Part shown: piece after piece, positions 1-63,607 of the stretch | Layout: each line of letters starts with the position of its first letter | Position numbering within the stretch: the first letter of the stretch is position 1 | Origin: Fimicolochytrium jonesii | Lineage: Eukaryota | Assembly: GCF_025526975.1 (NCBI RefSeq) | Contig: NW_026515688.1 | Location: 496,001-559,607 of the forward strand | Length of the DNA: 63,607 nucleotides | Reading direction: 5' to 3' | Made by a program: the position numbers and the translations under genes | The notes under the pieces: model-generated | Database searches by the model: none | Told to the model about the DNA's origin: nothing | The model's input: only the letters and a program-made list of their open reading frames with translations

Positions 1-541
1 GTGGGGGTTAACGTACTCTTCCCTAATGTCAGGATTGGTGAACTCCAAGATCTCCTCGAGATATGAGTCCTGCATGTGCCTGGGACGATTTGGGCGGGAA
101 ACGCTGGCAGTGACGCCGTCGGTGCGGCCGGTGGTCTCGATAGCTTGCTGCTGCTTTTCGGCAAGGAAGCGATTGAACCACATCCTGTGCGTGGCGCTCG
201 TGCGGCCCTTCACATACGGCAAGACCGCCCTGAACGTTGCAACATGAGACACGTCCTCTAAAGCATCGCTCCCTCCTGCCAAGGTCTCACCATTTCTTTC
301 GAGCCTCAGCTTCCTTCTCAACGGCAGCCTGCCATTCCTTCAGTTTCCCCCGGCTGTCTTCTACTAGCACCTTCGAAGAGGAGGCACGGAAGCCCCGCGT
401 TTCCTGGCGGCAAGGCTGTAGCGACTCTCTTTCACGACCGCTCGGCGTTGACCGCAGCGCTGTCCTGCTGGCAGCGAAACTCCGACACGGAAGGCATGTC
501 CATGGCGCCTTCGCAGGAATGCGTAGACCTTTCGACGCCAT
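1..541 (-). CDS. Mitochondrial acyl-CoA thioesterase (ACOT9-like, hotdog fold), 5' part; runs off the window start
   Basis: ATG at 541 begins an R/S-rich presequence-like MASKGLRIPAK.... After a short intron the frame reads ...RHMQDSYLEEILEFTNPDIREEYVNPH, like the ACOT9 'DSY..LREEY+N' segment. Confidence 0.6.
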
Positions 542-1259
542 TGTTCTTTGCTGGTATATGTAAGTATATTGCTGATATGTATATATGTACGTATATACGT
601 CAATATTCAATCGTTCCCGTTCCCTGAGCAAGCAACTTTTGAGGGGTTCCCACTATTTGTATGGGTGACTTCAAAGTTCAAGTTATGTGAGAAAGGTCGG
701 CAGCGGAACGCCGGACTCCGATTATCAGATGCAAATCCACGAAAACACGCGGCGCCGGGATGACGACCACATAGATACGCGTTCCGCACCGTTCACACTT
801 CATTCGACTTTCCATCGATCAGCAACTAGTTAGGAACAACTTCCATTTGCAAAACGGCGGTGTATGTACAAAATTCACCAAGACTCGAGAACAACGATAT
901 TACAGGAACTAGACGGATGGAGTACAAAATCGGGAGACCGGAGATTGGGAGTTTGGAGAGGAGGCGACGCTTGATGGGCATATGCCGCGTAGGATGAAGT
1001 GAGAAGGAACGGATTGGCGAGGGAGTTTCAAAATGTTTCTTCACGGTGGCGGGACTTGGCGAAAAGAGCCCCGCAGGACTTGTACAGGGTTGGAACGCGG
1101 CGAACGAATCCTCTGGCGAAGAACACAAGGCATGTACAAGAAAGAAATCGTAGCGACAAAGGTGTTTTCGTGCTCCCACCGGTGGACCGGCTGGCGAAAA
1201 AAGACGGAAGGGTCCCCGGTTTGCAGCCCGCTGCTGCATCCAGATAGGAAACGCTTGCC

Positions 1260-3444
1260 TCAACGACATTCCAAAAAGCCAGTCGAGGACGGTTCTTCCA
1301 TGGTCTTGGGCACCGGGACGACGCACGTAACGGGAACGGAATGCTCGCTCCACCATAGTGTTCGGTACCGTATTTTCCCGCGAATGGTCAGTGTGTAGGG
1401 GAATTCCATATATATCCTGGCGATACAATGAGTATCAGATTCAATGCGTTATATCTCGATTAGGATGGAATGAGCCGTCTCGGACTTACATTTTCCCCAT
1501 AGTATTCTCCGGCTCGCGAATGGATATATGTCCAACCGGTGTAGTCGGGGTGGACGGGGTGAACGCTGGAAAGCTGATAGTGGTTGTCAAATGGTGGACG
1601 TGCGAAAGGAGCTCTTTTGGAGGCGATTTAGTGGGATCCGGAGGCGGTGCGGGCGAGTCTTCTTGGGATGGTACAGTATCCGCGAGTCCTACGCCTTCCA
1701 CACCAAGAATATCTGGCAATATGCAAGTAAGATCAGAATGCATGATCCCTCGCTTCCACCGATCAGGTAATCCATCAACCTACCACTTCCCACAAACACA
1801 TCCATGTCCACGTTTCGAAGGTAAACAGGAAGGATATTTGCGTTGGCAGCGCCCAACACAATGTCGAACTCGTAGATACTGTATTCGGCATGAATATTGC
1901 CGACACCAACGATAGACACTTGTGACAACGGCTGGATGCAAACCACAAACAGCGTAAAGGATCCCAGCAGGATTATGGCGATGGTCAGGAGGAGGAAGAG
2001 GGCGGAGCGGGCTTGTGTTCTGGACGGGAAGTTCAAAAAGTTACGCTTTGACCAGATCCTTGCATTGACTTTCGCGGGAAGGCTGACTTACCGTGCGCAA
2101 TCAGCCTCTGAGCCTCCACGCTCGTCGGTGAGCGGTCTCCGTCGATATCTGTTCGTCCGAAGGAGATACGTGCGTTCGTCGTCATAACCGGACCGCGTCG
2201 ACTGCTCATTCATGAACGGAGAATCTTCTCCTTCATTCGATCTCGTGGGTGTAAACGGCGAGCCCTCCCCATCCGTGAAGGTATCATCCAGATAGCCTCT
2301 GGAGGACGACGCGTACCCTGTGTATCCGTACTGCGATGGCGGGCCAAGTGGGAGAAACGGGGCCATAGGTGAAGACTGCCGTTTGCTGTGAATTGTTCGA
2401 AAATCGCCACTCTTTTTCAAACGTGGCCCTGTCGACCGACCTCCATCGGCCAAGCCCGGGGAGCTTCGCGCATGTGCAAGCTGGGCAGAGTAGTCGGACA
2501 TCGAGAAATCGGACCGCGCAACGGTCGAAGCAGCAACCGGTACCACTGAGGTTGGGGCATCCGTCGGGGCTGGGAGCAGGTGATGTGAAAAGGATCTGAG
2601 AGTGCGGCAGTGGGTTGGATCAGGAGAGCCGCTCCACACGAAATCCTCAGTATCTTCTTCGCTTTTGTTCGCTTTAGAGGTCTTCAGAGGAAGCGTCGCA
2701 GATTTGAAAAGCGGTGGCCGTGAGACAGTGTTCAGATCGGTATCCGTCTCCACGACCAACTGACGATCCCTCTCCCTGTCTCGCTGTTCTGCGTCGGTGA
2801 GGACACCCATCAGCGACCTTAGCGAGTCCCGGCTTTGCATCTTAGCTGGTCGCCGAGACCTATCGGGAGGTGGAGGAAGCGGTAGATTTGTATAAGCCAC
2901 CCTTTGCGCTGACAGTCCTGGTAAAGCACCCTCAGACTGCGGCCTACTTGGCAGCGGGGTCGTCAGCGTAGGAGCGTGCTGAGCGTAGCCAGGAAGTTGG
3001 TACGGTCCTATCATCGAATGATGATTAGGGGCGACATGCCGAGCAGGGAGAGAGGTCCGTGCGTTATTGCCATTCGTGTTCGTTTTCAAAGCTGAGAACG
3101 ATGGGACCTTCCGGAGCATCAATCCACTGGAAGCAGGGCGGTCATTCGTTCCACTCCACTTGTCTTCTGAGCAGGAAGTGCTCATGAGCATTCCTAACGT
3201 ATTTCCAATTGAGGGCTTGAAGGAGCTACTCACCACCAGTTTGATCCGATTCCCAGCTTTGACGTCTGGCGAGACGCAGCTCGTGCATGGAGTTCCTTCT
3301 ACCCTCCTTATCTCGCGGGGGAATTGCCATGTTTAACGTGTCATTCTCAGTTGGCGAGCCTTGGCCTCGCCCACCTCGTGCCGAACCATCCACTTGCCCT
3401 AACGCAGAGGACGAGGTGGATGAAGATGACGTCGCCAGCACCAT
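1260..3444 (-). CDS. Vac7-like vacuolar membrane protein (multi-exon)
   Basis: Long S/P-rich N-terminus (ORF 2088..3236), one TM helix (ALFLLLTIAIILLGSFTLFVV), then YEFDIVLGAANANILPVYLRNVDMDVF. The last exon reads FPYTLTIRGKIRY and stops at 1260. This matches the Vac7 C-terminal domain layout. Start is uncertain (3444 or 3330). Confidence 0.55.
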
Positions 3445-4186
3445 GCTCACACTCGTCAGCGGGAAACCGCCCAAATTCCGTTCAACTGTCAACCGTCAGA
3501 CATGCGTTTCTTCAAACGCAAACTCACGGTCCAACAGCCCAGCTATGAAAGTGACAGCCCGCCTTCCTCCCTACCGCTGTGGTATACTCTTCGTCGTCGA
3601 ACGGAATGCTGCAAACGATGTAGAACGTTTGCAGGTGTCAGTCACTCTCTACGCACAGTCGTTGCCGAATCACTTGGTGAATGGGACACCCTGGAGTGGA
3701 AGCAAACGTGGCGGGCCCGCTTCTCATTTGTCGCAGTATGAACACTCAGACGATCACCAACTTCCGACGATACAACCCGGTTGCTTTATCCCGTCCTGTA
3801 AGCCGGCGGATGAACCCGTTGAATGTGCGCCGTGGGGGCAGGAAGATATCGATAGGTCCCACCCACTGGCACCCAGGCTCTCGCAGGGGAACGCGTTCAA
3901 AGTCGACACAGACTGTCAGCAGGGGATCGGCGCTCGAGATTCATCAACAACCGTCAGTGTAACGATGTGTCATCCACAAGGCACAGAATAAACTACTGTT
4001 GAAGGGACATTGATTTATGTAAGGAGGACAAGATCTCATTGGAATCCACTGCGATGAAAGTGTCTAGATACACATTTAATGTCGATCAGACTTATTAAAG
4101 CCTGCGCAACGCTCACGTGATGAAACCCACGTGATGGAACGCTCTCTCGGACGCTCTCTAGGACCCTCTGAACTTCTTGATTCAAT

Positions 4187-4303
4187 TTAGGGTTAGGGTT
4201 AGGGTTAGAGTCCTGGTTCAATTGAGAATACAATGTTTACAAAGTAGGGTTAGGGTTAGGGTTAGGGTTAGGGTTAGGGTTAGGATTAGGGTTAGGGTTA
4301 GGG
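4187..4303 (+). repeat. Interstitial telomeric (TTAGGG)n tracts
   Basis: Three TTAGGG plus TTAGAG (4187-4210), then TAGGG, 5x TTAGGG, TTAGGA and 3x TTAGGG (4245-4303). Each tract is followed by a TTCAATT(G/T)AGAATACA..GTTTACA motif (4217-4241 and 4310-4334). Confidence 0.95.
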
Positions 4304-4594
4304 TCTCTATTCAATTTAGAATACAGCGTTTACAGCATCACAAATCTGCCACATAGTAAGAATCTTGCGGCGGCAAGCTATCGTTTCAGAATAGCTTCAT
4401 TAATCGTTTCATACAAATCAATGTGGCTCATCCGTGGGTGACTCAGCGGTGCCGTATTAAATATGGTGGCCGCAATAGCGCGGGATATGTCGCGCTATTG
4501 CCCAGCCGCCCTTTCCCCCCTACACCCTCTTCGCGCTAACCGCCTTTGCCGTCGGATCCCTCTCCCTCTTCTTTCCTCGACGGACGGCGAGCTC

Positions 4595-7500
4595 TCAACC
4601 ATCACCGCCGACCGCTTTGACCGACGGCTCCCTGCTGCCAGCGCTCCCTGCCACGGCTTCTGCGGTTTTCGACTCTGCCGCGCGGGTGGCTGCACTTGTG
4701 GCCGCCGGTGGTTTCCGTCCACCGGCCACCCAGCTGGCCACATCGCACAGAGGGGCCGCCCAGCCTTCCGTGCCCTGTCAGCAGGGCGGCGGGGGGGGGG
4801 GGGGGTGGGGGTTAGCATTTGCCATCCATCAGCAACAGGCGCGCGCGGTCTTACCCCTTGATCCTTGCCCACGGCCGTAATGTTCGAGGCTTTCCCGTGC
4901 AGAATGGTCCACATGATAGTCCAGCGCGCAACGTGGACCTGACTGGTGGAATACGTGGCCGGGAGCACAAGCGCCCCCTTCGCATTGCGCTCCCCCACCG
5001 TGCCGTGAATGATCCAGCTGGCCATGCAGCACGAGAGAACCCCGCAGGAGTCCATGTCCTGCTGGCGGGGGTGCGACACATAGATGGGGGGGACGTGGGC
5101 CCACCTGCGGGCATAAACCCACAGTGGATCATGTACCGCACCCTGTCCACGATGCGCCAGCGAATGTCCTCGGTCCATACGGCCGCGTTCATTTTCCCCG
5201 ATCGCTTGCCGAACATGGAGTCGTAAAAGTAATGCCGGCCATCCGTCCGGTCATACCAGTACGAGGCGAAATGGTTGCGGTTTCTGTGGAGGATGAAGTG
5301 GGCAACGTCGTGTTCTGCTGGCGACTGTGGAGGGGGGTTGTTAGCGCGGGATGTGCGGCAGTGCCTCGAGAATGTACAGCACTTACCGGGTGAATGTATG
5401 CGGGAGCCAAACACCCCTCACCGATCAGCAGCGCCTCGCCGGCCGTCCACATGCGTTGTAGGGGTTGCCCTGTCTCCCTCCGGGTCACGGCCGCCGACTT
5501 TGCCAGGGTGTCGACGTACGTGTATATCATGGTCAGCGACAGCCAATTGCTTGCGCTCTTCGGCCTGCCGCCCATGTTCCCCACTAGGCCGGCCTTGTCG
5601 GGCGCGCCCATCCACCCCCTCCCCGCCTCCTTCAGGTTTGGGTAGAGGCCAAGCACGGTCGGCGGCAGAGTGAAGGGGCCGACGTCGCCATACTGGGCCA
5701 GGCGTGCGCACTCGTCCATCACAGCCTGTGGCGGCATCCAGAAGCCGGGCATCTCGCCGTGGCCGGTGGCGCGCGCATAGGGCACCACTGAGGCAGGCTT
5801 CGGCGGGCCCTCCCCCCTCTCCACCTCCGCTCATGACTTTGAGACACCCTTTGCATTGAATCCGATGCTTGTCAGCGGCGCCACCTGCCAGTGCTTGCGC
5901 GCCTCAGTGTTATTGAGCAAGTACTCCTCCCCTTTGGCCAGTTTCGGTGCGGCCAGCTTGGGTTTGGGTGCCCGTTGTTTTGCCTCTTGTCTCCCCTGCG
6001 CAGATACCCCGCGTTAGCGCAGCACCGCGGCAACGTCCACTCACCCAACTCATACCGGCTTTGCCGCTTCCTGCATGCGCGTGTAAGTGTCGTCTGCGAC
6101 GCCCCTGTAGCCTTCCCATATGCGGTCCGCCGCCTTCCCCAAAGTTGCCACGTTTTGCCTGATGGCCTTCTTGCACCCTTTCCCGCCATTGGCCTCTGAG
6201 CGCGCGAGCTTTCTGAATAGGTGCATGGTTTCGTCGAGCAGCTTTGAGGCCTCGGGGCCGCCTGTGGCTTCGTACCTCCCCTTGAACCCTCCGTGATAGT
6301 CCGCCATTTGGCGGGCCTGGGTCAGGCGAAGAGATAGCGTGGCCATATCCTCCGCCCAATTCCTATCCCTGTCCGATCCCTCCTCGTCTGACCCCTCCTC
6401 CTCCGATCCCTCCTCCTCCGCGGCTGCAGTGGGCTTGCCCCTCTTCTCGGGGGGCGCTTGCTCCGGCTCCCCCTCCTCTGCGCGCTTGCGCTTCCCAGCC
6501 TCAGCCTCCCCCGGCGCCTTCTCCGCCGCCTTCTCCGCCGTCTTCTCTGCCACCTCCTCCCCCACCCCCTCCGCCGCCTCCATGGCCACCTTCCCCGATG
6601 CCCCCTCGCCGACCCCGCTGACTGGGGAGCCAGAAAGCGCCTCGACCTGAGCAGCCGTGGGCCCTGCCCCTCCCAGCCGTTCTTGGTCACGCCGGCCACA
6701 GATGCCAGCGGGTCCGCGGGCCTTTCTTCCGCGAAAAGGTCGTCGATGCTCACGTCCTCGCGCCGACGTGCTGAATGCAGTCCCAGTACAGCGAGAAGCT
6801 TGCCACTTCCTCCTTGCTTGCCGTCTTGCCAAAGGTGCGGCCATACAGCGAGTACGGTGGCCAGCCCTTGACAAGGAGGGGGTTTGTCAGCGCGCGGATC
6901 TCCGGCCAAGGCGTGCGCCTGATGTCCCTGCCGGATGCCTTGTTGTACTTGTCCCAAAGTGCATCGCGGAGGCCCTCTCTGTTTTTCCAGATGGGCACGA
7001 TGGGCGCCAGGGGTTTCCCTGCACGGGGTGGGCGGAGCCTGAGACAGCTTGGTTACGAGCGCTAGCGCGGCGGGTGACGTTAACGCGGGTCACGCACCTT
7101 CTTTTTCATCCCCGTCTTTTTTAGCCCCGTGTTTTCTCTTCCCCCCGTTTTTCTCCCCCTCAACAAACAGGGAGCCTACGTAGGTGTCCAGAGCACGCCG
7201 GGCTGCGCGGGCGGTGTCGACGGGCTGCCCCATCAGGTCCCCCGCCACGATCCGCACTGTGTCGTCGCTGTCTGTGACCAGGTAGCTGCGGCCTGCGCTC
7301 CGAGAGGATGCAACGATGAGTCGGAGGGGCTCGCCAGCCAGCTTGCAGATCTCGACCAAGCTCTCGGCGGCTGTGATGAGCGCCCCCTCGGCGACGACAA
7401 CGTCCGCGATGGTCGCCGATATGCTCCCCACGTTGTCGCGGAGCGCCCTCCTGTCGTCGGGGTCCAGCTGGTCGACCAACGCCAGCGCGAGGCTACGTTG

Positions 7501-8007
7501 TGCGCTGTGGCCAAGCAAGTTGGCGGTCGCGGGCCTAGCCTCCGCACCGGCAGCCTCCCTCATCCGCCCCATGTCAACGTTGGCTGTTTTCCAAGCTTCC
7601 GCCATGCTCAATGACTTGGACCAATCAGCGGGGTCTCCCGCCCGTAGAAGCTGCAGCATTCGGTTGACCATTCTTGTCTTCTCTTGCTGAAGGATCCGCT
7701 TGGCGGACTTTCCACTGCGCTTCTTGGGCGCGGCGCTCGCCTCCTCCTCCCCAGCCTCCTCCTCAGCGCGCCCCTCCTCCTCAGCGCGCCCCTCCTCCTC
7801 AGCGCGCCCATCCTCCTCCGCGTCGCCCTCCTCCTCCCCGTCGCCCTCCTCCCCCCCTTCCTGCTCGTGCTCGCTCCCCTCGTCGCCGAAGGCAAGTAGC
7901 ACGCTGGTGGCCATGTCCGCCAGCGCCTCCTCGCTCGCGACGTCAGAGTCGGAGCCATCAGCGGCCTTGTCAGCGGCCTCCGCCACCTTTGACCGGCGGG
8001 CCGGCAT
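4595..8007 (-). pseudogene. Long multi-exon gene with C-terminal Ulp1/C48 (SUMO-protease-like) cysteine peptidase domain, disrupted
   Basis: Frame-consistent introns at 7019-7097, 5996-6055, 5325-5386 and 4775-4854. Motifs in order: WLSLTMIYTY (cf. WLNDEIINFY), NHFASYWY..YFYDSM (His, Asp) and PRQQDMDSCGV (Gln, Cys). Disruptions: in-frame TGA at 5831-5833, a 1-nt shift at the G7 run 5086-5092, and further shifts around 6.6-6.8 kb. Confidence 0.7.
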
Positions 8008-8274
8008 CTAGAAAAAGCAGTGGATATGCATGTGTCGTTAGCGCCCGTGCGCGGCAGTGCCATATATATGCCCGCTGCACACGCCACCCCCGTGTGCGCG
8101 GCGGTGCCCGCGGTAGCGCCTCCCCGCCCGCGCTATCGCATCCTTATGGCGAGTCTGTGGTGAGGCTATATATATATGCCAGCTGCACACCCCCATACCT
8201 CGCCGGCCGCTTCCATGTTTGACCGGCTAGGGCCGGGCGCCTTTGCCGCCGCTTGGCTGCGAGTCCCCATCTTT

Positions 8275-8338
8275 GTGTGGGTGTGTGGGTGTGCGTGTGT
8301 GTGTGAGTGTGTGTGGGTGTGTGTGTGGGGGTGGGTGT
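8275..8338 (+). repeat. Imperfect (GT)n/GTGGGT microsatellite in the divergent intergenic region
   Basis: gtgtgggtgtgtgggtgtgcgtgtgtgtgtgagtgtgtgtggg... read directly. Confidence 0.85.
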
Positions 8339-8663
8339 ATCTCCGTCTTCCAAGAGCCGGCCGCACTTAGCTGCTTACCCAATCCGCTGGAGGTGGCGCA
8401 GTCGCGGCGCAGCTGTGGCTTGCCGGTCACATGTCCACACTGCTGCTGTGATGATCGCCGCATCTCCAAGACCACACTGCCACACGAAACATCAAGCGCT
8501 TGCAGCGGACAACAGCCCCCCGGCCAGCGCCTACCTCCTTCCAGCTCAAGCCCGGCAACTCACACAGAGCACGCTCCGAAAATGCTCAGCGCTGACAAGG
8601 TGAGTGGCCGCTGTGTAGCCGTGGGCGTCTCTGCCGGGTGTTGACCGCCTGGGCTCGCAGCCC

Positions 8664-10348
8664 ATGCTGAGCACGACCGCCGCTTGCGGGAGGTCGAACG
8701 GCATGGGGCGCGCTGTCTGGGCGTGTTTGCCATGCGCCGATCCCGCAGCCCATGTTGAGCACGACCACCGCTTGCGGGAGGTCGACCGGCATGGGGTGCG
8801 CTGTCTGGGCATGCTGCTGTGCGCTGATCTCGAGCATGACCGCCGCTTGCGGGGGGTCGACCGGTATGGGATGCGCTGCCTGGGCATGCTGCTGTGCGCT
8901 GATCTCGAGCACGACCGCCGCTTGTTGGAGGTCAACTGGTATGGGATGCGCTGCCTGGGCATGCTGCTGTGCCGCGTCGGTGATTACGATTGCGCGGGCT
9001 GGGTCGCTAACACCTTCCCCCTCCCCTTCCCCTCCACCGCGCCGCAGGCCACGCCCCCCGTCGCACCCACCACGGTCGAGGCTCTTCTGATGGGCATGGG
9101 CGAGGGCCGCGCCACAGCTACCTTCGGCAACATGGTGGCCTTTTTGTATCCGCTGCTGGTAGACGCCGGCCTTGCCGCCTGGGACGCTAGCCTAGAAGAC
9201 AAGGGCAAGGCCATTGGCCTTTTTTCAAAGAAGATCAAGCAAGACAACCCCACCCTTTGGGGCTGGTGGATCAATAGGCCAACGCGGTCCCGTCACCACA
9301 AGAAGCGCGCCAAGCACCATATTGGGCTCCAGTCCGACATCATCGCCGCGATCACCGATGGCGGTCTTACCGCGGCCGACTTCTTGGTCGACCCCCGGCC
9401 CTCCGCCAGCCGCCCGGCTGTTCACATCGTGGTGCCAACGCCCGCCTCGTGCGATGGCTGGGAGGGCAAGATGGTCTATGCGGGGTTTGGGAAGAGGCCG
9501 GCGAAGGCGAGGGGCCTGGATGGGCTTGAGCAAATTGAACCCCGGGGGGGGGCCGACATCTACATCCGCGACAAGCACGGCGCCCTTGTGGCCACAATCT
9601 TGTACAATAGCGTGGGTCGTCGCGAACATGACCTGCGGCTGGGGCTCATTGTCGAGTCCTGTGGATCCCGGCCGGCTCTGGTTCGATGGAAGGCTTCAAG
9701 GGGCACAATGCACGCCACGGGGCTTCGTCGTGGCGTCAAGCACTCGGGATATGCCAGGGGGACGTCGCACTATTCAATGAAAGGAGGGGCTGACATTTCG
9801 GCAAAGAAGTTTCTCGTTGCCACGGAAAAGGCGTTCACCAAGCGACTGCTGCGGGAGCTCACCAAACGCAACCCCACCGCGGCGGCCTACCTGATGATGT
9901 CCATGCCAGAGGTGTACGGGCCACACTCCGATGAGTTCACCCTGCTGTTCGCCACGCGACCAACTATCAAGTGGTCGTTCACTCCGACCCGTCGGACGAC
10001 GGCGTCGCCAGCGAGCTGAACCCGCACACAGGCCGCGCCATATGGAAGCTGACCCCCAAGGAGGAGCTTCCGGAGGAGCTTCAGGCCCGCAAGCTATGCA
10101 CGCAATGGGTGGCAGGCTACGCCGTCGCTCCGCCAACCATCGTCGGCGAGTGGATATTTGCGCTGCCAGAGCAAGGCTTCTACTTGGTGCTGCAGCCCGA
10201 CTGCATATGGACGTGGATGTCTGACAAGCTCCACGGAACGGCGGAGCTTGACACGTCCGGCGTCAGTGGCCACACGGCTGTTGTGACGCTGCCCCTGGCG
10301 ACGGCTGCGGCCATCCGGAAATACGGCCTCCCAGATGAAGACGAATAG
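8664..10348 (+). pseudogene. TET/JBP-like 2OG-Fe(II) dioxygenase (fungal Tet-like family), one frameshift
   Basis: ORF 8664..10019 has GTMHATGLR (GxMxxxGxR) at ~9702 and FTLLFATR. After a shift at ~9957-9961 the frame reads NYQVVVHSDPSDD (HxD at 9980), WIFALP, and WMSDKLHGT (distal His at 10232). The true start may be ATG 9090. Confidence 0.65.
8665..8970 (+). repeat. Tandem ~75-bp repeat (4 copies)
   Basis: Units GAGCA(C/T)GACC(G/A)CCGCTTG.. start at 8669, 8757, 8832 and 8907 (periods 88, 75, 75). Confidence 0.9.
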
Positions 10349-10380
10349 CTGCGCCGCCCCCAGCAGCAGCGGCCCCTCGT

Positions 10381-10455
10381 GCGTAGATTTTGTAGACCGT
10401 GCCTGCGTAGATTTTGTAGACCTTGCCTGCCCTGCCTGCGTAGATTTTGTAGACC
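10381..10455 (+). repeat. Three copies of GCGTAGATTTTGTAGACC
   Basis: Identical 18-mers at 10381, 10405 and 10438, just after the TET-like stop codon. Confidence 0.9.
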
Positions 10456-10676
10456 TTGCCTGTGCAGAAAGGCTCCATCAATAGGCGAGTTTGGCGCGCA
10501 AGAGTCCGATGTGGCGAGGGGCTCGCTCCAGTAGCGCGGGCAAACGTGATGGACCGGACCTCGCGGTGAAGCTTTGGCGGCTGGAGGCCTGAGCTGCCCG
10601 TCCAGACCTCGCCCAGGGTATCTCCGTCCTGCGGGCGCCGCGATGACACGCACACACGTTAGCGCTGGACTCGTGA

Positions 10677-10799
10677 CGTTAGCGCGGGGTGGGTGCTAAC
10701 GCCTGTAAAGCCACGTTAGCGCGGGGTGGGTGCTAACGCCTGTGAAGCCACGTTAGCGCGGGGTGGGTGCTAACGCCTGTGAAGCCACGTTAGCGCGGG
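10677..10799 (+). repeat. 37-bp tandem repeat (3.3 copies), each unit a hairpin
   Basis: CGTTAGCGCGGGGTGGGTGCTAACGCCTGT(A/G)AAGCCA at 10677, 10714 and 10751, partial at 10788. CGTTAGC/GCTAACG is an inverted repeat within each unit. Confidence 0.95.
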
Positions 10800-10856
10800 C
10801 GTGGGTGTCGCTCACCGTGCCCCGGGGCTCCGCGTCTGCAGACTTCTACCTTCTAC

Positions 10857-13800
10857 ATGGTCGTGAGCAGACAATTCCAGACCGCCGAGACCGAGCTCAT
10901 TCTTACAATTGCGCGCAATTGCGCACACTTCCACCCTCGCACAGTCAAGGCAAACCCCCAGCCAGTCTCTGAAAGCCTTCAGCGCTTCGCAGGTAAGCGG
11001 GAGTCCTGGATCCTCCTCGAGAGCAGGCCCCTTGCTCAGCCCCCTTGATCTCATCACCTGCCTGCACAGCACGGCACAGCACGGCCATCATGTCATCACA
11101 CCAGGCGCTCCAGGGGCACCGGTGGGGTGGCTTCATTATGGGAGCAACCACACCACGGCGGAAGAGGAGGAAGGTTGCTCCGGTTACCCCGCGGCTGCCC
11201 ATAAATCCGCCAACCGCTGTGCAGACACCAATGCAACCCCTGCAATTCAATTTCCCACCTTCTGTCCAGCGCCACTTGCCCCAAGCAATTGCAGACATGG
11301 TTGGCGAGAGCTCCGGCGATGAAGACGGGCAACAGCACCAGCAGCAGCGAGGGCTTTCACCCGTGAACAGGGGTCTGCAGTGCCCACCGAACCTCCCCGC
11401 GCCCATCCCTTTCCGTTTTCCCAGCACACCGGGTGGGTCCCTGGTGCTTGAACCCCCGCCACCACCACCAGTTCAACGACCCCGCCCGCAAACACATGCC
11501 GGCACCAAGGTTTCCCTTCACCAAGTCATCCATAATCAGAATCAAGCTCAAAGGGAGCGCCTGACAACGTTCATCGGCAATGTTCACGTCCTTGCGCGCC
11601 ACACCACCTTCTTTCTCAAGTACTACCTTGGTGAGTTTTTGAGGCACACTGTATATTTCCCATAATATTTCCCATAACAATGTCCTGACTACTACGTCTG
11701 CCCACCGCAGCTGATCATCCTCTACGCGATTTCCCGGACATCACCAACAAGCACATCAGTGTGATGTTTGAGCTGCTCAACAATCCAGGCTACAACGGCA
11801 ATCCAGTCATCGCGCAAGAGGTGCGTCCACGGGTTCAAGAGTACTGTGATGTTCACGGATTCGCCCCCATCCGCATGCGATATTGCCAACAGACCGCAGC
11901 GTACACGGCTATGAGCATCTTCACAAACCTCAAAGTTAACGTACAAGAGCATTTCATGCAAATGTTTCTGCGCTACGTCAATGAAAGGCTTGGTTTGAAG
12001 CAAGTGGAGCGGCATCTCCGGAGAGCGCAGCAGCGACACTATTATCGTTGTGTCCGTCAATGTACAAAGTACGCGACGTTTGAAGAGTACCCAACCGAAG
12101 AGGAGCTTGCCCGCCTCACACGACTTGAGCGGACCATCCTCGACTAGTTATGGGCTCTGTTTCCTCCCCAGGATGAGCCGCTTGCGTACAGCCTTGCGGT
12201 GGACGCAATGCCATATTTAGGTGAGCTATGTCCCGTACATTTACCCCCCCCCCCCCCCCCCGCGGCTTCCTCTTTTGTCTAATCATGGTCCACACCTGCC
12301 TCGCCTCATCACAGGTGCCTATTGTGAGCTCTCACGCCTCTATGAGCGCTGTGGAACGCGGCTGTTTTCCGCTATCCCGCTGCGCAAATCTCGAATCCAG
12401 TCATCTGTTCGGATTGACACGCGGATCCTAGCCATTCATATCCTGGGTTTGAGCCAACGTCGCATGGGGAAATTCACCGATGAACGGAAGCGGGAGCTGT
12501 GGGGGCAGTTTCTCAACGTGAATGTAAGTCTCTATCCCTCTGCGCTTATTTCACTCACCTCACCTCGCCGAATGACGGATTGCAGGACAAGGTCTTCAAG
12601 GCTCGAACGAAGCTTGGTCTCAAATTTGATGGGTCAATCAGCACAAACGGGTATTCCGCTACCATCCACTTCAAGAAGCCAGGGCTCAAGTATGGGCATC
12701 GGGCCCGGAAGCGCAGCAAGGCCCAAATGCGGGAAGAAGTCAAGCAGCTGTATTTTGAGCACCACATCGCTGAACTACGGGAGGCTCTAAACATCGTCAG
12801 CATTGATCCGGGCAAGCGTGACCTCTTGTTCTGTTGAGACATCAAGAAGGAGCGGCCATTTAGGTACCTTTCAGTTGATTACTACTGCCTCGCTGTCCCC
12901 GCTGTCCCTCCCCGCTGTCGCCGCTGTCGCCGCTGTCCCCGCTGTCCCCGCTGTCCCCGCCGTCGCTGCTGTCGCTTCTGTTGGTTACGCCATCAATTTT
13001 ATGCTATCAACTTCCGCCATCGCTGATCTCAACGCTTCCTGTGCTGAGCACGACCGCCGCTTGCGGGAGGTCGACCGGCATGGGATGTGTTGTCGCTTCG
13101 CCATCGTAGTCGTGAAGAGCGAATCGCGAGCCCGGCTCCTACTCCAAGCTGGACTCAAGCGATCGCGGAAGTTGGCGGAACGTTCAATGAGATCAGAATG
13201 TGGACGATGCATGGCGACTGCGACTGCGACGGCGACTGAATTCGATCTGCAGTACCTCCGCTATCCCCGCTGTCTCCGCTGTCCCCGCTGTTCCTCCCGG
13301 CTGTTGCCGCTATCCCCGCTGTTGCCGCTGTCCCCGCTGTTGCCGCTGTCCCTGCTGTCGCCGCTATCCCGATCAACGCCCTCCTCAACCCTGTCCCAGT
13401 CCCCATCCCCACCATCCCCCCCCGTCACCATCCCCACCATCCCCTTTGTTCGACATTCCGTTGCCGCGTTCTCACAATGCACCACCCCATACCAGATACA
13501 CATCCAATCAACGGGCAGTCGAGACAAAGTCTCGGTACTTTTGAAGAGACATGACAGAGCGAAAGATCAATGCCGGCATCGCTGAGATGGAATCACATAT
13601 TCCGTCGCACAAGAGCATGAACATCAAGGCGTTCTCAGCGTTCATTGTGGATCACGTACATGCGGGTATGATGTATCATGCATTGTCTTCAAATTTGGTA
13701 ACACGTGGGCTGACATCCATCCATATCCCAGATCCCGCCCTGGATGAGTTTTACCAGGATGAGATTCACGTAGCTCGCAGATTCAAGGCGTTCTCACTGC

Positions 13801-14362
13801 GGCAAAAGTCTGAGAGCAAGCTCATCAAGAACATGCGACACCTGTATGGAAAGCATTTTTCGGTCATCATGGGTGATTGGAGCGACGCTGGAAAAACCAT
13901 GCGCTTTCAGGAGTCATCAAAGACCGAGGGGTGAGTGACCATCATTGTTTTTTATGTATTTTAATATGCTAACTCATCATCATGGAAATCAGATTCCGCA
14001 CACTCTTTGCAAGAAACAGCATTCCATGCTACTTGCTAGATGAGTATCGAACGTCTTCCGTGTGCCCAGACTGCCACGGGCGTGTGAAGAAAAACATCCG
14101 ATGCCGGCTGTCACCTCGGCCGTGGCAAGCTCGAAAGGGAAGAATGGAATTCGTCCATGGATTGGTGGGTTGCCCCAACCCCGAATGTATCAACCAAGAC
14201 TGGATGCCATTTGAGATTCCTGGAAGAAGACAACCACTACGACTACGGATGAAAGTGCACAATCGGGACGTCCTAAGCACCAAGAATTTCCTCTCGATTG
14301 TGCGCTCGGTGGTGTTTGGCATTGATGGCCGCAGACCAGACGCATTCTCCCGTAACCGGTAG
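10857..14362 (+). pseudogene. Fanzor1 (eukaryotic TnpB/IscB-OMEGA-type RuvC RNA-guided endonuclease), intron-rich, 3 premature stops
   Basis: Frame-consistent GT-AG introns: (10993-11069), 11631-11710, 12221-12314, 12524-12585, 12864-13495, 13666-13731, 13931-13992. Exons from ATG 11090 sum to 2277 nt (759 codons). Motifs: FDGSISTNGYS, RuvC-I IVSIDPG, FRYTSNQR, VIMGDWS, LDEYRTSSVCPDC, GCPNPEC, RuvC-III HNRDVLSTKN. Stops at 12145, 12835 and 13542. Confidence 0.9.
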
Positions 14363-14383
14363 TCTAGATTTCACCCCATCCCA

Positions 14384-14450
14384 TTTTCCGTGGTGGTTAT
14401 CTGCCATCCACATCATTGTACCTCTGCCTGAGGCGTCGCCGATGATGGCA
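14384..14450 (+). ncRNA. Candidate Fanzor omegaRNA scaffold
   Basis: Lies ~20 nt after the Fanzor stop. Can fold into GTGGTGG/CCATCCAC and ATCATTG/CGATGAT stems, the latter enclosing CCTC/GAGG. Position matches known Fanzor omegaRNA loci. Not proven. Confidence 0.35.
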
Positions 14451-14684
14451 ACTTGTAAATCTACTATGAGAGAGTTCGTGCACAAGCATTGGTGAGGTGA
14501 TTGCGGTGGGGCGTGTTCGGGCGGGTACATGCGTTTGGATACTCCAGCCAAATACGCCATAGGCTATTGAGCTGTCAAGAGGTGGTGGACCTGTGCAGGG
14601 CAATGGTGGGTAGTCGCATCTGCAGTATGGCCGTATATGAGAAGACCGTGGGAATGAAGGAGTTGTTGAAAGTGACGCCGATCC

Positions 14685-17600
14685 TCAGCTCGCTCCAGGT
14701 TTAGCCTCACAGGCCAGCGAGGCATTGTAGGCCTGATCGTCATCGAGGTTGACATGATTTCGGATGTAATCCTGGATCTCGGTGATGGGTTCTAACGCAA
14801 ACGGCACTTGTTGATATGCTTCTAATTCCATCAGCGTCCGAGATATGGACTCGAGTTTCTGGTAATTAATTAGACCGCCGTCGATTTTGTTCTTTTGGCA
14901 GGTGTCGATGAAGACCTGTGCATGCGCGGGAATACGTTGGCAAAGTGAGGATAAGGCGATGCTTTCCAATCATCCTGTCAACTTACCAGGTCACCTTGAT
15001 ATAGTCCAGGGAAGGGAATCAGGGGCGGATCGCTGGCGCGTATTGCAGCTCGCAGATGCTTGTAATTCAACTCGCTAGAAACAGATTTCACGAGCTCGTC
15101 GTACATGCGCATATACTTGCTGCTCACAGCCTATGTTTGGGATAGAGTATAAGAGGTCGCGAACGGCCTCCGGCGTGCCATATATGGAGGCTGGTACGCA
15201 CCTCTTTGGTCTTTTTCAATCTATACACCGATGACGTTTGCAGGGCAGCTACAATCTCCTTCACTCCATTGAAGTTCTTCAACTTGTCGAGAGCCTACGT
15301 CGGTGGGAACGTATTGGTCAGTGCATGATTCAGGAGGCCCTACTTGGATCTGCATACCAGATCGATACCAACCTGCCCTAACGCGACAGTCTTCTCAAAG
15401 ACTGCAGCACGTGTCTTCACATTATCCTTCGCGGTCACTATCTCGGTGACAAGCCATTGGACAACATGATTCGACCACCTTGTCATCCGTAAGATGTTCG
15501 GGGCGTCGGTCTCTCTGTTGTCGCCTATCCAGTTCAAATCCAGATATTCGCTGGACTGCACAGAAGAGTTAGATGAATTCACAAGGAGATCAGAGTCGGC
15601 GAGACATACCCGTATGCTCTTGAACAGGTCAAACTCCAGTAACGTCAGTTGTCTTGCCAGCTCAATAGCCTCCAGGTCCAGGAACCTCAGTTTAACCTCT
15701 TCCACTCCTTCCAGAACTTTGCTGCCTTTCCCCCCTCCAAACGGCACCCAGCCGCTCGGCTTATCGGCAAGTATCGACAGCGTTTTGCTGCTGCCTGACA
15801 TGAGGCTCGATGAAACGTCTTGGGAGTACCGTTTCGCTAGAAACTTTGGGAGTAGCGGCTTAGGTGCCACCGGCAAGAGGTCTTCCGATTCCATCACTTC
15901 GGAGGTCTACGAAACACGTTTACGTCACTCTTATTGGAGGCATGATAGTAGAAAGCGCCGTTACCTTGCGTTCAAAAGCTATTCGCAGACCGAGACCCAT
16001 CTTGCTCTCTTTGAACGAGTCCTCGATAAAGTCCCCGAGCACCTTCTTCAGATTTTCATCATCCTCGAAATCCCTCCAATGATGCTCAATCCAGAACTTC
16101 AGTAGGTTGACGATGCTAGAACACAACCATAGAGTCAATCACACGGCTCTCTATCCGGGCAACTCAGGTAACACTTGCACGCGTCAACGAACCGAAGCAG
16201 GATAGGCGACTGCAAGGAAGCTTCTTCATCTTTGCCTTTCGCAATCTCCCGGTATTTGGCAAGAATCGCTTCCAGCATTTCGCCGGTGGACATGAACGAT
16301 CCATGTGTAAGCAGAATCGTCTCCTGGAAATGGTGATCTGGTGATGTTGGTCCCGAATGGTGAGCCAGCCTGCAGATTGGGTTCATTGGAAAGCGCTGCG
16401 CACTTCTCGTACCATGGACAGCAGGATCTATCAGCCGCTCTAAAAGCTTTTCTCGCGTTCCTCCTTTCAGACGTTTCTGGCCACCTTCACCGCGGATGAA
16501 GACGATGTTCCCGCTGGACTCATCCACGTCATCTTTTGCCTCTCGTGTTGTTTGCAGTTGTTTGAGGACCTATGATCGGATAATGAATTAGCGATGCATA
16601 GGAGAGAATTCAATTATGTTGTCGAGCGCACCTCTTGCTGCATCCTTTGGCGGAGCTTGCCCATATCTTCTCGAAGTGCGACCGTCTCCTCCTCGCTCAG
16701 CGCCTTTAGCTTCTCGGTCAACTGAGCAACAGGTGGACCCTTAGTATACGCTTAGGGCCCCGAGCACTACACAGAAGTCTGCGCACCTTCAGCCGCTCAT
16801 CGACAGCGACCTTCTCCGCAATTACATCAGACAGTTGCTTGCGGAGAGTCTGTGTTTCTGCAAGCAGCGTGCGTTGCTTTTGGACATATGAAGCGTGCAG
16901 AACATCAGACAGACTGTTGCCTACGTCGGGGAGCCTAGCATGCGCACACTACCTCGGCGGGAATTGCGGTGGATCTGGGCATTGTTTCTCTCGCTTTGTC
17001 CTGTAGATTGGATTCCGTTCGCAGTCTTTGAAGCTCGGCTGTTTCAAGAGAATGCGCTTTCTGATATGCCTACGCGATTGTGTCGATGAGCATCTGCACG
17101 ACGGCAGGTTTGCTACTTTCTACTCTCACATACCATAAATGAGCTTTCAGTCTCCTCACTCCGCCGCATGATGGCCTGCAACTGGCTGTGGTGCTGCTTT
17201 GTCAGATCCGCCATGTTTTTCCGGTAGTACTCGTCCTGTTGCGCTGCCGCATATTCGAATAGCTGGAGACTGGTCTTTTCTTTCAATTTATGAGGGAAAC
17301 ACATGCGTAAGCTTCAAATCCTTATGCGTAAGACAAATGCTTGGGCGTGCATACCTCAAGATACGATATAGTGTTGGCCTGTTTCTCGATGTGATCTTGC
17401 AGCGAGTGGAGTTGATCAATGAAGCGTTCGCTGGTTTCTTTATCCTGGATCCCCGCTGCTGCCTGGGATTTGTGAGTAAAAAGCCATCGACACCAGCCTC
17501 ACGCCGCAGTTTACCTCTAATAGTCGATTCTTATGCAAAGCAACGTGCTTCTCTTCGAGCAATTGTCGGACTGTTTCCTACGGATACATGGGGTGAGCGT

Positions 17601-18563
17601 TTTCAGGGACGTTTTCAGGGAGACAAATGCATTCCACTACCTTGCATCTAGCCTGGAAGACACTCTGCGACACAACGAGATCTATGCATAGCGCTTTCAA
17701 TGTGTTGAAGTCTTGCGGTAGTTGTGATTCCAGCTCGATGAGATGGGAGCTCTTTCGCTACTCGGAAAATATGTGAGGTCAAGGATCAGATCGGTAGTTT
17801 CCGTGATCTGGGTGGAGGTACCTTTGGAGGGACAGGCCTTGGCACCGCAATCTGCTCTAAAGTGAAGGCTGCATTTAAGACCTGCCTTACACAATCCACC
17901 AAGACGCAGCAATTGCAAATCACAAACCTGTCAAGTACGCTCGGATTTCCGGGTCTGTGGCACAATCTGCTGGTCTGGTAAAAGGTTTGGTACGGACACC
18001 ATGGCGACTGACATGCCGTGCATCTTGACAAGCTTACCGCTTCCCCTCTGAATCTGCGACTTGAGCATTGGCACCAGCGCGTATCAGGCGCTTAACTATC
18101 GCCATGTCGGCTTCGGCGGCCGCAATATGGAGTGGTGTCGCACCACTCGTGTTTGGCGAATTAACGGCTATGCTTGGCTGTACTCAATCATGTGAGGCCA
18201 AGACTTTCACGCTTACGTCGACGATGGAAAGACCTCTACCTCTGATAATAGTACGTCAAGACACTCCAAATTCGATGTTACAGCGAAATGAACGGGCGTG
18301 TTCCCTTCCGAGTCTGCTCTGTTCAATTCTTCCAATTCAACGGACTTCGACGACTCATGACTACCGGTGCGAATCCGAGGCGGCCGACGAGAATCGGGAC
18401 CTTCGTCATCTGTCGGAGCGGTTAGACTTTCCCCTTCAGTTTCCGGTCGGTTCGGCTTGTAGGTGTTGACATCGTGCTCATCTTGGACATCCTTCAGCGA
18501 CTCGATGTATTCTGAAAGGCCTCGCGCATCCCTCTCTGTCAGTAACCCTATAACGGTGCTCAT
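14685..18563 (-). CDS. Ankyrin-repeat / REM / CDC25-domain Ras guanine-nucleotide exchange factor (multi-exon)
   Basis: LNRADSEGNTPVHFAV (ankyrin), LKGGTREKLLERL and NLLKFWIEHHWRDF (REM), LEAIELARQLTLLEFDLFKSI and GGLINYQK (CDC25). Confidence 0.85.
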
Positions 18564-18909
18564 TCCTGGACGCTGCTATGCCTGTCGAAGTGATCTACAT
18601 ATATTTGTTAGTCCAGTGGGCGCAGGAAGGCTAGGAAGAGGGTGAGGGCCTTGCGTGCAAGTTTCAATACGCATTGGGAAGCTCTTGAAAGAGGGTTTCG
18701 ACGCGCCGTTCGGTCCCCAGGAATCCCAGGATCACCGCCGCATGTCCGGCCGGAACCTGTTGCCTCCGGCTGTTGTTCAACCACCGGGCGAAACAACAAC
18801 CCCATCTCGGGATTCTCAGCCCTAGGTCCTACACTGAACCAATAGTCTAGCGCATAGGGAGTGCTTGTGAAACATCGCCCCAGATACACAGAGCCACCGG
18901 ATATATGCG

Positions 18910-19946
18910 ATGGTCGCACACTTCTTGCTCGCCTTCATCATAACCTCGTGCGCGTGCTTCAATGCCCAAGGAGCAGCAATGCCTCAACAACCTCTTCTCA
19001 ACGGCGCACGCAGGAAACCTATCCGCTACGAAGCCGTACAGGGCTACTTCGAGCAGTCCGACCCGGGAACAGACGGTTCCGCCTTTCCGCTGATACCCGT
19101 AGCACTGGGCCTGGTCGACAAGTCGGAGTCTCGCTGGGAGAAAACGTTCCGAAGATTGAGGGTGCTGCAGGAGAAGGTCGGGAAGAAAGGGGTGGTCAAG
19201 TTGCTTTTTCTGCAGAGACACGGACAGTGCGTATAACCAGATGGGCGGCTGCTTCTTCAAATTCCTGGATACGCGTGCATCTAATGATTTGGTTTCCAAC
19301 GACATGAAGGGGCGAGCATAACGTGGCCGAAGCGAAATACGGCAAAGAAGCGTGGGACTCTTACTATTCCAAACTCCCATTCTACTTTGATGCCTCCCTG
19401 ACTCCCCTCGGCATCTCGCAACTGGCTCAAAACGCCGACAACCTGTTCGCCGAAATCAACGAACACAAGTTGGCCCTCCCGTCGCTGATCGTCACCTCGC
19501 CATTATCCCGCTGCCTGAACACCACGCGTCTGGTCTGGGGAAAGATCACGCAGAACAAGTATGACCCGAAAGCAATCGAGTTCCTGAGAGAACAGTATGG
19601 CGACCATACCTGTGATCAACGGCGGACCCGGACTGAGCTGAGCAAACGGTTTCCCGAGGTCGACTTTACCGATTTGGTTACCGACGAAGACTCGCTGTGG
19701 GAGAAAGATGTGAGGGAACCGGACGAGCATGTCATCGAAAGGGTTAGAGCGGTTTTTGATGGGTTATTCTCCCTGCCTGAGACGTCGAGTGGAGAGACGC
19801 TGGATGTCTTGACGTCGGAGAAGCTGATTGGAATCGTGTGCCATGGGGGAATAATTGAGTCCAGTATTCACATCACCGGGCACCGTGATTTCCCTGTGCC
19901 TCCCGGCGGGATGCTACCCATGGTCGTCATTGGATGGTTCGAGTAG
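18910..19946 (+). CDS. Histidine phosphatase / phosphoglycerate-mutase family protein (PMU1-like), with signal-peptide-like N-terminus
   Basis: LFLQRHGQ|GEHN (RHG motif across one intron), SPLSRCLNT, HTCDQRR, VCHGG. Confidence 0.85.
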
Positions 19947-20409
19947 ACGTATCGCAAGCTGTGGTTTACAGTAAAAGAGAGTGGATGAAAAATGAGGTTG
20001 AATCCATCCACTGTAGTGTTTGGGGAAGGTTCGACCAAAGTACCTCCGCTATGGACAGGTTAACACGTCTATGAGCTTTGGATTTACATTTTGCCAACCG
20101 GCGACATGACAGTATATACATCAGAACAATTCGGAGAAAATGAAAGGAGCCAACTCGGAGAAAATGAACGAGACAGACAATGGAAAAAAGAAAAAGGTAA
20201 CGAAAGAAGATTGGCGATATGAATGCCACCTTCGGGGTATCTAAATATGCTACTCAACGGGATATAAAACGACTGATATAAGCTCATAGACGACCTCAGG
20301 GTGCGCCATGCGCGTATCCATCTTTCTATGCATTTGAAGCGGATGACGACATGTTCTACGCCTTGATATATTGTGAGATTTCTTGACAGACGTTGCCTTC
20401 CCCAACGAT

Positions 20410-22601
<2,192 letters not shown>

Positions 22602-24010
22602 GCGGTTGTTGGCAATGCTTCTGCGCGATTGAACCACATAAAAAGGAATCCTGTGGCTGCGAAAGACCTCCCAAAATACCTTACGTATAGCTTCACAACT
22701 TTCTTTGACCTTCTCGTATGGATACCCTTTCCGATGTTCTTGGACAAGATTGCGTTACAAGTACCAGCGTGAATTGGAAGAGAATCGATAGAGTCCCTTG
22801 TTTCTGGCAAGCTGGTGTGCGGTGACATGTGCTAAAAAACGCGTGGGGCAACCTTCAAGGTCATATCCTTCCTGTCAACGCTGTTTAGACCACAACTGTC
22901 ATTTTCTGGAAAATATTTACACAGGGTATACAGTATGTGTCTATATGTCTGCGACCTCACGTGACTTCCAGGCCGTTTACACTCTGATGCGGTTCATTCG
23001 CTTTGATGGAGGCAACATAGCTTTGATGTGGATGGGGACGTCAGCATCATCATCAGCCGTCTTGTTGAGCATCGACTTCAAAAGGCCAAGAACACTTTTT
23101 GGAGTTTTCCTCGGAAAGTCTCGCGACAGGAAGACCTCAGGCCGACCATTGCTGCGCCACCCATTTCTGGACGTTTGTCGCGACGGCGGCGGCGCCGTTT
23201 TTGGCCTTTTTCCTTACCCACCATTGCCAACATCATTGCCATCGCTTCGACAGACATACACATACAGAACCTCTGCCGGCGATATTCGGGCTCAGGACCT
23301 CCTAGGCTTGAGGTTCCCAGTTAACAACACTCAATTTGAATCACAGGCTGCTGAGAAATATGGATTTTAGTGATGAAGGTAAGCAGTAGAGCATCGCCGG
23401 CATTGCGTGCCTGATTGCGGTGGACAAGGGTGTCGTACGGCTCCAGGAGTTCACCACAGTGTTCTGATATGCATGCTTTCGACCTTTTTATATTTGCCCA
23501 GGACAAAACGGCGTGCAACAGGCCCTTGGGCAGCCGGAGCGGGACGAAGGGGGAGAAAGTAGGGAGCCGAGGCCAGGGGCAGCGGTGAGGCCGGGGGCAG
23601 TGCAACAGGACCTTGGGCAGCCGGAGCGGGACGAAGGGGGAGAAAGTGAGAAGCCGAGGCCGGGGGCAGCGGAGAGGCCGGGGGCAGCGGTGAGGCTGGA
23701 GGCAGCGGTGAGGCCGGGGGCAGCGGTGAGGCCGGGGGCAGTGAGGGTTTTGAAGCAAGGGAAGCAGTTTCGATACAGCGCGGGTTGTATTGACTGCCGG
23801 GTGAAGAGCTCTTCTAGATTCTATCGTGCGCCGTGGCCGGTTTTGGCTTGGGCAGAGGCAATGGGGAGGGATTTCTTCTTCGGCAAGGGAGCGACGCAGG
23901 AAATTGTTTGTGGGGCATGTTGGACGGCTTGGAGGCAAGTGGGGGTGTTTCAACATGAGGAGGGCCTGGGGGTGAACAAAGGCATACAGACAGATGTTAT
24001 CAACAACGTC

Positions 24011-24548
24011 TGTTATGGACGACGCGCCCATACCATAAGCTTACCTACTGACAGCCGCCAATGTCAACCGCCAAATGTCAAACGCCAATGTCAATGTCAA
24101 TGTCAGTGTCAATGTCAGTGTCAATGTCAATGTCAATGCCACTCCCCCTCTCTCCTCTCATTTCGCCAATCCTCTTGCAATATTGCCACTCCTCCTCTCT
24201 CCTCTCATTTCGCCAATCCTCCCTCGGCTTCTCCACACCCCCCACTGCTTCCCCATAGCCAGCAGCTGTAGCAATGCTCTCTACGCTCGCCACGCACGCT
24301 CTAGGAGCATAGCTGGCGCCCCCCAGTCCCCTCTTGTTGTTGTTGTTCTCTGATCTGCTGGGTTGCCTATCTATAAATAGCCAGCCTCTCTTCGTCCATT
24401 CCCTTCCTCCCCAGCAGATCAACACCAGTTCTTCTCATCTCCTGTTCTAGTCCTTGTTTCTTGTTTCGCCAATACAATCTCTTGTTGCCTATCACTCTCG
24501 CCTTGTCTTCTCTACTTCGCTTCCGCCTCAGTCGTCGAGATCATAACA
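24011..24548 (+). mobile_element. Solo LTR (copy 1), no matching TSD
   Basis: TGTTATG...CATAACA termini, TATAAATAG box at ~24373, similar to the LTR at 24704. Flanks are ACGTC/GTGCT. Confidence 0.7.
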
Positions 24549-24703
24549 GTGCTATCCCGTAATAAGAAGTTTGAACAAGCTTCATCCTGGGCAACGAGCA
24601 GTGTACTCACCTTGCATCTTGGTGCTCGCCAAATCTTTCAGCACAGGCCTGCTATGTAGAGGAGGGTGCGCTTGCCGAGCAGAATCTGATTCACTTAACC
24701 AGG

Positions 24704-25233
24704 TGTTATGGACGACGCGTCCATACCATGCGCTTACCTCATGACAGCATCCCAACAGTCAGTCAATGTCAATTCCCTGTCAAAACCTGACATCTGCCAA
24801 ACCTCGCAGCCGCACGCAGCCGCGCTACCCCACACCTGCCACTGCCTTCATTTCTCCACGCAGCCGCACGTAGCCACACCTCCCAACACTCGGCGCTTAC
24901 AAACCCTTCTTCATACTTCCCCACGTACCCGCCCACAGCCTCAGCGTAGCCACCCCATCCCCAGTCTTCTGTTTCTATGCTTCCCCACCCTTGGCGCTTC
25001 TCTTGGCTTCCCTCTCATTCCGTACCCTTCTGCTTCCCCACGCTTCCCCAGCCTTCCCAGAAAAGCATAAATAGCCGCCTCCCCTGAGCTCCCCACTTCC
25101 TGATCCCCCAGCAGATCAACACCAGTTCTTCCTAGTCTTGTTCTAGTTCTTGGTTCGGTCTGAATACCATTACCTGTCAACAACCTGCACCACAAGTCGC
25201 CTCTATTTCCATCGGCTCCGCCCAGTCATAACA
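24704..25233 (+). mobile_element. Solo LTR (copy 2) with 5-bp TSD
   Basis: TGTTATG...CATAACA termini flanked by CCAGG (24699-24703) and CCAGG (25234-25238); ATAAATAG box at ~25068. Confidence 0.85.
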
Positions 25234-27286
25234 CCAGGGAGAGACTTCTGCTCTATCTTCGTTGAGTCCCAGGCCCAGTGCGTCGCGTCGGTTACTCTTC
25301 CCGCCATCAGCATGTGTCTGCTTGTCTGCCAGCATGGGCAGCCCCCTTGCTCTTCATCACAAACAATCATCGTCTCCTATTCGCCAACGACATGGTCTCT
25401 GCCACCTCCACATGGAGAGATCCTTTCAAAGCGGCTTCCCGCCTGCCAATTGATTGCCGTTTCTGTGGCCGTACAGGAATATGCTTTGTAAACTCTATTG
25501 AAAAGGGGGACTGGAAATACAACTGACATTATGATTTGGCTGTATCAGTTGGCCTCAAGCATGTCATGCCAGTGCCTGTCTTGACTTTCGTCCTCTGTCT
25601 GCCTTCCAATCATTCCATGAAGGCGTGAACAGGCCCTTGTAACGATGCTGATTGAACATATGCCAGCGGTCTCGAAGCAAACCATCATCGTTGATGGAGG
25701 TGTGTAACAGGTTATGCCTGTTAGATATTGCAGTACAGTCCCAATGGCCTGAACCGCGATGCTGCAAACTGTCAGTCGCTGTCAAACTCCCGTCAGTTTG
25801 AACAGAGTTCCTTCTAGCCTCCCATACGTTTATAGTCCGCAGCTGATCGCTAGCGGGCACGAGGAGCATGGATCCCAATCATGCTTACGTTTGCCGTTAC
25901 GTCAGCCAACTCCGGTCTCTGAAGATTCGGCGGATGATATCTTTGGTGTTTACCAACCCGCAACTCCTCTTCACCTTCGCTCGATCCACAAACACCAATC
26001 CGCAACTGCTCTTCACCTTCGCTCGATCCACTCGATACAAGTCGCTCGCATATATTCTTGCCCGCAAATATGTCGTTCCCTCAAATTCAATACGATCCGG
26101 CAAGCGGTCATAGACATATACTTCTCAATCCGGGCGAAACGGTTCTCCTGGTGCCAACATCAGTTCTGGCTGCGGGCGGCGCTTGGACTATGCACAACGC
26201 GAATCCAGCGACTACTTATCCATTGACTCCAAGTCTCGTTAAACTCTGCCCGCGACTACCAAGCAAGCAGACGAGAGATGCTCGCCATTGCGAGATTGAC
26301 CCCGACGTCTTGACCTCGGCCTTGACACATGCCGAGGAGAATGGCTGCGGTGATAGCTGCCAACGGGGGAAGCACAAAGTATTTAGGAGACTGATGCCGT
26401 GGTCGACGCTGTCAATTCAATGGCAGCTCGCGATGGACACTGACTTAATCACGTGAGGTCGCAGACATATAGACACATACTGTACATAGATAGGTACTAC
26501 GTATACATACATATGTACATGGAGGATGCTTACACATATAGCACACAAGATAGCAGACGCAGAAACTTGTATGGTATGTACTGTATATGGATGATAGCCT
26601 GCCATATCCCAAGTCGTCGCTCTCGGCAAATAGCTGGATGTCTAGATTTACTGGCAGCCGGAAAACCACCGAAAGACGAAAAATGAGTCTCTCGACAGTC
26701 ACCACTCATCGTTCATCAGGCAGCAGCGCACAAATTTGGTCGTGCGTTGTAGGTGTGCCAAGAGTAGCCACGGCGTACAAACGCACGACTGTGTGATTGC
26801 GCGGAGTCAGGGCTGCGCATCCGCCGTGCTGATCCACGTAGCCAGCGCAGTTTGAATAGGTATACGAGGGAGCCCTGGCGGGGCATTCTTTATACCTTCA
26901 CGCACAATTCACTGCAAGCCCTTCATCAACCGTCATACTTGTGCGCGGGGTCGGGCCATCGACAAAAACACACAATCATCCTGTGAGATGTCGTCGGCTT
27001 CCGTTCTACCAGCGGGAAGTGACATGGATCATGCACAACCATGAACAGAGTATATATCGACCTGCATGCTTAAACCAACTTACAGTATGATATCGTTCGC
27101 CAGAGGTGGGAGATTCCTAGCCCGCCACCAGTCGTCCAAGTTGGAACGTCCAAGTCTTCAAGGCCCCGATAGTTGAAGTCCGAACCACCATCGCCGAGTG
27201 ATATTCAAAGCAGGAAGGAACAGTCGAACGCTTGTTTTTGCCATTTCTGCCGTCCATCCCAAGTGACACGGGAACGATTGACGAGA

Positions 27287-28725
27287 TGAGCGGCGTATTC
27301 CAGCGGGAGCAGGGAAGATGCGACGATGAGCACTTTGACGCGCTGCTCGACCAGTTGGAGCTGCGTTTTGGAATGGATCACAGGGTGTCACCCTCCATAC
27401 ATGGCCCTGATACAAGTCCTAGGCCGAGCACTGAAAGGAGCTTCGGCTCGTACAGTTCCGGAAGCTCGCATCATGGCTCAGACGTTGATTACCGTCGGTT
27501 GGACAACGATAGTTCTGGATCGTGGACAGATAGCAGTAGGAGCGATCGGGACCGGAGGTTTAGCCCGCATGGCAAGAGGGGGGACTCGATGGTCATGGCA
27601 CGACGGCCGCCATCCTCGGAAGTGGAAATCGCATCTCGCGGCAGATCGATTGCCCCCAGAGAGCATATCGTAGAGATCTCCTGGACAAGAAATTGTTTTG
27701 TACGGATGCTCTTCAGCGATGAGGCTAGCTTCAAAGCTTTCTTGGAATTTCTGAAGGTTAGTTGTCTTGAGGCGCAAAGGTCGTTGAACACAACATTGGC
27801 ATTAAACCGGATCACCTCCCAGTCCGATTCCATCACACTCAATGCTCTGCGATTCCATACGGCGTACACCGACTTGGTCGTCGCCCTTGCAAACTCCCTC
27901 CCCCGGAAATACCGGGAAGGTCTACCGCGCAACACAATCCCAACATATGGGATCGGAAGATTCATCTCCCCAGAGCTTCCGCCTACCGCCCCTCCACTAG
28001 CCGTACCGAGCTCTCTCATTGGACGTGTGCGAAAGATATGGGAAAAGTATCTCGGAGACCCCGACCTCCCGTCGTCGCTGTCCGTCTGGTTGCCATACGA
28101 TTGTCGCGTCAGCGTAGCCGTGGCAATCAACGCTAAAGATGCGGTTTGGTGCGGGGTACTAGATGAATCTGTCGCCCGCATTCTCGAGCGAGTATACACT
28201 GGGCAGTACAAGGCCTTTGTAAACTCTCGACACAGTTTCCAACCTCAATATCCTACACCTGAGACATCGCCACTGATGGCGGACGCCCGTCTGCCAACCT
28301 CTCCACCTCCTCCATCCGTGATTTCCTCGTCCCGGATGCTGTCCTCCCGTGCTTCCTTGTATTCGAACACATCAACGCCCCTTTCGCCCACAGACAGACG
28401 AGAACGGTTCGATTCCGTGGCAACTCCCCGTGCTTTCGCACCACAGGTCAGAGCACGGTCCTCTTCGTTGCGCCCACCGCCAAAATGGGCCGTATGCACT
28501 CAGAAGGGGTCCACATTGCCACACGGCAGTCCGGCGTCCCAGCAACGCTCCTCAAGCGCTGTCCCGGCCGGTAGAGTCAACAGGCACACCGCACCGCCTA
28601 TGCAGTCCCGACCGGAAACGCCGCGCGATTCGGCAATTTCCGTAGGTGCGCCGTACCAGAAGGGCAAAACCGGCGGACCCGTACAACCAGGCCATCCCCA
28701 TCATCGGTCGTTCCAAAGCAAATAA
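27287..28725 (+). CDS. Hypothetical S/P-rich protein with a central globular-looking segment
   Basis: Long open frame (27232..28725); no recognisable family motif; start uncertain. Confidence 0.5.
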
Positions 28726-29076
28726 AGGACTTGAAGCCCTGCGGGGTTTCCGACGTTCGGACTTTCCCACTCAAATCGCCCACGAGTCCTTACGTAGTCC
28801 GGGCCCCAACCTTTGTGATGATGCTATCGGAACACTCTACGTAGTCTCCGACCGCTCGTCACCGTTGCTTGCACTTCTTGTATACCTTTCAAAATACCCC
28901 CGGTTTTGTATGTTCCCTTTTTTCCGTAAGCTACCCAAGGTATTTAGCCTCCTCATCCCTTCTTGGGTCAAAGTGTAAATAGTGTTAATTTCCCTCGGTA
29001 ATGTTTGTATTAGCTGGATTCCAAAAATTCTATGAGCTTCATCTGACACTATGATACAACTATTTCAATACGATCT

Positions 29077-32000
29077 TTAATCCATTAGCAAGGTTTCAGG
29101 ATCTTCGTCCATCAGCGACGTGTAAACACGCTTCGAAAGCACGGGCCCAATATTCCTCATGTTGGAGTTTGCGTCTGTGCCCGAGTTATACTGCGTTTGC
29201 AAGAACGAGAGGGTGTGAGCCTCCCCCTCTCTGGACGGAAAAACAACCATCATTCTGGTCCCGTACCTGTAGTTTCGCCAGCAAGTTCCCTGCCGTTTTC
29301 GTATCTTGTCCCAAAGCCTCATATGCTGAGACAAGACTCTGCAAAGTTGGATACACATTCACGATAGCTTTCGCTCGGGGCAGAGTGCACATCTGTATCT
29401 GTTCCAGGATCCGCAGCCATGTTTCTGCTGCTGTATCGCCAGATTTGATCTTGTCACCGAAGCCGAGCTGCCAGGCTTCTTCGCTTCGGTGTCTAGGTAG
29501 CAGAGTAAATTGTGAGCTTGGTACATAAACCAGCTGGTGTGGCAAACCGACACATGATCCTTACTCGAGTTCCGTAATCATGGAGATCTGCTCCGTGAAA
29601 CTCCCAATCCATTCCATAGCTTCAGTGAAGTTTTTTCCACAATGTACCCGAACCGTAGATTCGTACAATTGCAATGCGACCAAGTGATCTTCCACGTCAC
29701 CGCCTGACGGAAGCGACTTTGCGCTCGCACGCTTTTTCCTTCCATTCGCTCTCACATTCGGGTCCTCGCCGTCAGAGTTTTCCCGGTCAGGGACAGAAGC
29801 TGCTTTTCGCGTCTGCTTTTTCGCATATTGCTCCATTCCTTCAACAAAGTAAATCACCTCTTTGTTGGGATATGCTTGCAGCAATGCTCGGTGGTAGGTG
29901 ATAAGCGGGGACTCTGTGGATCGCGCGGGATTTGCGGACGGCGCGACAATCTGAGCCAACGACGCTGCTTTCAGCCGGACCATCATGAATCGTTCTTCCT
30001 CGACGTGTTCGGGACAAGCGACCCAGATATCTTGCTCGTCGTCCCATTTCCGTGCAATCTTACGTTTCCAGCTCAGAATGGATTTTGCGAAATCAACTGA
30101 TCCCGCCACATCGCTCATAGAATTCGCAGCCCCGGCAGGCCTACAGTGATGGACGAGCGCGTCGGTTCCTGCCAGTCTTAACGCAGCGACCAAGGTCTCC
30201 ACTTCTGCTGCAGAGGCAAAGTCAGGCGACACCTCCACAATCATCTCCTTGACGCAATCCGTCTTGGTGCGGATCTTGTTGACAGAGCTATGCAACTTCT
30301 TATTCATTGTTTCCTGCTGCTTGGCTCTAGCCTTCTCCTCTTTCTCCCGTTGTTTCTGCAGCTTTGCAGCTTCCTTGGCACGGGCTTTCTCCTCCTTATC
30401 CTGCTTCGCCTTTTCTTTGCATGTTAAATCGAGTCCCGCGCCAACCGCCGAATCAACCTCCCTAGCTTTTTTTGTCGGTGCCTTTCGCTTCGGTAAGGGC
30501 CGAGGCTCCGCCATTGCACTGGTGGCTGCAGCGGCAGCATTGAGAACCGCTAAGGATGAGACGTGCTTCCGCAAGGGGACTCTCTCCCGAGCAGATGAAG
30601 ACGTAACGTCTTCTATCATTCGACTGACGGTTGGGACTTCAACATGCGATGCAGAGCTGGCCGTTGCCACAGAAGACCCTTGCTTTCTCAACGCAGGCGG
30701 CATCCTCGGAGGTGGGGAGGAGCTCATCTGCTGTGATGGCCTGAACACATCTGGCATGTCGACCAGATCGATAAAACTGGGCGATTCGAGCTCCACAGGC
30801 ATTGACATCGTCTTCCGCAACGCAGGAGTGCGTTGGACTGGTGGCTCAACATATCTGCTTGTGCTGGGTTTATACGGAGGGGCTACACGACCGGGTGGTG
30901 GTGGCGGTGGGGTAACGGAGCTATCCGCTGGAGAAACAGTTTTGGCCTTCTTCCGTACTTGGGGTGGCTTGTCATTGGCCGTAGGCAAATCCACTGGCAC
31001 TTCCGCGGATTTCCGCTTGTTGATAACGTGTGCAGATGGCATGGCATACCGATCGAGGCGTCCCACAACCGAAATTGGGGATTCCTCCACAAACGGGGAC
31101 GCGGCTGTTGGCGTGGCACTGGTCGCCGGTGGCATGCGAGCCTCGGATCGGAGTCCAACCGCCGGCGATATCTCAACATCCGAGTCCCTGAGGAAGCCAC
31201 CAGCAGCCCGCTCTGTCCCCCCTCTAGATCTCCGTTTCGGCACCTTGGTTCCACCATCCACCCAACGACGCTGGGCACCTTCGCACACACTGTCCAGCCA
31301 AAACAGGTCTTCCTGCAGATCCTTCTTCAGCGGGCTCATGGACAGATCGATCACGTTATCAATGGTGTTGTAAACGTCGCAGGTATAGTGTAAATCTGCG
31401 CCCATGTCGATGTCATCCTGGCTGAGATCAATGATTTCCTCGGTGTCATGAGTGTCCAAGGCCACAGTGTCCTGGCTCAAGTCCATCACATCGCTGTCGT
31501 CCGCCTCGTTCCGGACATCTTGTTTGCTGCCCTGCCCGATCAATAGCATGAGCGTCTCCCATCACATCATACACGCGCTTAGAATGCGGTTGAAGGTAGA
31601 TGTCACTTACAATCACATCACGAGAACGCCTCGCTTTGCGAATGCTATCCAACATCGGCCTAGTGCAGATGATGTAATCAATAAGCATCAATCCCACAAC
31701 TGAGTAGTTCTGATGCCACCTACAGATCACGAGTCCAAGTCCAATCGGTCTGCGGCAGCGGTGGGATATCCTCTTCGTCGTCCTCCGAAAGCTGCTCCTC
31801 TTCTCCCATTTGATATGAATCTCTTCTACCGCTTCCCGCAGCCCATTCTCGTCCAGCAAAGCTAGCCGCGCGGAGGAAAGTCGGCGTGGCGGCTCCTCCA
31901 GTTGGGAAACTGATCGACCGGGAGAAGGAGGCGGGCGTCCGGGCGGCGCGTTTCGAGGGGCGTTGTGGCGTGGGTAGTATAATCAGATTGTCACATACGT

Positions 32001-32290
32001 CGCCGCCTTCTAGGAACTGCAAAAGAGGGGAGTGGGGTAGGCTTTAGTCCCTGATGTGTTTTGCCGCTTAGTAGTAAGCTTAACACTATTGGTGAAAAGC
32101 TCTCCAGGCCGGAGCACCTGCCAACACCCCAACTGCTAGCTGAACTTACGTTTCCCTCCAACATGCGAAGTATCGTCTCGTCTTTGCTATTAGTCGTTTG
32201 CAGCACTTGCACCACACTTGCCCTCGGGTGGCCAGGGCAGATAGCCAAGACTTCATCGGCCCATTGCTCGAATACGGATGCCGCTGTCAT
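29077..32290 (-). CDS. EME1: Crossover-junction endonuclease subunit EME1/Mms4 (N-terminal CUE-like domain, ERCC4 domain, HhH tail), multi-exon
   Basis: CUE-like VLAICPGHPRASVVQVLQTTNS; VNKIRTKTDCVKEMIV; IYFVEGM; WLRILEQIQMCT..AKAIVNVYPT; NIGPVLSKRVY. Confidence 0.85.
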
Positions 32291-32986
32291 ATTCCGATAA
32301 GGTGACGTCCCCTGACTCTTCTGCGCGGGGTGTTCACGGGCTTGTTTGCGGGGAGATAATGGCCTTCTGGATGTGTGAGATTGGAGGACATCACCAGGAT
32401 ACGTAATGCGCTTTCAGAAAGGACAAAAAGCCCATAAGTCGAGCTCAACGCGCATCTCCAGAGTGCATCCTCAAAATATTACGACAGTTGTCTGCACAAA
32501 CAACCCAGGCGTCCTTTTTTGAAAAAGAAGAAAAACAAAAAGCAAGCAAGACGACGTTCGTATCAGTTTTGGCCCCTTCCTGTTTGCTTGCTCAGAAGGC
32601 AAAACACATCGTTCGCGGAGTCACTTGGATTCTTCTGTTAGCTCAATCAAGGGAAGATCAATCCAACTGAACCCTATCCGTATTGATGTGCAGTCCTGTT
32701 CCTTGACAGTTTAGCATGGCATGGCTCTTCACCGCGGTCTGAGATTGTTGAGCGGTGGGTAACGCAGGCATCCAACTATCATATATCAACCTACGCCTTC
32801 TCGCAAACATGGTTCTTTCATGACCTCCGACGCAGCCTCTGACCCGGGGAGTTCCCTGAACTTCCCTCTCGTCTCATTGCAAGGATCGACAAGGAACGCG
32901 TGGTGTGATGCCGTCAAATTTCGACTCGGCCGTCATCATGCCACATCCACCTTTTTCGCTTTTGCGGGCTCTGCGGGCATGACAAA

Positions 32987-34162
<1,176 letters not shown>

Positions 34163-34852
34163 ATCCCTAGAAGCTCGTCCTGTATAGTATAGAGACTGTG
34201 CATACATGAAACCTGTTACTATGTGTTCGAGCGTAAGCCTTGGGATAAAGGATCGTACAGCAGGCGTACTTTGCGTACTACGCTAATGGCCACGAGAAGG
34301 GAAACTTGTTTGCAAAAAGCCACGATAGTCCTATAACAGCACTCGCCGAGTTTCGTCGATGTCCTAAAGCGACGATGGGCAGTTTGTCATGGGTGACGTG
34401 CTGCGCCACCCAGATGCACCGCTTATGACCGGTCGATCGTTTTCCACCAAAACGACCAACATTCACCCATTCCCACACCCACTGACGTTGAAGATAATTG
34501 AGACAGCACTCTGGCAGCTCTCTGACAGAAGTGGTTGAGGAAGCTATATGCATGGCAAAAGGTGTATTTGAAAGGGATCACATCGAGCACTCCCTGCTTT
34601 GTTTGCGGGAGGCGTAAGTTTCTTGAGCGAAAGTGAGAAAGACAACCTGTAAGCAGACTATGAATGATCAATGAAACGAAGTGGGCCTAGTCAGGGGAGG
34701 CCACTGTGACCGATGAACGCAGACTTTAACGCTGTCTTTTTCTCCCTTTGATGTTTCATGGAACGGACAAAAAGTATAACGGTGGCTTGAGACGGAAGAG
34801 CCTCGTTGCGCCAACAGTATTCCTTCGGAAAAACGATTCCTGCACTTTCAAT

Positions 34853-37795
34853 ATGAACAACGAGCAGCCTGAAAACGGTCAGGAGCAGTATGATAGTGCC
34901 ACTCAGTATTCCAACCTCCTGGCCCTGCTCGGCGCCGCTTCCCAGGCAAGCCCTACGAAGGAAAAGTTTGGAGAGAAAGAGCCGACGAATGGCCATACGG
35001 GACTTAACGGGGTTGAAGAAGCTTCCGATGCCGCTGCGAGCAAAGGCCTAAACGGAGGTGATGCGCTCGGTGCTGATGCGTGGCAGAATTCAGCTGCGCT
35101 GTTGAATGCTTTGAGTGCAGCGGCCTCCAATATGGATGACAAATGGAAGGCCCAAACTCCCTTAGATTCTGCCATCTCTGATGTTGCTGCGAATGGATCA
35201 GGCTCTGAGGAAAATGGGGTAAAAGCCGACGATGCTTCGCTGTCACGGGAGGCAACGGAATCGTTCGTCTCGGGTGTTTATAAATCGGACGAAACGAACG
35301 ATGGACCCCATGAGGACAGCGAGCCCAAAGAAGATGGCGAGCTTGAAGACGGCGAAATCTCAGATGATGGAGAGCAACCTATGGTCGTGACGGATGCCGA
35401 GGTGGCGCCTGCCAAACCTCTCACAACGTCTATATTTGATGATTATGAATATGATGCTGCGGCGAACGGGCTGACTGTTCCTCTCGAGAATCTGGAGAGC
35501 ATTCCGAAGACCAAGAAGCGAAAGAAGAGCAAGGGCGAGGGCAAGGCTGCGAAATCTGCGAAGCGCCAGAAAGTCGCGAAAGAGCCTACTCTTGACAGCT
35601 CGGCCAGCGCGGCGGAAGAACAAGCGAGGCGATTACAACAGTTGTTCGGCATGCCTGTGCAGAATCCAAGTCTGTTCCTTGACGGCGGTACAAGCACCGC
35701 AACCGCCAGCGAGAACGAAGACGACGACTCGGGTGCTACCCCCGAGGAGATCGCACGGAAGCGCGAGGAAGCCAAACGTCAAAAGGACATGAAGAAAGCC
35801 AGCGCGAAACGGGAGGCAGCTTTCCGCGAAAAAGCCGCCAAGACGCCTTGCGAGTTCTGGCAACAGGGCCGCTGTAACCAAGGCGATAATTGCCCTTACT
35901 CGCACGACGGCGAAGGGAGCAGCTTTGCCGAGCGCCTACCGTGCCGGTTCTACAAGTCGGGCTCGTGCCAACGCGGCGATGAGTGTATTTACAGCCACGA
36001 TCTGAAATCAGAGCCGTGTGTCTTCTTCCACCTCAAGCAACACAAGGGAGGATGTCAGAAGGGCGATGAATGCCCCTTCTCGCATGAACCTATGACGGAC
36101 GAGCAGAAGGAGATTCTGAAACATGAGCAGGAGCGATTCGAGAAACACCTCAAAGAAGCAATCGCTCCTCCGAACGGAACGACGATGCCAGCAGACAAAA
36201 GCTCATCTGCAGAGTCATCTAGTGATGGCGACTCAAGTTCGGAGGAAGATGACTCCGACGACGACGATGAGGAGGAGGAAGACGAGGACGACGAAGGAAT
36301 GCGCGCAATGCAAGGTCCCGGTTTCCGCAACTTCGGTCCCAACGGCGCAATGGCTCGACCAGGCCCCGCCTACCAGTTCAACCAACAGCAGCGCAACCCC
36401 ATCAGCCGGCACTGCGTATTCTACCACCTCAAACAATCCAGCGGCGGCTGCTGGAAAGGCGCCTCGTGTAAGTTCTCGCATGCGCCCATTAGCCAGGAAG
36501 AACGGGACGAGCTGTGGAAGATGCAGTCGGACCATGAGAAGACTGTGCATGCGCAGAAGGAGGCGGAGGATCGGGCTGCGGGACGTGAGCCAAGGAAGCC
36601 GTACGGGAATCGCCAGACAGGGCCACCGGGTCAGCAAGGCCCGCAATTCAAGCAAGGTCCGCAAAATGGCAGGCAATATCAAGGCCCTGGAAATCAAGGT
36701 CAGGGGCCAAATGGTCCAGCGGTACCGGCGATTCCGAACGAGGCGGTGGGCCAAGATCTCAAACCGGCCGTCCCCAACCAGCAATTCGCTCCGGTCATAC
36801 CTCAACCATTGCCGATGGGCCAGTCGTCACCGTTCGGCGCCCCAGCTCAAATGCAACCACAGCCGCCCGCTCAACAACCACCGCTGAGCCAACAGCATCC
36901 CCCTCAGAACGTCCAACAGCAACCTCCGCAAGATTTTCAACAACTGCATCAACAACAGCAGGCGCCGTTTGTCCCACAGTTCAACCAAAACGGTCCAATG
37001 GGTGCTCAGCAGTCATCGCAGCCAATTCCCGCTATGATGAACCAGCAACAAGCTCCCTTCCCGATGCAACAACGACCGCAACTCGGTATGGACCCGAACT
37101 TTTTGCAAGCTGCGGCGGCCCTTCTCTCCGCGCTTGCCAACCCCATGGGCGCAATGCCCATGATGAACCCTATGCAAATGGCCGGTGGCATGCCGACGCA
37201 GCAGCCTATGGCAAGCGGCGCGGCGGGAGATTCGATGCAGCACAACCAGCCGCCCACATCTTCGTCGTCTTCGGCTGTCGGTACGCCTTCTGACCCTCGT
37301 TTGGGAATGGGCCAACAAAGTCAGCAGCAACAGCAACAAACGATGTCATCCCTCGGCGGCGGGATGGGCGGCCAACCCGACCTATCCGCCTTACTTCAAC
37401 TACCCGGCGCAGCCTCACTCCTCGGCGGCTTCCTCGGCGGCGGCGGCATGCCTGGATCCATCCCCGGTCTTCCCCCAGGCTTCCAAATGCCCAACATGAA
37501 CGCCGGCATGCCGTTCGGCGGGCTCCCGCAGCAGTCGCCAGAACAGGCGTTGATGATGATGCTGCAACAACAACAGCAGCAAGGACAGCAAGGACAGCAG
37601 CAGCTGCCGCAGCGGTTCGGACAAAATCAGAATAATCAGGCCCATCAGCAACGGAATTTCCCGGGGTCGCCCGGCGGACGAGGGGGACGGGGAGGACGAG
37701 GAGGTAGAGGTGGGAATGGCGGCGGGTTTGGCGGGAATAGGGGCAGAGGCGGACGGGGAGGTGCTGGTGGAGATCGGGGGGGTTCGGGGAGGTAG
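34853..37795 (+). CDS. CCCH zinc-finger RNA-binding protein (ZC3H4/6-like), Q-rich with RGG tail
   Basis: Four CCCH fingers (e.g. CRFYKSGSCQRGDECIYSH), acidic and Q/P-rich regions, terminal RGG repeats. Confidence 0.85.
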   Translation: MNNEQPENGQEQYDSATQYSNLLALLGAASQASPTKEKFGEKEPTNGHTGLNGVEEASDAAASKGLNGGDALGADAWQNSAALLNALSAAASNMDDKWKAQTPLDSAISDVAANGSGSEENGVKADDASLSREATESFVSGVYKSDETNDGPHEDSEPKEDGELEDGEISDDGEQPMVVTDAEVAPAKPLTTSIFDDYEYDAAANGLTVPLENLESIPKTKKRKKSKGEGKAAKSAKRQKVAKEPTLDSSASAAEEQARRLQQLFGMPVQNPSLFLDGGTSTATASENEDDDSGATPEEIARKREEAKRQKDMKKASAKREAAFREKAAKTPCEFWQQGRCNQGDNCPYSHDGEGSSFAERLPCRFYKSGSCQRGDECIYSHDLKSEPCVFFHLKQHKGGCQKGDECPFSHEPMTDEQKEILKHEQERFEKHLKEAIAPPNGTTMPADKSSSAESSSDGDSSSEEDDSDDDDEEEEDEDDEGMRAMQGPGFRNFGPNGAMARPGPAYQFNQQQRNPISRHCVFYHLKQSSGGCWKGASCKFSHAPISQEERDELWKMQSDHEKTVHAQKEAEDRAAGREPRKPYGNRQTGPPGQQGPQFKQGPQNGRQYQGPGNQGQGPNGPAVPAIPNEAVGQDLKPAVPNQQFAPVIPQPLPMGQSSPFGAPAQMQPQPPAQQPPLSQQHPPQNVQQQPPQDFQQLHQQQQAPFVPQFNQNGPMGAQQSSQPIPAMMNQQQAPFPMQQRPQLGMDPNFLQAAAALLSALANPMGAMPMMNPMQMAGGMPTQQPMASGAAGDSMQHNQPPTSSSSSAVGTPSDPRLGMGQQSQQQQQQTMSSLGGGMGGQPDLSALLQLPGAASLLGGFLGGGGMPGSIPGLPPGFQMPNMNAGMPFGGLPQQSPEQALMMMLQQQQQQGQQGQQQLPQRFGQNQNNQAHQQRNFPGSPGGRGGRGGRGGRGGNGGGFGGNRGRGGRGGAGGDRGGSGR

Positions 37796-38149
37796 GAGAG
37801 AACGCGTTGGCGAAGGTCGTGTTTGACCATCCCAGATTATGGTCATCTGATGCGATGTCTTTTGTGAGCGATTTCGGCATGCCGAGTCGGAATGTGCAAT
37901 ACGTAATGAAATTATGCAAGGTTTTTGAGATTACGATTTTAGAAAGTCTATTTCAGATACATGACGAAACCAATAAATGTCCACGAAAAGGAAAGTCTAG
38001 AAACAAAGGGGGGAACAGAAAATTACACAGATGGGGGAATAGAGGGCCAATCGGCTACGCCAAAAGGCCTCCGGCTACGCCGTCGCCATCAAATGAGCAC
38101 GCTGAATGTCCAGAGTAAGCGTCCCAGGCACCAAAATCTCATTAGTCCT

Positions 38150-40101
38150 CTACTTTTTGATGACATCGAAGTCGGCAGGGGGCAAGATGATGCCGTAGAT
38201 GACGGCTAGAGCTTCCATGATACCCGCGATGAATTGCAGCAGGAACGTCAGTGGGATCCTGGCCAACATGATCAAGGGATTTACCCTCTTGTCCATGTCC
38301 TGTACGAGGATACCGATGAGGTACAAGTACACGAAGACACAGAAAGAGAAATCCTTGATGAGACCGAACCACCGAGGGGTCAGAAGACCCTTGTAGACGA
38401 TACCGAGAGGAATGGAAGCGATGGTGGTGGCGAGACAGACGATACCGAGGGTCCAGAAGGTAGCCCAAAGCTTGGGAAGGAAGGCAGGAAGACGGCGAAT
38501 ACCGACATACCAACGACGACGTTGCTTGAGGAAACCGATCAAGTCCAGAGGGGACTGTTCACGAATGATTCCCGGCACTTTACCGCACTTGTAGCCCATT
38601 TCCCAGGCGTGGACGGCAAACTGGAAATCTTCCGTGAGGGATCCCAAATCCCAGGTAATGGAGTTTTCGACTTGACCGTTGCTGAGCAGGAAGGAACCGT
38701 GGGCACCGAAGACGGGACGACGGAAGTAGGTGTATTGAAGATGGAAACGAGACAGGTCATCTCCGACACGGATGGCATCGGCGACGGTGAAGATCCAGTT
38801 CGACCAGTAGCGGTATTGGTTGTACATGATGACACCTTGTCCCCAAGTGCATTCGCGTTCGTACCAGATGAACTCCAGCACACGCTTGACGGATTCGTCA
38901 TCGATGACGGACTCTTCGTCCAAATGCAGGACCCAATCGTGCTCAGTGTACCTCATTGTTTGACGGTACCACTCGAGAGCGCGAGCCTTGTACTTGGAGT
39001 TGGCGGTCCTGAAGTTCTTGGGGCAGGTGTAGCAGTTGATGTTCTCGAAGAAGTACGGCTCATCGGTCAAAACGTGGACACGCACACAGGGGTGCAAACG
39101 CTCAAGGTGCTTGTGAGCGTTCCATGATCGGTAAACAGCTTCACGATTGTCTCCCTTCGTCACCGTAAGAATGTACAAGTTGTCCACTCGGCGCTTGGGC
39201 ATGTCGCTGTCGTAGATGAACTTCGGGGTTCGGAAAGGCAGGGCGAGACCGAAGAAGCAGATGAGAGTGTAGGGGATGGGAAGCAACCAACCTAGAGCGC
39301 AAAAGATACAGAGAAAGGTCAGAGCTGATACGTAGACCCCGACTTTCCCATGCCGTACATACCAAGCTTCCAATAGCAAGTGAAGTTCCACAGCTCAGCA
39401 TCAGTGTACGTGTAATCCCAAATGTGGAAAGTGAAGGCGTATGTAGCTCCAAGGATGATGACAACGTGCATGATCCATGCTTCGGCAAGGAAGGCCATAA
39501 CAAACTTGGTGTTTCCCTTGTTGGTACGTTCGCCGTTCTCATCCAGAAGAGCGTACGACATGCCAGGGACGTTGGGGTTGGCTGAGCTGCCATCGCGCAA
39601 AGACTTGCCATCGGCGTCCTGCTGACGGCCACCACGGAAAGCGGGTCCGGCCCTATACGATTCAAGCAAAATAGGAGGTAAGAAACTGGACATTTCAGGC
39701 CGTGGGAAAAAAAGCGGTTTCTCAAGGAATTACCTGGCCTCTGGAGTGTCTTCGACAACAGTTCCGTCACTCTCACTGGCCGAGTCGTCCCACTGGTTCT
39801 GGTACGGGGCCTGAGGAGGCGGTATCCTGGGGTTCACCTGCTGAGGGTGTGCGTAAGACGAGCTCGATGGGCCCTGGTACGGAATGCTGGCGCTCTGGAC
39901 CGGGCTGTGGTATGGCAGGTTCTGCTGGTTGACCGTCTGCTGCTGGGGAGCACGAAAGGACTTTGCTTGTGGTGGTGCCGGAGCGTACTCACTGACAGGC
40001 CTGGCGCCGGACGACGACGGTCCAGGCTGCGGGAGGGGCTTCGGGTAGCCGGGATGCTGCGGCGGGGGGACACCCCATTGCTGGGAGGATGAGCTGCTCA
40101 T
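38150..40101 (-). CDS. GT2 glycosyltransferase, egghead (beta-1,4-mannosyltransferase)-like, 3 exons
   Basis: YKARALE, LHLDEES, DAIRVGDD, HGSFLL, SLTED, QRRRW, plus multiple TM helices. Confidence 0.85.
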
Positions 40102-40935
40102 CGTTGCTCAACGGCAGATCTCTTTCTGGTGTGGAAGAGAGATGGGTCGTCGCCAAGCGATGCGAGAGAAGCCTTTTGTTCTGCTTGAGGAATCAGATGT
40201 GGGAAAAGGGGTGGGAAAAGGCACAGGTTGACGTACGGCCGCTGTTTTTGTTCTCTTTCCTTTCGTCGCCTGCGCCGCTTCGCAGCCTCTTGCAGCCTCT
40301 GACTCCCGCTTTGCTTGGCCTCGGCTTGGTATCACAAGCAGTCTGCCCCTTTCCTGATGGAATCGGGCAGGGAGGGAGCAAAATCTGCAGCGCCTTCTCC
40401 GCGACCGTGGTCCGAGGTGGGGGGCACTATCTGCTAAGTTCAGCACTTACGCGGTGGTTATGTTTGGTTGGATCATGGATGCAGAACGGGATCCCGGCTG
40501 GGGAATATTCAAATTAAATATTATGGAGGAGAATCGAGATAGCCGTTGAAACGTCACCGCCTTGTTGTTTGGCCGCACTATTTTATTCGCTTGCACATGT
40601 GATTGCACGCCACCAATGATTAATTCCCTTGTGCTGTCATCGCGTCGTGTCCACATTTGTGACGGCGTCCAAACTTCCAAAGGTGGTCAAAGGTGTCCCC
40701 GTGAGGAAGTGAGGAAAGTGCTCGACTTGCAAAGTGAGAATAACTGAGGCGTAGAGTCCCATTGGAAAGGTCCAGAACTGGTGTTAGCATCGTCAAGAAT
40801 CCGGCCGGTTATATACTCTCGTACGGAAGGTCTTCTTCAATAACGTTTGTCGCTGTGTGTAAACCTTCAGTGTAAGGGCAGACGATGATGGAAACGAACA
40901 GCAGCAAACAAGCTATGCTAAAACACATCGTTTAG

Positions 40936-43900
40936 ATGGCGCAATCTCCGCTACTTCACATACCGACCAAGCGAACGGACGAGGTCGAGCTCTCGGGAGC
41001 TTTCAAAACCTACATCGCGAACGTCTACCAAGATGATCCCGAAAAGTACGCATCGGAGATCGCCACATTGTATCGGCTTCGCCAAGACACTCGTGGCGCT
41101 GGAAAGGACATCACTGGGCGAGATATTCTGTATCGATACTATGGTCAGCTAGAGCTTCTGGATCTTCGGTTTCCTGTTGACGAGAAACACGTCAAAATCT
41201 TATTCACATGGTATGGTGTTTGTGTTTATGGACGAGAAAGTCGCCTTAACTGATCAACTATGGAACACGCACACAGGTTTGATGCATTTACGCAGAAACC
41301 TATCTCCCAATACTCTATCGCATATGAGAAGGCCTGCACCATCTTCAACATCGCAGCAACATGTTCCTCGATTGGTGCCCTTCAAAATCGATTTGAGGCT
41401 TCAGGGCTGAAGATGGCATTCAACTATTTCCAAGCTGCCGCAGGCTTATTCCTGTACATCAATGACAACTTCCTACACGCGCCATCTGTCGATCTTTCAC
41501 GCGACTCTATCAAAACACTGGTTGATCTGATGCTTGGGCAGGCCCAAGAGTGTTTCATGGAAAAGGTGCTCCTTGAGAAAAAGAAAGGTGCACTAGTCGC
41601 CAAATTGGCGGCCCAGGCATCGCACGTGTATCAGAGTGTCGCGGACGGGATTATGAGTGAAAGCATCCGAGGTCAATTCGATCGTGCATGGGTCGAGTTG
41701 GTGAAGGTCAGTCTTTGAGCATACATTATCGCTGATTTGTGTCCTATCTGGAACTCATCGTCGATCTTCAGGTCAAAGTAAAGTACTTTCAATCCCTGGC
41801 GCTCTATCACAAGTCGATACAAGCGGAATCCGATACCAAATACGGAGACTCCGTGGCTTACTTGACGTCGGCCGAGGCGGTTGCAAAGGAAGCCATGAAG
41901 ATGGCCACAGCCTTCTCAGGGTCGTTCCCTTCCTTCACGACATCCACCATCACCAACACATCCTCAGGCGGAGGTTCGTCCGGACACACGACTGCCGCTG
42001 CGGCCGCACTTCTGGAAGCCACCAAGACGAACCTGAATGTGATCAGTGAAAAGAAAGCGGTGGCTATCAAAGACAACGATATGATCTATCATGAATCCGT
42101 TCCCAAAGTTGAGACTCTGCCTCCCGTCGAAAAGCTCAACGCTGTCAAACCTACTAGCTTTGCCGACATCTGCGCCAACGGTCAAGCTGATATTCCCAAA
42201 ATCATTGGTCCGGATATCTTTCAAAAGTTGGTGCCGCTGTCGGTCCACGAGTCTGCATCTATGTACTCCGAAGAGAAGGCAAAAGTTCTGCGTAGTGAAC
42301 AGGAAAGGGTGGAATCTGCCAATGAAGAGCTTCAGGCCACACTAGAGTCGTTGAACCTTGTCCCAATCTTGGAGAAACTCAAACGACTGGCCAAATCGCC
42401 CGGCGCGCAACCCGAATCCTTGGCGGTTCCCGACGAAGTCTTGTTCTGGAACAAGACAATACAGGGAACAGAGCTTGGGAATTCCAGTACGGATGAGCTG
42501 CTTATGACGATTGATGGAGCAAAGCGACGGGTCCGGGAGATGCTGGATGAGTCGGGCCTTCTACTTGACAAGGAGCAACATGAATGCGAAGCCATGCGGG
42601 TATGTCCTTTATGCTGAACCCTAGCGTTATGCATCTTGCGCTCATGAAAAAGCTGGCCTGCAGGTGAAGTACGGTGATCTTTGGACTCAAGAACCCTCGG
42701 CGCACCGTACTGGAAAGATGCGGGACGATCTCCGACACCATCGCGAGTCATTAGAGAAGGCGGCTGGGACGGATACACTGCTCTTGTCCGGATTAGACCA
42801 GTCAAAGCAGATCGTCGACGTCCTTCGGAGACCCAGTGACGACGTGCAGACGTGCTTTGTGGATCAGTTGATCTCGATGGGCCCTTCGAAAGCGGGCCAG
42901 AAAGTGGGAAATCTGATCGATGGTGCCGATAGCGATGGTGCCGGACTGGGCGTTCTCGATGAGCAAGTTCTGATTCAGAAGGTGGATGGACTTCTTTCGA
43001 GACTGCGAGGCTTGAAGAGGGATCGCGAGGGTATCGTGGTTGAGCTGAAGACAAAGGTAATGCAGAAGTGATGGCTTGTTGTATATACCTGAACAAACGT
43101 AACTGATGTCCGCTTCACAACAACCAGCTCCACGAAGATGACATTTCGTCCTTGTTGCTGCTCAACAAAAACAAGGAGAGCCAGGTGTTCCAAACCGAGC
43201 TTTCAAAGTTCAAACCGTTGCAGGGAAGACTAAGTGCAAACCTGCAAACGCACTCGCAGTTCTTGAGAGATCTGGCAACAGACTTCTCCAAGCTCGAACA
43301 ATCATCCCAGTCGATAAAGAATCTGGATTTGATCGACAAACACAGGAGCTCGTTGGTCAAGGAATGGGGTCGGGCCTACGAGCAATGGAAAGAGGCCCAC
43401 GATGGGTTGAAGAGAGGTGTCGAATTTTACACGAGCCTGTCAAACCTTGTGGAAACATTGCGATCGTCGGTGCTGGATTTCGTGCGTCGCAGAGACGAGG
43501 AGCGGGTGCAACTGGCGAAACGAGTGGAGGAGCTTGACGCTGAGCGACGACAGCGCACCTTGCGGGAGCAATTGCAAAAGCTCAACGTTGGCCTGCCTCC
43601 CACGCCTACAGCCGGTCCAGGGCCTATGTCGCCTGGGCCGATGTCTCCGCCTCCTCAGCAACAATTTCCGCCGCCATTGCCAGCAGGTGCTTCTTACCAT
43701 TCGCCGGTATCGGCGCCCCCTTCTCAGCAAGCACCACAACCTGTCGTACCCCCAAACTGGCAACAAGGACCCCAGAGTCCTCCATCCGGGCCTGGAAGTT
43801 ACCCGCCCAATGCTCACCAGCAGTTTCCTTCCAGTCCTCCAAGTGTTGCCGGACGTGGTGATGTTCAACCGTTTGCACCGCCGCCACCGTCCCCACATCC

Positions 43901-45185
43901 AAGTAGTACGTCGCCCACCGGCTACTTCTCAGGACATCAGCGATCTGCGCCGCCAAATGTGCAGTACACGAACCCAGTTTCCCAGCCCGGATATCAAGGA
44001 CCGACTCCGTACCAGACCAACGCACCGCAGCCAGGACCCTCGTCTGCTCCTCCGGGACAAGTATCATATCAAACGGCGCCACCGCAGGCATTGCATGGAC
44101 AAGTCTCTCAGGCCCAGGGATACTACCAGGCCGCCTCCCCCAGTGGACCGACGGCGGGTGGATATCATCAGCCGCACCAGGCAGGGCCTGGATATCCGCC
44201 TCAAAGTCAGCCGGGACCCGCACCAGGCCCACAGTCGTACCAACCTCCGCAAGCTGCTTCGCAGTACCAGCCAGCTCAGCAGTATTCGAGGCCGCCTCCC
44301 TCTTACGGCGCCCCTGCGCCTGCTCCTGTCTCTAACCCTCCGCCTGGACCTTCGTACCGGCCGACAAGTCATCCTGGATACGCACCAGTGTCCGCAGCGC
44401 CGTCCATTCCTCCGAAGGTGTATCAGGAGCCTCCACGGCCTAGTACGGTGCCACAAGGCGGTGCGCAAGGGTATAGCGCTCCTCCGATTCCACCCAAACC
44501 TGGCTACGCTCAACCAGGATATGGTGGGGCTGCGCAGTATTCTCAGCCGCCGCAACATCCGGGATATGTGTCGCAAGCTGGCGGTGCGCCATATGGTCAA
44601 CCTCCGGCGGCAGGGCATCCTGGTGGGTACGCGCATGCCGCGCCCCCGAGTCAGTATCAGCAACCAGGCTATGGCAACCCACCTCCGCAGCCACAACCTG
44701 GGCAGAGTTACTACCATAGTCAACCTTATCAGCAGCCTCCTGCTGGACAAATTCAACAACCGCCTGCTCAACCCAATCCCTATCAAGGCCAGCAAACTCA
44801 ACAATATCAGCCGAGGCCTCAACAGGCTCCTGGACCCCTACAACACGCTTCCCAACCCCAACATGCTCCCCAGCCGCAACATCCCGGCGGTGCTCCTCCA
44901 CCGCGACAGCAGTATGCCCAGGCCTATGAACAGCCCTACGGTTCGCAGCCGCAGTACGCACAGCCCCCCCAGCAGGGTCCTTCAGGCCAAGTACCGTACG
45001 GAGGAGCACCTTCAGCGCAGTACGGAGCTTCTGACCAGCAGCAACAACAATACCAACAACCGCAGTACCAACAACAACAGCAGTATCCGCAGCAGCCATA
45101 CCAACAACCTCTACAGCCTCAGCAGGCGCCGCAGCCGCCGGCGGGGCAATGGCCGCAGCAAAGAGCGAACTCGTTGCTGGATTGA
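40936..45185 (+). CDS. BRO1: BRO1/ALIX-family ESCRT accessory protein (Bro1 domain, V domain, P/Q-rich tail), multi-exon
   Basis: GRDILYRYYGQLELLDLRFP, SQYSIAYEKACTIFN, NFLHAPSVDLS, IGPDIFQKLVP. Confidence 0.9.
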
Positions 45186-45621
45186 GGTGATCGATCTGGG
45201 CGGAACTTTTGCGTAATTTGTTTTTCCGCCACAGCGTTTTGCGTGTTAGGTAGTGTCGCGCGAAAAAAAGGGCTGCGGTGTCCCAGCTTTTGCTACCCTT
45301 CATTTTTTTTTGATTTGTATAGTAGCGCTATATTGCTGCAACAGAATCTTTCCCGAGAGCTTTCTCTACCAATATTTGATCGTATGGTTCGTATGCGAGA
45401 TATAAGTAATCGAAAATAACGATATCAAATCCTTCTGCTCCCGTCTACTCAAGTCCGAACCTATGGTCCGCTTTCTCACCACCATTACACGGCAAGTGGT
45501 GATGAGAAATCTATATCTCTATGTGGGTATACGCCAAAAGGGGCTGCTCAACTCTCCCGCGAATGGGATAGGTCCGCCCCGTCGAGTCATTTTGCAAGGG
45601 TGACAGCTTCCGATCGCGCTC

Positions 45622-46788
45622 CTAGTTGTCGTTCGCCTCGTCCTCCTCCAATAATACGACATCCCAATCGAACTCCTCATCCGTATCTTCATCGTCTTTC
45701 CCGGCCAGTCGTTGTGCTCGAGCTGCCTGCCTATGCTGCCCATCGCTCAACCACTTCTCCTTCTGCCCCTCTGGCAAGTACCCTAACCGTCCATTCACAT
45801 GTCGCAGTATCCTAGTAGCCCCGTTATCCGGATAGTACATAAATGTACCAAACTCCTTCCACGCAGCCAGCTTCCCCTGAACATCTTTCGGCGCTTTAAT
45901 GGTGTTCAGCATGTGTTGCCCATAGGTGTCTTCGATGAAGTCGCCCCTCCGAAAGAACTTCTGGCCAAAGATGTTCTCTTTGTAATGTGCTGACTCACAC
46001 AGATGCGGTTTGTCATAGAAGAAAAACAAGGGTGTCACGGGTATGGAGTATGCGCACGGTATTGAGCAGGGCAGATCGTTATGGCGTTTGCGATGTGTAT
46101 AGTCCAGGGAGCGCACCGATGGGAACGTGATGTACTTGACATCCGATGAATTGTCAATCATCAGCTGAACCAGCTCTGCAACCGGGACATCGTGGATGAA
46201 AGCCCAGTCGTGCTGCAACACCAGTGTATACGGCGTTTGGACGTATTGCAAAGCCGCCCGCACCGCCAGCGCAAATCCCAGATTTTCCTTCGCGCGGATA
46301 GTGCGGAGGGGCATGTGGGACGTTGTTGTGGATTTGAGCGTGTACATCACGGCTGGAATCCCTAGTCTGGGACCCGCTAGGACTTTTACGTCTTCTGCGC
46401 TCCACAGGTATTCCTCTCCCGTCTTCCTAGCGACCCATTGTCGCAAAACGTCCAGAGCCGCAACGTAAAACTCCTCGTACGCTTCTGCTCGGGGAAAGGC
46501 ACACACGTTAGCTCTTGTGTATGAACAAGCGTTGAAGCTCCCGACAAACGCAAACGTACTTGACAGAGTATCGCTAACCCACCCTTGCTTCAGCCTTTGA
46601 TTGCTGCTGGTCTTATAACCGTCGAAGAAAACTGTCAAACTGCATTTCTCAAGGCCCGACGAGTGCCGCAATGATGCTAAAACCGTTTCTATGAGGGTCG
46701 TTTGAGGATGGAATGGCGAGGGCGAGGTCGTGAGGAGGAGTGTCACCTGGTCCGGTAGTGACAAGGTACTGGCCGCATCGCTGGGCAT
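45622..46788 (-). CDS. Uncharacterised GT-A-fold glycosyltransferase-like protein
   Basis: NLGFALAVRAALQYVQTPYTLVLQHDW resembles the GT-A DxD-region strand; probably one in-frame intron. Confidence 0.55.
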   Translation of the reverse strand: MPSDAASTLSLPDQVTLLLTTSPSPFHPQTTLIETVLASLRHSSGLEKCSLTVFFDGYKTSSNQRLKQGWVSDTLSSTFAFVGSFNACSYTRANVCAFPRAEAYEEFYVAALDVLRQWVARKTGEEYLWSAEDVKVLAGPRLGIPAVMYTLKSTTTSHMPLRTIRAKENLGFALAVRAALQYVQTPYTLVLQHDWAFIHDVPVAELVQLMIDNSSDVKYITFPSVRSLDYTHRKRHNDLPCSIPCAYSIPVTPLFFFYDKPHLCESAHYKENIFGQKFFRRGDFIEDTYGQHMLNTIKAPKDVQGKLAAWKEFGTFMYYPDNGATRILRHVNGRLGYLPEGQKEKWLSDGQHRQAARAQRLAGKDDEDTDEEFDWDVVLLEEDEANDN

Positions 46789-47170
46789 GGTGAATGGAGG
46801 ATTTCAATTTCAAAAAAAAAAACGAGGAAGCGCGCGGATTTCGTGTCCGGTTCGGGATTTCCCCGTTTGCTTTGCAAAAGCCGAGCCAACGACCCCGCAT
46901 CAATGTCTCGGCTTGACGCTCCCATCACTGTCTCACGGACGTTCTTATTACTGTCCTCGGTGGACATCAAGAAGTGAATACCTCCGCACAACTGGGATCT
47001 GGAGGTGCTGCTCGTCCCAATTCCATGACAAGTCTTTTATATACGGACATACGGGGATGTTTGGATTTGGACAAGGGACACTGAACTCGAGAGATCATGC
47101 CTTGAAGTTTGAGCGGACGGACTACTCCGATCTTGTGGGACAATTGTGACAGAACCAAACAGTTTAGATG

Positions 47171-47680
47171 AGATGTCCTCCCTATGGTTTTTCTCAACCG
47201 CAATGATCACATAGTGACCAGGATTGGAAGGGCGAGCCCAACCTCCATCACGGAAGAGATATAGAATATAGGGGAGCGCCATATGGGACTGCTTCGGAGC
47301 TTGCCCAAAACGCTGGCACACACACACGCCGGAGCGCGGCATGCCGTTGCCAAAGCGAAGTCCTCTACATGTCCCGACATTGATTTTCGATGCACTGACA
47401 GCGAACTATACACCACGGAAGAGCGATCAGAATGCGAAGGAAGAAGCCGAAGCTCCTTCTCGCCTCCCAGTGTGCTTCTGAGCCAGCTAGAAGTAAATTC
47501 ACATCGGTTCGAACAGAATAGCCTGACACCCTAGACGCTGCTACTTTGTGAAGGAACCCTGCTGTGGAAGAGGGACATGCCGGGCAAACGATATTCGTGC
47601 GAGTTACCGAAAAGGAGTTGGCTGGGCGATGAGATCTCCGTTGGGGTCCCTGTGCGAAGGTTGGTGGTGTTGTTGAAGAA
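47171..47680 (-). ncRNA. snR30: snR30/U17 box H/ACA snoRNA
   Basis: Minus-strand 3' hairpin CTCCCCTAT/ATAGGGAG holds m1-like ATATTCTA (47262-69) and m2 AAACCAT (47184-90). m2 lies 7 nt before ACA+3 nt (ACATCT). 5' hairpin AGGGACCC/GGGTTCCT is followed by H box AAAGTA (47542-47). TATAAAAG at 47709-16. The 5' end is approximate. Confidence 0.8.
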
Positions 47681-47751
47681 ACTGAGTACGTTTCAGCGAG
47701 ACAGCGTCCTTTTATACGTGCTGTGGGGCAGCTCGATAAGTCCGACGCGAC

Positions 47752-47874
47752 CGGGTCACGTGAGTGGCTTGTCAGGCATGGTGGCACACAATCAGCTCAT
47801 CTTGAGGTGGTCGCCATGGCAACGCATCTCAAATGACAGTCGGGGGCGATCAACACCGGCTGGGTCACGTGAGT
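47752..47874. promoter_or_regulatory. Shared snR30/RPL13 promoter: two GGGTCACGTGAGT E-box motifs flanking an RFX X-box-like GTCGCCATGGCAAC
   Basis: Identical 13-mers at ~47752 and ~47862; X-box consensus match at 47810-47823. Confidence 0.45.
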
Positions 47875-48468
47875 AGGCACTCAGAGATCGCTGGCGGACG
47901 GCGTTTGAAGCGTTTTCCCCTCCCTTTTCTTTTGGCCTTAGGCACATCCGCGAGATTCTCTTCGTGGTCGCACACCTTAATTAAGGACAGGTACGTAGGT
48001 CTGACTTTTCTAGCCGTCGTTATACCCGTCAAAAGTCCGCAGAGGGCATTCAGGCGGGTCGATCGAGGAAAAGGAACGAAATTAGACCTGGGAGAGATTG
48101 GGAGAAGAGCAAACGCGAACTTCGCCTATGAATTGCACCTTAGTGGGAAGGCCGAGTGGGAAACCTGGAAGGAGGGGGACTCTGACAGGCTGATGGTTGG
48201 ATTTTTTGGGGGAAAGAAAGCTGGAATTAGCACCGATTCTCGAGACACTCCATGGAGCGAGGCAGCAGCTGACGGACCAAGGAAGGGGTGGGAACGGCTG
48301 GGAGAGGCTCGCGAGGTTGGAGTTGACAGCTGAGGATACCTAGCGATTACTGGGCAATGGGGAGCTGATGACAGCTACTGGCGGAACGTTGACACACGGA
48401 GGCATATGGATTCGCATGCAGTGGGATTCTGACTTGCATTCTCCCTTTCTTGCGCGACAATAGCCAAA

Positions 48469-49238
48469 ATGAAGCACAACAACGTATTGCCTAACCAGCA
48501 CTTCCGCAAGGACTGGCAGCTCCACGTTCGCACGTGGTTCGACCAGCCTGGCAAGAAGAAGTCCCGTCGTGTGCAAAGGATCAAGAAGGCTGCTCGCGTG
48601 GCTCCCCGCCCCGTTGATGGTCTCCTTCGCCCCGCTGTCCGCGGTCAGACCGTGAAGTACAACATGAAGCTTCGTGCTGGTCGTGGTTTCACTTTGGAGG
48701 AGCTGAAGGTAAAACAGTCGCATACGGAGGAGGATTATTGCAACGGGTTATTGATGCATGACTTGTCTCGAACGTAGGCTGCTGGTGTCCGCCGCAAGGA
48801 GGCTCGCTCCATCGGCATCGCTGTGGACCACCGTCGCAAGAACCGCTCCACGGAGGGTCTTGAGGCCAACGTTCAGCGTTTGAAGGAGTACAGCGCTCGT
48901 TTGATCGTCTTCCCCAAGAAGGCTAACAAGCCCAAGAAGGGTGACGCTGATGTAAGTTTTGGAGCGATGTTTGCCGCGCTTGCTGCTCAGACACCTGCTT
49001 GAGCGCTGACACTCACATATCACCACAGGCCGCCGCCGTCTCTGGCGCTACTCAACTCCGCGGAGCCATTCTTCCTATTGTTCAACCCGCCGCCACCGAG
49101 ACCGAGCGCAAGATCGGTGAGGCCCCTAAGGTCCACGCGTACGCTGCCCTCCGCAAGGCTCGCTCCGACAAGAAGCTCAAGGGTGTCAGGGAAGCCCGCA
49201 TCAAGGCGAAGGAAGAGGAGGAGAAGGCCAAGAAGTAA
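48469..49238 (+). CDS. RPL13: 60S ribosomal protein eL13, 3 coding exons; probable 5'UTR intron 47991-48463
   Basis: [30 protein letters not shown]..., [23 protein letters not shown]. Confidence 0.97.
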
Positions 49239-49729
49239 AGAAACTATATCTCTAGGTCTTGTAAATACAATATATGGGCTCAACGGACTGATATCTCAAT
49301 CGGGGGCTGGAGGATTGATTGGCGGCAGTACGACCCTGTAGGCAGACGGCGGGGGCGTCCTTGGTGAGGGATCCAGAGTGACGGCGGTCGGTGTCTCGAA
49401 GACGGGGAGTGTGTGTCGAGTTTGTCAAGTGTCAAATTTCAATGTGCTTGCTGATGACGGAGCGTGTACTGTAACAGAACGGCGGACGCCCAATTTCTGA
49501 CCTTTCGACGAATTACAGAGCACACCCCATCTTCCCCCCATCTGCCAGGTTTGACCCTTGCGCGAAAGCAGCCCTTCCCAGGAAGTCGGAAGTTGTGTGC
49601 CATAACAAGCCCTGTAAGTAAGCTTGATAGCCCTGCCTGTAGATCATCCTGGCATTGTCACTACTCGGAAGGTTCTAAAGTATATTCCATGTTCGCCGAC
49701 AGCCTAGACACGATCACTGTCCGTCGAAA

Positions 49730-52700
49730 ATGGTAGCCGTCGCCGCTTCGTCTCCTGGCCTCCAGGACCAGTCGAAGCTACTAGAGGAAGCTATCGCCAT
49801 TGTCAAAGTTCAAGCGTTTCATATGAAACGGACGTTGGTAAGGATGAGTCTTTGCTGAACGCCATTCCGCTTTGGTACTCCTACTGACACCTGATGGTAG
49901 GACGCACACAAGCTCATGGATGCTCTGAAGCACTGCTCAACTATGCTGGCCGAGCTGAGAACGTCTTCGCTGACTCCGAAGAACTACTACGAGCTCTGTG
50001 AGTTTGCGCTTCTGGTTTGCCGGATACTATAGCATACCAACCGTCGGGCACACCTTTCTCCAGATATGGCGATCTTTGACGAGCTGAGACATCTCAACAC
50101 CTACCTTTACGATGCGCACATGAGCCATCGCCATCACCTATCCGACCTTTATGAGTTGGTTCAATATGCGGGCAACATCGTGCCAAGACTATACTTGATG
50201 ATCACGGTTGGATCAGTGTACATGAGAGTCTCGAAGGAACTCATCCCGCAAGGATCTTTCGCAAATGGCGAAAACAATAATTTGTCAACCGAAAATGGAG
50301 AAGGGGAGGATGGCCATAAAGCGGTGGATCAGGAAGATGTACCGCCCATCAAGGAGCTCATGAAGGACATGTTGGAGATGTCTCGTGGGGTTCAACACCC
50401 GACACGCGGCCTGTTCCTGAGATACTACCTCAGTGGAATGACTCGAGACTTCTTGCCAGACGGCTTGGTGGATGGACCGCATGGAACAATCCACGATTCC
50501 ATTCAATTCATCCTGCAAAACTTCATTGAGATGAACAAGCTCTGGGTCCGTCTACAGCACCAGGGCCACAGCAGGGAGAGGGAAAAGCGGGAGCAAGAAC
50601 GGAAGGAGTTGCGACTCCTGGTTGGATCCAGTCTGGTCCGTCTGAGTCAGCTGGAGGCCCTGGATCTGGAGACTTACAAGACCCTCGTCTTGCCCAGTAT
50701 CCTTGAAGAAATCGTGAGCTGCAAAGATGTCATTGCTCAGGAGTACCTCATGGAGGTCATCATTCAAGTGTTTCAAGACGACTTTCATTTGCGAACCTTG
50801 GACGCTTTCCTGTCGGCGACGGCACAACTCCAACGGAGCGTTAACGTCAAGCAAATCGTTATCAGCCTTATTGACCGGTTTGCTAGCTACGCTGCCCGAG
50901 CCCGCGACGAGTCTGCCGAAGAGAAGCCCGATAATACGGAAGAGAAGACGGGCACCCCAAGCGGCATCCCAGAAGATGTTCAACTCTTCGATGTCTTCTG
51001 GCGGCAGATCACCGATTTGATCAAGGCGCGGCCCGAGTTTACGATCCAGGATGTGGTGGCGCTCCTCGTGTCGCTATGCAATCTTTCGCTGAATTGCTAT
51101 CCAGAACAGTTGGACTACGTGGACAAGGTCTTGGGATACACGAAAGAGAAGGTGGTGGAGGCCCAAACCGCGAAATCGTGAGTAATTCTCGATCATCAAG
51201 GATGGCTGTCATGGGATGCCAGAACTTACCTGTTTATTGCAGACCAGAGCTTCGCAACAGCAAAACTGTGTCATCGCTCCTACAGTTGCTTCTCGGACCG
51301 ATTCAGGCGTATCACTCGAATGTGTTGACCATCCTTCAGTTCCCGTCGAGCGTCACGCAGCACGACGGAGCGGGATCGTCTTTAGCGTTAGCAGGGAATT
51401 ACGCAGATTTGCTGTTCCTCCAGCCTTACTCCACGAGGCGTCAGGTTGCTCACGCATTTGCTTCCACCGCACTACGAGCATTCAACACCTCCGGTTTTAT
51501 AATCGATTCGGAAGAAGGTGTCAATGCGGTGTTTGGGGAGGTCTGCAGTGTCATGGTGCGGGAGCAGAACGATGGTGGGCTATTTGGACCCAAAAGCATG
51601 CAAGTTGACGAAGAGCGAGGGCCCAAGTATGCTGGGCGGCAGACCGATGAGGAGCTCCCTCTGGATTGGGAAGACGTCCTCGAGGAGCAGAACATGATAG
51701 CTAAGCTGGTGCATCTGGTCAAGACGAGAACGGGAAATGCCGAGAAGGAATTTGCGGTAAGATTTTCGGTCTCTCACACGTTGATTGGGTTTGCCGCAGT
51801 CACTGACAAAATCTCGATTACAGCTGCTCTCAACCGCGCGCAAGCACTTCGGAGAAGGCGGCGACATCCGTATCCGTTTTACCCTACCTCCGCTGATAAT
51901 AGCGTTGATTCGTTTGGGTCGCAAATACAGGACAGGAAACGAAGAGGTAGGAATCTGACCTTTCTGAGGGCTCTTTTTTGGCTGAGTAGAATGCTAACAG
52001 GACGTGTCGGGGCAGGAGGACGAGGCAGCAAGCGAAAAGCTTTCTTTTCTTTTCAAGTTCATTCACCAAACTATCTCATCCATGTCGAAAGCCCGGGAGC
52101 ACTTTGGTGATGACTACGATGCAGACTCCCTATTCAAGGACGACAACCCAGGGCCATCGAACTCATCGAAGATTGGTTCTGGTCTCATGGCGCCTCCAGA
52201 AATGTCCTTGCGTCTGAACCTCATGGCGGCCACTGCCGCGGACGAAGCTGGGTTTGAGGAGCTCAGCTATGAATTTTTCGTGCAAGCGTTCACAGTCTAT
52301 GAGGAATCGATCTCGGAATCCAAGGCACAACTCCTAGCCATCACGCTGATCATAGGGTCGCTTTACTCAACCAGCGTGTTCGGGTATGAGAACTACGAGA
52401 CTCTTATCACAAAAGCCGCCGTTCACTGCTCCCGATTGCTCAAGCGGGTCGATCAATGCCGCGCTCTCATGTTGGTCAGTCACTTGTTCTGGGGAGATGA
52501 CACAAAGCCCAGGGATGATACGAAGCCAGTGTATCGCGACGGACGCAGGGTGATGGAGTGCCTGCAAAAAGCCCTGAAGATTGCCGACACGGTAATGGAG
52601 AAGAACCTCAACGTCGAGTTGTTTGTCGAAGTCCTGGAACGTTATGTGTGGTACTTCGAGAAGCGCAACAATGCGGTAAGTACCTTCTACTGGTCATGAC

Positions 52701-53121
52701 CGCACTTTTGCGTTACAATGTAGCTTATCAAATTGTGTCTCAGGTTACCGTCAAGTACCTCAACTCCATCATCGACCTGATACAAACCAACCTGTCGAGC
52801 ATCGATGCCGCGCGATCCGACGTCCCGTCCCTGAGTCGGGCTACCTCATATGCCCCCGGACCTCTCTCCCCAGCGGGAAGCACAGGGTCTCTCTTCGACG
52901 ACGACGCCACTCGGAATAAGCTCTCCGAGTCAGTCCTTAAACACTACCAGAACGTCATGGAGTATCTGAAAGCAAAGAAGGACGAAGACATTGATGCTGG
53001 AGGTGGCGGTGGCCAGCAGCACGTCGCTGGCGTTCCCGAAGGCATGGGTAGCGCGTTCGCTGATACGGAGGTTCGGGGTCAAGGAAGTTGGAGAGACGTG
53101 ACCATTGCGACCACGAGGTGA
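49730..53121 (+). CDS. VPS35: Retromer subunit VPS35, multi-exon
   Basis: [69 protein letters not shown]. Confidence 0.97.
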
Positions 53122-53326
53122 TCGAGGCCCGGCTCTAGAAACCTATACTGGCCAATTTGTACATTCATTTTTTGTCGTATCATCGCGTATGTACCATTGT
53201 TCACCTTAAAATCGAAGGTGCTTCAATACGCCATAATTCTGCTGCTACTTCTCGTCACTCCTTCACCATGATACATCATTTCTCTATCGAACTATCCTAA
53301 ACCCGTTCCCAAATATGACTGAGTAC

Positions 53327-54748
53327 TCAGGCGATCAGCTCTTTGATCGCGTCCTCGGTGTCCTCCCAAACATTCTTCCAGAAATTGTCCTCGTAACAGT
53401 TGGCGAAGGCCTCGGGATCGCTATTGATCTTCGTAGGCGGGGCGAGCCAATAATTTAAGGCAACATGCAGTGGCACCTCCCCCTTCTTGTTCGTCTGCTC
53501 ACTCCTCGACGCCACCTCATGGAACCATCCAACCGGTAAATAGAGGGCTTCACCGGCCTCGAGAGTGAACGTAATCTTTGCGGCACCTTCCAAAAGGGGA
53601 AACTCGCTCAATTTGTCTCCGTCAGCCGCTCCTGCATGAAGAGCCGCATTTGGAATTCTCGAAAAAGATGCGGGAGGGGTATCCACATCTGCGGGGGTGG
53701 GCGAAGACGACTGTGTTGTCCTTGATTTTTTGGTCGCGGAACTGGAGAGCGATGAGGAAGCCGACCGCTTATTGCCGGGTTGTGTAACTGTTTGCTCTTC
53801 CTCGGCGTCTTCGCTCTCGGCCCCGCTCTCCTCGCTATTTTCATCTTCTAATAATAAATCACCATCATCGTCGCTATCTGTGTCACCCGACTCGCCGCCT
53901 CCGACTGCCAGGAGCTCCTTCATAGCTTCTTCCAGTCTCAGCTCAGCTTCGGCCAGACCCTGTCCATCGTTCTCTTCAGCAATCACGACATCCTGCTCAG
54001 CTTTCTGCACTTTCCATGCGGCGACGTCCATAGAGTCGGCGCCGTCGTCTCGTACGCGATTTGTGTAATGGATGTACCCATTCTTTCCGACCCTCTCAAT
54101 GATTCCGTATGTGTAGAGCTTTTCGGTATCCTTCGGCGAGAACACTGTGAATTTTTTGGTACCTTTCAAGAGAAGGTAAAGGTTGTCCTGGAAATCGTGA
54201 TGGAGGGTGGACGATGTGAAATTCTTCGCCGAGCCAACCCACAAATTCATCGTCTGCGGAATCAGAGGTCCAAGAATCGGTTGCCTCAGAGGTATATCTT
54301 TCAGGAGGGCCGGGAGTGGATTGGGCGCAAAATCACTGATGTCAGGATCCTGATTGTCAGAGTTCAAGTCACTATCGCCATCACCGTCGAGGTCAGCGGC
54401 GTCGTCGTCCTCCTCATTATATTGCGTTGTTAGATAGAGGCCCTCTTCTCCAGCCTCTATCTTTTCCAAAAACCCTCCAAAAGTCATTTCGATTCGCTTC
54501 GCTCCAGATCCGAAACCACCCGTCTTCAAGTCACGCTTCTCCACCTTGACTTTAGCAGCTCCAGCTGTAGCTTTCAGATACGAAAGTGTCCACTTGGCCT
54601 GAAGAGATGAAGATGGACCGGGGCTGAGGACGACCGGGCTGCGAGTGGTGATGTAGCGTTCAAAGAACTGGCGGGGGGTTATAGTCCTCGGGTCGATCCG
54701 GTCAGGAGTCCACCCTGCGGACGGATGGAAGCCCGCATATTCGTTCAT
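53327..54748 (-). CDS. JmjC/cupin-8 2OG oxygenase (JMJD5/JMJD7-like)
   Basis: NLWVG..STLHHDFQDNLY (HxD), LEAGEALYLPVGWFHEV, VALNYW. Confidence 0.85.
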   Translation of the reverse strand: MNEYAGFHPSAGWTPDRIDPRTITPRQFFERYITTRSPVVLSPGPSSSLQAKWTLSYLKATAGAAKVKVEKRDLKTGGFGSGAKRIEMTFGGFLEKIEAGEEGLYLTTQYNEEDDDAADLDGDGDSDLNSDNQDPDISDFAPNPLPALLKDIPLRQPILGPLIPQTMNLWVGSAKNFTSSTLHHDFQDNLYLLLKGTKKFTVFSPKDTEKLYTYGIIERVGKNGYIHYTNRVRDDGADSMDVAAWKVQKAEQDVVIAEENDGQGLAEAELRLEEAMKELLAVGGGESGDTDSDDDGDLLLEDENSEESGAESEDAEEEQTVTQPGNKRSASSSLSSSATKKSRTTQSSSPTPADVDTPPASFSRIPNAALHAGAADGDKLSEFPLLEGAAKITFTLEAGEALYLPVGWFHEVASRSEQTNKKGEVPLHVALNYWLAPPTKINSDPEAFANCYEDNFWKNVWEDTEDAIKELIA

Positions 54749-55071
54749 GGCTGTGACTGTATACGCAGATGCTACTAGCAGCTTCTACCGGAGATTGGTG
54801 TATTTTACGTCAACCTCAAGCTTAGCTGTCTGGGGAATTCTTTCTCTTACCCGTGCCCCGTAAAAAGCGACAGCGCGCCCTGGCGCGCCGACACCCTGTC
54901 AATGCACAAGCCAGCGCTCCGGCGTTCGTGTTCAACCCAATTTTGCGTAAACTGAGCTTCTACCAGCTTGAGTCAGATTTCTATAGTGAGCGATCGCTCA
55001 TCGTACGCATTTAAACTACATCTGCTGAATGTTCAAGGAGGACAAAAATCGTAACGAGATCAGTCCATATG

Positions 55072-58000
55072 CTACAGTTTGTCTGTGGCTCTTGCCCAGA
55101 ACGACCCCACAATTGCTCTCGAATCGCCCTCAATATCTTCAGCGGATCGCATAGCGGCATTGCCTTGAATAAACGTGGAAAGCTCCATCGATACGCTTTC
55201 GAGGAGAACGAACTCCACCGTGCCATCTTGCGTCACGAGCCGGAGAGACGTGAGGGGATCTCCTGCTCGTGCAGCGTCATCGTTGTTTGGACGGTGTCCG
55301 GGACCATGTCCATTGGCACTTGCTCCGATTTGTGATTCATCACCTGTAATCACACTAAAATTGGTGGTGTCATGGCGCACGACGGCGTTCGCCGTCCGGT
55401 AAACATGCATCTTTGCTATGTCCCGTTCACTCTCTGCCGTTGACTCAACGCAAAGATATCCGCTCACAGCAGTGACGTTCGCGATCTTCCACCGGGCGGC
55501 CCAGTTCCAATTGAACGCATGCGAGCTATTTCCCGAAATCTGCAACGTAGGCACGTTCGAGATGAAGAGCGATTGAATTCGGCGGACAGTGGTTGGAATC
55601 TGCTTTGAAGGCGAGATACCGATTTTCGACACATTGATTGAATTGGGATTGCGCCCACTTGCATTGCCCGCTTCTTGTTGCAAGCGGCGCGCCTTGTCAG
55701 GCGGATTGATTAGCACCACAAACTTTGGCATATATATGCATATCTGGGTCACCGTGGTACCCCCGAGGACGGCAATGCTTCGGAAAAGATAGGCATACTT
55801 GGCAAATGCCTAGTAAAGATATCCGAAAACATATCAGTCGTTGGTGGGAGCCCTATGCACATCACATCAACGCCAAAATGAACCTTACGGTAGTGTAAAC
55901 CAACGGCAAGAACAACGCGCAAGCAGCAACGATATTATAAACCGATATGCCAATCCATTTTGTTTCATTGTATGTCGATACCACCCCTCGAGTCTTGTAG
56001 CTCAGAATCGTGGTCAAAGTAAGCAGGAGGCCATTGAACACAAGCGAAATTATCGTCATCCCGTGCTGGACAGACTCCATGGGTGATACGCAGGCTTGCA
56101 CCGTTTCGAAATCGTTGACAGTCAAAATGGTGGGGACTGGAGTGCTGGCGGTGACCCAGACGACGGAGAGAAGAATTTCTACCAGCACGATGCTGACGAT
56201 GGCAGCCCATTAGAAAGTTGCGCGAATACGAGATATGCCTGAGTAACGAACACTTACAAAGCCACAAATCCAAACAACTGAGAGCTTGGTATTGCTCTCT
56301 CCATCATTTTCGGGTTGTTGAAAACCTTTCAGTGAATGAGATTAGAACAATTCAATGTTGACGCAGGTATTGATAGTCATTCACCTTGTACACACGGAAT
56401 GTCTTCGCACTAAGATTCGCAAAGACGAGACCGAACCCGACATTCAACACGAGCGGTTGAGCTATGCAGATGGCCCTCGTCAGATTCCCAACGTACAGCA
56501 GAGGCGAGACGTCCAACAAGATTAATCCGAGGACGATCAGCATCAACGACTGCCCGCCAGCTCGTTTGATTACGATCTTGTCACGAAAAACGAATACCAG
56601 AGTCATTGACACAGCGTTACTAAGGAGAACGGTCCCTGAAACGATGCTGACGATCAACCCTTGCCCTTCCGCCCAAGTCGGGTTCAGTAGCTTTGAGGCA
56701 GGAAAATCGATGGGGATGACCGGTGAACCCGAGAAGAGCAGCGCGGACGCGTTCAGCGAGACCTGATCGTTCACAAACGTCATTGCATTCGGATATTGAT
56801 AGCCTTTGGCATAAACTTCTCCGTTGAGCTGTGGGAAGAGTACTACTGAACGTTCGAATGTGTTAACGAATCGCTCTACTGTCACGGTTAGAGATTGAAG
56901 ATGAGCCTTAACCATCTCACTCACTCCTCTTCCTTGCGTAGTCCCCGTTATCAAAGAATACGTAAGGACCCTGGAGTCCTTGTCGATTTGTTGTGAAGAT
57001 GGAAATGTTTGCAAGATCGCGCATAGTCGGGAGTGTGTAGTTTGGGTTCGCGAGTACTGCCGTTGTAAGAGAATGGTCGCGAAGGTACTGAGGAAAAATG
57101 GCAATTAGCTTTTGACCTAGATCCTTAGCAAAAGGGAGAACGCACATCGTGATAACCATAGAAAATGGCCATGGCGCAGTCAAATATGCGACTGATGATA
57201 AAAGAGCGGTAATCATGGTAAGAGCTCAGCCATAACCGCTATGGCGGAATACCATCCACTTACTCTTCCGCGATATACTCATTGCCGATGTCACGAGATG
57301 GATCCTCGGTAAGCGCCACTCTCTGATAGTAATCTCGGAATAAATTATATTCCGGCGAGGTGTAGTTCGGATCGGGTACGCCAATAACGTACGTCCCAAC
57401 GCTGTTCGCCGCTTCAACGCCTAGAACTTTTGCAATGCTCTGATCATACGTGTGATAATCGCCCGGGAAATCTATCACCCCTGTGTGGCCCGCAAGATTT
57501 TCGAAGCAGTCAGCAAAGCGGGAAGGCCCCGAAAGGCGTGAGTGTGCGAAGAGTGTATAGTACCATTTGCTGTGATCCATGCATAATCAGGGCCGGTGAG
57601 CCCAAGTTCTCGCGCACGCAGCCAGAGTGGCGTCAATTCATCCTCATACGCTAGTGAAGCAATGTGCAGAGGTACAGGAGATCAGGTCGTTTGCTCAGAA
57701 GTACAGGTGCCGCAAAACGGTGGAAACCTACCGGTAACAACAATGATTCGGCACTTAGATTTGAGGATCGACTGGACGCAACTCTCCAAATCAGAGCCAG
57801 CCCCATTGCCGTTCCATCCTTGGTTCACAACGAGGTCGATGCCGTGCTTCTGTGCGGATGTGATGACCCCTGGACCCCAAGAGCCTCCAAATTGTTGCTG
57901 ACTATATATGTAGGCCACTTTTTTCCATCCCATTTCATTACAGAAATCTATGAGACGGGATCCGAGCACTCGGGTGGAAACTTGCATTCGAAATACGTTC

Positions 58001-58562
58001 CTACAAAAGGAATGGGGTAGCGAGCATGTCCAGCAGGTTTTCTAATGAGAATCTGCATGTGTTCCTCTCTCGAAAGCACCCTTGCACTTACGGGTAGTCA
58101 AAGCGATTCTCAAACGCGGACGTTCCCACGTCAGCCAGGCAATTCGGCAGGTTCCGGCCAGAAGTCACTAATGCTGAAGACGGTGCGAGGGTGGAGGTCT
58201 CGGGCCCAATCATTGCAAATATCCCTCTTTGAACCAAATTGGTTGCCCCAATTACGGCTTGAGCTTTCGTGTCTCCACTATCTTCAGCAACAATGGACAC
58301 GGTGGTGTTTGGCAGGATGTCCGTGCGGTCATTGACAAAACTAAGAGCGTAGATCCTAGTCAGCAAACCATTTCATCCGCTCTAAGAGCACGACATCTTA
58401 CGCGACGGCAGCTTTGAGAGTGCGCAAGGCGACCGCGCCATTTCCTGCGAGATCATTCCAGAGGAAGCCCAACTTCAATTGCGTTGCATCTGCCACAGTA
58501 GGGGATGCAAGACCGAGGAACAGAGCGAATGCGCTCATCATCAACGACGGGAGCCAGGACAT
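55072..58562 (-). CDS. Class C (GABA-B/glutamate-like) GPCR: signal peptide, Venus-flytrap domain, 7TM; many exons
   Basis: LSFVNDRTDILPNTTV, AMIGPETS, MGWKKVAYIY; TM segments ICIAQPLVLNVGFGLVFANLSAKTFRVY, KTRGVVSTYNETKWIG, IYMPKF. Confidence 0.85.
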
Positions 58563-59220
58563 GATTGGGCCCCGCTACGGAATTCCTTTCCGATTACAAT
58601 GTGTCCAACAACCCGAGTGTTGCCCCGACTACGAGAGACTTCACGCAGATTGGCAGGCGTCTATCCCTTACGAGAGACGCAGATTGGTAGCCTCCGCAAA
58701 GTGTCCTTTTGTTGCCGGGTTTCTGGTTCTGCGGTTTTGACTCTTCCAGTCAGTAGGTATTCGTGACCCCGTCTTCCATAAGGATGTCTGGGTATCCGTA
58801 GTACACTCTAAGTGTACACTATACACTATACAATATACACTATACACTATACACTATAAGAAGCACACTATAAATGGGTATGGACTTGAAGCAGGGTCCC
58901 GAGGCCACGTACTGTACAGTACCTAGGGCGGAGTTCGGCCATGACGCGCTGTCGAATTTTGAATTCGCCTCCCCATTGACAGTATGTCCCTTGCCTTCGG
59001 TCCATCTACTACGCACGGAAAAACAATACAGTAGAATGGACACAATAGCTGGCAGAGTGCTCCACGTCCTCAATGTGTTTGTTGGGTATGAACTTGTCGG
59101 TTGTTTCCGTTCAGTCAGGGACACGTACATCAAATTTGATTCATAACTATTCACAATCCTCAACCGCAATAATCCCACCGACAAATGCCTTGGCGGGCCT
59201 TCGCCTATCTTCCAAAACGT

Positions 59221-62200
59221 TTAGCAGCTGATCTGCGACTTCATCGAGATCAAAACGCTCTGCGGAGTTGTCAGGCTCCTTTTGATCTTGTTTCTCTGTG
59301 GAGTGATGGCGTTGGTCGACACAAATGTGAAACGCCGTCTCCTGTCTATGTACTCACCTAGCACGTCAAGGATAGATGACTCTAAATTCATTACCACGTC
59401 CTCACTCATTATTCTTGCTGGCGCAGACGAGCTGGGATGGGAGTCGAGTGAGCCACCGCCCTGACGGAGATGGTACATCAAATTGACTCTTACCACAAGT
59501 TATATAAAGTTTTCAAAGCAGAGATTGCCAGAGGATAGTCGAATCCGTTTAACGAATGAAATATCACCTCTACCAGTCTGTATTAAGCAAAGCCACGCGA
59601 GGTGAGAAAGACGATTTAGATCCCCAGGAAAGACACTTCTTCTGAAGTTGAACTCACTTGTTCAAGCCACCGTTCTCAACAACGATCACAGAGTGTTCGT
59701 CCGTTGACGTTGCTCCAGATCCCAGATTCATCAGACACCCACATACTTGGAGAACAACCTCTCGATCTGTGTGGTCCAGCAGAATCGTCAAGGTTTCCGT
59801 GCCCCTCTTCCGAGCCATTATGGATCGTACGTCGGGATATCGCGACAAGTTGGCGAGAACGCGCGCTGCTTCTACGACCATCTCCGGATTTGGCTGAAGC
59901 AAAAACTTGATCATTTCTGTGGGGATAACGTTGCACAAACGTTGAATCCACAGTAAAGGTTTCGGGGTAAACGATCCCTGTGAGTCGAGCTGTACCTTCC
60001 GCCACATTGATCCTCATCCTCAATATACAGTTCTCGGGAGTATGATAGTATGTGAAATTGGCGACCGCACCAACAATATTCAGGACGAGTTCTGAATGCT
60101 GTGCTACAGGTTTACAATCTGTTAATCACCACGAAGTTCTTGTGGGTTAGCGTTTGGCGGGAAGAATCCTCACGAAGGACAATGTCATACGTAAAAGATG
60201 CACCAGGTCTTCTATTTCAATCATCGCAACAATTGCCTTCCCGGCTTTCTCGTCGATGGCAAGGTTGGCCAATAACCGGATTAGCTATACGCAAAAACGT
60301 CAGGCTGTTAGATGCAGCCTGATTCGGGTGGAAATCTAACTGGCGACTCTACCTTGACCAAAACTTCCTCATTTTCCGGTAGCCCGACGTCTTGCGGATC
60401 ATCCTCATCCGCTTCGTCTGTTTCGGTTCCCAATTCGACCGAAGCATACACTCCAAATAGCGCGACCAAGTCCGCGATTCCGGCGCGCAGATGCGCGTGG
60501 TTCTCCGAGAGTTTGTTCGTCAAGTTGCCCAAAATGAAACATACTCGTGTCAGGAGAGCCTGTGGTTTGCGCTGAGTTAAATGAGTATGACTCGATGTGA
60601 GTCTCGTCACAAGCCCATTTTCAGGCTCAACGCCACCGTACCTTTTCGGCTTGGTACTTGATGAGGATATGGAGGAAGAAGTGTGTGCTCGAGCGTCCGC
60701 CAAGATGTGGTAAGCACTCCGGATGCAGGGATAGTTTGCTGCAAATCAGCAGAAGTTTGAACATTCCTGCGAAACCTTTGCGAGAAGGGGGCATGACGGC
60801 CACGTACATTTACCTCAGGATTCGGCATATGTTCAAGATCACATCTTCGGAGTCGCTCAGACCAGACTCGTTATCCAAAGCTCGAATCAAGATGTTTATC
60901 AGACGCACATCCCTGGTATGGTCCAGAAAAATCTTGCATTGCTCGTGGGAAGTTAACAGGTTGCGCAGCGTTGCGGTCGTCTAAACGTTTTGGAGTCCGC
61001 TAAGCTTTCCGATCACTCCAACGGATGCTTGGGCATATAGAAAGAGCTGTGTTTTACCTGCGTTGTGAGCTGGATAATCACATTATAGACTTCATCGGGT
61101 AGTCCTCGGGGATCGGCTTCCTGTAAATCACTAAGTTGAAAGGCGGCGCTCGAATGGATGCCAATGTAGGAATAGTCACCAGTACCATAATTCCCCATAT
61201 AAGCCCACAGAGTTCGCGCGCCCCACCAAATTCGGATATCCTTTTAGCAATGTCGTCGCTAGCAGAGACATTTCTCAAAGTCCCGACGACTAACAGCATG
61301 AGATTGCATTTCACAGGCGTCAATGAAGAATTTGCTTGATCGCTTGGATAAGCCGTCGTAGCAAGAAATTCAGGGAGGGTGTCTGCGGTATGGGAATCTC
61401 AGTCTGAGCAAACTCGAAACGGGCGCACGACGGATGGGACATCCAGGCTCTTACCCAAGACAGGGAATGACTTGAAAATGGGATCGTTGTGCTCATTTTG
61501 ACTCAATTTATAGAGCAGCTTGCAGGCGTACTTCAAAATCCGTTCGTTGCGTGTGAGCTGAATGCAAGGGTCAGGCTTTGTGCATGTACATACATCCTAT
61601 GGACAATCTGGTATACCTTCAGCACAATGGAGCACCCCGCGACGGCGTTTTCAGGTTTTCCGGTCGAGTTCATCCATTCGATGATGGCCTGCAGCGTATG
61701 CTCCCTCCGCTTGCGGACGTTCTTTCGATCTGCTCCCTGGGAAAACCACCCGTCCGCACTCAGCGCCGCCCATAATGCGTCATAATATGTACGAAAGTCC
61801 GCCTCCGTTGCTTGCAACATATTCCGCAACAAATCCCTAAGGCTGCTCCATTCAGTGTCATTGCCCAAGTCCGGGCCTTCCTGGCAGTCCATATGCGCGG
61901 AAGCCAAATAGTGTTCTGGAGAATTTTGCGAAGGTGTTGGTACAGACACCTGAATCACTTTGTTGAATCAGATGACAGCTTCGTGGAAGTAGATTCGCGC
62001 CCTATCAGGAATTGTCACCTTTCTATGCTCTTCTACTCCGTCGTCAAGGTATTCATCTGGCTGGCAGTCGGCGCCATTGAGGTCCTCGTCCGGACACGTT
62101 ATCGCTGGGATGTCCGTCCCTCCCTCTGATCCAGAACTGCAGATTGGCTGCAGCTTTCGTGGCCATACAGGAGGACCAATGTGTGTCCTTGCAATCAGTA

Positions 62201-62547
62201 CAGATCTTCTAGGAGACCTTCTGCACAAACAACAATCATATGAGTTTTGATGACACAAAATCGTCATTTGCCTAATCCAATCCAGTTCTACTCTCACACC
62301 TCGTCCGTGGAACCTCGTCTCGAACCAAATCGCTTCGCCTCCTCGGATCTGCCATCGGCGTAAACGGCCTAGTCGGGTTTTGGAGTGAGGCGCGTGCCTC
62401 TTCAATCACATCGGATGCAGTCTTCCTCCGTCGCCATACGCGACGGGTTATGGAAAAGTAGCCGTTCTTAGAATGACCGTCCTCGTCATCGTTTGGCCTA
62501 CTCAGACTATCCGGTGGACGACACGAGTGCTGGTTGAGCAGCGCCAT
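59221..62547 (-). CDS. ARMC2: Armadillo-repeat protein ARMC2-like (flagellar), many exons
   Basis: N-terminal KTASDVIEEARASLQNPTRPFTP matches the ARMC2 'SAEIISEAR..RPFTP' motif; ARM repeats (VGTLRNVS, RVCFILGNLT, EAARVLANLSR, VCGCLMNL). Confidence 0.75.
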
Positions 62548-62989
62548 TCTCACCGCGCAAAGTGAGTCCTTGCCGCTTTACAAGCCCACCCTCCTGTGAC
62601 AGCCGAAGGAATTGTCATGCGTCGGCGGGCTCAATGTTCTGGTACCCTACGGTTTCTTGATCGAGTTTGCTGGGACAAACAGCTTGACCCCCAAAAAAAC
62701 CTGTCGGCCCAGGAAAGGAACAGGTGGTCAGAATCTGTGAAGGATTTACTATGACGATTTCGTATGATCGCCTGACTGTGCCGATAATGGTGCTGCAGGC
62801 TGGGAGTTGGCTGGGCGTGGGACGTGGGACTGTGGCCGTCTCGACCTAGAACGGGAACGGGAACGGGACTTGGATCGTGATCGCGCCCGTTGGCCATTAC
62901 GTTTTCGAGAGCTGCTGCCTCGGCGGTGTCTTCGACTTCTGACACGTGACCGAGACCGAACTCGCGACCTAGATAACCAGGGTGCATTG

Positions 62990-63607
62990 CATCTTTCATA
63001 TTTATATTGGTCCAACAATTTGGTACAGGTCACACAATGTTCCACAAGATCATTTCGAGACTGCAGAAGTACGGCCCCTGATAACTGACTACGTAACAAG
63101 CGCAGTTCAGACAGAAATAACGGACTTGCTACCTACGTCAGAATTCTGCAGGTCGAGTCCGCTGTGTTTCCACCAATCCAGGACTGCGTCGCTCGCCGCC
63201 GAGTGGATTGCAGTGTTAGAGTAGCGTAGCTGGAGCCCGCTGTTTTGCCATGCGGACTTGTCTCTGCCATGGCACGTTTCCAACATGCCAGACAACGTGA
63301 GATACCTTAGGATCCTTAGGATCCTTAAGCAGTTCCTTAAGGACATACTGCCGGGTACCTGCGGACCGTTAGGTACCTTAGGATCCTTAGAATCCTTAGG
63401 ATGCCGCCGTCCTAAGGTGAGATTGAGCCCACAGCTTTTCCACCAATCCAGGACCGCGACGCGGCCATAGCGGCTCGCCAAGTAGATTGCAGTATTGTCA
63501 TAGCGCAGATCGAGCCCGCTGTTTTTCCACCAATCAAAGACCGCCACGTTACAATGCAAGCTTGCCCAGTCGATTGCGAGGTTGAATAGCGCAGTTCGGG
63601 TCCGATG
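62990..63607 (-). pseudogene. Degenerate ankyrin-like 'LDWWK.SGL.L.Y' repeat protein; begins outside the window
   Basis: DWWKNSGLDLRYDNTAIYLASRYGRVAVLDWWKSCGL recurs several times; interrupted by a 9-bp CCTTAGGAT minisatellite (~63304-63416). Confidence 0.5.

What the first reader, a model, noticed from the sequence alone, without database searches (positions are those of the whole stretch)
4070..14450. Composite island linking a Fanzor1 nuclease with a TET-like DNA dioxygenase and a Ulp1-like protease, capped by telomeric repeats
Seen: a GC-rich block whose only genes are a Ulp1/C48-like protease (minus), a divergent TET/JBP-like dioxygenase (plus) and an intron-rich Fanzor (plus), with TTAGGG tracts at one end and no recognisable transposase. 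Established: Fanzors ride on many eukaryotic transposons; fungal TET/JBP genes travel with KDZ/Plavaka-type transposons; Ulp1 domains are carried by Zisupton/KDZ and MULE elements. I do not know of the three being described in one element. Inference: a selfish element pairing RNA-guided cutting (homing/copy maintenance) with two anti-silencing functions, oxidation of methylated DNA and deSUMOylation.
Basis: partly seen in the sequence, partly recalled or inferred. Interest (0 to 1): 0.92.

Follow-up and report, generated by a model that had tools for sequence, protein, structure and literature searches.

The report
Fanzor transposon carrying a DNA demethylase
This 10-kb block is a broken copy of a repeated mobile element in a chytrid fungus that carries an RNA-guided DNA cutter (Fanzor) next to a predicted TET-type DNA demethylase and a predicted SUMO-type protease, which likely help it escape the host's methylation-based silencing.

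Summary
Real, and largely as described. The block (about 4070-14460; GC 60% against 52-54% in the flanks) holds a Fanzor1 close to SpuFz1, a TET/JBP-fold dioxygenase and a C48/Ulp1-fold protease gene. It has no transposase and no terminal inverted repeats. All three genes are broken in this copy.

It is a dispersed family in Fimicolochytrium jonesii: 48 Fanzor models at 45 loci. 7 of 11 TET models lie within two accessions of a Fanzor (P about 8e-11). A second contig holds all three genes in the same order, and a third probably does. TET relatives are multicopy in Powellomyces hirtus. Differences between copies are strongly biased to CpG transitions (62/162 against 27/437), so the host likely methylates this family.

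Best reading: a non-autonomous element that pairs Fanzor homing with anti-silencing cargo. All activities are inferred.

Corrections: the TTAGGG tracts are subterminal, at one end only, and oriented opposite to a telomere cap; whether they belong to the element is untested. Most Fanzor loci show no annotated TET or protease, so the three-gene form may be a subset. My searches found no paper describing a Fanzor+TET element.

The parts
4065..4071 (+). Candidate left end (TA at 4065-66, or GATA at 4067-70, resembling the SpuFz1 TAM CATA); unverified
   Evidence: Sequence; SpuFz1 TAM from PMC10432273 supplement; no significant TIR
4180..4334 (+). Subterminal duplicated unit with two TTAGGG tracts (4187-4210, 4244-4303); G-strand reads into the element; membership in the element untested
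   Evidence: (D4)
4595..8216 (-). Large multi-exon gene (about 1100 codons): acidic and helical N-terminal regions of unknown function, C-terminal C48/Ulp1-like protease domain (His nt 5273, Asp 5222, Gln 5064, Cys 5046). Broken here by several 1-base frameshifts (about 7100, 6765, 6670, 5090) and a TGA near 5831
   Evidence: homologues P0025 and P0026; ESM Atlas C48
8272..8580 (.). Short divergent intergenic region with a (GT)n tract; likely a shared promoter (inference)
8581..10348 (+). TET/JBP-like 2OG-Fe(II) dioxygenase gene: short first exon (read by eye), intron with 75-bp repeats, main exon 9048-10348; HxD at nt 9980/9986, distal His at 10232. Broken here by a 2-base insertion near 9957; Gly at 10268 where other copies have the conserved Arg
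8664..8976 (+). Four 75-bp repeat units; a fifth copy lies in Fanzor intron 4 (13041-13115)
   Evidence: (D3)
10349..11089 (.). TET-Fanzor spacer with 24-, 33- and 37-bp tandem repeats; the same spacer is present at a second locus
   Evidence: P0025 residues 2-141 map to 10598-10149
11090..14362 (+). Fanzor1 gene, 7 exons (11090-11630, 11711-12220, 12315-12523, 12586-12863, 13496-13665, 13732-13930, 13993-14362); RuvC D nt 12805, E 14042, D 14267; zinc finger; premature stops at 12145, 12835, 13542
14383..14463 (+). Predicted omegaRNA scaffold and right end (TA at 14456-57 or 14462-63), placed by analogy to the SpuFz1 omegaRNA; folding not above shuffles (z -1.3)

Best explanation
The block is a broken copy of a dispersed Fanzor1 element family of the chytrid Fimicolochytrium jonesii, likely a non-autonomous DNA transposon, whose long form carries a predicted TET/JBP dioxygenase and a predicted Ulp1-type protease as likely anti-silencing cargo. 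In intact copies the Fanzor with its right-end omegaRNA would cut empty or excised sites so that repair restores the element (inferred from SpuFz1). The TET would oxidise the 5mC that the host puts on transposon CpGs (inferred from fold, retained catalytic residues and the CpG mutation bias). The large Ulp1-domain protein would counter SUMO-dependent repression, or bind the element's repeats as plant KIU/VANC proteins do (weakest step). Movement would need a transposase supplied in trans, which was not identified.
For: Shown: Fanzor identity. 48 Fanzor models at 45 loci on 28 contig lengths. 7 of 11 TET models lie within 2 accessions of a Fanzor, against 1.6% expected, P about 8e-11. Mis-model P0025 (KAI8817536) is collinear with window 10598 to 4598 across spacer, TET antisense and protease, and is directly followed by Fanzor KAI8817537 on another contig. 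P0026 joins the TET 5' end to the protease at a third locus, with a Fanzor 5 accessions away. Models at other loci run into sequence absent from the window (P0031, P0052, P0008). A 75-bp repeat is shared between TET and Fanzor introns. RuvC residues are kept in 24/25, 41/41 and 37/37 models where the motif was found; all four TET core residues are kept in 6 of 8 models spanning the core. HxD, His and Arg are conserved in P. hirtus relatives at about 36% identity, three of which are near-identical copies. CpG transitions: 62/162 against 27/437 (Fanzor) and 30/112 against 15/290 (TET). In Spizellomyces, 5mC is confined to transposons (PMC12695648, passage).
Against: No DNA of other copies could be obtained, so ends, TSD, empty site and true co-occurrence frequency are untested. 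Adjacency assumes that accession order follows gene order. 4 of 11 TET models have no retrieved Fanzor nearby, most Fanzor loci have no annotated TET, and only 2 protease models were found (proteins over 114 aa only). TET and Fanzor distances across 7 paired loci are not congruent (Mantel r -0.30; low power). The TET model is mediocre (pLDDT 50) and ALKBH3 scores Z 10.5 against TET2's 12.1. No direct Pfam hit for either cargo gene. The heavy CpG decay shows that the TET does not protect resident copies well. The predicted omegaRNA folds no better than shuffles.
Confidence: 0.62

Rival explanations
1. Two-part chimera: an abundant Fanzor-only element inserted into, or captured, a TET+protease module from another transposon (KDZ, Plavaka, Helitron or MULE type). 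The composite was then copied a limited number of times with no functional coupling to Fanzor.
For: Copy gradient of Fanzor 45 loci, TET 11 models, protease 2 models; 4 of 11 TETs lack a nearby retrieved Fanzor; no TET/Fanzor distance congruence; Mucor MCi-2 Fanzor elements have a constant 3' part and variable 5' parts (PMC3627910 section 12); TET genes move passively between transposon families (PMC12730594 section 4.1).
Against: TET-linked Fanzors are scattered over the Fanzor tree (9 rows, 6 changes, shuffled mean 8.3; quick tree, mostly unresolved, one origin not ruled out). Annotation misses are certain: the window's own TET and the one under P0025 are not annotated as TETs. The two genes share an intronic repeat, and no end-like structure was seen between the spacer and the right end.
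Confidence: 0.2
2. Same element, but the dioxygenase acts on another substrate (6mA like CcTet, thymine like JBP, or an AlkB-type lesion), so it is not a 5mC eraser.
For: The top Foldseek hit is CcTet, which also acts on 6mA (PMC12730594 section 4.2); AlkB/FTO folds score within 2 Z units of TET2; copies still decay at CpG.
Against: In Spizellomyces 6mA marks expressed genes and 5mC marks transposons, so removing 6mA would not obviously help the element. TET/JBP entries lead all three fold searches, and 3 of 17 family members hit PF20515 weakly.
Confidence: 0.13
3. Fragment of a larger mobile unit (viral, subtelomeric or rolling-circle) whose mobilising genes were lost, with the TTAGGG tracts a relic of telomere-linked origin or break healing.
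For: TTAGGG tracts, no TIRs; related folds occur in viral proteins.
Against: Intron-rich genes; no hit in IMG/VR; the block sits between two ordinary host genes; the repeat orientation is wrong for a left cap.
Confidence: 0.04
4. Host locus or segmental duplication.
For: None beyond the fungal-type introns.
Against: 45 dispersed Fanzor loci at 78-93% identity to this copy for the 10 models compared, different downstream sequence, broken genes, GC step.
Confidence: 0.01

Closest known systems
Spu-1 / SpuFz1 elements of Spizellomyces punctatus (PMC3627910; PMC10432273)
   Same: Closest solved Fanzor; same order of fungi; multicopy; no transposase inside; similar distance from stop codon to right end.
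   Different: Spu-1 is 2.1 kb, one intron-free ORF, 30-33-bp TIRs. This element is about 10.4 kb, its Fanzor has 6 introns and a longer N-terminus, no TIR was found, and it carries two cargo genes.
TET+ DNA transposons of Dikarya (Kojima 2025, PMC12730594)
   Same: A transposon-borne TET/JBP dioxygenase proposed to counter 5mC silencing and C-to-T decay.
   Different: Reported in rusts, mushrooms and Pezizomycetes, in DDE transposons and Helitrons. The main text has 0 occurrences of Fanzor, chytrid, protease or SUMO. Here there is no transposase, the host is a chytrid, and the TET lineage is too divergent for direct Pfam detection.
VANDAL/KIU non-TIR MULEs of plants (review PMC13317346)
   Same: Non-TIR element with a Ulp1-domain protein tied to anti-silencing and with repeats in non-coding regions.
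   Different: No homology tested or seen; those encode a MULE transposase and VANC, with no TET or Fanzor. An analogy only.
Mucor MCi-2 and MCi-5 Fanzor elements (PMC3627910)
   Same: Large TIR-less fungal Fanzor1 elements, with variable 5' parts in MCi-2.
   Different: They have defined TSDs and transposase remnants; no TET or protease is mentioned in the section read.

Membership tests
Fanzor1 | Homology to a characterised Fanzor1 | tested here: met
   SpuFz1 E 3e-21, 8e-16, 3e-14
Fanzor1 | RuvC D-E-D with the E six or so residues before the zinc finger | tested here: met
   D494, E653, zinc finger from 660, D728; criterion from PMC13565253
Fanzor1 | omegaRNA from the right end; TAM-dependent cleavage | not testable with these tools
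   Only positional analogy; folding z -1.3; this copy has 3 stops
TET/JBP dioxygenase | DSBH fold with HxD...H and 2OG-binding Arg | tested here: met
   Conserved across the family; the Arg is lost in the window copy
TET/JBP dioxygenase | Closer to TET/JBP than to AlkB | tested here: inconclusive
   TET/JBP entries rank first (CcTet E 1.4e-4; TET2 Z 12.1, rmsd 3.8, 223 aligned) but ALKBH3 Z 10.5; model pLDDT 50; PF20515 only weak and in distant members
TET/JBP dioxygenase | Oxidises 5mC or T in DNA | not testable with these tools
   Needs an assay
Peptidase C48 (Ulp1) | C48 fold with His-Asp-Cys triad and oxyanion Gln | tested here: met
   Atlas 27 of 30 hits C48, 0.96, TM 0.66 on copy P0026; His-Asp 17 and Gln-Cys 6 residues apart, as in yeast Ulp1 (spacing recalled)
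Peptidase C48 (Ulp1) | Pfam PF02902 score above cut-off | tested here: not met
   No hit: a divergent member, filed by fold only
Peptidase C48 (Ulp1) | SUMO specificity | not testable with these tools
   The family also includes NEDD8 and ubiquitin proteases (recalled)
KDZ / Plavaka / MULE / Mariner / Helitron superfamilies | Cognate transposase inside the element | tested here: not met
   No such Pfam domain in 17 in-block pieces or in P0025/P0026
TIR DNA transposon (Spu-1-like) | Terminal inverted repeats and TSD | tested here: inconclusive
   Nothing above chance between 3900-4700 and 14300-14800; true ends unknown
Telomere-capped element | Telomeric repeats at the termini in cap orientation | tested here: not met
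   One end only, internal, G-strand inward; no (CCCTAA)2 in the window

The most novel reading that the evidence does not exclude
The three proteins form one machine: the Fanzor-omegaRNA complex, or the repeat-binding protease protein, brings the TET to family copies and homing targets, giving a natural RNA-guided epigenetic eraser. The TTAGGG tracts would act as a Tbf1-type insulator, making a chytrid transposon with several stacked layers of counter-silencing.
Probability: 0.08. Interest if true: 0.95.

Novelty: new variant of a known kind. Interest (0 to 1): 0.72.

Why it matters
It joins two separate lines of work in one element: Fanzors as transposon homing nucleases, and transposon-borne TET enzymes as counter-silencing factors. 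It extends TET-carrying transposons to chytrids, with a TET lineage that Pfam misses. The native role of Fanzors and the function of transposon TETs are both open questions. Here a family with dozens of copies, a visible methylation footprint and a transformable relative (S. punctatus) makes both testable. It also offers a new Fanzor1 and a compact, divergent TET.

Tried and rejected
No genome is held. No sequencing run was listed (no evidence either way). Metagenome and IMG/VR scans with TET and Fanzor found no confirmed locus. The first fold, from a shallow alignment, failed (pLDDT 30) and was not used. PDB sequence searches for TET and protease were empty apart from one chance hit; so were NCBIfam and phages. 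The wide VIA search did not run. The Atlas gave no answer for the TET or for the protease's N-terminal domain, so that region stays unassigned. TIR/TSD search was at chance level. A weak Fanzor tblastn hit at 42.4-42.7 kb is the antisense of a host gene and was rejected. Three cluster members (P0034, P0061, P0065) are not Fanzors and were dropped; P0019 had no accession look-up. The CpG test used 46 of 48 Fanzor and 9 of 11 TET models. The tree used 38 rows and did not finish its careful search. Earlier scan notes: nothing found. Iyer et al. 2014 is not held and is known only through citations. Literature searches for the combination listed no paper describing it; the library lacks most subscription papers and Repbase, and two supplementary PDFs of PMC10432273 could not be read.
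Full report
Observation. The block 4070-14463 has GC 0.60 against 0.52-0.54 in its flanks. It lies between a Vac7 gene and a RasGEF gene, both on the minus strand. It holds three genes and no Pfam-detectable transposase among 17 in-block ORF pieces. TTAGGG tracts are real (12 matches against 0.04 expected) but lie at 4187-4303 only, inside a duplicated 55-bp unit, with the G-strand reading into the element. That is not a telomere cap. No inverted or direct repeat above chance joins the two ends.

Fanzor. Three exons match SpuFz1. Seven exons with GT-AG introns give 758 codons in one frame, with stops at 12145, 12835 and 13542, where other copies have mostly Glu, Arg and Gln/Arg. RuvC D, E, D and the zinc finger are present. 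The last exon is 100% identical to an annotated Fimicolochytrium jonesii protein (Spizellomycetales), so the window very likely comes from that species. By eye, the 100 bases after the stop resemble the SpuFz1 omegaRNA in their TTTTCCG start and their length to a TA (supplement row). This puts the right end near 14457-14463, but folding is not above shuffles.

Dioxygenase. Pfam gives nothing for the window or its 8 closest clusters, all from F. jonesii. A profile search of 1.84 billion representatives gave 9 hits: three F. jonesii, two Powellomyces hirtus clusters (one with 3 copies at 90% or more), one Geranomyces and three unnamed. HxD, the distal His and the 2OG Arg align across them, with few exceptions, and 3 of 17 members hit Tet-like PF20515 below cut-off. 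An AlphaFold model of a family member (pLDDT 50) matches CcTet and CMD1 first by Foldseek, TET2 and NgTET1 first by VIA (Z 12.1 and 11.1; ALKBH3 10.5), and JBP1/TET-annotated viral proteins. A TET/JBP assignment is likely, not certain. The window copy has a 2-base insertion near 9957 and Gly in place of the Arg.

Protease. The minus-strand gene spans about 8216-4595 with five introns (four, one read by eye). Its C-terminal domain has Trp-Leu-Ser, His, Asp, Gln and Cys motifs in C48 order (yeast Ulp1 spacing recalled). Sequence libraries miss it, but the ESM Atlas returns Peptidase_C48 for 27 of 30 feature hits and by structure. The N-terminal 800 or so residues are unassigned. This copy has several one-base frameshifts, some in homopolymers and possibly assembly errors, and a TGA where other copies have Trp.

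One element or coincidence. No DNA of other copies was available, so I used NCBI accession order as a proxy for gene order, checked against contig length. 48 Fanzor models fall at 45 loci. 7 of 11 TET models lie within two accessions of one; chance is 1.6% per gene, P about 8e-11. P0025 is a mis-predicted gene that reads through the spacer, the TET antisense strand and the protease, collinear with window 10598 to 4598. It is KAI8817536, and the next accession is a Fanzor in the same 90% cluster as the window's, on a different contig. P0026 joins the TET 5' end to the protease on a third contig, five accessions from a Fanzor. A 75-bp repeat occurs in both TET intron 1 and Fanzor intron 4.

Against a uniform three-gene family: 4 of 11 TETs have no retrieved Fanzor nearby; only 2 protease models were found; TET and Fanzor distances over 7 loci are not congruent (r -0.30); the Fanzor tree is largely unresolved. 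Annotation gaps, left-end loss or a chimeric origin could each explain this.

Methylation footprint. Using window codons as reference, amino-acid differences among copies explained by a CpG transition occur at 62 of 162 possible sites in Fanzor against 27 of 437 for other C/G transitions, and at 30 of 112 against 15 of 290 in TET (protein-level inference, 46 and 9 models). This is the signature expected of 5mC deamination. In S. punctatus, 5mC is confined to transposons and 6mA marks expressed genes (PMC12695648, passages). So the host likely methylates this family, which gives a 5mC eraser a purpose and also shows that protection is incomplete.

Mechanism. Shown: gene identities by homology or fold, dispersal, TET-Fanzor linkage, three-gene collinearity at two loci, CpG bias, and that this copy is broken. 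Inferred: restorative homing by Fanzor (PMC13565253, passages); 5mC oxidation by TET; removal of SUMO-type marks or motif binding by the protease protein, by analogy to plant KIU/VANC (PMC13317346, passages); mobilisation in trans, as no transposase was found in Spu-1 either (PMC10432273, section 7 and passages). Speculative: the TTAGGG tracts as a Tbf1-type anti-silencing barrier (PMC6410037, passages).

Comparison with print. Kojima 2025 (PMC12730594; abstract, section 2.1, first part of the Discussion and a term search) lists TET-bearing transposons in Dikarya only, with no mention of Fanzor, chytrids or proteases. Bao and Jurka 2013 (abstract, passages and section 12), Yoon 2023 (term search), Jiang 2023 (term search) and the readable Saito supplements show no TET cargo. 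Searches listed no paper on the combination; Repbase and most subscription journals were not searchable.

Verdict. A real, apparently undescribed variant: a Fanzor1 element with TET and Ulp1-like cargo in chytrids. Each part is known and the combination seems new; no activity has been shown, and the ends and mobiliser are undefined. Interest 0.72.

Noticed in passing
window 22929-26484: A second element of 3.5 kb with perfect 36-bp inverted repeats that begin TA-CAGT (Tc1/mariner-like ends), with internal 87-, 18- and 42-bp repeats and CpG o/e 0.77. No Pfam domain in 7 ORFs. Its ends do not match the Fanzor element.
   Followed up: partly
window 63140-63607: Repeat-rich stretch with 9-bp tandem units and 43-71-bp dispersed repeats at the window's edge; possibly the end of another element.
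   Followed up: no
window 12864-13495: Fanzor intron 4 is 632 bp and holds two 9-bp arrays plus a copy of the TET-intron 75-bp repeat; at least one other copy (P0047) has a similar array.
   Followed up: partly
P0066, P0072, P0073, P0067 (Powellomyces hirtus): Three near-identical TET-like copies on two contigs plus a divergent fourth; their neighbours were not checked.
   Followed up: no
window 6753-7040 (minus): A compact Trp-rich domain-like segment in the protease gene's N-terminal half, with no family assigned.
   Followed up: partly
P0060 and P0062, with P0004 and P0024: Two loci on different contigs have identical Fanzor C-termini and near-identical TET N-termini, suggesting a very recent copy or conversion event.
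   Followed up: no

Follow-up and report, generated by a model that had tools for sequence, protein, structure and literature searches.

A stretch of 63,607 nt from the genome of Fimicolochytrium jonesii (hereafter, the window) contains a TET/JBP-like dioxygenase gene immediately followed by a Fanzor1 gene in the same orientation. On balance, we favor the interpretation that this arrangement is a dead copy of a TET-bearing Fanzor element, the cargo of which would counteract silencing by 5mC. The copy is likely to represent a family of TET-bearing Fanzor1 elements in a chytrid, which extends the known range of transposon-borne TET genes beyond Dikarya. The features of the locus are listed in Table 1.

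Table 1. Features of the putative element in the window, from left to right.
Feature	Positions	Strand	Remarks
Candidate left end, in which (TTAGGG)n tracts alternate with two copies of a ~31-nt unit (repeat D1)	4175..4334	+	
Multi-exon region with the order His...Asp...Gln-x5-Cys	4852..7089	-	Frame change near 5105; motifs read from the translation
Divergent gene with acidic repeats, 305-aa open frame	7093..8272	-	Inside the GC-rich block
Likely first exon of the TET/JBP-like gene (encodes MLSADK)	8582..8599	+	ATG, then GTGAGT donor
Likely intron 1 (448 nt)	8600..9047	+	GTGAGTG donor, branch-like CTAAC at -41, CCGCAG acceptor
Exon 2, 5' part	9048..9954	+	Encodes a helical N-terminal region and the N-terminal half of the TET/JBP domain
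Duplicated CG dinucleotide (2-nt insertion)	9955..9958	+	tblastn frame switch 9956/9959
Exon 2, 3' part, out of frame	9959..10348	+	Stop codon at 10346-10348
Intron-containing Fanzor1 gene	11090..14362	+	Starts 742 nt past the stop of the TET-like gene
Candidate omega-RNA / right-end region	14363..14465	+	Last residues of P0046 read into 14393-14428

Structure of the TET/JBP-like gene

One protein is encoded in two halves by plus-strand frames that overlap (8619-10019 and 9935-10348), and in a tblastn comparison the intact paralog P0009 matches frame 3 up to position 9956 and frame 2 from position 9959 onwards. Both observations bear out an earlier interpretation made from the letters of this DNA (the sequence-only reading), according to which a 2-nt indel splits the gene. 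The repaired motif FATRNY proposed at that time has to be corrected to FATTNY, with Thr instead of Arg, because Thr occupies this column in all nine aligned paralogs. When 14 two-base deletions were tried, FATTNY was obtained only from those at 9955-9958. Since these deletions alone restore the reading of the paralogs, the lesion is identified as a duplication of the CG dinucleotide, which falls just 5' of the strand carrying the HxD motif.

The 5' end of the gene also had to be revised. The ATG at 8664, formerly taken as the start, lies inside a 75-nt repeat in the likely intron 1, and the likely start is the ATG at 8582. The N-terminus MLSADK/E encoded there is that of the public models P0024, P0009, P0004 and P0011. 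The intron, which is deduced from its splice signals and is thus regarded as likely, holds four copies of the 75-nt repeat (repeat family D4); a fifth copy is found at 13041, within an intron of the Fanzor gene.

All of the motifs on which the initial assignment was based are present in the translated sequence: GTMHATGLRRG in one frame, with the Arg of the G-x-R motif at 9726-9728, and NYQVVVHSDPSDD, FALP, WTWMSDKLHGT and SGHTAVV in the next frame, together with HSDPSDD, the stretch that contains the HxD motif. The 3' part of exon 2 encodes the His (9980) and Asp (9986) of this motif, a second Asp at position His+5 (9995) and the distal His (10232), as well as an insertion of about 40 aa. At the position of the 2-oxoglutarate (2OG)-binding Arg, the window copy encodes Gly (10268-10270).

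Family assignment and homologs

The sequence-only reading had described a TET/JBP-like dioxygenase adjoining a Fanzor gene and had suggested a Foldseek comparison with TET/JBP structures. We performed this comparison with intact paralogs, and the result agrees with the assignment. An AlphaFold2 model of P0003 (44-row alignment, pLDDT 75.3) matched CcTet with an E-value of 8.3e-8, and the chains shown down to rank 25 were exclusively those of CcTet, TET2, CMD1 and NgTet1. With VIA-align, the Z-scores of this model were 18.5 for TET2 (rmsd 3.9, 256 aligned), 17.1 for CMD1, 15.3 for NgTet1 and 13.8 for CcTet, followed by AlkB-type enzymes with Z-scores of 12.0 or less. Helices extend over residues 26-129, the TET-like core begins at about residue 130, and the insertion region (333-367) is poorly predicted, with pLDDT values below 50. 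A weaker AlphaFold2 model, that of P0005, had a pLDDT of 54.6. Its best Foldseek match was again CcTet (E 8e-5), and in a comparison with 48,161 chains TET2 (Z 10.5) and CcTet (Z 9.7) were at the top, with AlkB close to them (9.1).

At the level of sequence profiles, neither the two window halves nor the Fimicolochytrium paralogs match the Pfam TET models (PF12851, PF20515), and no TET chain was found when the PDB was searched with the halves, the paralogs and the profiles. A usable match was also absent from the ESM Atlas for residues 150-449 of P0003. The best PDB/Pfam sequence match of one search was an unrelated 2OG oxygenase (E 0.62). The dioxygenase frames from metagenome loci described below do match PF20515 or PF12851 at E-values up to 0.1 in 13 of 13 cases (best 1.2e-4), all under the curated cut-off. 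Judged from the modeled folds of the paralogs together with the conserved HxD and distal His, the protein almost certainly belongs to the TET/JBP family.

A search with the first half of the protein retrieved eight proteins, all from F. jonesii, seven of them at 81-86% identity; further models came from a cluster look-up and a profile search, for a total of at least 12 TET-like models on 12 contigs of this species. When 1.84 billion representatives were searched with HMMER, 11 matches at E-values up to 0.001 were obtained, including P0012 (three copies, 607 aa) and P0013 from Powellomyces hirtus, P0015 from Geranomyces michiganensis and several environmental proteins. A scan with three of the environmental proteins led to 26 AT-rich metagenome loci with a GC content of 20-30%; from this composition one might guess that they stem from arbuscular mycorrhizal fungi. 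A profile of the AT-rich metagenome homologs only, built without rows from Fimicolochytrium or other chytrids, matches the window at 9935-10345 (E 3.1e-11), the sole window match among 1313 sequences. If the profile comprises all non-Fimicolochytrium rows, both halves are matched (E 7.7e-30 and 1.2e-19), and the next window match has an E-value of 0.72. No related loci were detected when the chytrid alignment was compared with metagenome contigs, or when the AT-rich homologs were compared with prokaryote genomes and viral contigs, so that no prokaryotic or viral context emerged.

The sequence-only reading had made its assignment dependent on whether HxD and the distal His are conserved in homologs. 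In alignment A9, which comprises 34 non-Fimicolochytrium rows, many of them closely related, all rows with a residue in the respective column have kept the HxD His (33 of 33), the HxD Asp (33 of 33) and the distal His (31 of 31). Among the F. jonesii paralogs, the HxD...H triad has lost a His in two of eight, and only P0003, P0009 and P0010 have retained all five key residues in a model free of interruptions. In the four uninterrupted copies, conserved columns have changed in 10 of 172 cases versus 59 of 768 for the other columns (p 0.52), and thus a selection signal is absent from them. Therefore, all of the copies seen may be decaying.

CpG decay, active site and the proposed role of the cargo

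Both genes have decayed with a strong bias towards CpG. Transitions at CpG were found at 43 of 119 possible non-synonymous sites (36%) of the TET paralogs, versus 14 of 291 (5%) at C/G outside of CpG (Fisher p 4e-15); for the Fanzors the corresponding values are 54 of 178 and 40 of 453 (p 1e-10), and, the copies being related, both p-values are only indicative. The counts are confined to codons in which the window agrees with the majority of the paralogs, each derived residue was counted once per column, and synonymous changes are invisible to this test. An excess of CpG transitions is a trace of the deamination of 5mC at CpG, and thus the mutation spectrum suggests that the host methylates the elements at CpG. 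The ratio of observed to expected CpG in the window, 0.87-0.97 in the element versus 0.71-1.18 elsewhere, is mildly lower and is not evidence by itself. Fimicolochytrium belongs to the same order as Spizellomyces. In the latter, 5mC has been described as confined to transposons (PMC12695648).

An intact TET-like enzyme would use Fe(II) and 2OG to convert 5mC into 5hmC and further products. This oxidation would loosen the silencing of the element, so that the Fanzor and its guide RNA would be expressed. The element itself would be moved in trans or through Fanzor-assisted copying, because neither a transposase nor a Helitron RepHel protein was found among the 16 frames and the element frames scanned between 4.2 kb and 14.5 kb, where the exons are short and decayed. 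By analogy with known enzymes of the family, we consider it likely that the TET-like cargo has such an anti-silencing role directed at 5mC, and the CpG-biased decay of both genes provides a sequence-level reason for carrying a predicted eraser. The CpG mutations of the elements speak against this role, as they show that protection by the enzyme did not last. The idea can be tested with P0003, P0009 and P0010 and in the related chytrid Spizellomyces punctatus.

That 5mC would be the substrate of the intact enzyme is likewise suggested by knowledge of the family. Residue mapping by motif spacing places an Asp at His+5 in all eight paralogs, as in NgTet1 (D234) and CMD1 (D350). In TET2, NgTet1 and CMD1, the residue at this position is reported to block 6mA and to bind the N4 of 5mC (PMC11040006). 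The similarity to NgTet1 and CMD1 at His+5 weakens the case for 6mA, which the sequence-only reading had listed among the candidate substrates. The 6mA-permitting Gly331 of CcTet is absent from the F. jonesii TET-like proteins. Other positions deviate from the enzymes studied so far. According to motif spacing, Arg+6, the position of the stacking aromatic residue (F391/Y1902), is occupied by Thr (24) or Ser (four) in the 28 distant homologs and by Thr (six) or Lys (one) in the seven paralogs that were compared. Arg+8 is Pro/Thr instead of His/Arg, most AT-rich homologs have Arg at His+5, and the chytrid copies have the insertion of about 40 aa past HxDxxD. Because of Thr/Ser at Arg+6 and of Arg at His+5 in most AT-rich homologs, the base pocket differs from that of the studied TETs.

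These deviations could also mean that, in the same transposon with the same dead copy, the intact enzyme uses another base or makes another product, for instance 5hmU from thymine, demethylated 6mA or a CMD1-like adduct, which might serve to mark or protect the DNA of the element. The replacements at Arg+6 and Arg+8 throughout the family, the poorly predicted insertion in the chytrid copies and the second rank of CMD1 among the fold matches are in line with this alternative, which we nevertheless regard as unlikely, albeit worth keeping in mind: the His+5 Asp of all eight paralogs corresponds to the residue that binds the N4 of 5mC and blocks 6mA, the 2OG Arg is retained, no glycosyltransferase or other partner enzyme was found in the element, and the CpG decay indicates that 5mC is the mark placed on the elements.

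Linkage of the TET-like and Fanzor1 genes

The identity of the downstream gene is clear. The Fanzor paralog P0055 tiles six stretches of the window at 76-93% and matches Fanzor1 of S. punctatus (SpuFz1, 8gkh) with an E-value of 4.6e-149, and the window translation contains the Fanzor1 motifs DPG, DEY, CxxC and RD (RuvC Asp, Glu, C4 zinc finger and RD). Downstream of the gene, positions 14393-14428 are common to another copy, as the C-terminus of P0046 extends into them, and a 75-nt scaffold has been described at the corresponding position downstream of SpuFz1 (PMC10432273). As a single sequence, the candidate omega-RNA region folds no better than shuffled versions of it (z 0.02). A search with one Fanzor exon retrieved 20 proteins, 19 of them in F. 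jonesii, and the Fanzor copies amount to dozens, with 82-96% identity.

Of the other 11 TET copies, four have a Fanzor1 protein whose accession number equals that of the TET protein minus one (8819506/05, 8823095/94, 8826122/21 and 8815601/00), so that adjacency at these loci, which are on different contigs, is read from accession order, not from aligned DNA. For the Fanzors seen on the contigs concerned, about 0.13 such adjacencies would be expected by chance; at an assumed density of one gene per 3 kb, P is about 2e-6. The comparison covers 21 Fanzor accessions from nine proteins, mostly picked as probable contig-mates of TET copies. None of these 21 accessions is adjacent to any of the remaining seven TET copies; five of the seven have none of them on the contig, and the other two have one at distances of 15 and 56 accessions. 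The five TET-adjacent Fanzors occupy at least three places in a 22-row tree with several weakly supported nodes, from which 10 of 31 rows were left out (less than 40% coverage, in part owing to a 70% identity filter on tblastn stretches). The same filter also thins the rows of Fanzor paralogs used for the stop codons and the CpG counts.

The spread over the tree fits a cargo that is ancestral to the family and was frequently lost from the 5' side, as in the Fanzor1 elements CRe-1/2/3, for which 5'-truncated copies with intact 3' ends have been described (PMC3627910). Based on these sequence comparisons, the TET-like gene and the Fanzor gene were very probably mobilized together. Could the TET gene instead be part of an element of its own, or of a duplicated segment, and lie beside a Fanzor only in some copies? 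This would accommodate the excess of Fanzor over TET models (31 versus 12 proteins), the seven TET copies with no adjacent Fanzor among the accessions seen, and the failure to find a TIR or TSD that joins 4.2 kb to 14.5 kb. We consider it improbable in view of the four exact adjacencies on different contigs, the scatter of the TET-adjacent Fanzors over the tree and the 75-nt intronic repeat common to both genes; truncation at the 5' side as in CRe-1/2/3 would account for the surplus of Fanzors (PMC3627910).

If co-mobilization is accepted, a more far-reaching scheme can be envisaged, to which we assign a slightly lower probability still. The two genes might form a transposase-free cassette that joins RNA-guided cutting with an eraser of its own, which has a non-standard base pocket with Thr instead of the stacking aromatic residue, the insertion of 40 aa and the extra helical region, acts specifically on the DNA of the element or of the Fanzor target and is perhaps recruited by the Fanzor-guide complex. 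If true, the cassette would be a natural RNA-directed DNA demethylation system.

Decay of the copy in the window

The TET-like copy in the window is, with high probability, dead. The sequence-only reading had noted that the canonical 2OG-binding Arg is missing after the distal His and had considered an altered chemistry. The first part of this statement holds for the window copy, but not for the family: the paralogs read SRHTAVV, with Arg in seven of the eight that reach the column and Cys in one, and 27 of 28 distant homologs have also kept the Arg, which is located 12-13 residues past the distal His. The idea of an altered chemistry is thus not supported. In CcTet, the exchange R385A at the equivalent position has been reported to abolish activity (PMC11040006). 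Among eight paralogs and 28 homologs, Gly in this column is unique to the window copy, where it results from a CGC-to-GGC change, in addition to the frameshift. Because the frameshift and this private change each inactivate the gene, independently of one another, we regard the window copy as a pseudogene, and not as an enzyme with new chemistry. In total, 43 of its 432 codons differ from the majority of the paralogs, 15 of which can be explained as CpG transitions.

The decay is not confined to the TET-like gene. The Fanzor gene has in-frame stop codons at 12145, where 15 of 19 paralogs have Glu, and at 12835, where 18 of 21 have Arg (a CGA to TGA change). Together with the frame change in the left-hand multi-exon region, the two stops indicate that the whole copy of the element is decaying. 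The indel might also stem from an error in the assembly or represent a programmed frameshift, in which case the window copy, with its HxD, distal His and G-x-R Arg all retained, would encode an active enzyme that does not need a 2OG-binding Arg. This can hardly be upheld, since the nine aligned paralogs all lack the duplicated dinucleotide, none of the paralogs and homologs shares the Gly, a tenth of the codons has drifted from the paralog majority, partly through possible CpG transitions, and the same copy carries the two nonsense changes and the frame change in the protease-like gene.

The public gene model of the locus, P0024, which is one of the 12 TET-like models, bridges the frameshift with a 65-nt intron (9947-10011), the removal of which eliminates the HxD strand. 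Taken literally, this intron cancels the frameshift and leaves a DNA-binding, non-catalytic protein without HxD; its GT...AG ends are present and reproduce the P0024 junction, but the proposal is very improbable, given that no branch motif was seen in the last 30 nt, that the paralogs have conserved coding sequence in this stretch, and that its excision would remove a core strand of the fold. In addition, six other introns of the element have GT(A/G)AG donors, which GTTCGCC does not resemble, and for this reason we read the intron as a patch by the gene finder.

Other likely parts of the element

From 5 to 11 kb, the GC content is 0.63-0.67, versus about 0.48-0.62 elsewhere in the window. This GC-rich block holds two minus-strand genes and ends near the TTAGGG tracts at 4187-4303; these telomere-type tracts (4187-4204, 4250-4279 and 4286-4303) are the only ones in the window. 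The divergent gene next to the TET-like gene is likely to be part of the same element, although this assignment is indirect; no Pfam family was found for it at an E-value of 0.01. The multi-exon region further to the left, likely also part of the element, has a motif order that we take to resemble that of Ulp1/C48 cysteine proteases. For this protease-like gene, no Pfam or PDB matches and no clear match in the Atlas were obtained; the best Atlas score was 0.86 to unnamed clusters, and weak UCH leads had scores of 0.81 and 0.75. A search for TIRs and TSDs between the candidate ends of this one copy revealed no inverted match longer than 11 nt and no direct match longer than 8 nt. Beyond 15 kb, most of the long frames that were scanned correspond to ordinary host genes.

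Comparison with known systems

Fungal DNA transposons that carry TET/JBP genes were reportedly described by Iyer et al. in 2014. More recently, TET/JBP genes were reported in 11 fungal transposon lineages (three Dikarya groups), with the types PU, AG and PE in KDZ, hAT, Harbinger, IS3EU, EnSpm, ESTA, Plavaka and Helitron elements, and the transposon TETs were proposed, without experimental validation, to remove silencing marks (Kojima 2025, PMC12730594). The F. jonesii element resembles the Dikarya transposons in its multi-copy TET cargo, which in some of those families is also located upstream of the main enzyme in the same orientation, and in the anti-silencing function proposed for it. It differs from them in the chytrid host, the Fanzor1 partner, the fact that no transposase was found, and the HxD motif in place of the HxE of the PE type. 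The words "chytrid", "Fanzor" and "Spizellomyces" do not occur in the main text of Kojima 2025 (PMC12730594). TET cargo was previously known from rusts, mushrooms and truffles, together with DDE transposases or Helitrons, whereas here an RNA-guided nuclease is combined with a predicted demethylase.

The structurally characterized enzymes CcTet of Coprinopsis cinerea (7vpn, 7w5p, 8jkk), TET2, NgTet1 and CMD1 share with the chytrid proteins the fold (Z 13.6-18.5), the HxD...H triad and the Arg past the distal His. Unlike them, the chytrid proteins, which have only 9-15% identity to these enzymes, contain the Thr at Arg+6, the insertion of about 40 aa and an extra helical region at the N-terminus. 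On the Fanzor side, the closest counterparts are the Spu-1 elements of S. punctatus (Saito et al. 2023, PMC10432273), which have a close Fanzor1, occur in dozens of copies and contain no transposase; in the F. jonesii element, none was found among the frames scanned. Spu-1 elements have 30-nt inverted repeats, none of which were found here, whereas in the F. jonesii element additional genes over about 7 kb, as well as TTAGGG tracts, are located upstream.

Cargo related to DNA methylation has a precedent in the methyltransferases described in Mariners that are related to Fanzor1 elements (Bao and Jurka 2013, PMC3627910). In the main texts of three Fanzor papers, including PMC10432273, no mention of "TET" or "dioxygenase" cargo was found. 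No literature on a pairing of Fanzor and TET was found; an earlier mention is possible in Iyer et al. 2014 or in the supplements of Kojima, Saito, Jiang and Yoon. As the TET-like family evades the Pfam cut-offs and has a differing base pocket, it may yield TETs of new specificity. The family also includes the AT-rich, fungal-looking sequences from metagenomes.

Public gene models and relatives of the TET-like gene

The public model of the frameshifted TET/JBP-like gene (P0024, window 8582–10348) masks the frameshift by an intron that also removes the HxD motif. This intron is unlikely to be real. In several models of paralogs, the intronic repeat is treated as coding sequence. The fact that this TET-like family has no name is explained, in part, by the masked frameshift in P0024 and the translation of the intronic repeat in the paralog models.

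Distant homologs at 26 AT-rich, fungal-looking metagenome loci (L001–L026) contain the complete HxD...H...R set, with scores below the Pfam cut-offs. At L001, a Myb/SANT gene is located 2 kb upstream of the TET-like gene; Myb/SANT genes occur in Harbinger-like transposons. Powellomyces hirtus harbors three copies (P0012, P0020 and P0021), each of 607 aa, that form a single 90% cluster with intact catalytic residues and, judged by their sequences, are candidates for a recently active TET-bearing element.

Within Fimicolochytrium jonesii, the 90% cluster of the Fanzor model P0037 comprises 11 models, none of which adjoins a known TET copy. Two Fanzor models, P0055 and P0056, possess the RuvC motifs and are apparently near full length.

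Candidate left end and internal repeats of the element

In the TTAGGG tracts of the candidate left end, the G-rich strand is directed toward the interior of the element. A telomere would be oriented in this way if it had been added to the left flank, not to the element. Telomerase could have healed a target site that had been cut, or the element could have inserted into a telomere-like tract. The nearby inverted repeat could be a terminal hairpin of the element.

By the order of its motifs, the decayed minus-strand gene may have encoded a Ulp1/C48-like protease, a label that received no support from Pfam, the PDB or a clear Atlas match. The core of the 37-nt spacer repeat, GTTAGCGCGGG, was found again at 5340–5366 and 7074–7089, close to splice sites of the minus-strand genes. 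Downstream of the element, a scan of long frames revealed mostly ordinary host genes.

Features of the element and its downstream flank
Feature	Window positions	Strand	Remarks
(TTAGGG)n tracts interleaved with ~31-nt unit (present twice)	4175–4334		Candidate left end
Inverted repeat, perfect 11-bp arms, 8-nt loop	4472–4501		~140 nt inside candidate left end
Decayed gene	4852–5830	−	His/Asp/Gln/Cys motif order Ulp1/C48-like
TGCGTAGATTTTGTAGACC repeat, 3 full copies	10372–10468		Directly 3' of TET stop
37-nt tandem repeat	10673–10799		TET-Fanzor spacer
Host genes	15340–57104		RasGEF, histidine phosphatase, DEAD-box helicase, ERCC4-like, CCCH zinc finger, two glycosyltransferases, BRO1/ALIX, Vps35, JmjC/cupin, class C GPCR-like

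Follow-up and report, generated by a model that had tools for sequence, protein, structure and literature searches.

In the 63,607 nucleotides of Fimicolochytrium jonesii DNA analysed here (the window), positions 11090 to 14362 hold a decayed Fanzor1 copy, which is a real but ordinary intron-containing pseudogene. This stop-broken copy with six predicted introns, from the SpuFz1 clade, is probably cargo of a mobile DNA element of about 10 kb, together with a gene for a putative 2-oxoglutarate dioxygenase. The repeated pairing of Fanzor with this upstream neighbour, called gene B here, is new, and the original prediction had missed gene B.

The Fanzor gene lies on the forward strand, as do gene B, the proposed seventh intron, the candidate ωRNA scaffold, the GTAGATTT copies and the TTAGGG arrays described below. 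From the ATG at 11090, the predicted removal of six introns (11631-11710, 12221-12314, 12524-12585, 12864-13495, 13666-13731 and 13931-13992) leaves 2277 nt or 759 codons, stop counted, which reproduces the proposed gene model. All six introns have the form GT..CAG, and each has a branch-like CTRAY or CTCAY 22-36 nt before the acceptor. Exon 1 (11090-11630) contains the start methionine, which is shared by 10 paralog models, the basic N-terminal patch PRRKRRK (11153), a Pro-rich extension of about 130 residues and the start of the WED and REC regions. Exon 2 (11711-12220), exon 3 (12315-12523) and exon 4 (12586-12863) follow, with REC in exon 2 and the RuvC-I Asp (SIDPG, 12799) in exon 4. After exon 5 (13496-13665) and exon 6 (13732-13930), exon 7 (13993-14362) contributes the RuvC-II Glu (LDEYRTS, 14036), a CxxC...CxxxxC zinc finger (CPDC at 14063, CPNPEC at 14171), the RuvC-III Asp (NRD, 14261) and the stop. 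The basic patch, the three acidic residues and the zinc finger are thus all present, as originally described. Owing to in-frame stops at 12145 (TAG, exon 2), 12835 (TGA, exon 4) and 13542 (TGA, exon 5), the window copy has no open reading frame for a Fanzor1 protein.

A comparison with SpuFz1, which the original prediction had proposed, bears out the Fanzor1 identity. When exons 2-7 were queried one by one against the PDB, with X at the stop codons, SpuFz1 (8gkh) was the top match for each of them, in collinear order and with joints free of gaps and overlaps (exon 2, E 5e-22, chain residues 501-636; exon 3, 2e-11, 639-700; exon 4, 9e-16, 709-789; exon 5, 2e-8, 796-846; exon 6, 2e-17, 857-916; exon 7, 4e-26, 919-1027). 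By hand count from the alignments, the 2/3, 5/6 and 6/7 joints are exactly in register with SpuFz1, and the 4/5 joint is one residue off. Because SpuFz1 is a single ORF, these collinear matches back the junctions more strongly than any other evidence. The intron at 13666-13731 (intron 6) has 66 nt, is in frame and stop-free, so that only the homolog register identifies it as an intron. The homology extends across the REC, WED, RuvC and zinc-finger regions, and DPG, DE..C (Glu 653, Cys 660) and NRD align, again by hand count, to SpuFz1 D383, E541 and D606. Fanzors are described as having a rearranged RuvC site, a D-E-D triad with the Glu just ahead of the zinc finger (PMC13565253), and the window Fanzor has this arrangement.

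The Pfam version used here misses the F. jonesii Fanzor at threshold: its exons and the full models gave only a sub-threshold Cas12f1-like_TNB match. A quick tree of 38 hand-chosen rows, which left out most matches of a wider homolog search, placed the F. jonesii Fanzor as sister to Gaertneriomyces (98), in a clade that also holds S. punctatus and metagenomic types (99). Scanning viral contigs with the Fanzor alignment yielded 106 candidate stretches, none of which was confirmed. One metagenomic contig carries a Fanzor1 fragment (L024:2863-3336) among dense ORFs that are thioredoxin-, nuclease- and AAA-ATPase-like by eye, and is possibly a giant-virus contig.

The last exon matched 13 gene models, all from Fimicolochytrium jonesii and one of them 100% identical, and cluster look-ups brought the total to 50 Fanzor models at 46 loci, a eukaryotic, multi-copy and transposon-like distribution. 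Support for the junctions in paralogs, on which the predicted splicing had been made to depend, was found in most spanning models. In the alignment of 52 rows (three unnamed short ones did not align), same-length junctions were present, for the six introns in order, in 5/6, 7/7, 16/17, 25/25, 36/38 and 43/43 spanning models, the last two counts including a model that is probably from the window locus itself; these models, all predicted automatically and belonging to a single family, are not independent. The triad is retained in 25/27 (D), 46/46 (E) and 41/41 (D) covering rows, and the four zinc-finger cysteines in nearly all covering models. One annotated model, P0042 (761 aa, KAI8821362), is unbroken, has both triad and zinc finger, and is identical to the window model at 673 of 755 residues (89%). 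The suggestion that reverting three stop codons would give a testable nuclease is not supported: the window copy differs from most of the family at 34 positions, stops included, and an assay would also require a defined guide RNA. With P0042 complete, no repair of the window copy is needed. Further chytrid Fanzor1 proteins are found in the P0066 cluster of Phlyctochytrium arcticum, which comprises six models, several of 660 aa, that are labelled hypothetical.

A seventh intron had been proposed at 10993-11069, together with a coding exon from an ATG at 10857. The arithmetic is right, as removal of this segment as well gives 811 codons, and its GTAAGC..CAG borders make it a plausible intron, but the coding exon is unsupported. 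All 10 models that include the Fanzor N-terminus begin at the methionine corresponding to 11090 and none upstream, which argues against the exon and places the intron probably in the 5' UTR. Further upstream, 3.5 copies of a 37-nt repeat (10676-10807) offer branch-point-like sequences in either orientation (GTTAGC, GCTAAC), and a possible acceptor at 10841 may mark another 5' UTR intron.

The intron at 12864-13495 (intron 5) has 632 nt and holds an insert between two CCCGCTGT-type arrays. The insert contains part of gene B's 75-nt repeat, and the 3' part of the intron is retained in the paralog model P0046. Apparently, about 390 nt (12864-13255) are extra; they lie between repeated GTACCT and include a copy of the gene B repeat, which suggests that they were copied in from a template elsewhere in the element.

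The original prediction had taken the many introns as a sign of long residence in the eukaryote, a conclusion that the comparative data do not support. The window gene has 2.6 introns per kb, whereas the published account of intron and NLS acquisition by Fanzors reports up to about 9.6 per kb (PMC10530073); the accessible text of bioRxiv 2023.08.09.552727 adds nothing further on Fanzor introns. SpuFz1, which comes from the same order, Spizellomycetales, is encoded by a single ORF (PMC10432273, PMC3627910). The window introns come after residues 178, 353, 423, 515, 572 and 638. A metagenome scan with Fanzor gave eight loci, of which L020 and L021 are one and the same, and L024, L026 and L027 are too partial for all six intron positions to be scored. 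Three independent metagenomic relatives span all six positions without an insert. By eye, each has two introns elsewhere, one at about residue 273 of P0042 in all three and another at about residue 697 (L020/L021, L023) or 647 (L022) in the same numbering. Since SpuFz1 is intronless and none of the six introns is present in three metagenomic relatives, they were probably gained in the F. jonesii lineage after its split from SpuFz1. Independent gain is the simplest reading, with loss in several other lineages as the alternative. The F. jonesii Fanzor lets intron gain within a mobile gene be dated against the intronless SpuFz1. In L020, a two-intron Fanzor1 with open frames (L020:7131-9150) is followed by a TTTTTCCG..CCGG hairpin region.

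The Fanzor copies probably decay via methyl-CpG deamination. At 533 well-covered sites of the Fanzor family, amino-acid changes explicable by CpG-type substitution were seen in 61/132 opportunities, compared to 28/302 for the remaining C>T changes (P 4e-17 by Fisher's test), an about five-fold difference obtained without a host-gene control; T>C accounted for 44/519 and transversions for 92/2128. Two of the three stops in the window are TGA codons where paralogs often have Arg. According to a review, early-diverging fungi have little 5mC overall (PMC13297926). The CpG-biased decay supplies an indirect rationale for a demethylase as passenger of the element.

Gene B (8582-10348) is a multi-copy gene with an HxD..H..R motif, TET/JBP-like by eye. 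The window copy has a frameshift near 9955, its HxD is out of frame, and it has lost the motif Arg; the HxD/E..H facial triad and the distal Arg are kept in most paralogs. KAI8826972 is an intact F. jonesii gene B model. They are also retained, as HxD, H and R, in a Powellomyces hirtus homolog that is 37% identical; KAI8913732 is an intact gene B from this species. P. hirtus has three near-identical homologs of 607 aa (P0213-P0215) at separate accession positions, which suggests that gene B is mobile in this species as well. By eye, gene B resembles a set of phage TET/JBP proteins around LPE, HG and R. By eye, its upstream GxM..GxR motif also resembles one of fungal TET/JBP proteins, and a distal Arg is a feature of TET/JBP enzymes.

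The statistical tests did not support this assignment. Pfam found no match of gene B to Tet_JBP (PF12851), a family that a control phage protein matched at 4e-6, and neither PHROGs nor PDB profiles gave support for TET/JBP. Alignment with hhalign to the phage TET/JBP set reached a probability of 0.3%, and in the targeted HMM test 58/500 and 176/500 shuffles scored equally well. No match was obtained by tblastn against phages, no relative in the metagenome scan, and no usable match of model P0017 in the Atlas. AlphaFold models from two runs had a pLDDT of 33, too low to be usable. Because all statistical tests failed, gene B is called a putative 2OG-Fe dioxygenase here, and no TET/JBP assignment is made. 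The uniformly negative family tests could also mean that gene B encodes something other than a dioxygenase, and that its adjacency to Fanzor reflects the clustering of repeats in transposon islands. We consider this quite improbable, since the motif residues persist at 37% identity, and since 7 of the 11 other gene B models lie one or two accession numbers from a Fanzor model, as read from GenBank accession order, not DNA. With about 2.4% expected per gene, this corresponds to a binomial P of about 1e-9, and to 2e-5 under a four-fold denser null. The other four gene B models have no Fanzor nearby. Seen from the Fanzor side, 8/46 loci have a gene B neighbour and 38/46 have no gene B model nearby among those seen; the gene B searches were length-limited, and the counts of 7/11 and 8/46 are therefore lower bounds.

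The region from about 5 to 11 kb of the window is GC-rich and contains two decayed genes. Besides gene B, there is gene A (4840-8007, reverse strand), which is multi-exon, has acidic low-complexity tracts and ends, by eye, in C-terminal Ulp1/C48-like motifs. The His-Asp-Gln-Cys motif set (HF..W..YYDS-like, Q..D..CG) is split by a frameshift and was judged by eye against the Ulp1/C48 consensus; gene A has no Pfam or PDB family match. Beside its end lies a pair of TTAGGG arrays whose flank is duplicated (4187-4334), a possible far end of the element; such interstitial arrays could also be a healed break. No Pfam transposase was recognised among the scanned ORFs of 4.2-14.5 kb, a search that intron-split or divergent genes may escape. 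Terminal repeats of the element did not exceed 8 nt, and neither a target duplication nor a Helitron CTRR-type end was seen, so that the combination of transposase and typical termini expected for a Helitron or DDE carrier was not found. The element sits in gene-rich DNA, as the 15-55 kb region holds ordinary host genes (RasGEF, DEAD helicase, ERCC4-like, CCCH zinc finger, glycosyltransferases, ALIX, Vps35 and JmjC). The window also contains, at 22929-26484, 3.5 kb between perfect 36-nt inverted repeats, with TA at both ends and internal tandem repeats. None of seven scanned ORFs there matches Pfam, and the segment is probably a separate non-autonomous DNA transposon.

Another reading treats the Fanzor as a separate small unit of the Spu-1 type (about 10383-14466). 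One copy would have landed just behind the gene B of a different transposon, and this composite would then have been amplified passively, with no functional partnership. Three tandem copies of GTAGATTT (10383-10447), the inverse of 14457-14464, were noticed post hoc. This 8-nt inverted pair flanks Fanzor alone, directly past the gene B stop, and the GTAGATTT copies may be a faint remnant of the left end of the Fanzor unit. Spu-1 is a stand-alone element of this kind (PMC10432273, PMC3627910), Kojima describes TET genes as passed passively between transposons (PMC12730594), and the 38 Fanzor loci without gene B neighbour also fit. However, the inverted match is 8 nt instead of the 30-33 nt in Spu-1, the gene B repeat piece in intron 5 points to exchange within one unit, and gene B and Fanzor would still have to move together. 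A nested insertion is thus a possible history of the locus, if not a probable one.

An intact F. jonesii Fanzor would be expected to cleave DNA in an RNA-guided, TAM-dependent manner. In SpuFz1 numbering, obtained by hand count from the alignments and the SpuFz1 sequence, D383, E541, D606, Q129, Q130, Y345, H21 and K25 are conserved. N133 is replaced by Ala in nearly all covering rows, and N385 by Gly. The REC loop at SpuFz1 R96 is five residues shorter, the Arg is absent, and in just 2/10 paralog rows does the shortened loop contain an Arg at another position. The TAM of the F. jonesii Fanzor is likely to be a different one, predicted to be other than CATA. An Arg matching SpuFz1 R96 is required for the activity of GtFz1 (PMC11423790). 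Because this basic residue is missing, the family, its complete copy included, may possibly be unable to cut. A nuclease-dead or weak Fanzor might bind RNA and DNA and, for example, target the copies of the element for demethylation or an activity on chromatin. Such a role would fit the family-wide loss of the basic residue, the N133 replacement, a long disordered N-terminal extension that is unique to the F. jonesii family among 16 aligned relatives, and the adjoining putative base-oxidising enzyme. Yet it appears unlikely, as the D/E/D triad and the four cysteines are retained in nearly all covering models, other relatives (P0066) also lack a basic residue in the REC loop, and Gly is found at the N385 position in the active PpFz1 as well (PMC11423790).

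A candidate ωRNA scaffold, which would include the right end of the element and be followed by the guide, was placed at 14383-14466. It starts with TTTTCCG, 21 nt past the Fanzor stop as in the SpuFz1 locus, and terminates in ACTA like the SpuFz1 scaffold; the placement is similar in L020, not in L024. As TTTTCCG occurs 14 times in the window, it is the position that carries weight. Its predicted folding does not stand out from that of shuffled sequences (z -0.6 to -1.5), and Rfam, run over 8-16 kb, gave one chance-level match and none at the candidate.

In the most probable reading, an intact Fanzor transcript would be spliced, and the protein would enter the nucleus via its basic patch and bind an RNA of about 80 nt from the right end of the element plus a flanking guide. 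As has been proposed for other OMEGA nucleases, it would then cut empty donor sites, and repair would restore the element. The element is probably non-autonomous, since no transposase was recognised, and gene B probably counters the methylation, a role also proposed in the case of fungal transposons with TET genes. A more specific version, in which the element couples an RNA-guided homing nuclease to a divergent TET/JBP-type demethylase and a SUMO-protease-like gene, the introns are recent, and the loss of the TAM-groove loop has led to a different or relaxed TAM, is tentative, and we regard it as rather doubtful. If true, one module would erase host silencing, and the other would restore the element after excision.

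Among known systems, SpuFz1 and its element Spu-1 from Spizellomyces punctatus are the closest. They share with the window Fanzor the triad, the zinc finger and the domain order, the TTTTCCG about 21 nt past the stop, the absence of a recognised transposase, and a high copy number (42 loci for Spu-1, about 46 in F. jonesii; PMC10432273, PMC3627910). In contrast to Spu-1, which has a single ORF for 633-638 aa in 2.1 kb and terminal inverted repeats of 30-33 nt, the window family has six introns and encodes 758-761 aa, and the window element has no long inverted repeats and no TA duplication. Unlike SpuFz1, the F. jonesii Fanzor also has the shortened REC loop, Ala for N133, Gly for N385 and gene B next to it. 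Chlamydomonas Fanzor1 (CRe-1/2/3, CrFNuc), like the window Fanzor, is multi-exon, with 5 or 10 exons supported by ESTs, and resides in a transposon (PMC3627910, PMC10530073). However, its carriers are green-alga Helitron2 elements, whereas no Helitron features were recognised in the window. DNA transposons with TET genes have been described for rusts, mushrooms and Pezizomycetes (PMC12730594). They resemble the window element in carrying an HxD..H gene, often beside other cargo, and their hosts show C-to-T decay of repeats, as here (PMC12730594). Unlike their TET genes, gene B passed no TET/JBP profile test, and a transposase was not found.

A pairing of Fanzor with a dioxygenase was not found in the literature searched, which left out Repbase and the majority of subscription papers. 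Neither Fanzor nor chytrid appears as a word in the main text of PMC12730594, and the accessible part of a 2026 review of Fanzor carriers names none with a dioxygenase (PMC13565253). Fimicolochytrium, Powellomyces and Gaertneriomyces are not named in the searchable supplements of PMC10432273 (all but file 2) and PMC10530073, in which tables may use accessions only. The F. jonesii family may therefore already be part of published Fanzor data sets.

Introns alone are ordinary for Fanzors. The interest of the family lies in a complete paralog with changed TAM contacts, in the apparently recent intron gain, and in the repeated pairing with a dioxygenase-like gene. P0042, being complete, close to SpuFz1 and altered in TAM-contact residues, is a ready candidate for an editor with a new TAM. 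If gene B oxidises bases, RNA-guided cutting and anti-silencing would be paired in one element, and the pairing would make the benefit of Fanzors to their host transposons testable.
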